Virus record (IMG/VR): IMGVR_UViG_3300017971_000007
Source: a virus
Length of the DNA stretch: 64,000 nt
Reading direction: 5' to 3' (one strand)
The notes beneath the pieces are model-generated. The model saw only the letters and a list, made by a program, of their open reading frames with translations. It ran no database searches and was not told the DNA's origin. Positions 1-64,000 of the stretch are shown in pieces. Position 1 is the stretch's first letter. Each line of letters begins with the position of its first letter. The translations under genes were made by a program, and so were the position numbers.

Positions 1-2
1 AA

Positions 3-527
3 ATGGCTAGAGTGACTGCTCCAACAAGACAACGTTTCAAACAATATGTCTGCGGTGCGCGACTACTCCGCGGACAGTCTGTGAAGGTAAGCTACTCACA
101 GATAGAAACTGAGCTTGCCTCAACAAACGAGAAAATAAAAAACGGGGCCATCATCCTTATAGACGAAAAAGGAATGTCCGTTTCTTCCAACTACAAGAAC
201 GTGTTCGTGGTGAGAGAGGGGATGAAAGTCATCGAGTGTGATGATTGGAGGGAATTCGTATCCTCAGGAAGAGAACAAAAACCGGAAGAACAGAAGGTCG
301 AAGAGGAAGATGACGTTAAAGAAGATGACGTTGAAGAAGATGATTTGACGGTTCTGGCCGGAATCGGTTCTGGGAGAGAGAAGAAACTGAAAGCGAATGG
401 GATAAAGACTTTCGTGAAACTAGCTTCTATGGAGCCTGCTATATTGGCCAGACTCGTTGGAGCCCCGATGACAACTGACGGAGCAAAAGAGATAATCTCA
501 GCCGCCGCCAGAAGAGTGGAGGGCTAA
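3..527 (+). CDS. Protein with acidic linker and C-terminal helix-hairpin-helix domain (DUF4332-like)
   Basis: C-terminal DDLTVLAGIGSGREKKLKANGIKTFVKLA matches the HhH pattern; EEDDV repeats in the linker. Confidence 0.65.
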   Translation: MARVTAPTRQRFKQYVCGARLLRGQSVKVSYSQIETELASTNEKIKNGAIILIDEKGMSVSSNYKNVFVVREGMKVIECDDWREFVSSGREQKPEEQKVEEEDDVKEDDVEEDDLTVLAGIGSGREKKLKANGIKTFVKLASMEPAILARLVGAPMTTDGAKEIISAAARRVEG

Positions 528-528
528 C

Positions 529-705
529 ATGCTAGTTAAGATAAATCATCCGGAAGGTAAGCCGATTCGAATCGGAAAAGAAACGTACAGAACGCCGGAA
601 GTTGTAGCCATTCCGGACAAGCTGTTATATACGCCTAGAATACAACGAATGAGAAAGAAAAAGTGGCTCATATTTCCGTTCAACCAATCTGAATCCAAGG
701 AGTAG
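529..705 (+). CDS. Small basic hypothetical protein (58 aa, not in ORF track)
   Basis: MLVKINHPEGKPIRIGKETY...ESKE* exactly fills the gap between ORFs 3..527 and 708..1220; GGAGG upstream. Confidence 0.6.
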   Translation: MLVKINHPEGKPIRIGKETYRTPEVVAIPDKLLYTPRIQRMRKKKWLIFPFNQSESKE

Positions 706-707
706 CC

Positions 708-1220
708 ATGGCTCAGCTAGACGGTCTAGGCGAAATTAAGGGCCTATCTAAACAATTCAACGCATTCATTGTGATGATGAGGCTATTCTTCAGAGACTAC
801 GCTGAATTGAATAGACTGGTTAGGGGCGTGGAGCATTCCAACAGATTAATAGCCTGGGCCGCTCTAGACTTTCTTTCAGATTTCAATTCCACTCCTCCTC
901 CGCTCGGGACATTTTCTTTGGAGAGATTGTTAGACCTTGGGTACGCGAGTTTGGCCAGAAAAGGTACGGCCATAGCCTTAATAGAATCTGTTGGAATGCT
1001 CCAAACGCGAAATCATCTCAATTTCAGTGACGGCGGGATAAACGTAGGTGTTTCCGATAAGACTCCGCAACTCCATGCCTGGCTTCAATTGTTTCAAAAT
1101 AAGTACGAACAGGACAAGAACGCCATAAAAATATCAATGAATATGATGGGAATAGTGGGAACCCCTGGAGTTCACTCGGAATATTATTTTGTAAACCAGT
1201 ACTATGGAGTTTTGTACTAA
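708..1220 (+). CDS. Putative head-tail adaptor/neck protein
   Basis: Position upstream of the tail module; helical 170-aa protein; AAGGAG RBS. Confidence 0.4.
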   Translation: MAQLDGLGEIKGLSKQFNAFIVMMRLFFRDYAELNRLVRGVEHSNRLIAWAALDFLSDFNSTPPPLGTFSLERLLDLGYASLARKGTAIALIESVGMLQTRNHLNFSDGGINVGVSDKTPQLHAWLQLFQNKYEQDKNAIKISMNMMGIVGTPGVHSEYYFVNQYYGVLY

Positions 1221-1651
1221 TGGCAATAATACTGAAAGAATTCAGTTCCATTAAGCTGATGGAGGATTACATCAACGGACTGATTGTCGGTCAAGTGGGG
1301 ATAAATCCAGTGAAGGGGATAAACCTGAGAGGGAAGACTCTGGTTTTTACCACTCCAGTAAAAACAGTGACGTTCCCCGATACGTTCGCATTCGAGGCCG
1401 CGAAACCAAATCAGGTCATTGATGAGATTAATACTCAAATGGGAACGACATCAGCCACGTTAAGAGTGACAAATTATCTGTACCAGGTAGCGTTTATTAA
1501 ATCCGGGGATGTCCTAACTGGAGGGACTGCTGTATCACTGCTCGGTCTACCGTCTGCTTTTACTGTGGGGGCCTCGGCCATAGCGTTCGGTGATATCGGC
1601 CAGATAATCCCCGATGTTCACACAAAGAAATACATTCTTCTTCATCAATAG
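1220..1651 (+). CDS. Putative virion structural protein
   Basis: Translationally coupled within the structural operon; TVTF...VIDEIN...GGTAVSLLG resembles the sheath insertion repeats. Confidence 0.4.
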   Translation: MAIILKEFSSIKLMEDYINGLIVGQVGINPVKGINLRGKTLVFTTPVKTVTFPDTFAFEAAKPNQVIDEINTQMGTTSATLRVTNYLYQVAFIKSGDVLTGGTAVSLLGLPSAFTVGASAIAFGDIGQIIPDVHTKKYILLHQ

Positions 1652-1658
1652 GTGACCT

Positions 1659-2642
1659 ATGAATGAATTGGAAAAATATATCGGTAAAGATTTGGAGATA
1701 CCTTGGGAGAAGGCGGCATCGTATTATCTGGCGCTTAAAAACTTCGGTTTGGAGAAGACGGCGGAAGACGGAGACCAGATCTCATCCTACTCTGATATAG
1801 AGAACGAACCAGAAGATTTCCAGAAACCGAAGATTATAAAGAATGGGGGTCCCACTCCAGAGGAAATGGAGCAATTGCGGGCTATGCAAATGCTTCAGCA
1901 GGATGAACAGGAGGAGGCTCTGGCCGGATTAGCAGAGGCAGATTATTACCGCCAAGCTGCTGAGGATTTATCCATGCAGCTTCAAGAAGCGCAAGCTCAA
2001 TTGGAGCAGCAATCCCAGATGGCCCAAGAAGGTCAAGCTATGGCTCAGGAAGCTGATGCACAAAACCAGGACCTCTCAATGCAGCTGGAGCAGGCACTTC
2101 AAGATTCTATGCAGAGCAGGGAAGCCTTGATGCAGATGCGACAAGCTATACAAACGTATAGAGAAAATCTGCAGAATCTGGCTCTGTCAGACCCGACGGC
2201 CATGGCCGGTCCGTTGGCGATGCCACCAATGGAGCAAGACCAGGGCGAACTTCCAGAAGAAGAGATACCAGAAGAAGAGATACTAGAAGAAGGGCAGAAG
2301 ACATCAGCTGCCCTGGACCCAGAAAGAATCATCGGAGCGCTAGCAGGGGCTGCGATATCTGCTGGAGCGTCTAGAGCTACGGCCGGGAAAAAAGATAAAC
2401 CGTCTGCCTTGGAGTCGTCATTGAGGGCGAAGCTGAAGTCTTTGGATGAGGATGAAAGTAAAGGGTACATCGGTAAGACAAAAGCGAATCTGTTTAGATA
2501 TATGGCCGAGGCCGAGAAAACTAAGAGGGAGCATCCTGGAATGGCTTCTGCTGCAGCTGCTATTCCAGGAGCAGTGGTTGGATACAAAGCAGCTCCTCAT
2601 CTTAAGGGGATACTTCAGGCTGTCGCCAGAGGTGGAAAATGA
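1659..2642 (+). CDS. Putative head-internal/ejection protein (Q/E coiled coil, KxA motifs, Gly/Ala hydrophobic C-terminal segments)
   Basis: LEKTA and QKTSAA motifs; long Q/E/A coiled coil; IIGALAGAAISAGA and ASAAAAIPGAVVGY segments. Confidence 0.45.
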   Translation: MNELEKYIGKDLEIPWEKAASYYLALKNFGLEKTAEDGDQISSYSDIENEPEDFQKPKIIKNGGPTPEEMEQLRAMQMLQQDEQEEALAGLAEADYYRQAAEDLSMQLQEAQAQLEQQSQMAQEGQAMAQEADAQNQDLSMQLEQALQDSMQSREALMQMRQAIQTYRENLQNLALSDPTAMAGPLAMPPMEQDQGELPEEEIPEEEILEEGQKTSAALDPERIIGALAGAAISAGASRATAGKKDKPSALESSLRAKLKSLDEDESKGYIGKTKANLFRYMAEAEKTKREHPGMASAAAAIPGAVVGYKAAPHLKGILQAVARGGK

Positions 2643-3412
2643 AATTAAATGAATGGTTAGAGCAGTGTCATCTAAAAGAGCAGCAAAAAGAAGCCTCTGT
2701 TAACTTAGAAGAGCTTTTTGATCATCTAGATACCGGGATGCTGGAGAAGATTGCATCCGGTTCAATGAGTCTGGACGAGGCGCTGACCAAGATAGCTCAA
2801 GGGAAAGAGGAGGGAGATACTCCCGAATCAAAGGTCAAGGAATACTCGAGCGGTGCTATGAGCGCTCATACTAGGGAAGGACTGAAGCCGAGTCAGTTTG
2901 CTATCCCAGAATCAAAGGCCAAGAAGATCGGAGTTGCTGGAGAAATCAAGGGAGAGGCTGAGGGAAAGTATCCGATTCCGGATGAGAAGCATGCCAGGAA
3001 TGCACTGGCCAGAGTCTCTCAACACGGAACTCCTGCCGAGAGGGAAGCTGTCAGAAGTAAAGTCTATGCTAAATACCCACAACTAAGGGAATCGTTCGAG
3101 GAACGGCACGGAGAAAGCCCGACTTCAAAAGAAAATATCAAGAAGAAGGAACAGGGCGGGATAGAAAAGGATTCGGAATCCAAAGTTTCGGCGGCCAAGC
3201 TAGGCATTATGGAAAAAATCTCCAGGATGATGGCCAGGGAGCACATGAAGCAGGCCTCGTGTGCCAGCCGCGGAATGGAAAAGACCGACGAATTCACTAC
3301 CCCAGAAGCCAAGCAGAAGGCTCAGATAATGCAGACGGCGATGAAATCCGTAAAAGGGGCTCCTCCATCTATTAGAAAAGGAGCTATCAAAGCCGTATCT
3401 AAGAAGATATGA
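2639..3412 (+). CDS. Putative head-internal protein with DUF6582-like domain
   Basis: LKPSQFAIP...KYPIPDEKHARNALARVSQHG...VRSKVYAKYP pattern; multiple KEA/KIA/KIS/KQA motifs. Confidence 0.55.
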   Translation: MKLNEWLEQCHLKEQQKEASVNLEELFDHLDTGMLEKIASGSMSLDEALTKIAQGKEEGDTPESKVKEYSSGAMSAHTREGLKPSQFAIPESKAKKIGVAGEIKGEAEGKYPIPDEKHARNALARVSQHGTPAEREAVRSKVYAKYPQLRESFEERHGESPTSKENIKKKEQGGIEKDSESKVSAAKLGIMEKISRMMAREHMKQASCASRGMEKTDEFTTPEAKQKAQIMQTAMKSVKGAPPSIRKGAIKAVSKKI

Positions 3413-4308
3413 AAAACTTCGAATTCAAGAACCTCCTAGTCCGCTCTCTATCTCTAGACTATCTGGAATTTACCTGGGAGATACAGAATACGACACTAGA
3501 CCCGTATGATTTCGAGTGGACTGTGGAAAGGAGTGAGTCACAAGGCGGGCCGTGGGATATTATGGGCGGCCCGTTTAGTGATAGGTATATATTCGTTGAC
3601 ACCAGGATTAATCAATTAAGTCGAAACAGGAAGTACCACTACAGAATCAAGAGTCAGCAAAAGAGCGATTCATCCAACCTAAAATATTCAGATTTAGTAT
3701 CACAAACTGCCAATTCAGACTTGATAGCAGAAGAAATAAAGTTGTTGGAGCAGACCCTATTCAGGGAATACGTCGGAAGATTATGTTGGCTGCTTCCTGT
3801 TAGAACATTCGGACAGTACTGTCCAAACTGTATGGATGTAGACGGACCTGGTTCTACCTTCAGAAAAATAAGGTCGAATTGTCTAACATGCTTCGATAAG
3901 AGATTCGTTCGTGGGTACATGAATCCTATAGAAATCTACCCACAGATAGACCCTTCCCCTAAAAGTGTTCAGCACATGCAAGTCGGAACTACTGAACAGT
4001 CGAATTCTACAGGTCGGATGGGTTCGTTTCCTGCATTAAAGCCTGATGATGTGATAGTAGAGATAGAGAACGTAAGATGGAGGGTCGTCCAGGTCTCCAC
4101 TACCCAACGACTCAGGTCACCAGTTCATCAGGAGTTCACTGTCCATGAGATAACTAAAGGGGACATGGAATACAGGATTCCGTTGAATGTAGACGAGGCC
4201 CTAAAAGATTTGAATCCATCTGCGGAAAGAAACTTCTCCATGCCAGAAAATATGGAGAGTTTTGAGAACGAACAAATTCAAGCTATTCTGAAAGCGTACG
4301 GATACTAA
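3409..4308 (+). CDS. Putative neck/head-closure protein with N-terminal FnIII-like domain and CxxC pairs
   Basis: LEFTWE...WTVERSES..GPWD...FVD...KYHYRIK (FnIII-like); CPNC/CLTC; LKPDDVIVE...RWRVVQV; synteny before the sheath. Confidence 0.5.
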   Translation: MKNFEFKNLLVRSLSLDYLEFTWEIQNTTLDPYDFEWTVERSESQGGPWDIMGGPFSDRYIFVDTRINQLSRNRKYHYRIKSQQKSDSSNLKYSDLVSQTANSDLIAEEIKLLEQTLFREYVGRLCWLLPVRTFGQYCPNCMDVDGPGSTFRKIRSNCLTCFDKRFVRGYMNPIEIYPQIDPSPKSVQHMQVGTTEQSNSTGRMGSFPALKPDDVIVEIENVRWRVVQVSTTQRLRSPVHQEFTVHEITKGDMEYRIPLNVDEALKDLNPSAERNFSMPENMESFENEQIQAILKAYGY

Positions 4309-4643
4309 TGAATTTAGACTCCTTCATAGATGAGCTGGAAAAGATCTCTGAAGAACAAGACAAGGAAAAAATAACTGGAGAGAGGTTCAAGAAATTCCTC
4401 AGATATGGAATCCCGGCTGCCGCATCTCTAGGAGTTGGTTACGGAACCGGAAAATTGATAGGAAGACCTATCCAAAAAAAGGTCATTGAATACGGCATGA
4501 AGGCAGGACCGGCTAAGGTTTTGAGTTATGCGCTTCCCACAGCAGCGGCTTTGGGTACAGCATATAAGTTAGCAAGGTCAAAGATGATATCTGATTTGCT
4601 AGAGAAGACAGGTGACAATACCATCAGGAACAATACAAGCTAG
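4308..4643 (+). CDS. Small putative head-internal/ejection protein
   Basis: N-terminal SFIDELEKIS motif; two Gly/Ala-rich hydrophobic segments. Confidence 0.45.
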   Translation: MNLDSFIDELEKISEEQDKEKITGERFKKFLRYGIPAAASLGVGYGTGKLIGRPIQKKVIEYGMKAGPAKVLSYALPTAAALGTAYKLARSKMISDLLEKTGDNTIRNNTS

Positions 4644-5388
4644 CGGAAGCTCAGTTACTAGTTGGCAGGAGCAACCGCTTCTTCGCATCAGGAAACTAGT
4701 ACTTGCCTTTCTTCAGGGACTTTTCGGGAATGCAGAGACAGGATACTTTCGGTGGCAACCAAGCCTGGAAGACACTGAAATAATCATCACAGATGAAACC
4801 CCCATCCAATTAGAAGTAGTAGGAATAAGGCCAGCAATCAGCATTGTCAGAGGGACGGTAGCTTGGAATAGGACATCCCTTGATACGATGCAGACAATAG
4901 ATTCTAGAACCGGACAAAAAAAGCATACTGATTTAGTCAGCGGGACAATCATCGTGAACTGCTGTTCCAAGGTCTCCCTAGAGAGCGAAAGAATAGCGTG
5001 GATAGTTGCCAGTCATTGTTGGTTGCTCAGATCACTGGTAATGAAACACACGCCGGTTCATGAATTCGGGCAAGGACTTCAAATAAGTGCCCCGTCTCCA
5101 GCAGGAGCAATAGTTTCTGGAGATTCTGATGAGACGTGGATAAATACAACGATTCCGATTCCGTATTTCATGCAGGTATACGGCAAAGTCACTCCTCTGA
5201 ATCAACAGGTATTGAGTGAGATAGAAGCGAACATATCTGTTGAGCTCGGAGCTCAAACGGGATTCACCAGAGACCAACAAATCGCCTCGGCCAGAACGGA
5301 GAACGTCGCCGTAAGACCTCCGTCAATACGAGGACGGCCAATCAGACAAATAGCTTTAATGCAGCAGCTAAGTGTGAAGGAGTCTTAA
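4612..5388 (+). CDS. Putative tail completion/terminator protein
   Basis: Immediately upstream of the sheath; RPAISIVRG...GTIIVNCCSK..LESERIAWIV pattern. Confidence 0.5.
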   Translation: MTIPSGTIQASGSSVTSWQEQPLLRIRKLVLAFLQGLFGNAETGYFRWQPSLEDTEIIITDETPIQLEVVGIRPAISIVRGTVAWNRTSLDTMQTIDSRTGQKKHTDLVSGTIIVNCCSKVSLESERIAWIVASHCWLLRSLVMKHTPVHEFGQGLQISAPSPAGAIVSGDSDETWINTTIPIPYFMQVYGKVTPLNQQVLSEIEANISVELGAQTGFTRDQQIASARTENVAVRPPSIRGRPIRQIALMQQLSVKES

Positions 5389-5389
5389 A

Positions 5390-8300
5390 ATGTCAGCGAC
5401 AGAACTCCCAAGACCTGGAGTGTCGGTAATTCAGCAATTTCGGACTGTGAGCCCGACAATTGTTACTCCAATCTTAGTTCCGTGCATTGTCGGAGCTTCT
5501 TATCAGGTAGTAGAAGCACAAACAACTGACAGCGCGGGAACAACGTCCATAAACAGCGATGCGGCCGTCAGCGTGCCTCCGTCTATCACATCATCTCTGG
5601 CCGGCCTATACACGAATTTGGACGGAAAATCTCTTTTGGTGAGCGTCAATAATGGCCCCGACCAGGAAGTTGTGTTCTCGGACCCAACTGCAGCTGGACT
5701 GAGCGCGTCCCAAGTAAGGTCCCAGATTCTGGCAACCTCTGGAATCAGCGGATGGGCGGCGTATGCCGTGACCCTGGGCGGGAGCTCATACATCCAATTA
5801 AAAGGAAATACGCCAGGCGATGGACAGACCCTAAAAATAATGGATGGGGACGCGAATTCAGATTTGGGTTTTCCGGATTTCTTTGAAGCAAGCGGTTTCT
5901 CCTCATATACTCAGGATAAACGATACATTGCTCAAGGAAACTTCCCAGACCCTAACGATAACATAGATGAACTGGATGTTGATGAGGACAGTATCAGAGT
6001 CTTCGTCAATACCGGATCCCAGCTCAGTGAGATGAAAAGGGACCAGACGTTCCTTCGAAACGGGCATGTATCCTGGATTCAAAGCTCTGCTATCAGTTTT
6101 CCCACGTCCTCTCTGGACGCTAAAACTCTCCAGCTAACGTTTGTGTACGGGGGAGTTGAACAGGTAATCACTTTCGATGGTGATTTCTATGATAATGACG
6201 GGACTCTGGTAGTTCCTGGAATCGCATATGCAGACCCGGGCACGGATACTATCGAGATTCAAAAAAACAACGACACGCCAGTTACAGTGACTTTTGCTTC
6301 TCCAGCAGACATTGACGCAGCAATAACTGCAATCAATGCCGCATGGGCTGGAACATACGCTGGGGAAGATGTGGCATATAGAGCTCTCTCCGACGGTTCC
6401 CCTGACGGAGCCGGAACATTCATCGCGTTCCAGGTCGGAGGAGCAACAGCCACAGGAGATATCGTCAAAGTCATAGAACCTGCAGCCGGGGATGCATTTG
6501 TTGATGTCGGCTTCGTCTCGGGTTCAGGTTCCATGGGTTCGAGCTTAGTCTATTTCATTAATCAGACTCTAAGTTCTCCAGATGACTACCCAGCAGCCAG
6601 TGCGGTGGTAGATGGAGTGACAGATTATCTGAAGCTGTGGTCGTATGACGGATATCTGAAGATTGATAAAGACGGGACCGCTAATGCCTCATTAGGTTTT
6701 TCAACCTCGGCAGATACCGAGCAGTACTCACTGCAGGGTGTGGACGATGGAGACGGCGATACGAAATCCCCGATTATCAGAATCCATAACGAGGATTTTA
6801 CGATAGACCCTACCGGAGCCGAGCTAACCGGCACGGCCGACTTGTCCGGAGAAGTCTATCTCCACAAAATGACCTTCCAGGTTGCCCTGGACGGTCAACC
6901 TATGCAGGAAATCGAGTTCAATGGTGGTCCGATTGTAGCTGATTTGGCGGCTGGGGCCTTCCCCGGAACATGGGACACACAGGTCCTGATTATGGAAGTA
7001 AACGGGACCACGAAGACCGTGACCTTCAGCTCCCCTGCTGATTTAGACGATGTCGTAAACCAAATAAACACGGCTGCTGGACAGCCAGTGGTTTACAGGT
7101 CTGATAGTGTTGGGGCGTACAGTGCTTCCGGTACCTATCTCTCTTTTCAGGTAGGAGGGTCAACCGATGCCGGGGGAGAAATAGAGCTGACCTATACAGG
7201 CTCCACAGCGTGGACGAATATTGGGTTCAGCAGTACTGCCGATGAACAACAGGTTCTGACCTCCTCAGAAATTGAAGCCGCGGTAGAGGCGACATTAGGG
7301 GCGGGTTCCGCAGCAATCGTTTCAAATAATCTCGTCCTGTCATCGGCAGAATACGGTGACGAGTCAAAAATTGAAATCGGGCAGGGTAGCGCCAACGCTA
7401 CCTTAGGATTCACGGACAACGACGTTTCAAGAGGTTCTCCGTTTAAACCGAAATCTGGAGACTATGTGTACGCGGATGGAGAATTCTTGGGAATCGTTAG
7501 CCAGGTAACGCCCGGAGCAGTAAAAACCGATATCCGTCTGGACAGAGAATATTCGTTCTCCACACTACTGAAAAAGAGCTGGTACATGGAGGCTATGAAT
7601 ATTCCTGATACTCTCCCATCAGACAGACCGACTCCGGACTTGGTTGTTGATTTAGCCGGTGACGTGACCCTAAAACATGATTATCTGAGGGATACTCGCG
7701 GCGAGCCTATTAATTCAGCCAATGACCAGATAATCTTGGCCTATAAGGCTTTGAGATTGGATGTTAGCCCCAAGGCTTCAAATCCAAGTCTTTTGACGTT
7801 CGAGGATACAGACGAGCTGGAAACAGCTTTGGCTCCTCTGGACACTGACAACCCACTCGGATTGGGACTGTTTCTGGCTCTGCTAAATGCTCCGGGCGTA
7901 ACTGTTAGCGCAATCGGGGTTGATGCAGTTAGCGCAGATAGCCCGTTCGGAACTCTGGAGGCATTCTCCAGAACAATGAGTTTCCTACAATCAAAAGAAG
8001 TCTACGCAATAGCTCCCCTCACACACGAAAGTGTGGTGAACCAAGCATGGCAGGTTCACGTAAACGAGATGAGCGAGCCCGATTCCAGAGGTGAGCGGGT
8101 AGTTATTATCAATCCGGATATGCCGGATAGAGAATTAGACACTCTGATTGGAAGTGGAACAGATGGAGACTCGACCGGAATAACCAACGAGTTCGATTCC
8201 AAGTTAACGAGTTTGGCCTCCGCGTTATTGGCGGCCGGGATAGACCCAAGCCTTCCTATTCCGGTATCCAGTGGCGTGTATCTGGATATAGCCACCGATG

Positions 8301-9121
8301 CCAAGAGATATAACATCTCTGCATTGTCCGGAACGAAATTGACGATAAATGTCACGTTCGCCCCCGGAGAAAATGACGATCTCTACTACAGCTCGACAAA
8401 CCTTCCAAATACTCTCATCTCAGAGAGTTTCTCTGTGAAAGTGAGAGGAGCTGAACTTCTGGATTCTGACGGGAACCCAGACTACGACGCCATCTCCGAG
8501 ACATACGCTGATTTGGGAAGGTCATTTGGAGACAGACGGGTAGTGATGACTGCCCCAGACCAATGTGCGGCATCAATAAACGGTTTAGAGCAGATAATTG
8601 ATGGGTTCTATATGAATGCTGCCATCGCCGGTATGGTCGGACAGCAGCGTCCTCAACAAGGATTCACCAATTTCCCGATGGCTGGATTAACCAGGGTAAT
8701 TGGCTCTACCGGTGTCTTTAGTGAAACCCAAATGAATAAGGCTGCGGCTGGTGGAGTTTATTGGATTATCCAAGAAGTAGCGAACGGTCCACTTACTTGT
8801 CGTCATCAGCTGACCACAGACTTAACCTCGGTAGAGACGCGTGAGTTCTCTATCACCAAAGACGTAGACTTCTGCGCGAAGTTTATGAGGTCCGGCCTCA
8901 GAAACTTCATCGGAAAATTCAATATCACTCAGCCATTCCTGGATACTCTGACAACTGTTATCCAAGGACAGCTCTCATTCCTAGCAGAGAACGGGGTAAT
9001 CCTTGGAGGAGAGCTGAACAACATCATTCAGGATACCGATAATCCCGACACCGTCATAATTGACGTTACGATAGACGTCCCATACCCGTGCAATTACATC
9101 CGTCTGACACTTATAGTGTAG
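5390..9121 (+). CDS. Contractile tail sheath protein, unusually large (1243 aa) with inserted repeat domains
   Basis: N-terminal LPRPGVSVIQ; C-terminal AAIAG...QGFTN...CRHQLTT...REFSI...DF...FIGK.NIT...PYPCNYIRLTLIV, typical of myovirus sheaths. Confidence 0.92.
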   Translation: MSATELPRPGVSVIQQFRTVSPTIVTPILVPCIVGASYQVVEAQTTDSAGTTSINSDAAVSVPPSITSSLAGLYTNLDGKSLLVSVNNGPDQEVVFSDPTAAGLSASQVRSQILATSGISGWAAYAVTLGGSSYIQLKGNTPGDGQTLKIMDGDANSDLGFPDFFEASGFSSYTQDKRYIAQGNFPDPNDNIDELDVDEDSIRVFVNTGSQLSEMKRDQTFLRNGHVSWIQSSAISFPTSSLDAKTLQLTFVYGGVEQVITFDGDFYDNDGTLVVPGIAYADPGTDTIEIQKNNDTPVTVTFASPADIDAAITAINAAWAGTYAGEDVAYRALSDGSPDGAGTFIAFQVGGATATGDIVKVIEPAAGDAFVDVGFVSGSGSMGSSLVYFINQTLSSPDDYPAASAVVDGVTDYLKLWSYDGYLKIDKDGTANASLGFSTSADTEQYSLQGVDDGDGDTKSPIIRIHNEDFTIDPTGAELTGTADLSGEVYLHKMTFQVALDGQPMQEIEFNGGPIVADLAAGAFPGTWDTQVLIMEVNGTTKTVTFSSPADLDDVVNQINTAAGQPVVYRSDSVGAYSASGTYLSFQVGGSTDAGGEIELTYTGSTAWTNIGFSSTADEQQVLTSSEIEAAVEATLGAGSAAIVSNNLVLSSAEYGDESKIEIGQGSANATLGFTDNDVSRGSPFKPKSGDYVYADGEFLGIVSQVTPGAVKTDIRLDREYSFSTLLKKSWYMEAMNIPDTLPSDRPTPDLVVDLAGDVTLKHDYLRDTRGEPINSANDQIILAYKALRLDVSPKASNPSLLTFEDTDELETALAPLDTDNPLGLGLFLALLNAPGVTVSAIGVDAVSADSPFGTLEAFSRTMSFLQSKEVYAIAPLTHESVVNQAWQVHVNEMSEPDSRGERVVIINPDMPDRELDTLIGSGTDGDSTGITNEFDSKLTSLASALLAAGIDPSLPIPVSSGVYLDIATDAKRYNISALSGTKLTINVTFAPGENDDLYYSSTNLPNTLISESFSVKVRGAELLDSDGNPDYDAISETYADLGRSFGDRRVVMTAPDQCAASINGLEQIIDGFYMNAAIAGMVGQQRPQQGFTNFPMAGLTRVIGSTGVFSETQMNKAAAGGVYWIIQEVANGPLTCRHQLTTDLTSVETREFSITKDVDFCAKFMRSGLRNFIGKFNITQPFLDTLTTVIQGQLSFLAENGVILGGELNNIIQDTDNPDTVIIDVTIDVPYPCNYIRLTLIV

Positions 9122-9150
9122 AATAAGGGACGTCATAATAGGAGATAACA

Positions 9151-9876
9151 ATGGCTAGCGGAAGATTTTCAGAATGGGCTCCATACGAGCACTACGTACA
9201 AGCGGGTCTCGTTGACGGTCAATTCATTTCTGCGGGCTTTACGATGATAGCCGCCGGTCCCCCCAGACTGGCGAATATCGGAGGAGCCACGGTAACAGCT
9301 GGAGCTCTATCAGGAACAGGGGCAGACCAGATAGTGCTACCGCTTGGTGTGGTTCAGAATCTTAATCTGAGTCATAACAGGCAGTTTATGCGCATATTCG
9401 AGGTCGGGAGTGAAAGAAGTTATCACATTTCCGGTCGTACGATGGGTCAGTTATCGATAGCCCGTGTCATGTATCATGGCCCGAGTTTGTTGAGAATGAT
9501 GTACGCGTACTATGAGGACCTAATCCCTCCTACGACAGTACCATCGGTATTTCCGAATGCTGGCGCGGCGACAGTAGCAAACCCTCATGACGTGAAGGTA
9601 CCTCCAGGATACGAGAATCTGTATCTGAATCTTGCATCTGATTTGTTTAATCAACCGATTGGGTTGCTGGTTTATGTGAGGGACAGTAACGAAGACACAG
9701 TAGGAGCAGTTTACTTAGAAGCGGCATTCATCCCAAATCACACATGGGCGACAGATGCTCAGGGTGTGATGATTCAAGAATCTGCGGCTGTTCAATTCGA
9801 GAGAGCTGTTCCAGTCGCGGTCAACGCTTTGAGCTTGATAACCGGAGCTTCAGCTTCTATTCTTGGCGGAGCATGA
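9151..9876 (+). CDS. Tail tube protein
   Basis: Directly after the sheath; LGVVQNLNLSHNRQFMRIFEVGSERSY...GQLSIARVM...AVYLEAAFI...IQESAAVQFER. Confidence 0.8.
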   Translation: MASGRFSEWAPYEHYVQAGLVDGQFISAGFTMIAAGPPRLANIGGATVTAGALSGTGADQIVLPLGVVQNLNLSHNRQFMRIFEVGSERSYHISGRTMGQLSIARVMYHGPSLLRMMYAYYEDLIPPTTVPSVFPNAGAATVANPHDVKVPPGYENLYLNLASDLFNQPIGLLVYVRDSNEDTVGAVYLEAAFIPNHTWATDAQGVMIQESAAVQFERAVPVAVNALSLITGASASILGGA

Positions 9877-10655
9877 TAGATTTCAATGAAATAGCTAAGA
9901 GAAAAGCCCACCTAGACATCGCTTCAAGGTGTCTAGGTGGGGTATGTTCTGGTCTTGCTAAGCAGGCCTCTCTATACGGTGCTCTGCAAACGACCATTGC
10001 CGGAAGACATCCTGATATAGCAACAGTAGATGCGTTATCTGAATACGACAAAAAAGATGAATCTGTTTTCTCTAACGAGGACATATCCAAAAAAATCGAA
10101 CCTAGTAAGGGATTAGGTAGAGAGCTCCCAGTTTCAGTTTCGGATACGTATACCGATTTTCATGAACTTGATAAGCATGCGTATGTCGGGAAATTGCTTC
10201 GATTGGGAAGAAGAACGGCTTCGAACTTGGCGGGGCGGGGAGGAATAGCAGGGAGAGTGGGTAGAGTTCTTCAAAGCCCTATAAGAAGTCCCATTAAGAC
10301 CACCCAACTAGGTGAGGGTGTCGGTAGAGTTAGGTCATTGCAGTCACCATTAGGTAGAGTCAAGGCCCCGAAAGTTGATACACAAGTTAAGGCAGGACCG
10401 TATAGAACATCGGCAAAACCTGATGTCAAAGTGAAGCCTACTGTGACAGCCAAACCTGAGATTTCCTCAAAAGAGAAACCAGTCACCAAACAAAAGGGCT
10501 TAATCAGGTCTCTCGTGCCGGGTGCGTTAATGGCTACAGGAGCGTACGGGCTGTACAAAGGTGTCCCAGCTGCGGTTAATTATGCTTCAGAGTCAGCCAG
10601 ACATCCACTTCCTTACAATTTCGGCTATCAACAATATCCGTATACACAGGGATAA
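9873..10655 (+). CDS. Putative head-internal/ejection protein (true start probably 9873, ATGA overlap with tube stop)
   Basis: LAKQA and FHELDKHA motifs; basic middle region; C-terminal LVPGALMATGAYGLY segment. Confidence 0.45.
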   Translation: MIDFNEIAKRKAHLDIASRCLGGVCSGLAKQASLYGALQTTIAGRHPDIATVDALSEYDKKDESVFSNEDISKKIEPSKGLGRELPVSVSDTYTDFHELDKHAYVGKLLRLGRRTASNLAGRGGIAGRVGRVLQSPIRSPIKTTQLGEGVGRVRSLQSPLGRVKAPKVDTQVKAGPYRTSAKPDVKVKPTVTAKPEISSKEKPVTKQKGLIRSLVPGALMATGAYGLYKGVPAAVNYASESARHPLPYNFGYQQYPYTQG

Positions 10656-10684
10656 CTCCCGGAATTTGCCTCCTTCTGGGAGTT

Positions 10685-10720
10685 GAAGTCATGGGGGATA
10701 CCAGCTCCCATGACTTCTTT
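10685..10720 (+). terminator. Intrinsic terminator of the structural operon
   Basis: gaagtcatggg...cccatgacttc followed by ttt. Confidence 0.65.
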
Positions 10721-10721
10721 A

Positions 10722-10771
10722 TAAAAAAATGTCCCGCCCAGAGACCACGTCGAGAAGAATCTGAGCGGGAC
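10722..10771 (-). terminator. Intrinsic terminator for the minus-strand genes 10794-11262
   Basis: Minus strand: gtcccgctcaga...tctgggcgggac followed by a, then 7 T. Confidence 0.7.
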
Positions 10772-10793
10772 GGCTCGAGGAGTAGTACACAGA

Positions 10794-11096
10794 CTATCCT
10801 GAATTTATCATCAGTGTCAATGAATCTAGTATCAAGACATCCCTGCTATCTAGATTCTTGAATCTCTTTCTTTCGGAGATTAAATCCTCTACCAAATCTC
10901 TCTGTTCTCTGGACAATTCTCTATCTATTACCAGAGACAGAGGAGCTAAATCTTCCCCTAAGAGTGGGAAGAAGATGGATTTGTAAAAAGGGGGAACTTC
11001 TTCCTTGATGTCCTCAGTCTTAAGAAATTCAGGGGGACTTGGAGGTTCTGGAGGCTGTATTTTCAAGAATTCAAAAACCCGACCCTCTTTGGACAT
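10794..11096 (-). CDS. Hypothetical protein
   Basis: 100-aa ORF overlapping the RHH gene; followed by a terminator. Confidence 0.6.
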   Translation of the reverse strand: MSKEGRVFEFLKIQPPEPPSPPEFLKTEDIKEEVPPFYKSIFFPLLGEDLAPLSLVIDRELSREQRDLVEDLISERKRFKNLDSRDVLILDSLTLMINSG

Positions 11097-11262
11097 CCTC
11101 TGTCTCCTGTTTGTTAATGATTGCTCTGATGATCATAGAGGCACTTATTCGTTTTCCGGTAGCCTTTCCGTAAAAATCAGCCAATTTATCGATATAAGAC
11201 TTCTGATGGTCTGATAGCTTAACCATGACGAATCGATTGATACCTTGCTTTTTCTTGGGCAT
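11071..11262 (-). CDS. Ribbon-helix-helix (CopG-like) DNA-binding protein
   Basis: RFVMVKLSDHQKSYIDKLA...ISASMIIRAII. Confidence 0.65.
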   Translation of the reverse strand: MPKKKQGINRFVMVKLSDHQKSYIDKLADFYGKATGKRISASMIIRAIINKQETEDVQRGSGF

Positions 11263-11293
11263 AATTTAGATTAAACCATATCTGGAGGAAGAG

Positions 11294-11620
11294 ATGCCAT
11301 TACTAATTAATTCACCATCAATGACAGAGGTCACTGCTACGACACAAAAAAGTGTTTCTGTTATGCATATAACCAATTTCGAGGTCAAGATAGATCCAAA
11401 CACACAAGCCGTGAGTGTAAAGATCCGATGGGCAGCAGGTTATATGGAGGCAGGAGTTTTCTATCCTACTGCCAGATTTCAGAAACACTTTCAGGGAGAA
11501 GCTGTTTCTCAGCTTGCGCTGGGAGCGACTTCCGGTGGCTCCTTGTTTGCGGAAATGAAATCCGCGTTGTGGCAGTTGCTCGTAAGTGCAGGGGAGGTCC
11601 CTGCCGGTGTAATCCAGTAA
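11294..11620 (+). CDS. Hypothetical protein
   Basis: GGAGG RBS, 108 aa. Confidence 0.6.
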   Translation: MPLLINSPSMTEVTATTQKSVSVMHITNFEVKIDPNTQAVSVKIRWAAGYMEAGVFYPTARFQKHFQGEAVSQLALGATSGGSLFAEMKSALWQLLVSAGEVPAGVIQ

Positions 11621-11717
11621 CGTAGGAGGAAGATACCCAGAAAGAAGAAAACCAAAAAACAAGTTCAAGAACTACAGACCAGTAAATGTTACATTTTAAC
11701 TGTCAGATGGAGGAAAA

Positions 11718-12128
11718 ATGAAACTAATTTTGATGTTGCTATTCTGCGTCATTGTTTTGGTTCCTCTGCAGGCTGAAGCTGCAGAGGATAATAGTGAAAC
11801 CGAGATTCAAAAAGCCGGAACCGAGATCCCTTATGGGCTGCCTACGGATAACATCGCCCAAAAAGATTGTTTGTCCGAATCATTTGTTGCTCGATTGGAG
11901 CAAGACAACAAGGAACATGCGTTAGCGCTGCGCGGTGATGCCGTTGCAGCATCATTCATTCGACAAATAATTTACAGACGGCAAAATTTTGCCTTCGAAA
12001 TGAATTTTCGAAGTAAAAGATCGCTAGAAGAAAATTCTGTGAGGCAAAATGGGCGTCGTATGGTGCTCAAATATCCCCTAAAACTGGGAGTTCATGGGAC
12101 AGAAACTACACTAAACTTTTACTGCTGA
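11718..12128 (+). CDS. Secreted hypothetical protein
   Basis: Signal peptide MKLILMLLFCVIVLVPLQAEA; GGAGG RBS. Confidence 0.6.
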   Translation: MKLILMLLFCVIVLVPLQAEAAEDNSETEIQKAGTEIPYGLPTDNIAQKDCLSESFVARLEQDNKEHALALRGDAVAASFIRQIIYRRQNFAFEMNFRSKRSLEENSVRQNGRRMVLKYPLKLGVHGTETTLNFYC

Positions 12129-12278
12129 GAAGGAGGCCACGGGTTCTGGTACAGAACCCCTAGATATTCGGCCAGAGTGCCGGACACTTAAGGTTCTTGG
12201 ACTAATATGCAGGACCGTGGACTCTGGTAATGGTGCCAGAGTCCAAATTTTATCGCTTAGTAGTGGTTGGTTTTTTCT

Positions 12279-12321
12279 TATCCCCGTACTTGATACCTGA
12301 ACAAGTACGGGGATATTTTTT
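12279..12321 (+). terminator. Intrinsic terminator
   Basis: tatccccgtacttg/caagtacggggata (14-bp arms) followed by T6. Confidence 0.75.
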
Positions 12322-12590
12322 GGGCTGATTTTTTAGCTCTGTTGAATGTCTTGAATCAAGACATTCATATCATGAACTGAAGTTCTTGTCAACTGATCCA
12401 AGATGTACATCCATCCACCTGGATCACCAAAAAAGATGTACAACTGTCCAACCAAAACATGCACCCGTAAGGGTGATTTTGGGGCCGTTTTTGGGGGTAT
12501 TTTCTGAAGCTATCTTCAAGATTTTGCATAACCTGACGCTTAAATCTTGAAGATCGTTTTTTGGAGTCTGTAGTTCTGGGAGGAGGTAGT

Positions 12591-12740
12591 GAATCGATTA
12601 AGAAAAAAATTTTTTTTCTGGAGACGTTCACTTTTCTATATCTTTCTATATATCTTTAAACACGGTTAGTTGAATAAAGAAACAATGAAAGATAGAAATA
12701 AAATATTTCTCCAGAAAAAAAATTTCTTCCTGATTGATTC
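12591..12740. repeat. ~150-bp AT-rich imperfect palindrome in the long intergenic region (candidate origin)
   Basis: gaatcgattaagaaaaaaattttttttctggaga versus tctccagaaaaaaaatttcttcctgattgattc; inner tatctttc/gaaagata and tcttta/taaaga pairs. Confidence 0.6.
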
Positions 12741-12992
12741 TGAGTCAGGGTTCTTCAACTATACTAAACCTCGAAATTTCCATAGATAGCACCAGCTATC
12801 TATGGAAACACTGTTTTGGGTACACCCAAAATTTCGCACGGATCAACTTTTTTTGGACAACGAAGTTGGTTTCAGTGTGTCTGGCTTTATCCCAGCTCAT
12901 GATTGAAGTCAGAAATGGTTACGAGTTGTCCAGTTATTTCGCAGGAGGTACCAGAATCTAGCAAGAAATCTTTCTGAAGACCTAAAAAACAG

Positions 12993-13021
12993 TTGAACGG
13001 CAGAAAAGAAACGATTATAAA
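12993..13021 (+). promoter_or_regulatory. Sigma70-type promoter upstream of the histone gene
   Basis: TTGAAC-17nt-TATAAA, followed by AAGGAGG RBS and ATG at 13042; the -10 lies inside the palindrome acgat-tataa-atcgt. Confidence 0.6.
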
Positions 13022-13041
13022 TCGTCAAAAAGGAGGCAAAC

Positions 13042-13320
13042 ATGCCAAGAGGACGACCGCGCAAAGAAAAAGAAGAGAAAGAAGAAAAGAAGGTGACGAA
13101 GAAGAAGGAAGCCAAAACTGAGGAAGGAGGAAGCAACGGTAACGGTGAAAAGAAGTTCGTTGTTGCTTCCACAGTGAAGACATTCCTCGCGGACAACGAA
13201 ACGAATATCTCTGGGGACCTTGTCCAGAGTCTGAACGAAAAAGTTCAGAGTGTCCTGCAAGGAGCCATTATCCGTGCACAGAACAACGGCCGAAAGACGG
13301 TCAGGCCTGTCGACTTATAG
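13042..13320 (+). CDS. Bacterial-type histone-fold protein with N-terminal AT-hook and charged tail
   Basis: FVVASTVKTFLADNETNISGDLVQSLNEKVQSVLQGAIIRAQNNGRKTVRPVDL resembles Bdellovibrio Bd0055-type histones, including the RKTVxxxD clamp; N-terminal PRGRPRK. Confidence 0.85.
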   Translation: MPRGRPRKEKEEKEEKKVTKKKEAKTEEGGSNGNGEKKFVVASTVKTFLADNETNISGDLVQSLNEKVQSVLQGAIIRAQNNGRKTVRPVDL

Positions 13321-13344
13321 AGGATTTCTGGGCTAGAATTGGTT

Positions 13345-13515
13345 ATGACTGATGCCCAGAAAAAATCGTTTTTCGATGAGCTAACAAAAATTTCCATGGT
13401 AGGCGAAGTCCCTAAAGTTACGTTGAGGGATGTCGCATCTAACCCAAAACCTCCGACAGCGAAAACCCCGCCGATCAGAGTACCTAAACCTCCAACCCTA
13501 TTTAAAAAAATTTAG
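13345..13515 (+). CDS. 56-aa Pro/Lys-rich peptide with FDELTKIS motif (not in ORF track)
   Basis: MTDAQKKSFFDELTKISMVGEVPKVTLRDVASNPKPPTAKTPPIRVPKPPTLFKKI*; N-terminus matches ORF 4308 (SFIDELEKIS). Confidence 0.6.
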   Translation: MTDAQKKSFFDELTKISMVGEVPKVTLRDVASNPKPPTAKTPPIRVPKPPTLFKKI

Positions 13516-13536
13516 GGTTGGAGGTATGGAGGTGAG

Positions 13537-14148
13537 ATGTTTTTTGTGATCGAAGGACCGAATGGTTCTGGTACCACATCTGTGTCCAGAGTTCTTAGGA
13601 AGAAGATTGTTGATGAGCTTCGGATTCCGGCTATGCTCACTCACGAACCGTCCGGATTACCAATCGGCTCACTAATCAGATGCGTTCTCAGGGGTGAGAT
13701 AGAAGTCGATACTCGTGCTCTCGCTCCCCTATTCCTAGCTGATGCTATCGATCATAATAGGGCCATATCGAGATACGTTAATCCGAAAGGAGATTGTATC
13801 GTCGTATGTGATAGGTACGTGTACAGCAATTATGTGTACCAGCAGGACCTGTACCCTAAAAAAGTACTAGAGGGGTGGTTAGGGTTGATAGATTTGGTCC
13901 CTGATGCCGTATTTGTTCTGGATGCAGACCCTGAAGTCTGCATCCAGAGAATAAAATCAAGAACTAAGGACAAACAAATCCATGATTCATTTGGTGTTGA
14001 TAGACTCGCGGAGTTATCTAACAGGTACAAGAACCTAGCCAAAATAGGGAATGAGACTATTCATTATATCGATGCTAATCTGGTTCTAGAGTCTGTTGTC
14101 TCGGCAATCTTCTCAATCATTGAGAATCTTCTCCGCAATACAATCTAG
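13537..14148 (+). CDS. tmk: Thymidylate kinase
   Basis: FFVIEGPNGSGTTS P-loop variant, THEP, VVCDRYVYSNYVYQ, PDAVFVLD. Confidence 0.9.
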   Translation: MFFVIEGPNGSGTTSVSRVLRKKIVDELRIPAMLTHEPSGLPIGSLIRCVLRGEIEVDTRALAPLFLADAIDHNRAISRYVNPKGDCIVVCDRYVYSNYVYQQDLYPKKVLEGWLGLIDLVPDAVFVLDADPEVCIQRIKSRTKDKQIHDSFGVDRLAELSNRYKNLAKIGNETIHYIDANLVLESVVSAIFSIIENLLRNTI

Positions 14149-14452
14149 CGCATATCCTGGATACACTCTCGCATCGTTTTCTGAGGCTCTTAAAGACGAG
14201 TTTCTTGTACTTGGAGCGCATCAACAGCTTTCCATTCCACGACACCATCCTATATGTGCGGAGATACCCCATATGGAATCTTTCGGTCATATCCTCTACA
14301 GCACAGTTGTATAGATTACCCGATTCCCACACAGCACAGAGTAATTCCGCGTCTAGGTAATGAATCAGATATATGGATGTGGGTGGTGGTCCGTGACTAA
14401 TGTGCAGCCAGTGTTTTCTGTCTGCACAGTAGTTTATCTTTGAAGCTTTCAA
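14117..14452 (-). CDS. Hypothetical protein
   Basis: ATGA-coupled to 14449-14838. Confidence 0.5.
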   Translation of the reverse strand: MKASKINYCADRKHWLHISHGPPPTSIYLIHYLDAELLCAVWESGNLYNCAVEDMTERFHMGYLRTYRMVSWNGKLLMRSKYKKLVFKSLRKRCESVSRICARLYCGEDSQ

Positions 14453-14838
14453 AGCTTATTCGCTTCCTCGTCCATCTTGTCCAAGGCCTCGTACAACTCC
14501 GCGTTGTCCGATATTTCGAGTACATGTTCTATGGTTTTGTTGTGAGCATCGTTTCCAGAGTTGTGGGACAGAATCAGGTATCTGTGGAGGGTGTTGGTCA
14601 TCTTCTGCGCGAGTAAAATTTCATCATCGTTCAGGATATTGCAGTTTTGCAATATCCTGAAGAGTGCCGAAATCTGCGCCTGGACGAAGTAAATAGCCTC
14701 GGTGAGGCTGGGTTGAGAAAAGCCAACTCCTACGAAGTCTTTCAGGAGATCTTCCAGGTTCATTTCTTTTGTCGTAGAATTGCTCTCATTGGCATTATTT
14801 AGCATTTCTTGGGGATAGAATACATCTTTTGTTTCCAT
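14449..14838 (-). CDS. Hypothetical helical protein (start revised to METKD)
   Basis: Purine-rich RBS before the ATG at 14838. Confidence 0.55.
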   Translation of the reverse strand: METKDVFYPQEMLNNANESNSTTKEMNLEDLLKDFVGVGFSQPSLTEAIYFVQAQISALFRILQNCNILNDDEILLAQKMTNTLHRYLILSHNSGNDAHNKTIEHVLEISDNAELYEALDKMDEEANKL

Positions 14839-14861
14839 TTTCTTTCCTTTCCCTTTGAATA

Positions 14862-14894
14862 TGCAGATCTCATGTGGTAGACATGAGATCTGCA
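14862..14894. promoter_or_regulatory. Perfect 14-bp inverted repeat between divergent genes (candidate operator)
   Basis: tgcagatctcatgt-ggtag-acatgagatctgca. Confidence 0.55.
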
Positions 14895-14908
14895 AGAAGG
14901 AGCGTAGG

Positions 14909-15208
14909 ATGCACGAATTTAAGCCGTACATCAAGTTTACTCAGGACGAAATTAAGGTCGCTGAGATTCTGTTTAACCACGGTAAAGTGCTGAATGCTAG
15001 AACAATAGCCGCATTCATGTTCGAGGTCACAAACCCGTCAGTTGACCAGAAGCAAATAAGAGCGGTGAGGAATGCATTTAGAAAACTTGTCAGAGAAGGC
15101 CTGATTGTGGCAGAAGCCAGAGGATATTATAGAACGACTGAAAAATTTGAGGAGCTGAAAAAATCTGGTTCATTGAACGAGGTTTTATCAGAAAATTCTA
15201 GTGACTAG
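14909..15208 (+). CDS. Winged-helix DNA-binding protein
   Basis: FTQDEIKVAEIL...LNARTIA...RAVRNAFRKLVREGLIVAEARGYYRTT; AAGGAG RBS. Confidence 0.7.
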   Translation: MHEFKPYIKFTQDEIKVAEILFNHGKVLNARTIAAFMFEVTNPSVDQKQIRAVRNAFRKLVREGLIVAEARGYYRTTEKFEELKKSGSLNEVLSENSSD

Positions 15209-15905
15209 ATTCCTTATACAGAAAAACGGAGATGTTTTAATGAATCAGAAATCAGAATGCTTTCTGGCGATGAAATTAGATGATACTCAGAGGAGATCGT
15301 GGGAGTGGCTTAATAAGAATTGGGACTGCTCTGACGTTATGAGAGTGGCCTTACGTCAATCTCTAGGGATTGTGGAAGAAATTGGCGAACTCTCTGAAGC
15401 AATTGATGACCTTGATATCTTCAACATGGCAGACGCAATTGGGGATTGTATAAATTATGCTCTGAATCTTTTATCGGCTTTCGATATTAAAGCCTCGGAG
15501 ATACTAGGTTCAATGCCTAAGAGAATAGAGGATTGTGACGATGACTCAGGTTCTGTATTCAATGTTCTTGAAGCCTTCAATGTAGCCTCCAAAATCTGCA
15601 ATCACGTTCTTAAGTTCGACCAGGGCATTAAGAAGGACGTGGATCATGTTCAGGAAATTAAAGAATTGATGCCGAGCTTATTCTTCGAGCTCGAAGAAGC
15701 GTTATTTGAGACAGGATATCCCGAGTCGTTTGGGATGGGCATAGTGGATACTGTCAGGGAAGTGGTTGACGAGGTTGTACTCAGGGATTGGGTTAATCAC
15801 CCAAACGATGCCAGGGAGATAGCTCATGAAAAATTTCACGGAGGCGGAGATAAAGTCTCTGGTAGCTCTGTGGAGGATAAGAGCAAGACACAATCTTCCG
15901 ATTGA
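15201..15905 (+). CDS. MazG-like nucleotide pyrophosphohydrolase
   Basis: GIVEEIGELSEAI...ADAIGDCINYALNL; second degenerate MazG-like repeat. Confidence 0.75.
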   Translation: MTRFLIQKNGDVLMNQKSECFLAMKLDDTQRRSWEWLNKNWDCSDVMRVALRQSLGIVEEIGELSEAIDDLDIFNMADAIGDCINYALNLLSAFDIKASEILGSMPKRIEDCDDDSGSVFNVLEAFNVASKICNHVLKFDQGIKKDVDHVQEIKELMPSLFFELEEALFETGYPESFGMGIVDTVREVVDEVVLRDWVNHPNDAREIAHEKFHGGGDKVSGSSVEDKSKTQSSD

Positions 15906-16128
15906 TGTCATGGATATCGTGGTGGAGATATCATGCACCTCACATCCAATAACAAAACGGAGAGTAGTCAGGGCTTTGAACAATCTTGTGAGTAGAGGGT
16001 TAGCTCTAAAGAAATGCGAATTAACTAAATCTGGAAACGAACTTTGCAGATGGCTAAGTGATATGGGTCTCAGATTAGAGAAATATCACCTTGACCATAT
16101 GACAGGTTCAAGTTTTTACGAGGACTAG
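15826..16128 (+). CDS. Putative winged-helix protein
   Basis: FTEAEIKSLVAL...RRVVRALNNLVSRGLA...ELTKSG; N-terminus similar to ORF 14909. Confidence 0.55.
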   Translation: MKNFTEAEIKSLVALWRIRARHNLPIDVMDIVVEISCTSHPITKRRVVRALNNLVSRGLALKKCELTKSGNELCRWLSDMGLRLEKYHLDHMTGSSFYED

Positions 16129-17013
16129 ATGCGTCAATACCTAAACGCAGTAAGAGAAGTTATAAGTAGCGGCACGCTCAAGAAGAACAGAACCGGAGTA
16201 GATACTATTTCTACTTTCAACATCAATTACGAAATTGATTTGAGAGAGGGATTCCCTCTTCTCACGACAAAGAAAATGTCTTGGAAGAATATTGTTATTG
16301 AAAGCCTCTGGTTCTTGTCCGGAAAAATTAACTTAGAACTTTTGAGAAAGCATGGTTGCAAGTTCTGGGACCCTTGGGCTGATAAATACGGTAATGTACC
16401 GAGTGCGTATGGAAATTTTTGGAGGCATTTTCCGACTGAAATAGATGGAGACGGTACCTTATATTTCCTAGACCAGATTAGGACAGCAGTTGATGAGCTG
16501 AAGTCAAATCCTATGAGCAGAAGAATTGTTGTGTCTGCCTGGTCTCCTGGTAACGCGTGGTTCAGTAAGCTGCCTCCATGTCATGCGATGTTCATATTGA
16601 ATGTGCAAATAGATGAACGTGGGGAACCTATTCTATGCCTTCACCTAACTCAGCGGAGTTGTGATATGGGATTGGGAGTCCCTTACAACATCGCCGGGTA
16701 CTCGTTTCTACTTCATCTGTTCTCAAGATTCACCGGAATAAAAGTTGGGATATTTGCTCATACTCTAGTTGATGCTCACATCTATGTTGCTGAGAAAGGA
16801 AGTGAGAACGAGAAATTTGACCACCTACGACCCCTAAAAGAGCAATTGCAAAGGTTTCCAACAAGACTCCCCAATCTTATCATTCACAGGGATATCCAGA
16901 CTCTTGAGGATGTGCAGGCAGTAATTTATGAGGAGACGGATACCATTCTAGAAACATTCAAATTAGTTGATTACAATCCTGCTCCAGCAATCAGGATGAA
17001 GGCGGCGGTATAA
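16129..17013 (+). CDS. thyA: Thymidylate synthase
   Basis: NRTGVDT, FPLLTTKK, LPPCH, QRSCDMGLGVPYNIAGY, DAHIY. Confidence 0.97.
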   Translation: MRQYLNAVREVISSGTLKKNRTGVDTISTFNINYEIDLREGFPLLTTKKMSWKNIVIESLWFLSGKINLELLRKHGCKFWDPWADKYGNVPSAYGNFWRHFPTEIDGDGTLYFLDQIRTAVDELKSNPMSRRIVVSAWSPGNAWFSKLPPCHAMFILNVQIDERGEPILCLHLTQRSCDMGLGVPYNIAGYSFLLHLFSRFTGIKVGIFAHTLVDAHIYVAEKGSENEKFDHLRPLKEQLQRFPTRLPNLIIHRDIQTLEDVQAVIYEETDTILETFKLVDYNPAPAIRMKAAV

Positions 17014-17498
17014 TGCGTTATTTCAATATCATCGTTGCGATGAATGAAGACAGAGTCATCGGAGCAGACGGGAAGATGTTCTGGTACTATCCCGATGACC
17101 TCAAAAGATTTAAGAAATTGACAAAAGGTGGCTCCGTCATAATGGGGAGACAGACTTGGGATTCCCTGACTAAAAAACCATTACCTGGCAGGGCGAACTA
17201 TGTCCTAACCAAAGATTCTATGTGGAAAGGTAGAGGAGCTATTTCAGCCGATAGCTTTAGGGATGCGTTGACGTTTTCTAACCGCTATCGAAGTTGTTGG
17301 GTCATTGGAGGAGGGATGGTGTACGAGGAGGCCCTAAAATATCCGGAGCTGATAGAAAGAATAGAGGTTACCCTAGTTCCAGACAAAACAGTTGGAAAGA
17401 ATGTTGTCCGGTTTCCTGAATTGGGAAACGAGTGGGTCATCTCCAAGTCAGAGAAACTCGGTGTTCTCACGTTCAACACCTACGTCGAGATACAATGA
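17013..17498 (+). CDS. folA: Dihydrofolate reductase
   Basis: IVAMNEDRVIG, DLKRFKKLT, VIMGRQTWDSL..KPLPGRANYVLT, WVIGGGMVY. Confidence 0.95.
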   Translation: MRYFNIIVAMNEDRVIGADGKMFWYYPDDLKRFKKLTKGGSVIMGRQTWDSLTKKPLPGRANYVLTKDSMWKGRGAISADSFRDALTFSNRYRSCWVIGGGMVYEEALKYPELIERIEVTLVPDKTVGKNVVRFPELGNEWVISKSEKLGVLTFNTYVEIQ

Positions 17499-18127
17499 TA
17501 GCCGGAATAGATGAAGTCGGAATCGGGTGTATAGCCGGACCTATGGTGATGTCCGCTGTCATAGTGGATGATAAGGTCGTCTTCCCAGAGAATGTAAGGG
17601 ATTCGAAGAGTCTCAGCCAAAAACAGGTAGACGAGCTATTCTGCCCAATTACTGAGTTGGCCAATAAATGCATAGTCAAGATAGCTTATCCGTCATTCAT
17701 CAATACCGAAGGGGGGATTTGGGCAGCGTGGAGTCATGTCATCGATGAGCTAATAGAGGAGTGTGATGGCATGTCCTTGATTATTGTGGATGGGGTCAGG
17801 GTGACTAATTCCAGAAAGGATGTCCTGTATGAGCCCCGAGCCGACCAGAAGTACAAGGTAGTATCAGCAGCCAGCATAATCAGTAAAAAGTACCAAGTAG
17901 ATTATATGTTGGAAGCTGATAAGAGATATCCTTCGTACGGATTCGCTTCCCACAAAGGATATGCTACCGAAAAACATAGAAACGCTGTTCGTATACACGG
18001 GCCGTCACCAGTACACAGACTTAATAATGGTCCGGTCCAGAGGGCAGCCAAGTTCAGTGAAAAAAGGACAGAGAGATTTTGCAGAAAACCCACCTGTAAG
18101 ACGATCATTTTCGAAAAGTCGAAATAA
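17495..18127 (+). CDS. rnhB: Ribonuclease HII (start revised to 17495)
   Basis: IAGIDEVGIGCIAGPMV, VRDSKSL, IIVDG, AD..Y.VVSAASIISK, YGFASHKGYAT..H...GPSPVHR. Confidence 0.95.
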   Translation: MIAGIDEVGIGCIAGPMVMSAVIVDDKVVFPENVRDSKSLSQKQVDELFCPITELANKCIVKIAYPSFINTEGGIWAAWSHVIDELIEECDGMSLIIVDGVRVTNSRKDVLYEPRADQKYKVVSAASIISKKYQVDYMLEADKRYPSYGFASHKGYATEKHRNAVRIHGPSPVHRLNNGPVQRAAKFSEKRTERFCRKPTCKTIIFEKSK

Positions 18128-18178
18128 TTTCGATATAAGATTCCTGATACTGTTTTGCTACTCAAGTAGGAGGATTTT

Positions 18179-19294
18179 GTGAGCGACTTGATATTTAATT
18201 ATATGGACAACGATTACGCAGTTTCCAGGTTTTTGTTTTATGAGACGGTTCTTGATGTAGTCTGCGATCAAAGAATTAATCTTATCTTGATTGACCCCCA
18301 ACAATTTGGGGAGTTGATTGGCTACTCCAAGGATACGATTCAGAGACTAATCAACGGTGAGTGGTCTCATGCATTTCACATCCCGGACCATTATTTATAC
18401 AAGGAGGGTGATGAACTACGCGATATCATGAAGCATTTTGAGACGGAGTGTGGGTCCGCCTCAAAAGCGAGAAGAAAATTGTTTCTTACAGAGGCCGGGA
18501 TGGACATGGTTCTTCTTATGTCTCATCGCCCTTTTTGTATAAGGGTGAAGCACTGGTTGTCGAAAGAGGTGCTACCTAAGATAAGGAGAGGAACGATAGC
18601 GGATGTCCCTTCTGTACCAAAAATAGTTGAAGGTGGTGCGGTCCCGCGGAGTATACCAGACTGGTCCCTGAATCTAGAGATGGCCAAGTTAGAACTCGAG
18701 CGCGATAAGCTCAATAAGAGTGTAGAACTAGAAAAACTCAGGTTGGATATTCAGAGCAAGAAGATTCTCACGGATTTCGTAAAAGACTTTGTGAATTTTC
18801 TAAACTTGGAGGGATTCGACACCAAGTACATTTTCGAGTTCCGCAGGAAAGCACTCGAGCTCGTCTGCGGAATGAAGCTCGCGGATTGCGAAGTTCCTCA
18901 GCTAGACTCACCTTATCCTGTGACAGTTGATGAACCGCTGGATGAAGTCGATGAACCTCCCGATAAAGTTAATGAGTCATCGAAAAGTGTTTTCGTGTAT
19001 CTGTCCTCTGATATGTCAAAGAAGCTCGGTACTACATCCAGGAAGATAATTCCATTGATTACGAAATTGGGTCTACGAAAACACCCATACGGATGCAGAA
19101 TTCATGTTCTTTCTAGAACAGGGAGAATGTATTCAAGGTACTTCTATACGGATGAGGCGTTCCTGCTACTGAAATCAGAATTCGAGAATAGTACGAAAAG
19201 AAAGCCAAAACGCAAAATCGACAAGAAGAATGGAACGAGACTAGATGCGGACCAGAAGTCTGTGTGGATTATCGGCCGGAAGCTGAAAAAGTAG
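18179..19294 (+). CDS. Bro-N domain DNA-binding/antirepressor-like protein
   Basis: LFLTEAGMDMVLLMS.RP....VKHWLSKEVLPKIRRG followed by a coiled coil. Confidence 0.8.
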   Translation: MSDLIFNYMDNDYAVSRFLFYETVLDVVCDQRINLILIDPQQFGELIGYSKDTIQRLINGEWSHAFHIPDHYLYKEGDELRDIMKHFETECGSASKARRKLFLTEAGMDMVLLMSHRPFCIRVKHWLSKEVLPKIRRGTIADVPSVPKIVEGGAVPRSIPDWSLNLEMAKLELERDKLNKSVELEKLRLDIQSKKILTDFVKDFVNFLNLEGFDTKYIFEFRRKALELVCGMKLADCEVPQLDSPYPVTVDEPLDEVDEPPDKVNESSKSVFVYLSSDMSKKLGTTSRKIIPLITKLGLRKHPYGCRIHVLSRTGRMYSRYFYTDEAFLLLKSEFENSTKRKPKRKIDKKNGTRLDADQKSVWIIGRKLKK

Positions 19295-19847
19295 TTGTCT
19301 GGCGTTTCTACCGGTATATTATCCGGTAGAAACGCGGGGATAATCGATGATTTACTGTATTTTTTGCTATCGAAAGCTTAACTACCGCGGACAGTCGTGT
19401 GTTTGTAGGAGCTCTGATGAAGACAGTGACGGTGGAAATACCGGGACAATTGGCAAAAAATTTGGTCGTGATACTGAAGAACATGAGGGAGAGGACCAGC
19501 GACAAGAGGAAGTGGGATGCCGGTCCGTTTGGGGTTTTGTACTCCCTCATTTATCAGAAACTTCCAAAATCTAAGAAAGGGCCGAGCGGTAGGAAGCTCA
19601 TAGAAAGGACAGTCAGAAGTGAGAGAAGGGATAAAGAGGGGTGATAAAATATTCTGTTCTGCCTGCAAGAAACATATTCTTACTGCCCTGAATGATGTGC
19701 CGGCTAATACCGTAATCTCGTCCAAAGATTTCACATACGCTGACGGAACTGTAGTACCGCACAGGGCTAAGATGGTTTGTCAACATTGTTGGATTCTTTA
19801 TATGTCCATTTCCGCTAAAACAAAGCAAACGATATTAGGAGGGAGAA

Positions 19848-20465
19848 ATGTCTAGACCGAGAAGCATGGAAGAATGTCTTGGCCTGTCAATTATTAAGGA
19901 GCTTTCAGAAACACTCAATACAGGGATGATAGAAAGAGGATTTGGGATGGTCGGTAAGGATGATAACGCATTTACTCTTGCTAGTGGGAAGAAGTCTAAA
20001 TACTACTTCGATATAAAGGGGGTCATGTTCGATAAATACACTAGATTTGTACTGTTCTCGTTAATAAGGAACGTGATTTTGGAGTTTAAGCCTAATTCCA
20101 TTGGAGGTCCAGCTGATGCAGCATATATGTTGGTGTTTTCCCAATTACCTACTCAATTGTTCTTAGATGGATTTGTTGTCCGCAATGATAGAAAAGACCA
20201 CGGTCTTAAGTTGAAAGTGGTGGGAACAGAACCAATAGATGACAAGAGAATACTGATATTGGAAGATGTGATAACGACGGGAGGTTCTCTACTTCCAACA
20301 TTGGAGTATGTGGACGAGGTTAACCCTTCGGCCGATACTCAAGTCCTTTGTGTGGTCGATAGGATGGCAGACGGTAAATTCGAAGCCGATAAGATATCTG
20401 CGTATAGGGAAAGGGGGATGATTCACAGTTTCTTCAAATCCAATGACTTCTGGAGTTGTTCATGA
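19848..20465 (+). CDS. pyrE: Orotate phosphoribosyltransferase
   Basis: FTLASGKKSKYYFD, VR..RKDHG, ILILEDVITTGGS PRPP-binding motif, VVDR. Confidence 0.88.
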   Translation: MSRPRSMEECLGLSIIKELSETLNTGMIERGFGMVGKDDNAFTLASGKKSKYYFDIKGVMFDKYTRFVLFSLIRNVILEFKPNSIGGPADAAYMLVFSQLPTQLFLDGFVVRNDRKDHGLKLKVVGTEPIDDKRILILEDVITTGGSLLPTLEYVDEVNPSADTQVLCVVDRMADGKFEADKISAYRERGMIHSFFKSNDFWSCS

Positions 20466-20977
20466 ATCCACGTAAAATAAAGGTCCCAGATTTAAGAATA
20501 CCAAGATTAGACAAGAACACACATTTCATGCTCCTAGCTCATTGGGCTGCCATACAGTCAACATGCGACAGAGGACCGACTCTGTTATTTGATTCGAGTA
20601 GACATGGGGTTGGAGCCGCGATAGTCAAGGGCGGGTGTGTCATCGCTACCGGATACAATGGTTCCCCGCCTAAAGTCCCTCATTGCTCAGAAATCGGTCA
20701 CATGATGGTGTCCGGGCATTGTGTAGGAACGATTCATGCCGAATGCAACGCCATACTACAGTGCGCGATACAGGCTATTAGTCCTGTCGGTTCATCGATA
20801 TATACTACGGCTAGCCCTTGTTTCGACTGTTCTAAACTCATAATCAGGGCCGGTATCGAGGAAGTATTTTTTTCCAGAGCCTATGATTCAAGATATGACT
20901 TATCAGGTTCTGCACAGCAATATCTGCTAGAGCATGGTGTGAGATGTGTTCATTGGGATATCATGGAGAAAAAATGA
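20462..20977 (+). CDS. dCMP deaminase (ComEB-like)
   Basis: STC.R, VGAAIV, IATGYNGSP, HAECNAI, SPCFDC. Confidence 0.92.
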   Translation: MNPRKIKVPDLRIPRLDKNTHFMLLAHWAAIQSTCDRGPTLLFDSSRHGVGAAIVKGGCVIATGYNGSPPKVPHCSEIGHMMVSGHCVGTIHAECNAILQCAIQAISPVGSSIYTTASPCFDCSKLIIRAGIEEVFFSRAYDSRYDLSGSAQQYLLEHGVRCVHWDIMEKK

Positions 20978-21606
20978 CAGAATTTGTTACCGTCTGCTTT
21001 CCGTCCATTGGAAAGCGCAAGGAATATACAGTCAAAACAGAAGTCAGATCCCCGCTAAGATCTATATTAACCGAGATCAGAGTACTTTACCCAAACATAA
21101 GAATTGCCGCCAAACGTGATGTTTGGTGGTCGTATATTATTCACGCGGTCGTGTGTCTACTGACTCTGTTCAGGAACAGAAAGTACCTCAGCGACTATAC
21201 CAGCACATTCAAAAACACGATTCTCTTGTCTGATAAACTAGATGATTATCTACGATCCAAAAGGTACAATCATCATATTTCTGCCTATTTCGTGTTAAAG
21301 CATGAAGCGGTACACTTGAAACAATTTCAGAAGCTCGGAACAATCGGAGTGTTCTCAAGATATGTCTGGCCTCCTTTTATCAAGACAAGAAGGGCTTCAG
21401 ATATAGAACTTCCCGCATACTCTGAGTCTCTAATCAGTAGAATCAAATATTTAGGTAAGGCCCCTTCTAGTATCTACAGAGAATGGTGGATATCAAATTT
21501 CACTGGCCCGTCTTATGGGTGGATGTATACGAATAGGAAGACAGTGGAAATGTGGTATGAGGTTTCGTTAAGAGCTGGCTTAGAAATGATAGAGGAGGAT
21601 AAATGA
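20974..21606 (+). CDS. HExxH zinc metallopeptidase-like protein
   Basis: YTSTF.NTI...LKHEAVHLKQ...ELPAY. Confidence 0.6.
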   Translation: MTEFVTVCFPSIGKRKEYTVKTEVRSPLRSILTEIRVLYPNIRIAAKRDVWWSYIIHAVVCLLTLFRNRKYLSDYTSTFKNTILLSDKLDDYLRSKRYNHHISAYFVLKHEAVHLKQFQKLGTIGVFSRYVWPPFIKTRRASDIELPAYSESLISRIKYLGKAPSSIYREWWISNFTGPSYGWMYTNRKTVEMWYEVSLRAGLEMIEEDK

Positions 21607-23700
21607 TTAAGGAATACAGTGCTGGGAAAGTCGAAGCGATCCTAAATGTCATCCGAACCAGATTCGATGTCGATGATGAATCCACTCATAGGAACACGAT
21701 TCTATTCTGCGCCGCTATTCTTCTAAGAGACCAGCTCATACTGGATTTCATAAATGACTCACGCTCAAAGAAAGATATGATATGGCTGTTCAATACCGTA
21801 TTCGACAAGGATAGGACTAATCCGTGGGTCAGGGCTAACTCAGTCTACAGAATTTCTCATTTTGTGTACGAAGTTGTAGTAAGGTGTATCTTCTCTGGAT
21901 TTTTTATAGAAGCTAGAGAATTCGACAGAGAGAAGAGATATGCTGAGACGTAACATAATCCTAGTCAATGGGGAGGAAGTAGAAGTATTTGAAGATGAGA
22001 ATCTGTGTTGCGTCTTTATACCGTTTTATAGACTCCCCTTGATTACGCGTCTTTCTGGCCTAATTGATGTTCTGGAAGTTATTTTTGTTAGGGATTCCAA
22101 GACAGTGTTTATGGTCGGTAGATTCAAGGATGTTACTGAGACGATATTCGACGTAAGAGGGCCTTATACGTGCCAGAGGGTAGTAAATTTTACCAAGAAT
22201 CTTCAACCGATGTGTGTTGAAATGGAAGGAGAAAAAGATGTGGTTTCTGGCAAAGACGATGGGCGGGGATAAGTTCATATGCGAGAACGTAAAATCGAAG
22301 ATGAATCAACTAGTAGAAGAAGGAAAGGATTGCGGCGCTCCGAAGGAGGAATTCATCAATACCCCAGTGACTCTGCTCAACGTTCTGGAGGTTCAGCATC
22401 TTCATATGAATACCCCCGTCGGTATTCAGAGAAGAACCATGTTGACGGGAGCGGACTTTTCAAACAAGTCGATTCCGGAGATGGTCGCGATTCTGAGCCA
22501 TCTTTATATACCGGACCAAGAGATTGTCGAGAGTCTGATGAAGGAGAGAGAAGAGGCGATAATGCGGGAGATTCAGGAGAGGTCGGGTCTGACAATTCCA
22601 AGAGTGGTTCCCCCGACAAACCTAAAAAGGCCTCATTAAAAAAGGGGTTCAATCTCTGCATGAACTGCGGAAATCCTACATCCGGAAGGTACAATTATCA
22701 GGGAGTGATTGTCTGTAGTCATTGTTTTTCACTCGCCAAGATGTGCTATGCAAGGGCCGAGAAACAGGTCAAAGATTTACTAACCATGTTCTCGGAGTCC
22801 ATCAGGGTTCAATTGGCTAGCGGCAGACTAAGAACTACTACTAGCATTCCTGATAAGAAATCCAGTGTCACGGATTTGAAGGATCCCGAGATTTTGAGAA
22901 ATTTGATAACTAAACTAGTTTCTTCTAAGGAATAGGATAAATGACGGGAGCATTCCCGTCATTTATCCTATCCTTGATTTATTTGAGGATGGCCATGAAA
23001 ATAAAGTCTCTAGAAATTTATCGTTCAGAGACCATCAGTACCGATCCTGGGGTTATTAAAGAGACCGGGGATTTGGTCGGGCACTCATGTCCAGATTATC
23101 CAAATCCGAGGACTAGAAAGATTGTTGTTGGTGAATTTGAGATTGATTGTTATCTCATACCAAAGCTAATACTACACAGGATAGTCACGATTCAGATTCT
23201 GAACGGTTCGGCCTTAGGCGGATTCATCAATAACAGCACAGTCATCCTGAACAACTCGGATGTTCTTTTTCCTGTTTATTATGTCATGGGGACAGTAGAA
23301 ACTTTCAAGGGCTCGAATTCTATAACTAAAGTAGTCGTAGCAAATCCCCCCGAAGGTCTTCAATACAAAAATTTTGCTCTTCGGTTACCAGAGATATATA
23401 GGAAATTTGTGGGAGAAATTAGATGAATGACGGGAGACAGAGTATTCCAGAATCTGTAGTATTACCTCCGAAAGAATTTTTGACTATGGACCAGCTGCTT
23501 GAATTGTGGGACATAAGAGGAATGAAGTACAGATTCGATGATTTCTATAAATTCTGTACTCAGAGAGGCCTTAATTCTGTTTCTCTTCACAAGCAGAGTT
23601 TCAGGAAGAAGATATTCGGAGTCCTTCGCTCATTTCTTGTGGAAGGAGATGTTCGAAGAGACCCCAGGTTTGTAGAACCCAAGAAACCGGAAAAACTTGT

Positions 23701-24699
23701 ATGACCAGATTTAATAAATTAGGGAGAGTTAAAGGTAGAGATAAACAAATTCCTGGGGATGATGTCAAGATTCCCCCGCTGGATGCTAGACCGATGACTG
23801 ACACAGATGGGCGTCCACTTACAATGAGCGAGCAGGCGGAGGCTCTCAGGGACCCTAGAAATCCTCTATCACCGTTTTACAATCCAAATAGCGCCGGTCC
23901 TCAAATGGACCCTCGTAAGTTAAGGCAGCAGAAGGAGGAAGCTCCAAGACCTCCAATGGGGGAGATGCTTCCAAAAGAGGCGCTAAACGACCCAAGATTC
24001 ATGCACGGTGTCGGCTCAATGTATGCCGCTAACCAACCTCATTTGAAACAAAAGAGGGGTTTAAGTCCTGAGACTGTAGAAGGACTAAAGGCCTTGGAGG
24101 AGTTTAATGCTAAGGCAGTCGAGACTCAGGAAAGCAACGTAAAAGATTCCATAGATAAGAAGGTTGAGAATGAAGAACGCGAGAATCTCGATAAGCTTGC
24201 CAAAGATTTGGGGATAGACCCAGAATTCTTTGATGAATTAAGAAAAGAAAGAGATTCCCTGGATACTCCAGAGCTCAAGGAAGCCACAGAAGGAAGACTC
24301 GAGCCTTTGGATATCATACAGATGATTGAAGAGGGAGAGATAAGACAGGCCGTGCCTGTTGTTGTGGGTAAATTCGTACCAGTATTTAGGTCCCCGTCCC
24401 TGGAAGAGAATCTGGAAATCAAGCGCCTGATGTCCAATCACAAGGGGAGTGATGTTTACATGACCGAGGTACTGACCTCGTTCCAACTCACAATCACCTT
24501 GTATGCTATAAATGATCAACCACTACCGTCCCATTTAAATAAGGATGGTGGTTTTGACGAAGACAAGTTCTACAAAAAATTTCAAAAAATTTGTAAGTAT
24601 CCGGTTCAGATGGTTGCGTCTCTGGCGATTAATTCGTCATGGTTTGATAGGAGATGCAGGAAGTTATTTTATGATCTAGGTCCAATAAAAAATGGCTAA
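23701..24699 (+). CDS. Putative tail assembly chaperone (gpG-like) with low-complexity N-terminal extension
   Basis: C-terminal FRSPSLEE...LYAINDQPL...YP....LA....WFDRR..KL ending at an A AAA AAT slippery site. Confidence 0.6.
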   Translation: MTRFNKLGRVKGRDKQIPGDDVKIPPLDARPMTDTDGRPLTMSEQAEALRDPRNPLSPFYNPNSAGPQMDPRKLRQQKEEAPRPPMGEMLPKEALNDPRFMHGVGSMYAANQPHLKQKRGLSPETVEGLKALEEFNAKAVETQESNVKDSIDKKVENEERENLDKLAKDLGIDPEFFDELRKERDSLDTPELKEATEGRLEPLDIIQMIEEGEIRQAVPVVVGKFVPVFRSPSLEENLEIKRLMSNHKGSDVYMTEVLTSFQLTITLYAINDQPLPSHLNKDGGFDEDKFYKKFQKICKYPVQMVASLAINSSWFDRRCRKLFYDLGPIKNG

Positions 24700-25103
24700 A
24701 GACTCCGTTAGGATGGGCTAGAGCGAATGTGATATACGACCTACTGGATAGCCCACCTCCAGTAGGTTCCCTGATGGAGTCAGTAATTTTATTGGTATGG
24801 CAAATGCGCAGAGATGTGGATTTCTATGCCACTAGGGCCGTTGTTCAGGCTTCCATGGAGTCTGATGGCGAAGCTGTGCAGAATGCATGGAAAGACTACG
24901 AAAAGAAATTCTATCCGTATTTAGAGGAACAAAGAAAACTCGCCGATAAAGCGGCCATAGATTTTCTGCAAAGGGAATCTAAGAAAGCGTACGCAGTCAG
25001 GCCTGTATCACCATTAATAAAAAGCAGAATCAGGAGGAGGAAAGATGGAGAACGTAACATACGTATGCCCGGGATGCGGAAGCGGGCACCTAGACGTAAG
25101 TGA
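24687..25103 (+). CDS. Putative -1 frameshift extension of the tail assembly chaperone (gpGT-like)
   Basis: -1 frame open from 24675 to 25103 (KWLKTPLGWARANVIYD...); no convincing RBS at GTG 24729. Confidence 0.6.
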   Translation, partial: KKWLKTPLGWARANVIYDLLDSPPPVGSLMESVILLVWQMRRDVDFYATRAVVQASMESDGEAVQNAWKDYEKKFYPYLEEQRKLADKAAIDFLQRESKKAYAVRPVSPLIKSRIRRRKDGERNIRMPGMRKRAPRRK

Positions 25104-26006
25104 TAACGGAGCCCGTTGTCTGGATTGTAATTGGTATGGGACGGAAAAAGGATTAGTCGCCGTTCATGTTCCCAATTTCAACTCCTCCATAATCGTAGAG
25201 GGGGTTGATAATCTCTTGAAGGTCGCGGAGGAGATATCCAGATCATATCTCAGTCTATTGGCTCAGCACGCATCGAAGGAGATTGGATTTTGTATGATAC
25301 GTTCTGGTCTTGTTAGAGCTGATAGGGACGGCAAATTTCTGGCGGCTCTTATCAGAGCTGCTTGTCTCGGAGCTCATAAAGCAACCTTAGAAGAGGTAGA
25401 GAGAATAGCTAATGAGTTAGACAAGAAGAGGTCAAAACTTTTGCAATGAGGAGGAGAAATGAGAACTTTTAACGTCATTAACACAATGGACCACTTTCCT
25501 GACATAACGAATGATGTTTTGGAGAGTCTGGATGAGACCAGGGATGAGGGAATCAAGGAAGCTAAAGATGCTCTGGACCAGGCGAGATCAAACTATAAGA
25601 AAATCTGCGAACACTACGAGAAAATATCCAAGACCCTGACGTATAGGAGGATGAATTCTCCTAAATTTGATGTCAAGCCGTGTGATGACTGTGAGAATAG
25701 AATTCTGTGTTCGGACTACGCGTCTATAATTTCCGTGAAGACCCCGGCCGCGGTCATATCTTTGATAAAATCTAATAAGATTCTTGATGTGATAGATTGC
25801 AGAAGAGAAGATGACGGTCATATATTCGTCAAGTTAAACGAGCCTCATCCTCCGTGTTTTTCCAAGAAAGCAGTCAATATGTCCAATTTGGATAGGTTTT
25901 GTGATGTCGATGAATCCTATCAATTTAGGCACCGGTATGATGGAGGTAGCGTCAAGATCCCCGCATATGGATGCTCTTCAAATTGCAAATGTGGGGGAAA
26001 GTGTAA

Positions 26007-26807
26007 GTGAGTGTAGAGTCGTACGAGACAGAGAATGACCTATGCAATGACTTCATACAGTCTATGGAGTTCTACGGTTGGACGACCTATCCAGAGCAAA
26101 ATGGGTGGGATATTCTGTTTGTACGAAGAGGAATTCAATTAGGAGTTCAGGCCAAGCTTGTTGGAGGATTTCACGTTCTCCAACAAGCTCTTCCTACACT
26201 GGAGGGAAAGGTTGGTCCTCATTACAGGTCCGTTCTTGTTGGGAGATGGAAAACTGATGGTGATAAGAGAATGGTCTCAGATTTTGCAAAACATCTCAGG
26301 ATTCTAGTGCTAGAGAGCAATAAATCAAAATCGTATAATTTCGGTCCGTACAGCTGGATAGATATGGCTTACCCGTCCAACAAAATGAACTACAGGAGGT
26401 CGTTTGGTCGCTCGTATTGGAGGGCCGTTGATTGGAGATTCTATAGAAGAAGGCCTGATTCTTTAGAGTGGCTCCCTCCTTTCGTTCCGAAGTTGCCTGC
26501 CGGTGTTCCCGGCCCAACCAATGTCAGTAAGTTTAAGGTCATAATTTGCGAGGCGGAGATACTTTGCGAGTACAGGGGTTGGATTTGTGTATCAGACATC
26601 AAGTCTCTCATTAAGAAGTATGAGACGAAGTACAACCCAAGCAGTCTCCTGTCCGGCTACTTTAAATGCACCCATGAAAGAGTTGAGGGGAGGAGAGAGC
26701 ACAAATGGGTTTCACGTTCTAGAGGAAGACCATCATCTTATTACGGGTATGTGTACAAAGAACTCAAAAAGTTATGTGAAGAAGGCCGTATCCCTTCTTC
26801 AAAGTAA
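26007..26807 (+). CDS. Putative PD-(D/E)xK nuclease-fold protein
   Basis: E..LC..F......GW..YPE..GWDILFV...LGVQAKL. Confidence 0.5.
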   Translation: MSVESYETENDLCNDFIQSMEFYGWTTYPEQNGWDILFVRRGIQLGVQAKLVGGFHVLQQALPTLEGKVGPHYRSVLVGRWKTDGDKRMVSDFAKHLRILVLESNKSKSYNFGPYSWIDMAYPSNKMNYRRSFGRSYWRAVDWRFYRRRPDSLEWLPPFVPKLPAGVPGPTNVSKFKVIICEAEILCEYRGWICVSDIKSLIKKYETKYNPSSLLSGYFKCTHERVEGRREHKWVSRSRGRPSSYYGYVYKELKKLCEEGRIPSSK

Positions 26808-26936
26808 TCCGATTTTGGACGGAGAGTCTGAATTAGATTACTTTTTTAGGATCCTTAACTTCTGTCCCCGCAAGGTTAGACTTATCCTATCCGAAGTTCT
26901 TGCCTCAATCGGTAGAGAAAATCTCTTAAAATTTCA

Positions 26937-26966
26937 CAAAAACTAGCTTTTTGCTGGTATAAGAAG
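26937..26966 (+). promoter_or_regulatory. Phage promoter-like motif
   Basis: caaaaact-N11-GGTATAAGaag upstream of ATG 26976. Confidence 0.6.
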
Positions 26967-28241
26967 AGGGAAAGTATGGAAAACAAGTTAATAGAAGAGC
27001 CGTTCGAGGAAAACATCGTGACATGTTTTCTCGATGAGTCGAGGGAATGTAATTCCACATGTGCGGCTTTTGTCGATAAAGGCCATCCGTGTGTTTTCGT
27101 AAAAACAGCCATATCCATGGCAATTAGCATTAGGTCTGTATCAGATAACCTAAAAAAATTGGCGGATATCTTGAAAAATAAGCGCCAGAATACGCAAGAT
27201 TCCCCGCCCCCAGCTATAGGATAGAAAATGATTCGATTAGTTAGCATGTGTCAGAAGGTAGATTTTTCCTCCCCTAATCTAGACTGTTCGAATGTTGTTG
27301 TGGCGGAGAACGACAGCAACGAACGTATCGAGCTGGAAATAACGGAGGATGCCGCCAACAAACTCATGAGGTTTGTAGCCGGTTCAGGAGTTAAAATTTA
27401 CAGAGAAGTAAGACCGGCCGTTGTTCTGGATCACGTGAAAGTGAATCCAGAAAATTTTGATGCTCAGATTTTCGGAGGAGACTTTAAGGAAGTCTCGAAT
27501 TTGAAAGAGGAGGTGTATGATGACGACGATGGAGAACAAATGTAAATTATGTTCTCAACTATTAGACGGATGCAGGACCGTTGTCACAAAACGCGGCGAC
27601 CCGGCCGTGGATATGATAAATGCGTTAGCCCACTCTAGATGTCCGGTATGTAAAAATCAACTAGGACATCTAGAGTGGAAGCACAAGGATGCGATCTCTA
27701 AGTGGGTCGCAGACACAATTCGCGAAAAAAAGTCTGACTCTTACGGAGTCGGATTTATCTCGGATATAATAAATACAATCAGGAGAGTAGTCAGGAAGTC
27801 CAAGTCCCAGACCGATATATCTGCGGCTATGACTGGGATAAAAGACCTTATTCAGGTCTGTAGAGACCAGTATTTCATCCTTCAGATGAAGAAAGATTCC
27901 ATGAACGAGGACACGGATGTTATATCGTGTGGAGGATGCAGGTTCGCGGTCTTGGATACGTGGATGAACTGGAGGTGCATGGAGTTGGGAAGAATCAGGA
28001 TCGATAAATTCGTGGAAGGCAGGTCAGTACCTGCAGGAGGATGTCCTAAATGGCGAAAAAAAGAGATAGCTTAGTCCCCAGACAGTCTGAAATAGATAAA
28101 AGGATTCTCATGTTTATGAAAGGTACGCCTATCCTATCTCTCTTAGATGATGAGGACATGGAACTACTGCTTCCGCATCTAAGAGCACTAACATACGAAT
28201 GTCGGGAATTGATTCCTGTTAATATTGTTAAGCCTAGCAAT

Positions 28242-28270
28242 AAAAAATAAATACGGTTCGGTATAAGAAA
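28242..28270 (+). promoter_or_regulatory. Phage promoter-like motif
   Basis: aaaaaat-N11-GGTATAAGaaa upstream of ATG 28305. Confidence 0.65.
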
Positions 28271-28304
28271 GTCGGTGTCACACGAATAACTCAGGAGGAA
28301 AGAT

Positions 28305-29198
28305 ATGAAAAGTGCTTTGACGTTAATGATACTGCTGCTATCAGCAGTATCATATGCTGGCGACGGTGTCAAGTTCACCGCCAAAGGAACTCTGTGGACA
28401 AAAGGAACTCTGTGGACAAAAGAATCTCTGGCGGCCTTAAATAAGGCTACAAAGGCTCTAAACAGTGCCCGTGAACGAATCAGCCGACAAAGGCGGCTGA
28501 TTAAAGAGTTCCCAGATCATATAGGGAGAATCCGGGACGACCTAGATAAACTGGAAAATCAGATTCTCTCCCTGAGAGGTAATGCGTCTATGACGAAAGA
28601 CGCGCTGATACTCAGGCTTGATATGGCCCTTTCTAGACTTCGGGGCCTTGAAAGTGAATTAAGTGATCTGAATGCTAAATCAGACAAAACAAATCGAAAA
28701 GTATCAGATCTTGAGAGAAGAATAGAAGACTTGGAGGACAAGACATACGGTCTACGACTTTATTTATCGTCCAGTTTCGACTGGGCTGCGACAGAGGATA
28801 GTATCTTGTCAGTGCATGTGCTCGGTGCTGAAGCCTACTGGCGCAAAGGTATAGCTGTTCTGACTGCTGGAGTCGGGGCAGGAATAAATGCCGAATCTAG
28901 GAATTTTTCGTGGGAGTCTAAGCTGACAGCCGAGTTCTTTGTAATGCGAAGGCTGTTAGTGGGAGGCGTCTTTCTGTACTCCAACGACATGGGAGATATG
29001 GAGGGACCGGAGAAGACACTGTATAGGGTTGGAGCAATAGTTAGGCTAGACCTGGACCCTGTTTCGGTTTGGGGGATTTTCGCTCCATCCATATATGGTG
29101 AGCGAGAGGAGAAAGAGAAACCTGGTGAACCGGACAAATCCCCGACCCACGGACCTGCAATCGGAGCTCTGATTGGTGTCAGCTTGACAGTGTTCTAG
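28305..29198 (+). CDS. Putative outer-membrane beta-barrel protein with N-terminal coiled coil
   Basis: Signal peptide (…AVSYA); ~110-aa coiled coil; alternating amphipathic strands; C-terminal IGVSLTVF (terminal Phe). Confidence 0.65.
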   Translation: MKSALTLMILLLSAVSYAGDGVKFTAKGTLWTKGTLWTKESLAALNKATKALNSARERISRQRRLIKEFPDHIGRIRDDLDKLENQILSLRGNASMTKDALILRLDMALSRLRGLESELSDLNAKSDKTNRKVSDLERRIEDLEDKTYGLRLYLSSSFDWAATEDSILSVHVLGAEAYWRKGIAVLTAGVGAGINAESRNFSWESKLTAEFFVMRRLLVGGVFLYSNDMGDMEGPEKTLYRVGAIVRLDLDPVSVWGIFAPSIYGEREEKEKPGEPDKSPTHGPAIGALIGVSLTVF

Positions 29199-29207
29199 GA
29201 GGTCAAA

Positions 29208-29756
29208 ATGAAGATCAAGATCGTAGTTACTGTAATGCTGTGTTGTGGATGCGGATTCGATACAGACGAGCCCGCGGCCGATATTGACATATACCCGCCC
29301 GGCCCTACCAAGTACGAGAAAATATATGTCGGTCCGTGTACAATGGGGTTGGTTCCTCATCCAGTGGTGTCAGATGAGTATCGACACTATATTGACGGTC
29401 CCGAAGACCTCCACGGATTCATAGTGGAGTATGGCGGGGGGAGGTATAGTAGAGGCTCCAAAGGGTCCTACAATAATCTAGGAGTTGGTGTGCCGTGTGG
29501 GGCCTGCTTCAGCCATCTGTCCGGACAGATGGTCGTATATGATGATAAAGTGAACGCCATGCCGTATGGTTGGGGGAACCAGAGACCTCCACTAAACGTC
29601 CCATTTGTGGAGGCGATTTATGGAGGGATGAGGTACATTTTTAAGCCAGAGCTCGAATTTGATCCAGATTACGAAGATGAGATGCTTAGATTAGACTTAG
29701 ATGAATCATGCCAGCTCTTAATAAGGGCTGGCGTAATAAAGGAGACCAGTGAATGA
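29208..29756 (+). CDS. Putative lipoprotein
   Basis: MKIKIVVTVMLCCGC lipobox-like; AGGAGG RBS. Confidence 0.5.
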   Translation: MKIKIVVTVMLCCGCGFDTDEPAADIDIYPPGPTKYEKIYVGPCTMGLVPHPVVSDEYRHYIDGPEDLHGFIVEYGGGRYSRGSKGSYNNLGVGVPCGACFSHLSGQMVVYDDKVNAMPYGWGNQRPPLNVPFVEAIYGGMRYIFKPELEFDPDYEDEMLRLDLDESCQLLIRAGVIKETSE

Positions 29757-29929
29757 GAAATTTCGGATACGGGATGGCACCGCCAACCAAAGGTGCCAAG
29801 AGGGTGAGTCAGCCCCCTGATGACGTAGTTGCTAGGAACTACGTCCTACCAAAATTAAAGGAATCAAGCAACTACAAGACAAGCTCCGGTAGTGCCACCG
29901 CCTCCGGAGTCATTATCACTAAAGGCTGA
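29753..29929 (+). CDS. Small hypothetical protein (58 aa, not in ORF track)
   Basis: ATGA-coupled with AAGGAG RBS; MRNFGYGMAPP...IITKG*; followed by a terminator. Confidence 0.5.
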   Translation: MRNFGYGMAPPTKGAKRVSQPPDDVVARNYVLPKLKESSNYKTSSGSATASGVIITKG

Positions 29930-29941
29930 TTCCTATCCCCG

Positions 29942-29995
29942 ACCGCGAATCTGCTCCCAACTCACCCTCAGCAGATTCGCGGTTCCTATTTTTTT
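29942..29995 (+). terminator. Intrinsic terminator
   Basis: accgcgaatctgct/agcagattcgcggt (14 bp), then a T-run. Confidence 0.65.
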
Positions 29996-31371
29996 GGTAG
30001 ATAGATGTTGTATTCTTGTTAAATTTGTCGGAAAACTAGGAGAAACCGATGATCAAGTCAGTAGAAGGCAACATAGCCACTAGAATAGTTCTCAGCTCTT
30101 TGCAAAAGGAAAAGAGGGATTCTGGATCTTTAGAGAAACCAGATAAAAGGATTGGCGTCGCCAACAACATTCTTGATGAGGTTGATGCCCATTTAGGTGT
30201 TGTGGAAGGTTTAATCAAGGAGATCGATGACATCATGGCTTCTTTCGATGTCATGGTCAAGGTAGCGGGTCAGCGTAAGGGTTATGTTTCGGAGGCATTA
30301 AAGCGAGTCGAGGTATATATAGAGAATGATGTGTCGGCCTTGGAACTAGCTGACAATCTAAGAAGTATGGCTGATGAAATCGAACACTCATATAAGGCCC
30401 GTCTCTCTGTGCTACGCGGTGAGCACAAGGAAAAGGAGGAGGAATACGAGAAATTTGTATCTTTTTGTAGAGAGACTAACGCCTTGAGATTGTCTAACTT
30501 GAGGAAGCTTAGACATCAGCACGGAAAGAAAGCCAGAGAGTATTTTAAGAAAGTCAGTGTCTTTCTCAACAGAATTAACAAGAGAGGGCTTCAGGAATTT
30601 TGTGAGCATAGATTTTGTGAGGCTCAAAAGAGATTCGAGTCAATGAAGCTTTATCTAGAGTCCGTCAGTGCGTCGGTAGAGGACCTGCTCAAATGACAGA
30701 AGAGTATAGATTATTTTTCATTAAATTATATCTTCACAGAGAAGGTACTCAATATCACGCCAATGTCAAAGTCTATGTAGAGTCTGATCAGACTCATTGT
30801 TCATCAGTTGTAATGCCGATTCAGTATTCTGAATTCGCTGACATCTTAAAAGCTTTCAAGCAATTTGTTGTCAATTTTGGAAATTGCTTGAAGGCCATAA
30901 ATATAGGCTTTGATATAAAAATTGAGACCGTGAAATTTAATAAGGTGACAAATAAATGGGTCACAGTGCCTCCTGTGTTTGCGTACCCAATAGACGAGGA
31001 AAGGTTTGAGGCGTTAATTAATTCTTCCGAGAAAGAGACACACATAACAATCGATTTAAGGAGAGAAAGTGCCGATTCAAACGAAGAGAACAAGAAGAAG
31101 TGAGCATAGCCCGCTTACGGTTCAGTCAGTGGTCCCGGTGAAGCTATTACTCACGACATACACTGATGGAGCCGGAAAATCAGAAACTAGGTTATTGATG
31201 GAATTCGATAACCATCTTCATTTTCTCCACGAGGAAGGTGTGGAGAGTAAACTTCGTCAACCAGCCGGCTGGTTGAGAAAGGAGGTGATGAGAGTTTTAG
31301 AGGATAACAAGAGGAAAGAGAGGGAAGCGTTGGGGGGTTCTGAAACCGATAGACCTATAGGTATGGATTAG

Positions 31372-31719
31372 ATGAAACTTCTAAACGATTGGGTTCTGGT
31401 AGAGCTAGAACCAGAAAACGAGTTCTACAGCGGATTGTCTGTCAAGATTTACAAATCTAATCCAGATTCTGATTCTCACGTCTTTCGTTTAGGGAGAGTC
31501 CTCCAGGTAGGTCCGGGGAGACGCTGTAAGAACGACGTACGAATCCCTATGTTTGCCCGTGTGGGTTCCCGCGTGATATTCATTAAGTTTATAGCGACCC
31601 ACACTAAATCAGCTCAATCTCTGAAGCCGCTTTTGCCTGAAAACCAGGCTCTGATAAGAGACTACGACATATTGGCTGAAGTGGATGAGGGATTAAGGAT
31701 TGAGCATATCAGTCAATAA
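31372..31719 (+). CDS. groES: Co-chaperonin GroES (cpn10)
   Basis: MKLLNDWVLVE...GRVLQVGPGR.....RIPM.ARVGSRVIF...LIRDYDILAEV. Confidence 0.85.
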   Translation: MKLLNDWVLVELEPENEFYSGLSVKIYKSNPDSDSHVFRLGRVLQVGPGRRCKNDVRIPMFARVGSRVIFIKFIATHTKSAQSLKPLLPENQALIRDYDILAEVDEGLRIEHISQ

Positions 31720-31729
31720 GGAGGAATTA

Positions 31730-32014
31730 ATGAAGAAGCTTGAATTTAAGTTCAAGGTCGGGGACTGTGTAAAATGGGTGAGCAACCATACGGAGAAAGA
31801 GGGGGTTATTCTCTGTCCCATAAAACCAGGGGAAGATCCTGTGAAGAAAGGGGAGAAATTTTCTAAAAAGCATAAGGCCAGGTTCGAATATGGAGGGGGA
31901 AGGCCGAGGGAGATGAAATCATATCTCGTGAAAGTGACTAAGAACACACTTTCCGGGAAGGAGAAGAATTATATCTACTGGCCGAGGGTTTCGAAGTTGC
32001 AACTGATGCGATAG
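31730..32014 (+). CDS. SH3-like phage hypothetical protein
   Basis: FKVGDCVKW...KEGVI...SYLVKV...YWPRVSKL; AAGGAGG RBS. Confidence 0.55.
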   Translation: MKKLEFKFKVGDCVKWVSNHTEKEGVILCPIKPGEDPVKKGEKFSKKHKARFEYGGGRPREMKSYLVKVTKNTLSGKEKNYIYWPRVSKLQLMR

Positions 32015-32021
32015 GCTCTGT

Positions 32022-32054
32022 CAATGCCGAGGGAATCCCTCGGCATTGTTTTTT
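32022..32054 (+). terminator. Intrinsic terminator (perfect 13-bp arms)
   Basis: caatgccgaggga-a-tccctcggcattg followed by T6. Confidence 0.75.
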
Positions 32055-32589
32055 CACTGACATCAATTTTTTCTAGAAAATCGATTGGAGAAATACATGA
32101 GAGTCATAAACAAAGTTGGGGGAAATGTCGAGATATCTTGGATGTGGCTCCCGGCGTTCATAGGAAATGACATAAGAACTTTAAAAGAGATAGACAAGCA
32201 GCTGGAAGAGAATTTTCCTCCTCCTATCGAATCCAGTGAGGAGTTATTAGACAAAATTCATGACTTTGTCATAGATTTTCTGGAAAAGAGATATAAATTA
32301 AAGGGATTATCAGCTTATCTTGATGGAATGAGGAGTGTTAGAGATTCGGAGAGCGGGTCTGATTCTCTGAAATTCAGAATCTCTAAGACAGAAAAATACG
32401 TGGTTGAGTCAGATAATGTTGTTATATCTGTGGAGTCCAGTCAGGGAATCTATAGGTGCGCTATGTTTTGTAGGGACGGGTTCATGGATTCTACTCCAGT
32501 AGGTATCATAAATTCATTTAATCCAGAGTACGAGATATTGAAGGAAGTCGTTTCTGCGATAAAAGCTTTCGAAATACAGGAGAGAAAAT

Positions 32590-33714
32590 ATGGATAGTAA
32601 AGAGGCCATGGAGATATATAACGACTTAAGGTTGAGAAGCTCTAAATTCCTCTTGGCAAACGGTATGCAGCATTCTCCGTTGATGCCGCACGCTAGACTA
32701 CGGCCATTTAGTAGATCTAGAAAATCTCACCCAAATGAAGAAATTTTCCCTTCTGAGGGCACAGGCATCCCAAAAGGGATACTCTACCACTTCACTGGCG
32801 GTAGAAGCGGGATAAAGTCCCTCAGATGGGGTAACGATGCCAGATGGGGTAATACAGTGAGTTCCTGGCACGCGACGATATTCGACGGACTTTCTGTGGG
32901 ACTAGTCGCGGACTACTGGGACCGTGTGAGTTCGGACCTCAAGAAAATTTTTCCCGCTCCTGTAATCATAAATGCTGGCTGGTTCATGGGAACATACCAC
33001 GGCGGTCCGTTAATGAATGCTCATACTCTGGGGTTCGAGGCCGTAAACTCTGGTATGTATGATGCGAACAATATCCATCGTAGAATCAGAGGAAAAGCGC
33101 TGGTCCCATACGGCGACTATCTCTGGGAGCCGTACACTGGCAGCCAACTTACCAGTATAGTCAATCTTTCCATATTAGCTAATTCACTATTCAATCTGAA
33201 CAAGAACTACATCCTTGGCCATCAATGCGTATGTGCGATAAAAAGTGACCCCGGTCCGAGTTTTCCGATTCATTCTATTAGGGATTTTACGATAAACAGT
33301 GATGATTTCCTAGAACAGGGTACGTTGCTGTCTCCATGTGATACGAATTCCGAAGACGGAAGTTATATGGATGAGGAAGATGAATGGTTTGAACCGTCAA
33401 GGGATTTCAGAGGTGATTATTATGATGCCGTCATTCCGGTATCGCAATCTAGTGCCGATAAAAATTCAAAGTCCGTGTATTACGAGAAAGTTAAGACAGG
33501 GCTCATGTATCTAGGATTCTGCGTAAGCGGGAAAGAATCTGACATGGTCCGGAATATCAAATGGTTCCAGTCAAGCACGCATGATTGGAAGACTAGCAAG
33601 AAATATAGGCATTATCGGCCTCTGAAAGTTGACGGCATTGCCGGCAGGAGAACTATAGATGCTTTGAATTTGCGATTCAAACAGCTAGGGCTCTCATACA
33701 GGAGTGCGCTATGA
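32590..33714 (+). CDS. N-acetylmuramoyl-L-alanine amidase (Amidase_2) with C-terminal peptidoglycan-binding domain; endolysin candidate
   Basis: GILYHFTG, SSWHATI, YHGG, NAHTLGFE, ILGHQ...KSDPGPSFP; C-terminal IKWFQ...LKVDGIAGRRT. Confidence 0.85.
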   Translation: MDSKEAMEIYNDLRLRSSKFLLANGMQHSPLMPHARLRPFSRSRKSHPNEEIFPSEGTGIPKGILYHFTGGRSGIKSLRWGNDARWGNTVSSWHATIFDGLSVGLVADYWDRVSSDLKKIFPAPVIINAGWFMGTYHGGPLMNAHTLGFEAVNSGMYDANNIHRRIRGKALVPYGDYLWEPYTGSQLTSIVNLSILANSLFNLNKNYILGHQCVCAIKSDPGPSFPIHSIRDFTINSDDFLEQGTLLSPCDTNSEDGSYMDEEDEWFEPSRDFRGDYYDAVIPVSQSSADKNSKSVYYEKVKTGLMYLGFCVSGKESDMVRNIKWFQSSTHDWKTSKKYRHYRPLKVDGIAGRRTIDALNLRFKQLGLSYRSAL

Positions 33715-34733
33715 ACGGATTGGGAGAGGAGAAATTTTCTGGATATGTGCTGGAAGAATTTGAATCGTATCTTCCTAAAAAGAGGTCAGACATCCTCGAT
33801 GCCATAAGTTCGATTCTATCTGAGAAGTACGTACAATCTGTGATAATCGAGATAGGGAAGCCTATTCGATACACGAAGTATGTTAAGGAGAGCGAGGAAA
33901 CATCGTCCAGAGATAGGGTAACGCGGGGTCCGGACTTGGACCAGGTTGTCCGAAATATCAGATTGGACGAAGTTTCTTTGGACGACGTTTCTTTGGATTC
34001 TGATGAAGATTTCAGAGAGAAGTCCCTGAAACTGGCCAAAATCTTTCTCGTACTCGCCACCAAGAACTTATTTCTTACTCATATCGGAACGAGCACGTCC
34101 CTAAGTTTCATAGATTGGCTTGGAGGAGGAGCTTTGACCGGAATCCACAGATCCATGTTTGATGGGATTATCAAATTCGGCGGAGCTGTACTAGTGCAGC
34201 ATGAAGATATCCCAGAGAACGTTGTAGTCTTTTGTGCCGGGAGGAAGATGGGAGGGGAGTTATCGGACGTAACCTATGCATTAAAACTCTCAACGGAGAA
34301 GTTCTGTGAATAAGAAACTGATTCACGCTATTCCACCGAATGCCATCCAGCAGATGGAGCAGTGGAAGACCATGCCCAAAATTCGGGATAGTGGGAAACC
34401 TGATAGTCTGGAGGATATAGAATCACACGAGTTCTTCATGGACATAAACAAAATCATGGAGAATTTACATAGAATATCCATCGTAATCGTGAACCATGAG
34501 AGTAAAACTTTCGAAAGAAAGGAACTGGATGCTGGGGTAGATAGATATTGGGGGAGGCTGTTCATACCGGTTCATGAAATAGATGACCGTAAATGGATGC
34601 TTTCATCGAACAAGGTAATGACTGAGTTTACGGAGGGGTTGTTAGATATCGAATCCATTTCCCTGAATTACATAACCAATGAGGAAAAATTGAGAGTGCC
34701 GACTCATTGGGTGGTGACTGTTAAGGAGTAAAC

Positions 34734-34946
34734 ATGGATTTGCCGATGAATTGCCTGCATCCGATTCAAGTTAGGAAGGTCATTAGACAGACCGACAAAG
34801 CTATTCTGGTTAAAATAGGTAGGCGGGAGGAACGTTGGATCCCTCAGAGCGTCATCGATGATAAATCTGAGGTCTGGAAGAAGGGACAGTCCGGAGAGCT
34901 CCTCATATGTTTTGAATTTGCAGAAAGAAATGGATTAGTGAGGTGA
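34734..34946 (+). CDS. Small phage hypothetical protein
   Basis: RQTDKAILV.....ERWIPQSVI...G.L.I...FAE..GL; AAGGAG RBS. Confidence 0.6.
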   Translation: MDLPMNCLHPIQVRKVIRQTDKAILVKIGRREERWIPQSVIDDKSEVWKKGQSGELLICFEFAERNGLVR

Positions 34947-37680
34947 TTAATGAATCCGTTGAATACATACGACAAGAGATTGGCTGTGTGGTCCGTCATG
35001 GACCAGGACAATGACATTTTTCAGATGGTGGCGTGGTTTTTCAAGTCCATTCCATACGATGACAGCGTCCATCCGTTTATGGAGCACAGACAAGTCTGTG
35101 CTTTTAGGTCAGATATTGCTCCGTATACCCCCATTTCTAGGGAATGCATGCTCAATCTGCAAAACAAATACGGAAACATGTTTAATTGGGCTCACAGCCC
35201 AACTTCTGCAATGTATAGAAGGGCCGCTTATAGACCAGATGCTTGGAAAGTGTTTCGTGAGTACCTTGAAAAGACATGGGGGAACTATCTTCCGAAAGAC
35301 TTAGTTCCTGTCAGCACTAACCTCCTCGTTAGTGACTATCTTCTCTATAAAGGCCTGTTTAACTTGTACAAGGATTTTACGAACGCCGCACATGACGAGA
35401 AATTACTTTCCAGGTACGATTTTGTGTTCACTCCTCCGAAACTTCCAGCTTGTTATGCGGGAGTGGGAAAATGATGAACGATTCATCTGATTTCAATTTG
35501 TTTGTAGAAGGGCCTCACGAGCACGTCCATCGTGAATTAACGGAGAGAGGTTCAATTACTAAAGGGACGAACAAGTCCGTAATAGGAAACCCTGAGTTTG
35601 CTGAGATCTTGCAACGGGTGGACTGGTATTTGGAGGCTGTCAATGGATTAATCAGGCTAAGGGATCCTCATTCTATGGACTTGTCCACTGACCGAGGAAA
35701 ATTGGATTTTATCAATGCGTTGGATAGAAGAATAGCCGGAATGGTGCGAAAAATTGCGAGGATAGGGGATTCCATAAAAGATTTTGATGATAAGAATGGT
35801 ATCGAGGAAATGAGGATGTTCAGCAGAGAGAGAATTCTTCTAGAGGAGTATAAGCGGGGATTTGAGTGTGGACGCGTAGTTAGTGCCAGACGAAGAACTA
35901 GGGTCTTGAAAAGGTGGATATCTAAAGACGGCTCTGGAATCGAGATAATAGGGGATGTAAGTAGGCCCTTTATATGGAAAAAAGTCGTTCCTGGACAGCT
36001 GGTATCTCTGGGATCCAAAATAGTGTATCTTGATTCCAAAAAGAGGCTGAACTGTTTCTCCTATAACGAGAAAGCCGAGGGCTGTCATGTAATCACTGTA
36101 GGCAGTACTGGGTTGGTAGGATTTATCCAAAAGACTGGAGTCGAGCTTGTGTGTCGTCAGTTAATTGGGGATAAGTTTCTTCACATTCTTCATGCGAATG
36201 AGGGAGGTGTCATATCTGTCAGTGGAAGATATTTCATCTTGTTTAGTGGAGAACTTTTTCCTATTCCTACGTCTATTCTACTGAGAGACGGCATCATCAA
36301 ATCTGATTCTTTTGAGGAGAGTCCGAATCAGTAATCAGATATCGAGGAACGGTTATGAGTGTCATACAACCAAAAGAAGAAGTCTGTAAGTGCGAGGACA
36401 GTCAGTTTCTTGTTATCGAAAAGCACGGTGCCTACGACTACCACCGGTGTCTAACATGCAAAAATGTTATAAAGGTAGTGGACACTATGAAGGAGAAAAG
36501 AGGTGGACGAACTAGAAAAAAGAGTAAAAGAGTTCCTCCAAAAATTCATGAGCAGTAGAAGACAAAATTTTGGGATACATGGATGGATTACTCTAGATAC
36601 TGTTAAGAGAGTAGGAGCAGAGTTCATAATAAACAAAGCTGTTCCTGCCTTATCCAATAAACAAGAAATTCTGGACAAACTCAACTCCACCATCAGATCT
36701 CTCATAAAATCAGGGAAGCTGTCGTATAGAGAAGAAGTGTTATTCACTGGCGGTGAGTTATTTGAGGAGGAAGAGAATGGATAAGCTTTGTCCTTTATGT
36801 AAGAGTCCTGGGACGGACTTGATCTTCAAGTTCTATTGCTCAAATTCCGAATGTAAGAATTTCAATAAATCGGAGGAACCGTTCTCCAGGAATCCCATTA
36901 ATAAGGATATAGAGGATGATTTTCGTGTAGTATCCTCGGACATAAGAGAGCGCGTGGATATGTCCGAATCTTACCAATATATTATCGACGTGCTGTCAAA
37001 GTCGGTGTCCGTGAACCCTATTCTACCTGATGTGGATTGGACGGAAATAGGAAAGAAATGGGGTGAGATATTCAAGGAGGTTTTGAAAGATAAAAATGAG
37101 TAACGAGGATGAGATTGTGCAAGTTCTGTGTCAGGAGAACAAGATAAGTCTAGATTCTATAAGACGCGGTCTTGAGTCTTCTCTAAAATTTCATTGGATT
37201 GGGTTTCCCTGGCAGAAGGAAGTCGTAGACGTAATTTCTGAAATCGTGTACGAACATTTCCTGGAATTTGGCAGGAACAAGACCATATCAGCCTTAGAAC
37301 GTTCATTTGAACACAAGCCGCTGTGGTTGTTCGGGTCTGAGGCGAAGAATACTGAATTCGGGAAGATGCCTGTTTGGTCTAGTGAATTTGACCGCGAATC
37401 TTTCAAGAAACTAGTGAGGGCGGAGCTATATGGACATAAAAATAGAGATGAATGTCGTTTACTCGGAAGAAGAAGTAAAGGGCCTGCCAAAGAACTTAAT
37501 CCAGCAACTAGTGGCCGAGAATTCTCTGAGAACTGTGATAAAGATTCTCAGAGAAAAATATGATCTGAGCTTAGATTATCTTATTCAGTCTTTTGAAGGT
37601 GCTGTGGCTGATTTGGAAAAAATCAGCCACAAGAAGATGAATTGGGATTTTGAGTATATCTCAAACAAATACCGGAGGAG

Positions 37681-38361
37681 GTGATTATGTCCGAATTTTT
37701 GAAAAAGTACTGGGTTATGTCATTATTGGCTTTCATCATTCTCTCTGTGGCCGCATCTTCCATAATATGCGCAGTTGCCAGGGGGGAAGGCGATAACGGG
37801 TTTATGCGTGTGGACTCAAAGCCCGTGGTGTGGAAAGGGACGGACCTTCCGATTTCCTGTTTCTACAGCGATGTTCTTCACTCTCATTTCCATTATATGA
37901 ATGACGCCATTCAAAGAATAAACTCTTCCACGAATAAAATAGTGTTCTTGAGCTGCTATCCGTGGTCTATGAAGACCGAATACTCCAACTCCAGGAAGAA
38001 GGTCGTAAAGGGGATTGTTTTAGTCACAAGCTCTGTAGAGGATGTAGAGGGGGAAGAATCTGTAGTGGTTACTACGAACAAATCAGTACCTATATTTTCT
38101 AGTGTCTATCACAAAAACGGAAACATTTACGGGGTGCGTGTATCTGCAGATCCTGACTACAAACCGTGGAAGGAGTCCGTCAGAGTAAAGATCATGACCA
38201 ATCTATATCTTAGAGCCTTTTTAAATGCTTTGGGTCTGGACAATGACAGGGTCAAAAAATCTATCATGTATCCGACTGGGGATGCTGGCACCATTCTTCT
38301 ACAAAAGATTACAGACAGGGACATGAAGCTTTTAAAATCTGTATATTCCGGTCCAAAATAA
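37681..38361 (+). CDS. Membrane-anchored matrixin (metzincin)-like protein lacking zinc ligands
   Basis: N-terminal TM helix; RAFLNALGLDNDRVKKSIMYP...ITDRDMKLLKSVY aligns with HExxHxLGLxH...SIMYP...D...L...Y. Confidence 0.6.
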   Translation: MIMSEFLKKYWVMSLLAFIILSVAASSIICAVARGEGDNGFMRVDSKPVVWKGTDLPISCFYSDVLHSHFHYMNDAIQRINSSTNKIVFLSCYPWSMKTEYSNSRKKVVKGIVLVTSSVEDVEGEESVVVTTNKSVPIFSSVYHKNGNIYGVRVSADPDYKPWKESVRVKIMTNLYLRAFLNALGLDNDRVKKSIMYPTGDAGTILLQKITDRDMKLLKSVYSGPK

Positions 38362-38907
38362 CTACAGAATCAGTACAATTGGCCTGCAATCAGGCCAATT
38401 GTACTAGATATACGTCAAAATCTGTGCTTATCTACTAATTTAGAAGATGGAGGCAATATTGGAAGAGATTATCAACGCAATAAATGGCACCAAATACGGG
38501 GAAGTGGTCAAAGTCACCGAGTCTGAGGAATCTTTTAGGGTTGTCCACAGGGTATATCCCGACAAGAAACCGCGGTGGAGAGAGGTTTTGGGAAGGATTA
38601 TCTTAGGGGATAGGAAGTGGCAATTTCATTCTGGAATCTTTTATTTCGCTGATAATGGGGTCGTGAAGTATGCATGGGAGATGATTGTAAGATATTGCGG
38701 GGAAGACCCCAAATCGGTTAAATCGGAAATCGTCCGATTGATTAAGAACATTCCTACGACCGGTGTGGCAGACCATGCGAAGGGTTCCCTCCTTGAAGAA
38801 TATCCCCTAATCGGAGCCGATGAAAACAGGAATAAGCCTGAAGGTCCCATAAACCCAAAAGCTCCTCATAAAATGAAGGGAGCTCATCTTGTTAGAGGAG
38901 CTACTAG

Positions 38908-39660
38908 ATGACCAGAAGCTACAACGTGATCAGCGATATCCATGCTAGAAGAGAACTTGAGTTCGGCCCTGAACATGAGATACAGAATCAGATCGAGATG
39001 GCTAGGAGGGAGATGGAGGGAAGGAAAGTAGAGCCTCTCGATTCAAGAGAAATGGAGGCCGTGAACAAGAGGATAGAGATTCTCAAGAAGCTACTTCACA
39101 GGGACCTAAGAGCGAAGTTCAAGATAGAGGTTCATTTTGATAAACACAGAACGACTGTCGTGAAACCTTTTTGCGGAGCGATTAGTGTATGGCTGTCAGG
39201 GACCATGTTTAATGGAGGAGGAGACCAAAAGCTGTACGAGTGCCCTAATCCAGAATGCGGGGCGTTGATTTATCCGTACCAGATAAGCCAGCAAAATGTT
39301 GTGGAGAATGGGTTTGAGGAGTTTAAATCAATCAGTTACTGTTCGAAATGTGGAAGGGTATGGGATTCAGAAAAAACTATTGGAGAGAGGTTGCTTAAAT
39401 TAACCCACCAGAATTGGGTGGAGGCGATTATACGGGTGATGTTGAAGTTAGATATGGATGCCGACATCTATCTCAAGTTCCACACCGAAGACATTAGATA
39501 CAGGACCATGATGGAGATGGCCCGAGACAGGGGAGGAGAGGAAATTGCCAGGGTTAGGAAAAGCAGAGCTTTGCATATCTACCCACTTAAAAATATCATT
39601 CAGGACACTAAGAACGGCGCGTCTCTGGAAAGCAGAATCAAGGCTTTTATAAGTGCTTAG
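38908..39660 (+). CDS. Zinc-ribbon-containing phage protein
   Basis: YECPNPECG...YCSKCG. Confidence 0.55.
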   Translation: MTRSYNVISDIHARRELEFGPEHEIQNQIEMARREMEGRKVEPLDSREMEAVNKRIEILKKLLHRDLRAKFKIEVHFDKHRTTVVKPFCGAISVWLSGTMFNGGGDQKLYECPNPECGALIYPYQISQQNVVENGFEEFKSISYCSKCGRVWDSEKTIGERLLKLTHQNWVEAIIRVMLKLDMDADIYLKFHTEDIRYRTMMEMARDRGGEEIARVRKSRALHIYPLKNIIQDTKNGASLESRIKAFISA

Positions 39661-41053
39661 ATGAGAGTAAAGGAAATTATCCAAACTGTTAAGGAGGGAG
39701 AGTACAGGAAGGCTGTATATTCTACTGTCATCGACTTCCTAAAAAGGTTTGTTAGTACAGACACGTTCAAACCAGAACAAGGAATACAAGCTCCGCACAT
39801 CTGCGGGGAGCTCATAGTCCCTGAATCATACATCGAGGACGTGATTGCGGAGCTGGAAAAAAAGATAAACGGAATAGACTCTGAGGTCTCAGAGCTCACT
39901 GGATTAGAAGTAGGTAAGGAGAAAAATGTCAAAAGCAAAAAGAAAGCCGCGAGGAAGAACAAGACCTCTAACCGCAAGACAGTCCGTTCGAAGTCAAAAC
40001 GAGGCCCTGTTTAAGCAATTCTCGGATATTATAAAACAGATGAACGAGAATCTGAGAAAGTTCGAGAAGAAGGTTATCGAATCGAACAAGGCCTTGTGGA
40101 ATAACCAATCCAAAATGAATAGCGGATTAAGGGCTTTCGAACATCATGTGATGATTATAAGAAGAGTCTTGAACGATCTCTGCTGCGACAAGACCGAGGG
40201 TACTACAAAAACTAGGATTTTGACTTCCTCAGATCTTGAGACCCCGTTACCAGATGACAACAGAAATGTTTGCCTTAATTGGGATTGGTACACGGATCAA
40301 ATCTATTTTGCCAAGGACCATAACGCTTTTATGTGCGGTCAAACAATTCCTGATGAGGAGTTGAAAGAGCTTCTTGATAGGGAAGTAATGAAATACTGGG
40401 TATCTGTGTGGGTACCTTTTCTCAATGAGCTACGGGAGAAGACTGACTCGGAGACAATGTCTAGGTATCTGGCCTCGGAGACAGACGAACAGTTTGATGA
40501 GCTTTTTGGATACGCCATAGGTTTGCTAAGTGAGAAGCGGAGGGTAACTGACGAGGATAAGGGATTCCTGAGGAAGTATCTTCCTTCGGCATTGAATACC
40601 GTCAGGGATATGATCGCGAAGGAAAAGAAAGCTGAAGAGGAAAAGAAGGCCGAGGAAGAAAGAAAAAAGGCTGAGCAAAAGGAATTGGAGGAGAGTGAGC
40701 GTGTACATGTGGAGAATCCAGAACAGGACCTGTCCAGTCAAATCATAGCTCTTCTGCAGGCCGGGAAAGATAAAGAGGCTAGAGAACTAATTGTTCAGCA
40801 GGAACAATCCAACAAATACGAGAGGGCGGAATTCAAGGTTCCAGAGGGAGCGACAGTGTTTGGAGGCGGTAATGGGTAAGAAAGTGACTAAAAGACAGCA
40901 TCCTGCTGGGCCGGCCAAGATAAGATGTTCTGGTTGTAAGCTGGGAGTGGCTGTTCTCACCCAAACCGCAGAAGGAAAATTCTACATCTGCAACAGATGC
41001 GGTAAAAAGTACTCAGTGTCTTCCTTCTAAGAAATCACAAAAAGGAGAATATT

Positions 41054-42091
41054 TTGGATCAGACAGAGAAAAATGTCATGAATACGTTTATACTTCATCA
41101 TAACGATTGGGATGGGTATGTATCGGCGTGGATCCTTAATAAAGAAATAGACAGTATTTTTGAGGATAAAGTAACAGGCGATATCTTCAAAGACGCTGCC
41201 GGACCCCACAAGATCTGGTCATTTCCAGTGAAATACGGTGATCACATCACGAAAATTGAGGAGTTGAATGATCGGCCAGATGCTCTGGTCTACATCCTGG
41301 ACTTCTCTTTCCCTTCAGACGAATTGTTCGAATTCGCGAAGAATAGGAGTGGGCTGGTAATTCTTCTGGACCATCATGTTAGTGCACGAGATAAATACTC
41401 TACCTATCTTCAGGAATTGGGGAAAGGTTTTAATATTTTTAATAGGACAGTGGAGATGGGGTTGAGATCGTACTGTACATATACGGACCTCAATTGCAGA
41501 ATCATATTCGAAGACGGCGTACCTGGATGTATAATGACTGCGGACTATCTGAACGGATTCCACCTGTCGTCAGGTCCTCCAGCAATCCCAACGTATTTGG
41601 CTGAGTACGTTGCAGAGCACGATCTGTATAAATTTGATCTCCCGCACTCAAAATCCATTAGGTCTGCATTCAGGAAATATCAATTATCCTTAGAATCGTG
41701 TGAGATCATGAATAATAGACTAGAGACTGAGTTCGGTGACGTAGTTCGTGAGGGAAAAGCTATCCGCGACTACATGGAGAGACTCAAGAAATCTGCCATA
41801 AGACGGGCTGAAGAAGTTACGATGAACGGTCTAACAGGTCTGATGACAGCGAACGTCCCAAACCAGGCATCGGATATAGCTCATCAGCTTGCTGTGGATT
41901 CTAAGGACGGTCTCGGGGTGTGTTGGTACAAGGAAAGAGGTAAAGATAGGGTCTGGCACTATGAGCTGAGGTCGGACGGAAGATTAAATGTGTCGAAGAT
42001 AGCGAAGCTGTACGGAGGAGGAGGTCATGTCCGCGCTGCTGGATTTACTAGTGAAAGACCTCCTACTTCATTCATACCCAAACAAAAATAG
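41054..42091 (+). CDS. DHH/DHHA1 family phosphoesterase
   Basis: HHNDWDG..SA, YILDFS, LLDHH, D(L)YKF, ELRS...IAKLYGGGGHVRAAGF. Confidence 0.9.
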   Translation: MDQTEKNVMNTFILHHNDWDGYVSAWILNKEIDSIFEDKVTGDIFKDAAGPHKIWSFPVKYGDHITKIEELNDRPDALVYILDFSFPSDELFEFAKNRSGLVILLDHHVSARDKYSTYLQELGKGFNIFNRTVEMGLRSYCTYTDLNCRIIFEDGVPGCIMTADYLNGFHLSSGPPAIPTYLAEYVAEHDLYKFDLPHSKSIRSAFRKYQLSLESCEIMNNRLETEFGDVVREGKAIRDYMERLKKSAIRRAEEVTMNGLTGLMTANVPNQASDIAHQLAVDSKDGLGVCWYKERGKDRVWHYELRSDGRLNVSKIAKLYGGGGHVRAAGFTSERPPTSFIPKQK

Positions 42092-42110
42092 TCCTAATTT
42101 CAGTATAAGA
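42083..42110 (+). promoter_or_regulatory. Phage promoter-like motif (variant)
   Basis: caaaaat-N12-AGTATAAGa upstream of ORF 42173. Confidence 0.5.
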
Positions 42111-42172
42111 TAGATGAATTCCTGAGTAACTTATTACTCAGGAATTCTTTTTTTCTAGAACAGGAGCGAAGA

Positions 42173-42415
42173 ATGGAAGATAAAATGGACGAACTTTTGT
42201 TATTCATGAACACCGGCCCTAAGGCTAGGAAGGAAGTAATAGACAGCGTAGGGGGTAGGATAGCAGAGATTGACTCTCTCTTGAGAGAGGCGAAGAAGTC
42301 TGGTTTGATAAAAGAGTCTGGAATGACGAAAGTACTCCCAGGCTCTGGAAAAGCTGTCAATACTTACGTTCTCACGGCTGATGGTGAGTCCAGAAACAGG
42401 AAAAGGAGAAGATGA
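42173..42415 (+). CDS. Small winged-helix protein
   Basis: LLREAKKSGLIKE...VNTYVLTADGE. Confidence 0.55.
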   Translation: MEDKMDELLLFMNTGPKARKEVIDSVGGRIAEIDSLLREAKKSGLIKESGMTKVLPGSGKAVNTYVLTADGESRNRKRRR

Positions 42416-42969
42416 TGGAAGTATCTGAAATACTGGCTCTGGTATTTGGGGGGATAGGGTTAGCGACAACTATCGTTATCTTGACCGTTCATCTGGTGAT
42501 TAAAAGGCAGTTGAACGCGGACAAGAAGAAGAACTTTCAGTGGGACCTTATATTAAATGTCGGTTTCGGGTATGTGAAGGTGAAATTGTCAAAACTGGTA
42601 TTCCCGATTTTATCCGAAGCGCTTTTCGTTGAGATTGTGGATAGGACCGTCTCTTTCTGGTCCCAGGAGCTTGGTATTCCCGAGGTGGTGCTTAGACGAA
42701 GACTTACGGCTTTAAGGATATTCTTTTACGATACAGAATATGTTCTAGCCGTCGGCTTAAAGAATTGCGGGGATTATTGGCCGAATCAACATGCGATAAG
42801 AATAGCTTCTCTGATTAAGGGCACTAGACAGACCAGTATCTTGAGGATAATCGGGCTGGTCGTTCATGAGCTCAGTCATGCCCTCACCTACGGATACATA
42901 GAGTCAGCCAAACAGGACAGTGAGTTCGAGAGGCGTGGATTGGAGAGGGTAGTCAATGATTTGGTATAA
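42412..42969 (+). CDS. Membrane-anchored HExxH metallopeptidase-like protein
   Basis: N-terminal TM; CGDY....IRIA....VVHELSHALT. Confidence 0.55.
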   Translation: MMEVSEILALVFGGIGLATTIVILTVHLVIKRQLNADKKKNFQWDLILNVGFGYVKVKLSKLVFPILSEALFVEIVDRTVSFWSQELGIPEVVLRRRLTALRIFFYDTEYVLAVGLKNCGDYWPNQHAIRIASLIKGTRQTSILRIIGLVVHELSHALTYGYIESAKQDSEFERRGLERVVNDLV

Positions 42970-44919
42970 GATGACTACGTTTAATGATGATATAGAGCTT
43001 CTCGAAGTCGTGAAAGAGACTCCGCATACAGTCACTGCCAAATTTGGTGGGGTAGCTCCGAAAAGGGTTCAAAAAGAGGGTGGATATTACTTTTTTGGAA
43101 GAACTAAGAAAGAGGTTTTGGAGAAGAAGTTGAAGAGAATGAGATCTAAGGCCTCGACTCTTCATTTTCAGATTTCATCTGAGGAGATGGACCTAGCCAG
43201 ACAAATAGATTTGATTAATGCTTTTCGCGAAAAATTCGAGGAGTATCTTATGTTAAAACCAGGAACCAAAGTTAGAATAAGGAAGAACGATGAGTACAAG
43301 GACGTGTTACTTAGAACCCGTGTTTTGTCGGTGTTGGCGAAGAATTCTGATAGTTCGAGGTTGGATTTTGATCCAACATTGTACATACCAGATGAATCGA
43401 TATACGGGAAGCAGGCCACGATAAAGGTAATGGACTCAAGAAAGAACCTATACGTTGTTGAGCTAGAGGATAAGTCACGGGTCAACATCCTTCCGGAATT
43501 CTTGGAGGAGGTGTATGAACTATGAATGAGGTCACGGACGTCCGTTTTCATCCTCCAATTTTTATGTCTTCAGATGTCGGTCGCATCCTAGAACTTAATA
43601 ACGCTTGTTTCATACCTAAAAAATGGTTTGTTCCTATCCATAATCTTAAGTATTTGGATTCGTATCAAGTACTTAAGAATCTGATTCGAACTACCCGCTT
43701 ATTCACCTACAAACTAGTTTATTTGCATTGTAAGGATAAGATGGTGCTTCGGTTTATCGTTGAATTATGTATAAACGCAGAAATAGGATTTACTAAGATC
43801 GAGCAGGCAATATACTCGTTCATAAGCAGAAAATGTTATGAGCCATCTGAGACCACCTCTTATAAGATAAAAAAGGTCAAACCTGATGGAGGACTTAAGG
43901 TAGAAAGATTATGAAAGCAGTTGCTATTACGTCAATTATTATTGTGATACTCATATTAATCGGTTTTTGTGTACGCGCTAGAATTGTGGAGAATGAGAGA
44001 ATAACAGAATGTTGTAGACTAGAGTGTGGGAGAGTGATTCAAGACCTTGTTGGGGTTAGATATAGGCATAAGGATTATTATTCTACTGCTGGGGATAAGA
44101 TAGTTACTTGCTATTGCTTATTAGATACCGGTCCGCCGATTGTGGTAAGATTCAATGACAGCGGGTCCCCGACCTGTGTGGGAGGAGAGAATGAGTTTGA
44201 TGAAGCATTTAACAACAGATCAGCTAGTTTCTATTTCTGAAACCTGTAAGACCAATCCGAATAGGGGGATGATAGGAGAATTCAAGGCCTTTCTTGTTGG
44301 AATGAGGGTTGATGCTGAGCTACTAAAAAGAAAAATCGACTCGTTCCATTCCAGAATAAACGAGTTCGAGAAGAGAATCGCAGATTTTGAAGGAGAAGAT
44401 GATGGCAAAATGTCCACACTGCGGGAGCAACGGATATCAGGGTCTCACTAGTTTTGAGTGCGATACTCCGGGATGTCAGAATTTTTCTGGTGTCAAGTCT
44501 GAACCGGTGCATGTTGTTTATCTTGACATCCCATATCCATTAGGACGTTTGAAGTCTTTTAGTGTGAAAGAGTTCGAACGCTACAAACGACGTTCTATTA
44601 TGTCCTTGATGGGATTAGAGGAAGGGCTCCTTGTTGATCACAAACCTTCCAAAGGTTCTTGTGAATTCAGTAAACCGGAATTTGTGGGAAAGTTTCCTTA
44701 TCCATCGAAGTCCATCTCACCTCATCTTGAGTCCACAAGCAGACTTCGCGATGAAGAGATCTTCAAACTTCCTGCTAGAGCCTACAGACTTCAGGCCAGA
44801 AATGAAATGGCCGTGGCGATACTCTCTAATTTGAGACCTGGATTTCCTACCAAGAAGTAAATTCAGACCGATTCGAGAATAGGGGACGGATGTCTCCTAT
44901 TCTTTATCCTGGAGGTGTT

Positions 44920-45171
44920 ATGACCAAAAAACCGGCTAGGTTTCGGTTTAAAGACGAGTCAATTAAGACCAGAGTCCAATTTGATATGAGCTCGGATGAA
45001 GTGAATGCATTGAACGAGTTCTCGAAGTGTAGGAACAGTAACAGAACGAATACAATCAAAGACGCCATAAAACTTTTGATCGAAGTACATAGATTAGAGC
45101 GGGAGTTTGGAGGAGGGAGGTTGGTGTACAGAACTGAAAAAGGTGAGGACGTCATTTTGGTGATTCTATAG
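44920..45171 (+). CDS. Ribbon-helix-helix (CopG-like) regulator
   Basis: TRVQFDMSSDEVNALNEF.....RTNTIKDAIKLL...GGRLVY; GGAGG RBS; upstream hairpin 44876-44903. Confidence 0.7.
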   Translation: MTKKPARFRFKDESIKTRVQFDMSSDEVNALNEFSKCRNSNRTNTIKDAIKLLIEVHRLEREFGGGRLVYRTEKGEDVILVIL

Positions 45172-45812
45172 GAGGAGTCATGAAAGTTTACGTTGTTTTC
45201 GCACTGAGCGGAGGTATTCCGAATAATAGATGGATAATTGGGGTTCATCCATTTAAGTTTCTCGCTGAATTTCATAGAAAATTAGCCGCGGTCTATTACT
45301 CCAGGGTCTTGTCTGAGATCATGTCCGAGATCGTACCCTCTGATGACCGTCCTCTTAGAAGGTACCTTCATCCCGACGAGATTGCAAAAGTAAAATGGCA
45401 TCTGAAAGGAGGAAGTAACCCAGCAGATCGTCTACTATCTGATAGATTTGACGGTACTCCCGTCATATATGTCGTGGAGGTAATGTCCTTAGTGGATATC
45501 AGATGGTACTTCTGGTCCACACTTTCTTATTTAATGGAAAGATTTTTGTTTGAAGCCAACCTTTAGCAGAATTCCGTGCCCGGTATGTGGATGCAAGAAA
45601 TTCTACCGAATAGAAATGGAACTATGTCGCGTTCCGCATAGTGATACACATTTCGAAGTATTTATGTACCGGTATCACAAATTTACCCCCTTACTGTCTG
45701 TAAGACTTCCGGATTATATCTGGGAGTCTATGATAAGAGCTTTTAGAGGTAGTGATATCCTAATAGGAGATCAATGCTTCAGATGTGAAACTATTTTCTC
45801 GTAGGAGGACCG

Positions 45813-45902
45813 ATGAAAGACATAGGTTTGTTTTTGCTTTTGATTTTGTTGGTGGCATTTGCAGTAATTGTGTATCACGGCGTAACTGGAGAGAAGAAAT
45901 GA
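45813..45902 (+). CDS. 29-aa single-TM peptide (not in ORF track)
   Basis: AGGAGG RBS; MKDIGLFLLLILLVAFAVIVYHGVTGEKK*; ATGA-coupled to the TM protein 45899-46165. Confidence 0.6.
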   Translation: MKDIGLFLLLILLVAFAVIVYHGVTGEKK

Positions 45903-46171
45903 TAAGCGTATTCTGGTTTATCCCGATATCAGTAATCACGGTGATTCTGTCTGTCCTCGGGGCATGTGTGGGATATTCTTATGGGTTGGATACTCTTAAG
46001 AAAGCGTCATTATGTGCCAAAAGATTGATTAATGGCGGAGATATTGATGCGGCATTTAGTGTCATAGATGCTGCTAGCAGTATAAGAAATGGAGAAGAAC
46101 ATAAAACTTTCAACAAAAGATTAGAACTTATGCTTGCCAGTATCACCGACGAGGAATCCAAATAGTTTGAA

Positions 46172-46219
46172 TGAGCGGCGAAAGCCGCTCAAAAATAATA
46201 TTTTTTTAGGTATAAGAAA
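46172..46219 (+). promoter_or_regulatory. GNRA hairpin followed by phage promoter-like motif
   Basis: tgagcggc-gaaa-gccgctca, then aaaaat-N12-GGTATAAGaaa upstream of ATG 46241. Confidence 0.6.
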
Positions 46220-47338
46220 TGTATCTGAAAGGAGAAGAATATGTCTGAAGAATTTCGAAAGAAAATGATTGAGGAGCTGAAGAACAGATATCCTAGTGAT
46301 GAGTCAGGACTTTGGGCTATCTGTGACTGGATGGGCGATTACTTTATGTTCATAGATGGTCGTCACGAGGATGTCCTAAATTACGCTGTTACTCTCGGTG
46401 AATTCTCAGCTAATAATGGTATGTTCGGGTACATTGATAAGCTGGATGTAAAGAAATTAGGCCCTGTCACGAATGAGGGAAGAGCTCTTCAGATGTTGCG
46501 AGAGAGAATGAGGGAAACTGCGGTCGAGGACACAGGTTATGATGAGGTGATAAGTTCCGAGACATTAGTTAATGACCTCATTGATACCGCGGCATCTGCG
46601 ATGGTTGGGGTTGAAAATATTCTTTCAGAGGAGGAGAACGAATGAAAGCGGTTCTATTCTTCGGGATCAGTTTAACTGATTCAGAAGAAATGAAAAAGAT
46701 GTCTGGCATTTTCCTATCTCACAACAGGTACGTAACTGCAATCCCGAGACTTGAGCTTCTGTCTCTATACGTCAAGGATAACGATAATGTCGGGATCCTA
46801 TACGACTACAATGAGTACAGAGAAAATAGGATGCTCCGTTATTTGTACATCAAAGAAAGTGTACAACATATAAATGAGTTTAAATCAGTTTCTATATCCC
46901 GTGAGAGTGAATTATGGGGGCCTCAGTTATCCGAGGCTCTTACGAGGGTAGGAGCTGACTTATCTAGATTTCAAAATCCGTGTCATCACATAGTTATCTC
47001 CAATTTTGTAAATCTGTAATTTTCAAACCTCTCCCCCCATTTGGGGGGAGAGGTCATGGAGTGCCTATGAAACTATTTAAAATAGGGACTGGTTTTACCG
47101 TAGTAGAGGTAATTGTTTCGAAAGAAACAGATGATTTAGTTCATCTGAAATCTGGTGGAGTTTGGAAGAAAAACACGGAGTCGTACGGTTTCTTCAGAAC
47201 CAGAATAGAAGCTGTTGAGTGGGGAATTAGCAAGATTGAAAAGAGATTAGCCGAAATTTCCGAGTCAATTGAGAAATTAGAGCGTGAAGTAAGGGAATTC
47301 AGAGGGTATCTGGATAATTTGAAGAGAGGAGAGCGAAA

Positions 47339-49633
47339 ATGATTAAGTTGGAAGAGGAAAGTCTAAATTTGTACTATCTTCGTGCAGGTGAGTTTTCCAG
47401 CGATTACATTGACGTCACATTGCCAACTAAAGATAACATCAAGGTCGTTGATAAATTTCTCAGCGACTTGATGGAGTTCAACTATTCCGACAAATGTGAC
47501 CAGAAACTTGATAAGGCGGATGCCATAAACCTTATCTACAAAGCTCTCAAGGTGGAGTTAACAACGTTTTTCGCGGTCTTAATGAGGAAATTATGGGTCA
47601 GGCCTGATGCATATAGGTTCGACGCTAATTCTGTAAGGACCGAAATCTATGAGGCGATGATTCAGAGAAGTAACAGATTGGCAGAAATAGCCTGCTCCTG
47701 GAAAAGTGGGTGGTCGGCGTTAGAGGAAGTCGAATTCACTATCAATTACAAGAGAGACGACGAGGACGAGGATAAGCTGTATGAAGCAGGTCTTATGTTC
47801 AAGGGCCAGTCTCTTAAGAACTGGTACCTGGACCTAGATGCTACGACCAAGTGCCTGGTGACCAGCATCAAGCACTTTCTCAATGAATGCTGGGATGAAC
47901 TGAAAGAAAAAGGTTGGAAAGGGGACCAGAAACAACTTCTCCGTCTTTTCAATGAGGCAGTCCATCATGCAACAAGTCCGAGGTTAAGTGAGGTCATGGA
48001 GATTGTTTACAACGAGCGCAGAGATTCTCTCGAATTCTATATAGAGCGGCCAGATCTCGTACATTTCAGGTTCTGTTGTTCTATCAATAACGGTGGAAGG
48101 TTCTGTCATCTATGTTCTCCTCAAATGAACCTGAACCACGGTCTCCGGTCAGGGAAGGTAATTGAGAAGTTGGAGACTTTCTGCCATCAGGTACTGGGGG
48201 AATCAGAGGACCGTAATCTGGAAGTAGAAACTATATTCATGGGGGTCGTGGATGCCATGCGAAAAACCGGGCGCACGGAGTTAGTGAGATATGCCGACGA
48301 TGCCGAGACTTTTCTAAAAACGGGAAAAGTTCCAGAACCTGAGCCAATTAAATTGCCGAGGGAGCTGGGTGAGGTTCTCAGTACGCAGATTGTTCATACC
48401 GAGGATAATTGTTATATCAGTACCTCACTAGAAAAATTCGGCACCATGAGCTCTTCACTAATAACTCCCAGTACATCTATCTTCGAAATCGATGAGCTTA
48501 TCTATGACCATTCAAAGTCCGTCTATCACGCCATAACAGGACTGGGGATGACATACGGACTAGATGATGTTTATAGGTACTTGTTAAAATTTGCCGAGGA
48601 ATCTGATTCCAGTTTCCTATCAGAAGCCGCCAAAACATGTTTGACGGTGAGGACGTATCTAAATAATACCTGCTCGCCGAACAAGATAGACCTTCACGCG
48701 GAAGTGACGCTTCATAATATGACAATAGAGGGGAAGCTGACGTTGATGTTGGGCGAAATTCCAGCCGATGTAATGGCTACCCGTCTCATGAAAGCCTTCC
48801 GTGACCACTTCCATTCCATTCCGTATGAAAACTTCGTGCTTCTCAGGACCTCAGCTTACAGGACCTTGATGAACTCATCGATAACGAAATTAGTGGATAT
48901 AGGCCGTTCTCTTAAAGATCTAGTCCATAAAGAGGATCACGAAATTTCTGTAAAGAAAGGCGTTTCTCTTGAGAATTCTGATACCGAGGAATTAGATACC
49001 AAGAAATTGGACTCTGTACCTGATTCTTTGAAGGAGTCAGTGGGTTTTGATGTGGCTCTAAAAAATTCAGAGCCTGTTTTAATTTGTGACCTGTACGTCG
49101 AAACTCCTTTTTCTGTGGAATCAAAGGCCGTGGACTTAAATAATGCAGGTTCAGTGATAGAAGAGTTCATTACCGAAATCCAAAGCAGCTTGAGACGATT
49201 CGGACGAGTATTTGAGAAGGACTCAATCAGAGAACTTATGGCCCGTACTTACGAAACGGATAAGGATACAGACGCCGAAGATATTTTTGGGGAGAACTTG
49301 GTGAAGCTAGTCAATTTCATCAGGAACCCAAAAAATTTAGAGCCTGAGAACACGAACCTGACGTTCTCGGCGAATGTGGATTCAGATGGAAACAAACGTC
49401 TGGTTTGTGATATTGACTTCGAGGATCATTTCTGTACTATCCAAACTCATCCCGTTACACCTAAAAACGCTAGTGATCGAATCAAGTCTTTCATCTCCGA
49501 CATCTACAACGAGTTGTACAGCAGCAGAACCGAACATCCGACCTACGACCAGATTCTGGAGCAGTTTCTTGAGAGTTGTGACGGAGACAGTATCAAGTCC
49601 GTGTTTCCTGACATAAACCAGTTCATTGCCTGA
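47339..49633 (+). CDS. Large hypothetical protein (764 aa) with internal repeated domains
   Basis: LICDLYVETPF.VES..V...NA...IEEFITEI versus LVCDIDFEDHF.TIQT..V...NA...IKSFISDI. Confidence 0.6.
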   Translation: MIKLEEESLNLYYLRAGEFSSDYIDVTLPTKDNIKVVDKFLSDLMEFNYSDKCDQKLDKADAINLIYKALKVELTTFFAVLMRKLWVRPDAYRFDANSVRTEIYEAMIQRSNRLAEIACSWKSGWSALEEVEFTINYKRDDEDEDKLYEAGLMFKGQSLKNWYLDLDATTKCLVTSIKHFLNECWDELKEKGWKGDQKQLLRLFNEAVHHATSPRLSEVMEIVYNERRDSLEFYIERPDLVHFRFCCSINNGGRFCHLCSPQMNLNHGLRSGKVIEKLETFCHQVLGESEDRNLEVETIFMGVVDAMRKTGRTELVRYADDAETFLKTGKVPEPEPIKLPRELGEVLSTQIVHTEDNCYISTSLEKFGTMSSSLITPSTSIFEIDELIYDHSKSVYHAITGLGMTYGLDDVYRYLLKFAEESDSSFLSEAAKTCLTVRTYLNNTCSPNKIDLHAEVTLHNMTIEGKLTLMLGEIPADVMATRLMKAFRDHFHSIPYENFVLLRTSAYRTLMNSSITKLVDIGRSLKDLVHKEDHEISVKKGVSLENSDTEELDTKKLDSVPDSLKESVGFDVALKNSEPVLICDLYVETPFSVESKAVDLNNAGSVIEEFITEIQSSLRRFGRVFEKDSIRELMARTYETDKDTDAEDIFGENLVKLVNFIRNPKNLEPENTNLTFSANVDSDGNKRLVCDIDFEDHFCTIQTHPVTPKNASDRIKSFISDIYNELYSSRTEHPTYDQILEQFLESCDGDSIKSVFPDINQFIA

Positions 49634-49814
49634 AAAATGATTACGATGTGGACCCGATAAAGAAACTCGGTTCCTAATCCGCGTAGTTTGAATTTCCCGG
49701 CTGAGAATGAAATCCAGTGCAATACAGATTCTATATTCAACGAGTTCCCCAAGGACATGGATGGTGATTCAGATACCATGAGAGTGTTCTGGAGGAACTT
49801 GTATAGGAGGACCG

Positions 49815-50366
49815 ATGAGAAGAATCTTGATTCTGACACTGCTACTCTGCGCGTGCGCAGAAGGGAAACCAGTTTACGTCGTTGATTCCGCTGTTGATTC
49901 CGCTGTTGAGGATGCGGGAAAGGTTCACTATGTCGATTCAGGAATTAACGCGGATGTATCAACTGAAGTAGACTCCAGTGACAGCAGTCCTAAACCGGGT
50001 TGTGAGAGCGACATAGGAGGATGTTGGAAACCATTCGAGTACGAGTACTACGGTGAGAACCATCTGGTAAGCGGTTCTCACATGATGGAACTTGAGAGAA
50101 TTGATTGCGGCCTGTACTCAGAGGTCTTGACCGGACCTTTTCATGTCTTCGAAAACCGTGGTTGTGAAAGGAGGGAGTATCTTCTCAAACTAGAAGATGA
50201 CCTGGTTATCATGAGGGAGATGCTATACGATGCCGGGTGCGAGGAAGTGAAGTCCAGTCACATGAGAATGTTTGTGGTTGATTCGGTGTTGTACCGAGTC
50301 ATTTTCCCTGATGATTGTCTTTGCGACCCCGAGATTCTGAAGTACAGGAGGGTTGGTTGTAGGTAG
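49815..50366 (+). CDS. Putative lipoprotein
   Basis: MRRILILTLLLCAC lipobox; DSAVDSAVEDAG...DSG linker; Cys-rich domain; AGGAGG RBS. Confidence 0.7.
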   Translation: MRRILILTLLLCACAEGKPVYVVDSAVDSAVEDAGKVHYVDSGINADVSTEVDSSDSSPKPGCESDIGGCWKPFEYEYYGENHLVSGSHMMELERIDCGLYSEVLTGPFHVFENRGCERREYLLKLEDDLVIMREMLYDAGCEEVKSSHMRMFVVDSVLYRVIFPDDCLCDPEILKYRRVGCR

Positions 50367-50407
50367 CTAAAAAAAGTGGAAGGGAGTCCTTCCACTTTTT
50401 TTAGCTA
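50364..50407. terminator. Bidirectional terminator at the main strand convergence point
   Basis: Perfect 20-bp arms tagctaaaaaaagtggaagg-gagt-ccttccactttttttagcta, including both TAG stop codons. Confidence 0.9.
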
Positions 50408-51494
50408 TTCCGTGATCACGGTCATCAACGTCTCAATCTGAGATGTTGTTCTTTTGATTTCCTTCTCAATCAGCTCATTTATTTTATTATAGGTAGCCGC
50501 CTCCGCCACCAGCTCCTCCTTCATCTCTGCTGTAATTCCTCGTCTGTTCGCCTCGTAAATGCTTCTGGCGTGCGCATTCCTGATGATTCTCATGGCACTA
50601 AGAAGTCCGGGGATTCTTGCTATCTCATCATTCATTTTTTCCTCCGCGGTAGCTCCAGTTGCACGCACTCCTCGTTACGACGTCCTTTGCACAAGATAGT
50701 TGTCTGTTTGTTAGAGGATGTAACTGAGCCATCTAAACCGGTTTCTATCTCTGTGATATGCTCGATGTGGAAATCACGGATATCAACATCAAACGAGTAC
50801 GCTATCAGATAATCAGGGGTCTCGAATTCCACAATGACCGTGATTTTGGTCGTCATGACCGGTATCTGTATGGAACTCTTGATCGTGTTTTCTCTCAGGG
50901 CTTTTATTAATACAGGAGTCCCGAGGTCACTCATCTCTCCTCCGTCTCTTCGTTCTCGCTTCTCGGACCCCAGCCAATGGTTTCGAATTCCCTTATCTCG
51001 CTTAGGATATGTTGGCAGGCTTCGATAATTTGCTCGTATGCTCTCTTTTGCTTACTGAAGTCCGCATTCGCCAGTCTCTTTGCTTTGAGTTCTCTGTCGA
51101 TGGTAGAAACTTCCACCCCATCGAAAAGCCGTAATTTGACAATCTTCGATCTAGTGTATGGGTCTTGAGATACGGGAGTTGTAATTTGCGCGCTTACGAA
51201 CTCCGTGTGCTCGGCACCTTCTAGAAACTGTTTCATTTTACATCCTTGTTGTCTTGTGATAGGATGGCATCAATTGATGCCATCCTGAGATCTACTTAGT
51301 TATTCCAACAAACCCAACGGGGTTCCCGTTGGAGTCACGTAATTTATCGTCCTCCTCCAACTCCTTACAGATACACTGTTCGCTACGTTCGAGTTGACCG
51401 AGAATTTTGCCGGGGACCTTATCCAATATTTTTTTCAGCTCCATGTAAATGTCTTGAAAGGCTTCGCCACTACAATCTATATCTATCCTCACTC

Positions 51495-51818
51495 TCACCA
51501 CAGTCCTCCTTTCTCCAGACATTGTTTTCCTTCGGTCGTGATAACCCACATTATCTTGCCGTTACAGTGTTTGAACCTCCTTTTCTTGCTGTTGTCTATT
51601 CTTTGTACAAGACCCGCGGATTTGGCTTCTCTAGCGAGTTTAGTGATAGAAACGTAGGTCATATTCCCTACCAATCTCAGGACCTCATCTGTAGTCCTTG
51701 GCTCTGTCACAGATTCTAGGAGAGCCCTTCTTCTCCTCATTCTTTCTTCTGCAGTAGGTCTTGATGTTTTCACAGTGGATATCGCATGGGATAGAGGAAC
51801 TAGTCGTCTCACCAACAT
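51495..51818 (-). CDS. Winged-helix protein (tandem paralog 1)
   Basis: RP..EE..RR..ALL.....P.T.DE...AKSAGLV...WVITTEG. Confidence 0.6.
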   Translation of the reverse strand: MLVRRLVPLSHAISTVKTSRPTAEERMRRRRALLESVTEPRTTDEVLRLVGNMTYVSITKLAREAKSAGLVQRIDNSKKRRFKHCNGKIMWVITTEGKQCLEKGGLW

Positions 51819-52129
51819 CCCTCCTTTTTCCTGTACTCAATTCCTTTTTCGGTAATGATCCATGTGACTTGAGGCCTGAAGAAGTTATGCGTTCTTACTC
51901 CCTTCGGTTTTCCCTTCACTACCAACCCCAGTTTCTTGGCCTTGCGGATGAGCCCCCAGATTCCCTCAAAGTCTAGATTCTTTATGTCCTTAGTTAGCTC
52001 GTCTTTGGTTTTCGGGGAATCGAGGGCCAGTAGAAACGCCTTCTGTCTTCTAATAACTTCCTCCTTAGAAGGTCTCGTGATTCTTAGCGGAGACGGTCCA
52101 GTCCCTTTGTTCGAATACGGTGCTCTCAT
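51809..52129 (-). CDS. Winged-helix protein (tandem paralog 2)
   Basis: RPSKEEVIRRQKAFL...PKTKDEL...AKKLGLV...WIITEKG. Confidence 0.6.
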   Translation of the reverse strand: MRAPYSNKGTGPSPLRITRPSKEEVIRRQKAFLLALDSPKTKDELTKDIKNLDFEGIWGLIRKAKKLGLVVKGKPKGVRTHNFFRPQVTWIITEKGIEYRKKEGCW

Positions 52130-52601
52130 ACCTTTTCCCTTTCTCCGTCAAAACATACTTTCTGCAACTCAATGAGTTATCAACCAGTCCCTTGTTCTTC
52201 AATCTAGCAAGTACAGATTTTAGTTTCCTTGATTCGAGCATTGTGTGAGCTTGAATTTGCTTGAACGTCATGGGCTCGTACAACACTCCCATCACTAATA
52301 ACGACCTCCTGTTCATCTCCTTCTTTCCGGCTTTGGTGAATTGCTTCTCCCTGGCCTTAGCCAGGCCGTGTAAGGTATTTATTAACTCGACCGCGAATTT
52401 TCCCATGCCCTTATCCAGAGCCTTCTTTAGGGACGCTTCTTGGATGTCGTTGAGGAGGTCACAGTGATTGAGTATTCGGATTTGTTCTACGAACCACGAA
52501 TCTGTAGGAGCGATTCCTGTAGTATTAGCAGGATTGCGTTTAAGCTTATTATTCTTTTTCTGTGTCCCGCCATTTCCTTTTTTATGAGCTCGGCCTTCCA
52601 T
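52065..52601 (-). CDS. Protein with C-terminal winged-helix domain
   Basis: VL.EPMTFKQIQAHT...LKSVLARLKNKGLV...KYVLTEKGK. Confidence 0.6.
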   Translation of the reverse strand: MEGRAHKKGNGGTQKKNNKLKRNPANTTGIAPTDSWFVEQIRILNHCDLLNDIQEASLKKALDKGMGKFAVELINTLHGLAKAREKQFTKAGKKEMNRRSLLVMGVLYEPMTFKQIQAHTMLESRKLKSVLARLKNKGLVDNSLSCRKYVLTEKGKRYESTVFEQRDWTVSAKNHETF

Positions 52602-53298
52602 TCGATGGCCTCCTCCTTGGTCTGAAATATACCTCGCTGGAAATTGATTCTGGGGGATTTTAACCCGATTTCATGGTCTGTTATCGTGTGGTCATCGAAA
52701 TCTTCTATTTCGACTTCAGTGATTTCATTATCCTCGTAATACGTTTCTATTCTGTACCAAGTTACAGTCTGTTCCATATTTTTTCGTACACCTTATCTAC
52801 GGTTTCCACGAACTTTCTCTCTCGAGCCCCTCCCTTATCCAATGCCACCAGCACCATATCTCTTACTTCGTCTAGTAGGTCCACGCACATACCTAGTATC
52901 GTCGCCTTCTCGATCTCCGATTGCAGAAGACTTGAGAGATACGTTGTCATGTCCGTGTATATTGTTCCTATGATGGTATTCATGTCACGGGCCTCATTCT
53001 TGAGGTGTTGTAGAAATAGGCACCGGAGATAGACGGATTCAAGTTTTTTCTTCTTATTTGTCTTGTTGATTCCCTCCAGATGGTCCTTTAATACCTGAAT
53101 TCCGCCATGACCCCACCCTACGAACAATTCCGATGGCATTCCCAGGAACTCGACTAACGGCATCTCCGGTCTTTCAGATACCCAGAAATTTACGTATTCT
53201 GCTATATCTTCTGGTTTTATTCGCCCCTCAATCATTTTCTCGTAGAATGTCATTTGTCCTCCTGCTTGGGTTTATTTTCTTGGTCTGGGGGATATCCT

Positions 53299-54213
53299 TT
53301 ATAGGTCATCTTCGTACCCGACGACTATTTCCGCTCTAATAGATTGTAGGTCTTTGATCATCAGGATGCATAGCTTCAGTTGTTCAAATCTCTTTGGCCC
53401 GATGCTGTGATTTTCAGCGATTGATTCCCCTCTCTCAATCCATTCATCTACGGAATGGACCTCACATCCTATTTTTACTGTGTTTGGACTGCAAATCCGT
53501 ATCAGCTCTCCCGCATTTATCATTAGGGGGCGTTGTCTCCAAATTCCTCCGTTTATGAAACAGCCGGGATATGAGCCACAGAGTAATTTAGAGGTACCTA
53601 CTATGAAACTATTGAACAGGTACGAGTTCCTTATGTCAGCATTCTGAGAAACACGAGACTGTCTGCTGATTCTAGAGAAACCGCTTATTATGGCGTAGTC
53701 ACATACTGTTGATTTCTCTTCTACCTGCACATTTCCATGAATAACGGCGTGTCCATTAATATACGAGTCGCGTATTTCCACGTTCTCTCCATCTATAATC
53801 ACATTACCGGTGATTATAGATTCACCGTTTATGGACGTCCCGTCCTTTATTATGGCTTCATCAAACACAACGGATTTCGGCCCTACAAATACCTCATCAT
53901 CTACAGATGCCGTGTTTTTCACCCACCCACCTCCCAGTGGATGTCTGTGCCAATCGGACTCTCGTTCCCTCTCAGAAAAATTACTCACGTGTGAGAACGG
54001 GACTTCTTCTCGCTCATCATCTGATTCCCAGTCAGGAGTGTAATCGAGTTTGACTTCAGAAGAATCCTTTATCTCCGTTATGGTATATGTCCCGGAATTG
54101 GGGCTGTCGAAGTATTCTAGTAATCTTTTTGGGATTCCCCCGATTGTATGGAGGATGTTTTTCGCTACCTCTGTTGGTAGCCAATGTACATCTGATTTTG
54201 TGAACGGCTTCAT
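53299..54213 (-). CDS. Left-handed beta-helix (hexapeptide repeat) protein
   Basis: HPLGGGWV..TASV...VFVGP.SVVF.EAII...INGESII.GNV; C-terminal KIGCEVHS..EW. Confidence 0.8.
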   Translation of the reverse strand: MKPFTKSDVHWLPTEVAKNILHTIGGIPKRLLEYFDSPNSGTYTITEIKDSSEVKLDYTPDWESDDEREEVPFSHVSNFSERERESDWHRHPLGGGWVKNTASVDDEVFVGPKSVVFDEAIIKDGTSINGESIITGNVIIDGENVEIRDSYINGHAVIHGNVQVEEKSTVCDYAIISGFSRISRQSRVSQNADIRNSYLFNSFIVGTSKLLCGSYPGCFINGGIWRQRPLMINAGELIRICSPNTVKIGCEVHSVDEWIERGESIAENHSIGPKRFEQLKLCILMIKDLQSIRAEIVVGYEDDL

Positions 54214-54894
54214 TTCTTCCCTCCGATAAAATCCGTGAACGGGATGCGGTAGTCCCTCAATATCCTCTTCCAGGCTCTTTTGTGAAGAAGTCTTTCTAGA
54301 GGTCCCGGCTCCCTGAATGTTGTCATCTCATAGCCGGTACTGGCTGTAGTTTTTGTTTGGAGTCCTATGGCCCTGTTGATGATTTCCAGCTCAGCTAATC
54401 TATCTTTTATTTCTCTTACTAATGCCTTTCTTCTTGCTATCATGCCGGCTGAATCGATATACGGCCTGCCTCTAATGGTCCATTGTCGGTATTCCTCGGA
54501 CGATGGAACCACTACATACTCAAATATTCTCTTCATCTCACTCCTCAGGGCTCTGATAGATTTCCTTACTTCTTTATTTCTCCTGACATGACCGGCACAC
54601 ACTTCAGTAAGTTCTCTAAGCTTTTTATTGATTTCTTGTGCGAGGCTATTTTCCTCCGTATCAGGTCTCTCTGTCTTGATTGAGCTCCCTCTATCGTATA
54701 GAACCAATCCCTCGTCGCATATAGGACAGAGTTTCCGTTCGTATTCCATACTGTCGCATATCCTTTCTCGTCCACATCAGCTTCTGTATGGATGATTCCT
54801 TTTGTGAGCGCGTATTTGGCGATAAAGACTTTCTCCTTCATTGCTTCTCCAACCAAAAAAACGAATCTAAGGCGATTATTACCCTAGATTCGTT

Positions 54895-54928
54895 TTTCTT
54901 ATACCGAAATGCCGGCGGTTATTCTTTA
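54895..54928 (-). promoter_or_regulatory. Phage promoter-like motif
   Basis: Minus strand tcGGTATAAGaaa, followed by a 5' hairpin (54856-54897), upstream of ORF 54566-54841. Confidence 0.6.
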
Positions 54929-55532
54929 AGTATGCACTCCATATAAGGTACTTTTATCCATCCGCTGAAGCCCACGGCTTTACAGAAGTGTCGGTTTTTG
55001 GGGAGCGTTGAAGTGAAACTGACCATCGAGTCCCAGTCTCCTGCCAACGCACTTTTAAGCATCGCAAGCATCTTTTGATATATCTTGTGATAGGGATGAG
55101 ATTTGTTGATAGTCGAGGCGATGTTCCTAAATACATGGAATAGGTTCTTGTTCATATTAGACATGAACAAGTATATATACGCGGCTCTCCTCTTTTCTTC
55201 CGTGCTTATGTCGATGACACGCAGACATCCTCCATCATTGTGCACAATAGCTGTTGTTTTGGCGTCAAAATTCATGTCCATTTGGATACCATTCCATCGT
55301 GGATGACTCCAATTTACGGCGCAATTCGTTAGGTCATCGTGGGTAATTTCTCTGCCTAATCGCTTTTCCATGCACGCTAAGCACAGCATCCCCTTTTCGT
55401 TACCGAATTCGGACCACAGCTCATCCTTAATCATGTAGTAGTCTGCCCTATCTATTACAGTCTTCCCACAATCATCGCACACGTTAACGTTTTTCATTAC
55501 TCCTCCCATCAGAATTTGAATTACTGACCTCT

Positions 55533-55970
55533 TTATAAGTCGGTCTTGGTACTAACTTCAAATCTTCTATTAAGAATCTTCTCGACCTCCTGTCTGGATT
55601 TCACAAATATTTCGTTTAATCCAGCAGTCATTGATTTAAGGTGCAGATACACAAGACTCCCCTCTTTTTCTTTATCCAGTCTATCATTGCACTCGACGAG
55701 TGATTTCAGTATATATCTCTGCGCGTCTAGAAGGTTGATAATTTTCAGAGATTCATCAGATAATTCAGTTTGATAACCGCGTATGATGTCGCAAAATTTA
55801 ACCTTCAGTGTATTTATAATACCTTCAACCCCCAGCAACATATCGGAGTACAATTCCGCGGCCGTTGTATCGCCATCTTCTTGTGCAGTGGTTACTTTCC
55901 TGGACAGAGAGTCCCATTCTTTTTTGGCGCATTCTAGTGCTACCAACATACCTCTAATCTCATTTTCCAT
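55533..55970 (-). CDS. Helical protein (tandem paralog A)
   Basis: Aligns end to end with 55972-56412. Confidence 0.65.
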   Translation of the reverse strand: MENEIRGMLVALECAKKEWDSLSRKVTTAQEDGDTTAAELYSDMLLGVEGIINTLKVKFCDIIRGYQTELSDESLKIINLLDAQRYILKSLVECNDRLDKEKEGSLVYLHLKSMTAGLNEIFVKSRQEVEKILNRRFEVSTKTDL

Positions 55971-55971
55971 T

Positions 55972-56412
55972 TTATCTCCTTGTACTGGTAAAGGTCCTGT
56001 CTATTCGAAATTTATTGTTAAGAAGGACCATTATTTCCTGTCCCACGATCCTGAAAATCTGGATAAGACCGTCACGCCTAGATCTGAGTGTTTGACAGAC
56101 TTGTCCATCCTGTATTTTGTCTAATTCGTCCTCACACTGCACAATCAATTTCGATACAAATTCTTTGGCGTTTATGAGGTCAATGATTTTTGAAGACTCC
56201 TTAGACAGCGGTTTCTGTTCTGTCAGAGCGTGGTCGAACTCTATTTTCAGTTCCACGATGATGTCATCGACTTCTAGTAGGGACTTGGCATGCATTTCTG
56301 CTGCTTCTGTCTCTTTTGCTTCATTGGCATCGTTTATTAGCTTTACCAGCTTTTCGTGTTCCCCGAACACTCGTTCTAGAGCTCTCAATAAGCCCGGTAT
56401 TTCATCGTTCAT
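55972..56412 (-). CDS. Helical protein (tandem paralog B)
   Basis: EI.G.L.ALE...AAE.....LL.V..II..LK..F...LS.ES.KII.L..A shared with paralog A. Confidence 0.65.
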   Translation of the reverse strand: MNDEIPGLLRALERVFGEHEKLVKLINDANEAKETEAAEMHAKSLLEVDDIIVELKIEFDHALTEQKPLSKESSKIIDLINAKEFVSKLIVQCEDELDKIQDGQVCQTLRSRRDGLIQIFRIVGQEIMVLLNNKFRIDRTFTSTRR

Positions 56413-56858
56413 CTTTATTCTCCCGGTTTAGTCTCCATTCTCGTCCACAGTTTTCACATCTAATTTCGGCTCCGTCAGGAATCGGGAACTCAGTAGAAAC
56501 CATATCCCGTTTATCGATTACATGGCTTTCCCTTCCACTCCAGATGAAAACTGCTGGCAGGCATACGCGCAGGTCTGTACTACCGCAAACACATACTTCC
56601 CGGTGTTCTTCCATGAGATTGAGGTTATGAAGTTTCATGAGGTCCTCAATCTTGAAGAGTTCCTCTTCTCCGTTGCACTTTTTTTGATCCCAGATATTTC
56701 CGTCTTTGTACAGGATTTCTCGAATAGCCTCCACTATTCCTAATAACTCCTCGTACGTGAAGATTTGTGGTGAGTATTTTGGTTTCATTTACTTCCTCCA
56801 TCAAAGTGGCCATCACAGAACCATGATTTACATGCTCTCACCTCCACTTGGTCATGTC

Positions 56859-57452
56859 TCATTGGGTGTATTTCTCCGCCCCTTGGTTTTGGACGTCGTA
56901 GAATTCCTGTTTGTGTCCCAGTTTTTCCCTCATTCTTCTCATTATATTGGATGGCAGGTAGTAGGTGAGACTTTGTCCGCTCACATTCTCCTCGCTCCAT
57001 TCACTCTCCACTAAACACATTCTCAGCTCTACTCTCGTTCCGGGGTTCGATGGAGTGAGAATCCAAGACCCTTGAGCAAGGACTCTTGCCGCCCCTTTTA
57101 CCGCATCAAATAATTTCAAGGGAACGGAACAGAAGTTAATTATCTGACTGTTACTGTCCACACCCCAATTTATCTCCACTATCATGTCTCTGTACCCTGT
57201 CCTCACCTTTGTCATGATATGGACGTAGCATCTCTCGCAGATTCTTCTAAAATGAGTTTTTATGACACCGGTCATCCATCGCGGATATGACCTCGTATCT
57301 CTTAGTAGAAGAAGAACCTGATTAATATCCGCGTTTATGAGTGTCGAGTCTTTAAATCCCAGCAGCCCGCTCTCGTGCTTCCTGTATTTATAGATGTCGT
57401 ACGCGTATTCAATAAATACCCATCTCTCGTTATTCATGAAATCGTCAAACAT
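56859..57452 (-). CDS. START/SRPBCC (Bet v1-like) ligand-binding domain protein
   Basis: I..Y.......GFK....INADINQVL.LLRD..SYPRWM...RDMIV...A.RV..QGSWILTP...GTRV. Confidence 0.7.
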   Translation of the reverse strand: MFDDFMNNERWVFIEYAYDIYKYRKHESGLLGFKDSTLINADINQVLLLLRDTRSYPRWMTGVIKTHFRRICERCYVHIMTKVRTGYRDMIVEINWGVDSNSQIINFCSVPLKLFDAVKGAARVLAQGSWILTPSNPGTRVELRMCLVESEWSEENVSGQSLTYYLPSNIMRRMREKLGHKQEFYDVQNQGAEKYTQ

Positions 57453-57817
57453 TTGTTCACCTCGTACAGGGTTTCAGCTAGTTCTTCTTTCGTGCGGAAG
57501 GAGTCGGTTGTTACTCCGAACATCAATTCCGGTTTGTCTTCGAACAGAAGATAGACAAGTTTTCCAGAGGCCGCGGCGTATCCGATTTCTACGCACATTC
57601 CTCTTCCTCCAGGCAGCAACGCGACAACAACATCTGATTTCCTCAGGGCATTCATGTCCCTGTCAAAGAATTTCCTGTCTTCCTTCCTGTAATCCTCTTT
57701 TTCTGAGGCCCTCTCTAAGTTCTTGCTGGAATAGACTTGATATCCTAGATACATCAGAAACTGCCTTATTTCGTCAATTCTTGGATGTGTATGTTTCGCG
57801 GATAAGAATATTTTCAT
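57434..57817 (-). CDS. Nucleoside 2-deoxyribosyltransferase/nucleotide glycosidase-like protein
   Basis: MKIFLSA...FFDRDMNALRKSDVVVALLPGGRGMCVEIGYAAASGKLV. Confidence 0.85.
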   Translation of the reverse strand: MKIFLSAKHTHPRIDEIRQFLMYLGYQVYSSKNLERASEKEDYRKEDRKFFDRDMNALRKSDVVVALLPGGRGMCVEIGYAAASGKLVYLLFEDKPELMFGVTTDSFRTKEELAETLYEVNKCLTIS

Positions 57818-57843
57818 TGTCTCTCCTAAGTAATGAGTTCATC

Positions 57844-57874
57844 TTTCTTATACCGAGAAGGCGCTAATTATTAG
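57844..57874 (-). promoter_or_regulatory. Phage promoter-like motif
   Basis: Minus strand taataat-N12-GGTATAAGaaa, about 30 nt before the NDT start. Confidence 0.6.
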
Positions 57875-57876
57875 CC

Positions 57877-57906
57877 AAAAAGAATAGAAGAGGGACTTCT
57901 ATTCTT
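57877..57906 (-). terminator. Intrinsic terminator after the Nudix gene
   Basis: aagaatagaag/cttctattctt stem followed by a T-run on the minus strand. Confidence 0.55.
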
Positions 57907-57916
57907 ATTCACAGGC

Positions 57917-58396
57917 CTAGGCGTGTTTCCTGAGATATGATTGTCGTAGTGCGTATTTTATGAAGGTTAGTGTCGGCGGGAATAGTTTAATGTTTCTTGT
58001 CTCATCCAGAGTAAGCCATAACCAGGTTTCGCATTTGTCCGGCTCACATTGGTTGGCGAATGTCTCTTCCTTGACTCCTATTTCAAAAAACAACGTGACC
58101 CAGTGTCCGCCATTGAATTTCCCGGAGTCGTATACAGGAAGGATGTCATGGTTTATGAAGGTAGCATCGTCAGGTGTTATGCCAGTTTCTTCTCTGCACT
58201 CCCTGAGAGCGCATTCGAATGGATTTTCTCCAAATTCCAGTCTTCCTCCAGGAAGACCCCAGCATTCATACTCGTCGAACTCGTTCTTTGGACGCAGACC
58301 GAGCAGTATCTCTTCTCCCTTCCACACCGCCAGGGATACCCCTATTCTAGGATTGCTTTGCCGGTCCGGTGTCTGTTTTGTTAGGTATTCAATCAT
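57917..58396 (-). CDS. Nudix hydrolase (NUDT15/MutT-like)
   Basis: WGLPGGRLEFGENPFECALRECREETGI Nudix box; HWVTLFF; EPDKCETWLW. Confidence 0.93.
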   Translation of the reverse strand: MIEYLTKQTPDRQSNPRIGVSLAVWKGEEILLGLRPKNEFDEYECWGLPGGRLEFGENPFECALRECREETGITPDDATFINHDILPVYDSGKFNGGHWVTLFFEIGVKEETFANQCEPDKCETWLWLTLDETRNIKLFPPTLTFIKYALRQSYLRKHA

Positions 58397-60215
58397 CTCT
58401 CCTCCTGCGAAGTTTCCCTTCTTTTATCGATAGCTCGAATCTGATGGAAGAACACTTCCGGTCTATATTTCTTAGTTTTCTCCTTATGACAGTGAGTAAG
58501 TCCTTGGTCTTGATTTCACTGTCCCCTAGCTTTTTCCTGAATTGTTCGCACTTGTCATGGAGCTCCTGGGTCAATTTCTTAGTATCTTCAGAGTCGAATA
58601 TGTCTACTTGAAACGCTGGATCGAATCTATACAAGACAATCAGGAAAACGTCATTTCTGCATGTTATTATCTGGATATCAAGCTTCTTCCACAATTCACT
58701 AATCATCGAAGGATTTGACACTTTTCTTAAACTTCTCCAAATCGGCTTCTTTTTCTTGAATACTTCCTACTTTGGCGGATAACAAGTTGTTGATTCTTTC
58801 ACAAACTTCTTCCATCCGCTCTTCGATCCGCTCTTCGATTACCGTCTCTCATTTTTCCGTATTCCGTCACTTCTTCCTCTATCTTTCCTTGAGATGGTTC
58901 CTGAAGGCTTCTATTTTTTTCACCAATTCAGGTTTTGTTCTCGGTTTCTCCAATTCCTTAATCTCATCCGCGGTCAAGGCATAGTACTCGACGTCCATTT
59001 CGTCTAGGACATCGTCTTCTTCACCACTTTCCTCCCAGTTGTTCTTCTCCCTTATGTCGAATAATTTCTCTTCGAGCTCAAAATATCTGCGCAAAGCATG
59101 TTCAGACATTCTCTCCTCCTACGGTCTGTTTGTGATGCATTGCCCACAATCTCCGCCCACCAACTTATTTCCGCATACCAGGCATCTTCCTTGTTTTTTG
59201 GCGATATTGTCTAGGATATCTTCTTTAAACAATTTGGTCAGTGTATTCAGAATAATGGGAGTATTGAGAAGACCTGGATTCTTCTCAATTTTCGACATTA
59301 TCCCCAAAATACTAGCTTTTATGTCATCCTGATTTACCCATCTCCAAGTTCCGATCCTTCTTCTCCACAATACCTTTTTATCTTCCTCTGGAATGTCCTT
59401 GTACGGTTTCTCTGACCTGATTTCGACTATCCTCGAGCACCAAATTGGCGGAGCTCCGTTCCAGATAAGTGATGCCCCTGTCAGTCCTCCTATTACTCCG
59501 TTTATGATGAATACGTCTTTTGGAGGCAGGCTCACTATTACCTCCATTTTCCTATCCAACAACGCTATGTAATGATTTACCACGGCTCTGATTTCTCCTT
59601 ATTTAAGCAGATACCTGCGCTTTTCGCGCATTCTGATACGAATGAGGCTAAATTTACTGCTTCTCTTATGTCATATGACAGGTATTTCGATACAGACAAG
59701 TCTGCTTGAGTATTAGGTCCCCATGTGGCTTTGATACCCAAGAAATTCTCAAATAGGCATGGTTGTAGGATAACAGACGGTAGTACGAGCATGTATGGGT
59801 AGTTTTTATCTTCGTGAGTTCGTATCTCTATTATTATGTCCATAGAGACGTTCTGTTTATTTAGTCCATCATTCAGGACTTTTTTAGACCCCTCTGTGAT
59901 ACTTTTGGAGAACCCTCCATCAAGAATCCTTTTTATAAGAAGTTTCATCTTATCATTTCTGCCGCAGATCACGAGATCTCTATCTATCTCCCTTTTTTCT
60001 TTCATAGTGTATTCTGAGTACACACGCTCTGCGGCCCATGACTTTTTCTTATACTTTTCGGCTCCCAATCCAATCTGTACCCCATTTTCATTCACTGGAA
60101 TAAATGATTGATATCCTCTTCTTATTACCTCCCCTATTGTTTTTTTATCTTTTCTAGTGACAACAGCACCATCTTTTTTTAATATGAACTCTCTCATTAA
60201 TCCTCCTGTATCCGT

Positions 60216-60246
60216 GAAAACCCTCTGGGATTCCCAGAGGGTTTTC
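60216..60246. terminator. Perfect 15-bp-arm palindrome, probable terminator
   Basis: gaaaaccctctggga-t-tcccagagggttttc. Confidence 0.55.
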
Positions 60247-61789
60247 TCTTATTTACTGGTTGTCTTGAAAACTAGTAAATCAGTGAAGTCACCCACTTCT
60301 ATGCGGTAAACCTTATCTCTGCGCTCGTATTTGCATTTATCTCTTTCCATTATCTCGTCCAGAGCAATCTCCGGCATTATGTCCTCTGGGTCCTCTCCCG
60401 GGAAAAGATCTTCGCAGATGGCATCCCATTGTTCATCAGGAACACTTATCAGAGCCTGCCAGATGGATGTAGGGGTTTCTGACTTTTCTGTCTCTTCTGG
60501 CTCGTTCTTGTTGTAGATAATCTCTTTCGGTATCTTCATTTCCCCTCCTCGCTCCTCAAAACTGGTATTTCGGCAGTCTCTGTTGACCTATCCCATAATT
60601 CTGGGAATACAGGAACGTACCTGGCGAAGGTCTTGTGTGATAAGATCATGGCCGGTTCCCCGAATATAAGTTTCATCCCTAAGAATGAAACTGGGACAGA
60701 CTGAATTTTGAGTCGATTAGACTCTATTGACTCAGAGACTACTGGTATATTTACCCCTCTTGTTAGTGGATCTTTCCATGATTCATGAATTTTCAGATAC
60801 GCGCCTTCGACATTCATTTGATTCAATACATTACGAGCTGTGATCACCTTCTCAGTTAGCTGATGCACTCTTTCGACCACATAAGCCCAACATTGATTGG
60901 ATAAAGGCTCGAGAATATTTTCCCATTTGGCTATAGGAAAATAAGGATTGAAGTACTCTCCTTCCGGGATTTTCATCAACTCAGTCCAATCATCTACGAC
61001 TATCTTCTCCGTGTAGTTGAATCTTGCTATGTCCCAAAATTTCTGAGGGATGAGTGGATTGGCTTTTTTGATGTACTCAATTAACTCAAATCTGTCTTGT
61101 CTCATGTATCCTCCGAGATAATTATTGTCAGTGAGCAATGAGGGCAAAAAATTCTGTTCCGTTGTCTGCTGTCTTGCCATAGATGGTATTCTCTTCCTTG
61201 TTCGGAGCATCTCGGGCATGGTAGACCGAGATCGCATATTCTCCATGCTAATTTTTCGGAGTTTTCGGAGAGAATTGTTTCAGATTCGATGCATTGCTTG
61301 CATCTCTGTACCCATCCGTTTACTTCTTCCAGGACGGTATGAGATTGCTGTTCATTGCTAGTTGGATATTTTGAGGGAAACAGTGTACATACACTGATAC
61401 TACCGGATTTTATCGTGCCTAAATACTTGCAATGCGGTCCTTGCTTCTGAAGGCACGACTTTTCCCCGCATTCTATTTCTAATGATAGATTTTTCACCAT
61501 TTTTCTCTTTCTGGTAGTTTCTCGTATATCTTGTCGCAAATCTTTTCGTAGAACAGCGCCGTCTCTATGTTTCCCTTCTCTCTGTTATCAACAGCAATGG
61601 CCTTGTTAAAGGCGTATCTTCTGATGAGCATTTTCTCGTGATTATCCTTTTCTCCTTTTTTGGGAATCTTAGACGACCAGAATTCGATTAGTTCGTCGAA
61701 GCTCATGCAGTCTAAATTAACCATCATCTTCCTCGTAGTAGAAAATCAGGCCCTGGTATACCAGGGCCTGATAACTGTATCAATTAGTC

Positions 61790-62911
61790 TTATTGCTTAT
61801 TCTTGGAATCTGAGAGGGAGGTCAAGATATGTGAAGTATTCGGATTTAGCACGTACTCTCTCAGCAGAACAAAATTGTAGAATTCCAAAGTTACTCTCGC
61901 TACGTTGACGACGATTTCTCCGTCAGGGATTCCGCTGCTATAACAGGTTCTGCATCCTTTTACGTAGGAGATGACCTCCACCGCAGCATCTCCGTGATTA
62001 AACAGTTTCCGTATTCGTTTAAGAGTTCCGAACTCCTCACTCGTTATTCCACGTCTAGTACCTTCAAACTCGCATATTTCCACGTCACCGTATCCTCCAC
62101 CACCACATCCACAACTAACAGGTCTTATAAACTGTTTTCCGCGAAATACAGTGAAGTCGTGACCAAAGAACTCAAATACTCTCTCTGTGACTTTCGCGAG
62201 TAATTCCTTTTCCGGGAGTAGGTTCTCCTTGTACCTTTCCATGAGCTCTGGAAGATTATCAGACATCCATTTTCTGAATCCGGCCTCAATTTCTTCCTGT
62301 TCTTGTTTTTCTTTAGCCCTTTGCTCGTCATACTGCAGATTCAATTTCTTTTTCAGTTCCGCTGACTCTTCTAGAGCCTTCTTTTCCAGCGGAGCGTTGT
62401 GGGTGTTAACGATGTTCTTGGCATCCATAATCATTCTCTGAACCCGTGGGTCATCGTGCAGAGGAAATGGGATGGAGTTTTGTGCCACTCTCAGGCCGTT
62501 GTATGACACTAATATTCCGCCAAAATGCGGGTCTGCCGTAACGGATATCGAAGATTCATGAATGATATTTTTAGTACCTTTATTTAAGTACTTTAGAATC
62601 ATCTTCTCTCTCTCATCCTCCTTTATCCGTACTTCCTCTACTCTCTCCTCCAGCCATTTCTTGAGCCCACTTAAATCGTCGAAACAACCTACTAGAACTG
62701 GAACATGCTTCGTTTTTGTTTTGTGCCCGTTTTTGGAATCTTGACTCACGACGTCTACGGCTTTGACATACGATGCCAGGCAATCGGCCTCATCTTCGGA
62801 CAATGAGTTCAGCCATTCCTTGGTCATGTGGATATCTACCAGCCCGTTTGCCGGTACTATTATTCTCTGTTTTATGGCTTCTTTCGTGTCCACTTTCACT
62901 CTTGCGAACAT
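61790..62911 (-). CDS. Hypothetical protein (373 aa) with coiled coil and C-terminal Cys motifs
   Basis: GAGG RBS; lies downstream of a promoter motif. Confidence 0.65.
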   Translation of the reverse strand: MFARVKVDTKEAIKQRIIVPANGLVDIHMTKEWLNSLSEDEADCLASYVKAVDVVSQDSKNGHKTKTKHVPVLVGCFDDLSGLKKWLEERVEEVRIKEDEREKMILKYLNKGTKNIIHESSISVTADPHFGGILVSYNGLRVAQNSIPFPLHDDPRVQRMIMDAKNIVNTHNAPLEKKALEESAELKKKLNLQYDEQRAKEKQEQEEIEAGFRKWMSDNLPELMERYKENLLPEKELLAKVTERVFEFFGHDFTVFRGKQFIRPVSCGCGGGGYGDVEICEFEGTRRGITSEEFGTLKRIRKLFNHGDAAVEVISYVKGCRTCYSSGIPDGEIVVNVARVTLEFYNFVLLREYVLNPNTSHILTSLSDSKNKQ

Positions 62912-62986
62912 TTCTCTTCCTCTCTTGTTTGGGTTTACAAGCTATATAAAAATTCTAGTCTATGGAGTTATTGACTATGATTATTT

Positions 62987-63016
62987 GTCTTATACCGACA
63001 GGAATCGGATTTTTTG
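62987..63016 (-). promoter_or_regulatory. Phage promoter-like motif
   Basis: Minus strand caaaaaat-N12-GGTATAAGac. Confidence 0.6.
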
Positions 63017-63045
63017 ATTATGATTCGTCTTTTTTTCTCCATATC

Positions 63046-63762
63046 TCATCTTTTTTCGGCGTTCTCTCTCCTTCGAAGTCCCTTTAGGATATTCACTACA
63101 ATGACCGGGATAGTGAACTTCGGGGGGGTCTCATTTGTCATTACCAGAAGATTCTTTTTGGTAAGGTTGTTTAGTATTACCTTAGCCCACGAACATGATC
63201 TCTCGGTCAGTGACCTCTCATGTTCCGTGAGCTTGGAACTTGGGCACATCTTCAAGTACAGCGCATCCCCGACTTCTTCCTTAGTTACAGATAACTCAGA
63301 CTCTGCCACATATCTCAATACAGCGGCTTGTCTGGGATTTAGTTTGTCTATCTTATTCTGGAATTGTATTCGTTCTCTTTCGACAACTTCATTTAAAGGC
63401 ATTCTCTCTTCCTTAGGTATAAAATCAAGCACTACCGCATCCTTCTCTTGTATTACCTTCTCGCTGGGGAATATCAGCTGAACGTTTTTCCCTTTCTCAT
63501 CCACTATCCTTTCTCGATTGAGGATATATTTCGAGGCCATGGATTTCATGATCAATAGCTTGTGAATTAGCTCTCTCCTAACAAATACAAGTGCGTCGTC
63601 TATGTCCTCAAAAAATTCTTCCGGTTCCAGTTTTATCGTATTTGGTACTCCCGGTATCTCTAACTCATTTACTAGCAGCACACTCCCGTCATTAAATCGC
63701 CGCTCAACATACGCAGCGATAATTCCAGTTTTCTCCCACCAGGCTGTGATAAATACGGTCAT
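63046..63762 (-). CDS. Paralog-family N-terminal domain fused to a C-terminal winged helix
   Basis: VFITAWWEKTGII...FFEDIDDAL; LNPRQAAVLRY...KEEVGDAL...WAKVILNNLTKKNLL. Confidence 0.55.
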   Translation of the reverse strand: MTVFITAWWEKTGIIAAYVERRFNDGSVLLVNELEIPGVPNTIKLEPEEFFEDIDDALVFVRRELIHKLLIMKSMASKYILNRERIVDEKGKNVQLIFPSEKVIQEKDAVVLDFIPKEERMPLNEVVERERIQFQNKIDKLNPRQAAVLRYVAESELSVTKEEVGDALYLKMCPSSKLTEHERSLTERSCSWAKVILNNLTKKNLLVMTNETPPKFTIPVIVVNILKGLRRRENAEKR

Positions 63763-64000
63763 CCCTTTGTTCCCATGAATAAGAATTTCGGTTTCATATC
63801 TTGAAGAGTCTCTATCTCTTTTCTTAGCTTCTCTATGGATTTTCTCTTAGCAGCGTCCAGAAACTGGTTCAGCTCGTTCTCAGATTCGCAATAATTTTTT
63901 CTTGTCACTCTCTTACACGGACCTAGTTTGTCGTAATTGATTATGTTCGCGACAGAATCCTCTATATAGGCATCGGCGACGATGATTCCTCTGGATTTCC
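63759..64000 (-). CDS. 5'-truncated member of the same paralog family (not in ORF track)
   Basis: KSRGIIVADAY...NYCESENE...AKRKSIEKLRKEIETLQDM*, ATGA-coupled to 63762. Confidence 0.55.
   Translation of the reverse strand, partial: KSRGIIVADAYIEDSVANIINYDKLGPCKRVTRKNYCESENELNQFLDAAKRKSIEKLRKEIETLQDMKPKFLFMGTKG

Follow-up and report, generated by a model that had tools for sequence, protein, structure and literature searches.

A predicted face-to-face histone with an N-terminal AT-hook motif encoded by an uncultured phage

Introduction

Histones of bacteria and phages have been recognised only recently. The closest described system is HLp of Leptospira perolatii (PDB 9QT0-9QT2), a bacterial face-to-face (FtF) alpha3 histone that forms a DNA-wrapping tetramer (PMC12701072). 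In FtF histones the tetramer is held together by a conserved Arg, a conserved Asn (R49 and N53 in HLp) and R55, residues that the dimer histones of the HBb type lack (PMC11390915, PMC12701072). FtF-like histones have also been published from phages; AF2 predicts a tetramer for them, their N-terminal tail of 5-40 aa is rich in Lys, and the class is computational so far (PMC13681535). The 'phage histones' of Schwab et al. 2024 (A0A2E7QIQ9) correspond to the VTTHFP of PMC13681535, in which an N-terminal histone fold is followed by a C-terminal tetramerisation helix and the RxTxxxD motif is absent.

The DNA analysed here, called the window below, is one strand of 64,000 nucleotides from IMG/VR virus record IMGVR_UViG_3300017971_000007. 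It carries the gene for a small protein, P0001, which a first-pass annotation had described as a histone with an AT-hook tail. The features of the locus are listed in Table 1.

Table 1. Features of the histone locus, with positions in the window
Feature	Position	Strand	Evidence or remarks
Histone gene P0001	13042..13320	+	92 aa, stop codon included; homology to alpha3 histones
Disordered tail, residues 1-38	13042..13155	+	pLDDT 59-64, no secondary structure in alignment-based model
Codons of AT-hook core, P2-R-G-R-P-R-K8	13045..13065	+	Read from sequence; shuffling
Alpha3-truncated histone fold, residues 39-92	13156..13317	+	pLDDT >95; Foldseek to HLp 9qt0
Shine-Dalgarno AGGAGG	13031..13036	+	5 nt ahead of ATG at 13042
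Sigma70-like TTGAAC-17 nt-TATAAA	12993..13021	+	Possible promoter, support weak
AT-rich imperfect palindrome with A7T8 and A8T3 tracts	12591..12740	.	Lowest GC, fold z
56-58-aa ORF, SFFDELTKIS motif, PKPP-rich basic tail	13339..13515	+	Gene call L001 3304-3474

Gene and translation signals

An identical product of 92 aa was obtained from two independent metagenome pipelines, JGI (174,485-bp contig) and Logan (35-kb contig). It consists of a disordered tail of 38 aa followed by a histone fold of 54 aa at the C-terminus. The reading frame agrees with the first-pass annotation throughout, including PRGRPRK at the N-terminus, the K/E-rich stretch and the C-terminal 54 aa, and the strong ribosome-binding site that had been assigned to it is present (Table 1). 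Two antisense ORFs that overlap the gene (12909-13196 and 13015-13260) are considered spurious because the plus-strand frame has clear homologues, and a GTG codon at V18 was discarded as an internal start since it has no usable ribosome-binding-site spacing.

A sigma70-like promoter of its own had also been claimed for the gene. The site is there, and TTGAAC-17-TATAAA occurs only once in the 64-kb window, but at least one such site was found in 19% of shuffled windows, which is not significant, and a promoter scan made no call at this position. The evidence for a promoter of P0001 is weak.

Histone fold and family

In the alignment-based AF2 model of P0001, residues 41-92 have a pLDDT above 95. 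The helices are alpha1 (residues 42-51), alpha2 (60-81, 22 residues) and alpha3 (89-91), and the chain ends at L92. Loop 2 carries the RKTxxxD motif as R84-K85-T86-V-R-P-V-D91, with the R84-D91 clamp. The best Foldseek matches of the model were all histones, with HLp on top (TM 0.93, rmsd 1.0 A, 56 residues), followed by the archaeal FtF histone HTkC and HBb and then by eukaryotic H4 and H3.

A phmmer search of the PDB with P0001 found HLp (9qt0, E 5e-8). An exhaustive search of 1.84 billion representatives yielded 115 representative homologues, which are singlets of 55-130 aa and doublets of ~119 aa. A profile of 75 singlets matched HLp (8.9e-23), HTkC (2e-15) and HBb/Bd0055 (4e-14) in the PDB, with archaeal histone A and HmvA reaching just 3e-4 to 2e-3. 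Residues R78, N82, R84, T86 and D91 are at least 90% conserved in these 75 homologues. Scans of P0001 against Pfam and PHROGs gave nothing above threshold (CENP-X, E 0.039). The single histone fold with an R..D clamp that had been proposed is thus borne out by Foldseek, by the profile and by the R84-D91 pair.

The features of the alpha3-truncated class (Schwab et al. 2024) are found in P0001, namely the order of the fold, an alpha3 of 3-4 residues, an alpha2 that is shorter than that of nucleosomal histones, and RKTxxxD. Judged by sequence and model, it is an FtF alpha3-truncated histone of the HLp/HTkC kind. The Bd0055/HMf-like type originally proposed had to be replaced by the FtF tetramer type in view of R78, N82 and R84 and the truncated alpha3. 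P0001 is not of the Bd0055 (HBb) dimer type, because it keeps the R/N tetramer residues (R78 and N82) where Bd0055 has Ser and Asp, and it is not of the HMf type, with a full alpha3 of ~10 residues and a four-helix-bundle tetramer, because its alpha3 is truncated.

Two further observations were made on the wider family. Doublet (pseudodimeric) alpha3 histones of ~119 aa (P0122-P0233) are very numerous in metagenomes, and the few with a name belong to candidate-phyla bacteria (Peregrinibacteria, Altimarinota) or to Woesearchaeota. Some singlets and doublets (P0004, P0007, P0078, P0088 and P0109) appear to start with a signal peptide or membrane anchor ahead of the histone fold, a feature not expected of DNA-binding proteins; these homologues group in the tree with the copy from a 619-kb 'viral' contig (L006).

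Tetramer and DNA contacts

The residue number in P0001 equals the number in the HLp paper plus 29, and R78, N82 and R84 are the counterparts of HLp R49, N53 and R55. When residues 36-92 were predicted in four copies, the score was 0.88, with 0.00 for the best control, a pass that may reflect likeness to HLp and HTkC because their structures are solved. Contact agreement in the four-copy runs was at least 96% and partner pLDDT at least 91. In calibration of the oligomer tool with two-copy jobs, the mark was reached by 20 of 30 solved homo-oligomers and by 1 of 23 single chains. In the four-copy model the scored chain forms the full handshake interface with one copy and contacts a second copy through residues 77-78, 81-82, 84, 88 and 90-91. 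This second contact is the HLp dimer-dimer interface (compare HLp R49, S52, N53, R55 and T61; PMC12701072). Foldseek, the AF2 model and the multi-copy prediction together returned a histone-fold match and rebuilt the handshake dimer, in keeping with the first reading of the protein. P0001 can be modelled as an FtF tetramer, and formation of this tetramer is predicted.

Nine DNA-contact residues of HLp were mapped on P0001. Five are kept (A42, S43, K46, G58 and T86), and the others are changed (K15 to T44, K21 to A50, T27 to I56 and T56 to K85). In the proposed mechanism, two chains would pair into a handshake dimer, and two dimers would join via R78, N81, N82, R84, V90 and L92 into a closed tetramer like that of Leptospira HLp. 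By homology with HLp, the tetramer would wrap ~60 bp of DNA through backbone contacts and with no sequence preference.

N-terminal tail

The tail of P0001 contains 14 basic residues (11 K, 3 R) and 9 acidic ones (9 E). All three of its Arg and both of its Pro are in P-R-G-R-P-R-K. A palindromic P-R-G-R-P core followed by basic residues is an AT-hook of the HMGA type. The disordered tail of ~36 aa with a canonical AT-hook core that had been claimed was recovered with a length of 38 aa, low pLDDT (Table 1) and the motif at the extreme N-terminus.

RGRP appeared in 32 of 20000 shuffles of the P0001 tail (0.16%). A survey of 83 singlet homologue tails (1990 residues) found it in two, against 0.01 expected, and two or more occurrences arose in 1 of 20000 shuffles; the motif in the P0001 tail is not a product of chance. 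The second carrier, P0094, is a protein of 121 aa with KKRGRGRPRK followed by a mixed K/E/D stretch, and its gene lies directly 3' of a phage-type topoisomerase II gene on a contig of 42% GC. The remaining homologue tails are mostly plain, Lys/Ala/Pro-rich and H1-like, with no hook, and a few of the tails are acidic. The Pfam model AT_hook (PF02178) gave no row for P0001 at E up to 10, which is not decisive because short-motif models rarely report; HMMER filters drop most weak matches to such motifs.

The two hook carriers are on the lowest-GC viral contigs (42-44%), and the hook-less relatives are at 45-74% GC. This association is only a trend. As a strict rule it was rejected, since the tail of one relative at 45% GC (L021) carries no hook and a copy from archaea at 42.5% GC is tailless.

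Each tetramer would present four disordered tails of 38 aa, every one with a single P-R-G-R-P-R-K hook followed by a K/E-rich linker. The hooks probably insert into narrow AT minor grooves, which would raise the affinity and favour binding at A/T tracts. Added affinity is expected because two of the alpha1 lysines with which HLp contacts DNA are lost in P0001. The nine Glu of the tail may weaken DNA binding.

The main alternative concerns the tail only and is compatible with the rest of the description: the RGRP could be incidental, and the tail a plain basic or mixed-charge disordered segment like those of other viral and of planctomycete FtF histones, with no AT preference. It draws on the hook-less K/A/P-rich tails of most homologues and on the syntenic phages, which manage without a hook; because these closest syntenic relatives have none, the hook is dispensable for core function. 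A single AT-hook binds weakly in HMGA proteins, which use three, and this too counts for an incidental motif. It has to be set against the very low chance expectation, the complete palindromic core with R-K behind it, the same RGRPRK in the distantly related phage histone P0094, and the four hooks that a tetramer would present. An incidental RGRP is the less probable account of the tail, although one that deserves serious weight, and an AT-hook that contributes to binding is preferred.

Flanking DNA

The proximity of the gene to the most AT-rich palindrome of the window, as first annotated, was confirmed. The palindrome begins the comparison at ~300 nt from the gene on its upstream side; at 24.7% GC it is poorer in GC than any other 150-nt stretch of the window, and its DNA fold has a z of -5.5 versus shuffles. 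The ~900 nt upstream of the histone gene (12129-13041) are without a credible gene and contain hairpins at 12279-12315, 12507-12559 and 12777-12808, with several perfect 14-bp hairpins. The region may serve as an origin, for packaging or in regulation, and the palindrome is a possible preferred target of the AT-hook. In a related phage (L005, described below), CATATGTATATG repeats occur in an AT-rich patch (5500-5560) that precedes the histone gene by ~400 nt and takes the same relative place; this patch and the palindrome region may represent a shared origin or regulatory region. On the minus strand, a basic ORF of 63 aa (11071-11262) that is divergent from the non-coding region resembles by eye a ribbon-helix-helix regulator, and Pfam and PHROGs gave no supporting match for it.

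The small ORF directly behind the histone gene (Table 1) is possibly co-transcribed with it and ends inside a 9-bp hairpin (13487-13516), just before the thymidylate kinase (Tmk) gene. The motif GTATAAGA occurs 10 times in the window against 2.1 expected, always in the direction of the local genes (26957, 28261, 42103, 42964, 46080 and 46210 on the plus strand; 54897, 57846, 60047 and 62988 on the minus strand), and probably represents a promoter element specific to the phage. The first 26 kb of the window, with the region upstream of the histone gene, contain no copy of it.

Phage setting and conservation of the locus

The source is an uncultured phage of ~175 kb. The window consists of closely packed, co-oriented small genes, among them those for a tail-sheath-like protein of 1243 aa (PHROG match) and an endolysin-like protein. 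Downstream of the histone gene are genes for Tmk, a MazG-like protein, ThyA, DHFR, RNase HII and a phosphoribosyltransferase (PRTase). That the histone is phage-encoded, as had been stated, agrees with the tail-sheath-like gene, with Tmk, ThyA, DHFR and RNase HII, and with synteny to complete IMG/VR phages.

Among 50,697 GenBank phages there was no match to 10 kb of the window by megablast and none to the histone by tblastn. A structural protein of 241 aa shares just 27-28% identity with Vibrio phage D69-like phages and Salmonella phage Arash (180-187 kb). A scan of IMG/VR with P0001 alone gave no match; four viral contigs (L003-L006, 139-619 kb) were reached there only with an alignment of 12 sequences as query. 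Their histones are 61-66 aa long and none has a hook. Each record has one clear histone gene, with a weak partial second match in one of the four. Searches of BFVD gave merely weak matches, to uncharacterised Caudovirales proteins, a cluster look-up of the histone returned no taxa, and a large profile search found mostly 119-aa doublets and no further tails for the survey.

L005 is from a complete phage genome (178,259 bp, terminal repeats) and keeps the order sheath-like protein, 241-aa protein, histone, Tmk. Compared with the window, its sheath-like protein is 72% identical and its 241-aa protein 79%, with lower values for the histone (44%), RNase HII (37%) and Tmk (36%). The histone locus, between the tail genes and thymidylate kinase, is in the same place in the related complete phages of ~178 kb, and the histones of these syntenic relatives are 66 aa long with no AT-hook. 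In L004 (177 kb) the 241-aa protein has 69% identity, and a helicase gene follows the histone gene. On the contig of P0012, the best singlet match (55% identity), a small ORF stands between the histone gene and Tmk, the arrangement of L009. The histone genes of L007 and L021 adjoin topoisomerase II. P0087 and P0022, the nearest relatives of P0094, are on phage-like contigs, P0087 at 1.7 kb from split topoisomerase II genes. Based on the loci in L005, L004 and the P0012 and P0087/P0022 contigs, the histone is a conserved, fast-evolving component of modules for replication or nucleotide metabolism in large phages of at least two lineages. The tail with the hook is a lineage-specific addition.

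Proteins with a J-domain (HPD motif) are encoded next to the histone gene on two unrelated phage contigs, upstream in L003 (5274-5969) and downstream in L007 (1031-1147). This neighbourhood may be a coincidence or a chaperone link.

Most cellular relatives that share the C-terminal motif belong to Planctomycetota. In a tree on 56 columns, which is largely unresolved, P0001 falls in the half with most phage copies; the grouping with phage copies was recovered, but the split is unsupported (7/82). Because of the poor resolution of the tree, no phage clade, donor lineage or gene origin is claimed.

Proposed function

The explanation that we favour, with moderate confidence, is that P0001 is a tetrameric, DNA-wrapping phage histone whose AT-hook tails add affinity and a bias toward A/T tracts, and that it acts on DNA in the infected cell within the replication module. 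The protein would organise or compact DNA in the infected cell during replication. A role at this stage appears most likely because the gene opens the nucleotide-metabolism/replication module and keeps this position in related phages.

A bolder version would have the AT-hook tails make the histone sequence-selective, with nucleation on A/T tracts such as the upstream palindrome, spread from there, and selective chromatinisation of the phage genome for origin architecture or as a shield against host nucleases or silencers. This version is considered doubtful. If true, P0001 would be the first histone of a prokaryotic virus with a targeting function in its tail, as in eukaryotic histone tails and variants.

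It was also considered that P0001 is an early product of the host RNA polymerase, whose tetramer coats or condenses the host nucleoid and shuts down host transcription or replication. The sigma70-like site directly upstream of the gene would suit such a role, as would the non-specific binding of HLp, which reorganises the nucleoid when expressed in E. coli (PMC12701072). The promoter evidence is not significant, however, there is no sign of discrimination between host and phage DNA, and the position of the gene within a replication/nucleotide-metabolism module is conserved; host takeover is judged improbable.

A DNA condenser that is packaged in the virion and injected with the genome, as with the internal proteins of T4 or the H1/AT-hook proteins of Lu11/PaBG-like jumbo phages, would agree with a histone gene that comes after the tail module and with the SFFDELTKIS motif of the next ORF, a candidate capsid-targeting tag. 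P0001 itself is without a tag of this type, however, and in four other phage lineages the histone gene is among replication genes (Tmk, helicase or topoisomerase II). A wrapped tetramer would also be a poor fit with densely spooled capsid DNA, and packaging is considered very improbable.

Even less credence is given to P0001 as a site-specific architectural factor for the adjacent palindrome, acting in origin or promoter remodelling and not as a general chromatin protein. The closeness of this most AT-rich stretch with its A-T tracts is in favour, and so is the repeat-bearing patch upstream of the L005 histone gene, but the L005 histone has no hook, FtF histones bind non-specifically, and A/T runs of at least 10 nt number 48 across the window (~1 per 1.3 kb). 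A dominant-negative subunit that disrupts host chromatin through mixed dimers or tetramers with a host FtF histone is barely credible: interface residues are common to P0001 and cellular FtF histones, and FtF histones occur in Spirochaetota, Planctomycetota, Bdellovibrionota and Myxococcota, but P0001 sits with other phage copies and not with cellular ones in the poorly resolved tree, which argues against recent capture from a host.

Significance

The favoured reading, a wrapping tetramer with AT-hook tails, is an incremental gain, because tailed FtF histones of phages are already published; a bacterial-type histone encoded by a phage is no novelty by itself, as this kind had been described in phages before. 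The new element is the AT-hook at the N-terminus. AT-hooks are not mentioned in PMC13681535 and PMC11390915, and a literature search did not find the combination of an AT-hook with a face-to-face histone. P0001, which is small, single-copy and easily expressed, combines two well-understood DNA-binding devices, a wrapping tetramer and a minor-groove hook, and therefore offers a direct test of targeting or strengthening by tails on prokaryotic-type histones. The conserved place in the replication module of at least two lineages of large uncultured phages suggests that these phages regularly organise DNA with histones in their infection cycle.

Comparison with known systems

HLp is the nearest known protein. 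In addition to the close superposition of the folds, it shares with P0001 39% identity, the truncated alpha3, the R-D clamp, the tetramer residues and the predicted dimer-dimer contact. It differs in its length of 63 aa and its unstructured N-terminus of 7 residues, whereas P0001 is phage-encoded and has a 38-aa tail with an AT-hook, and in the contact lysines K15 and K21, which P0001 has replaced. The published phage FtF-like class fits P0001 by its description, as a tailed-phage gene with a Lys-enriched N-terminal tail of suitable length; the P0001 tail stands apart in its mixed charge and in the hook at its very N-terminus.

HBb/Bd0055 of Bdellovibrio bacteriovorus (PDB 8CMP, 8FVX, 9EZZ) is like P0001 in its truncated alpha3, its RKTV loop, its profile match (see above) and its TM of 0.82-0.86. 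It acts as a dimer, with Ser and Asp at the FtF Arg and Asn positions, both of which P0001 keeps. The VTTHFP are, like P0001, phage-borne alpha3 histone folds, but the layout is opposite: in P0001 the fold is C-terminal with nothing after it, and RKTxxxD is kept.

The tail finds its counterparts elsewhere. Narrow AT minor grooves are the expected target of the AT-hooks of HMGA and of the AT-hook-like RGR/QGR motifs in the xenogeneic silencers Lsr2 and H-NS, and P0001 has the P-R-G-R-P core followed by basic residues in common with them. P0001 carries one hook per chain, on a histone fold, whereas HMGA carries three. The nearest eukaryotic analogy to the hook of P0001 is provided by the SPKK minor-groove motifs on the tails of H2A.W, H2B and H1.
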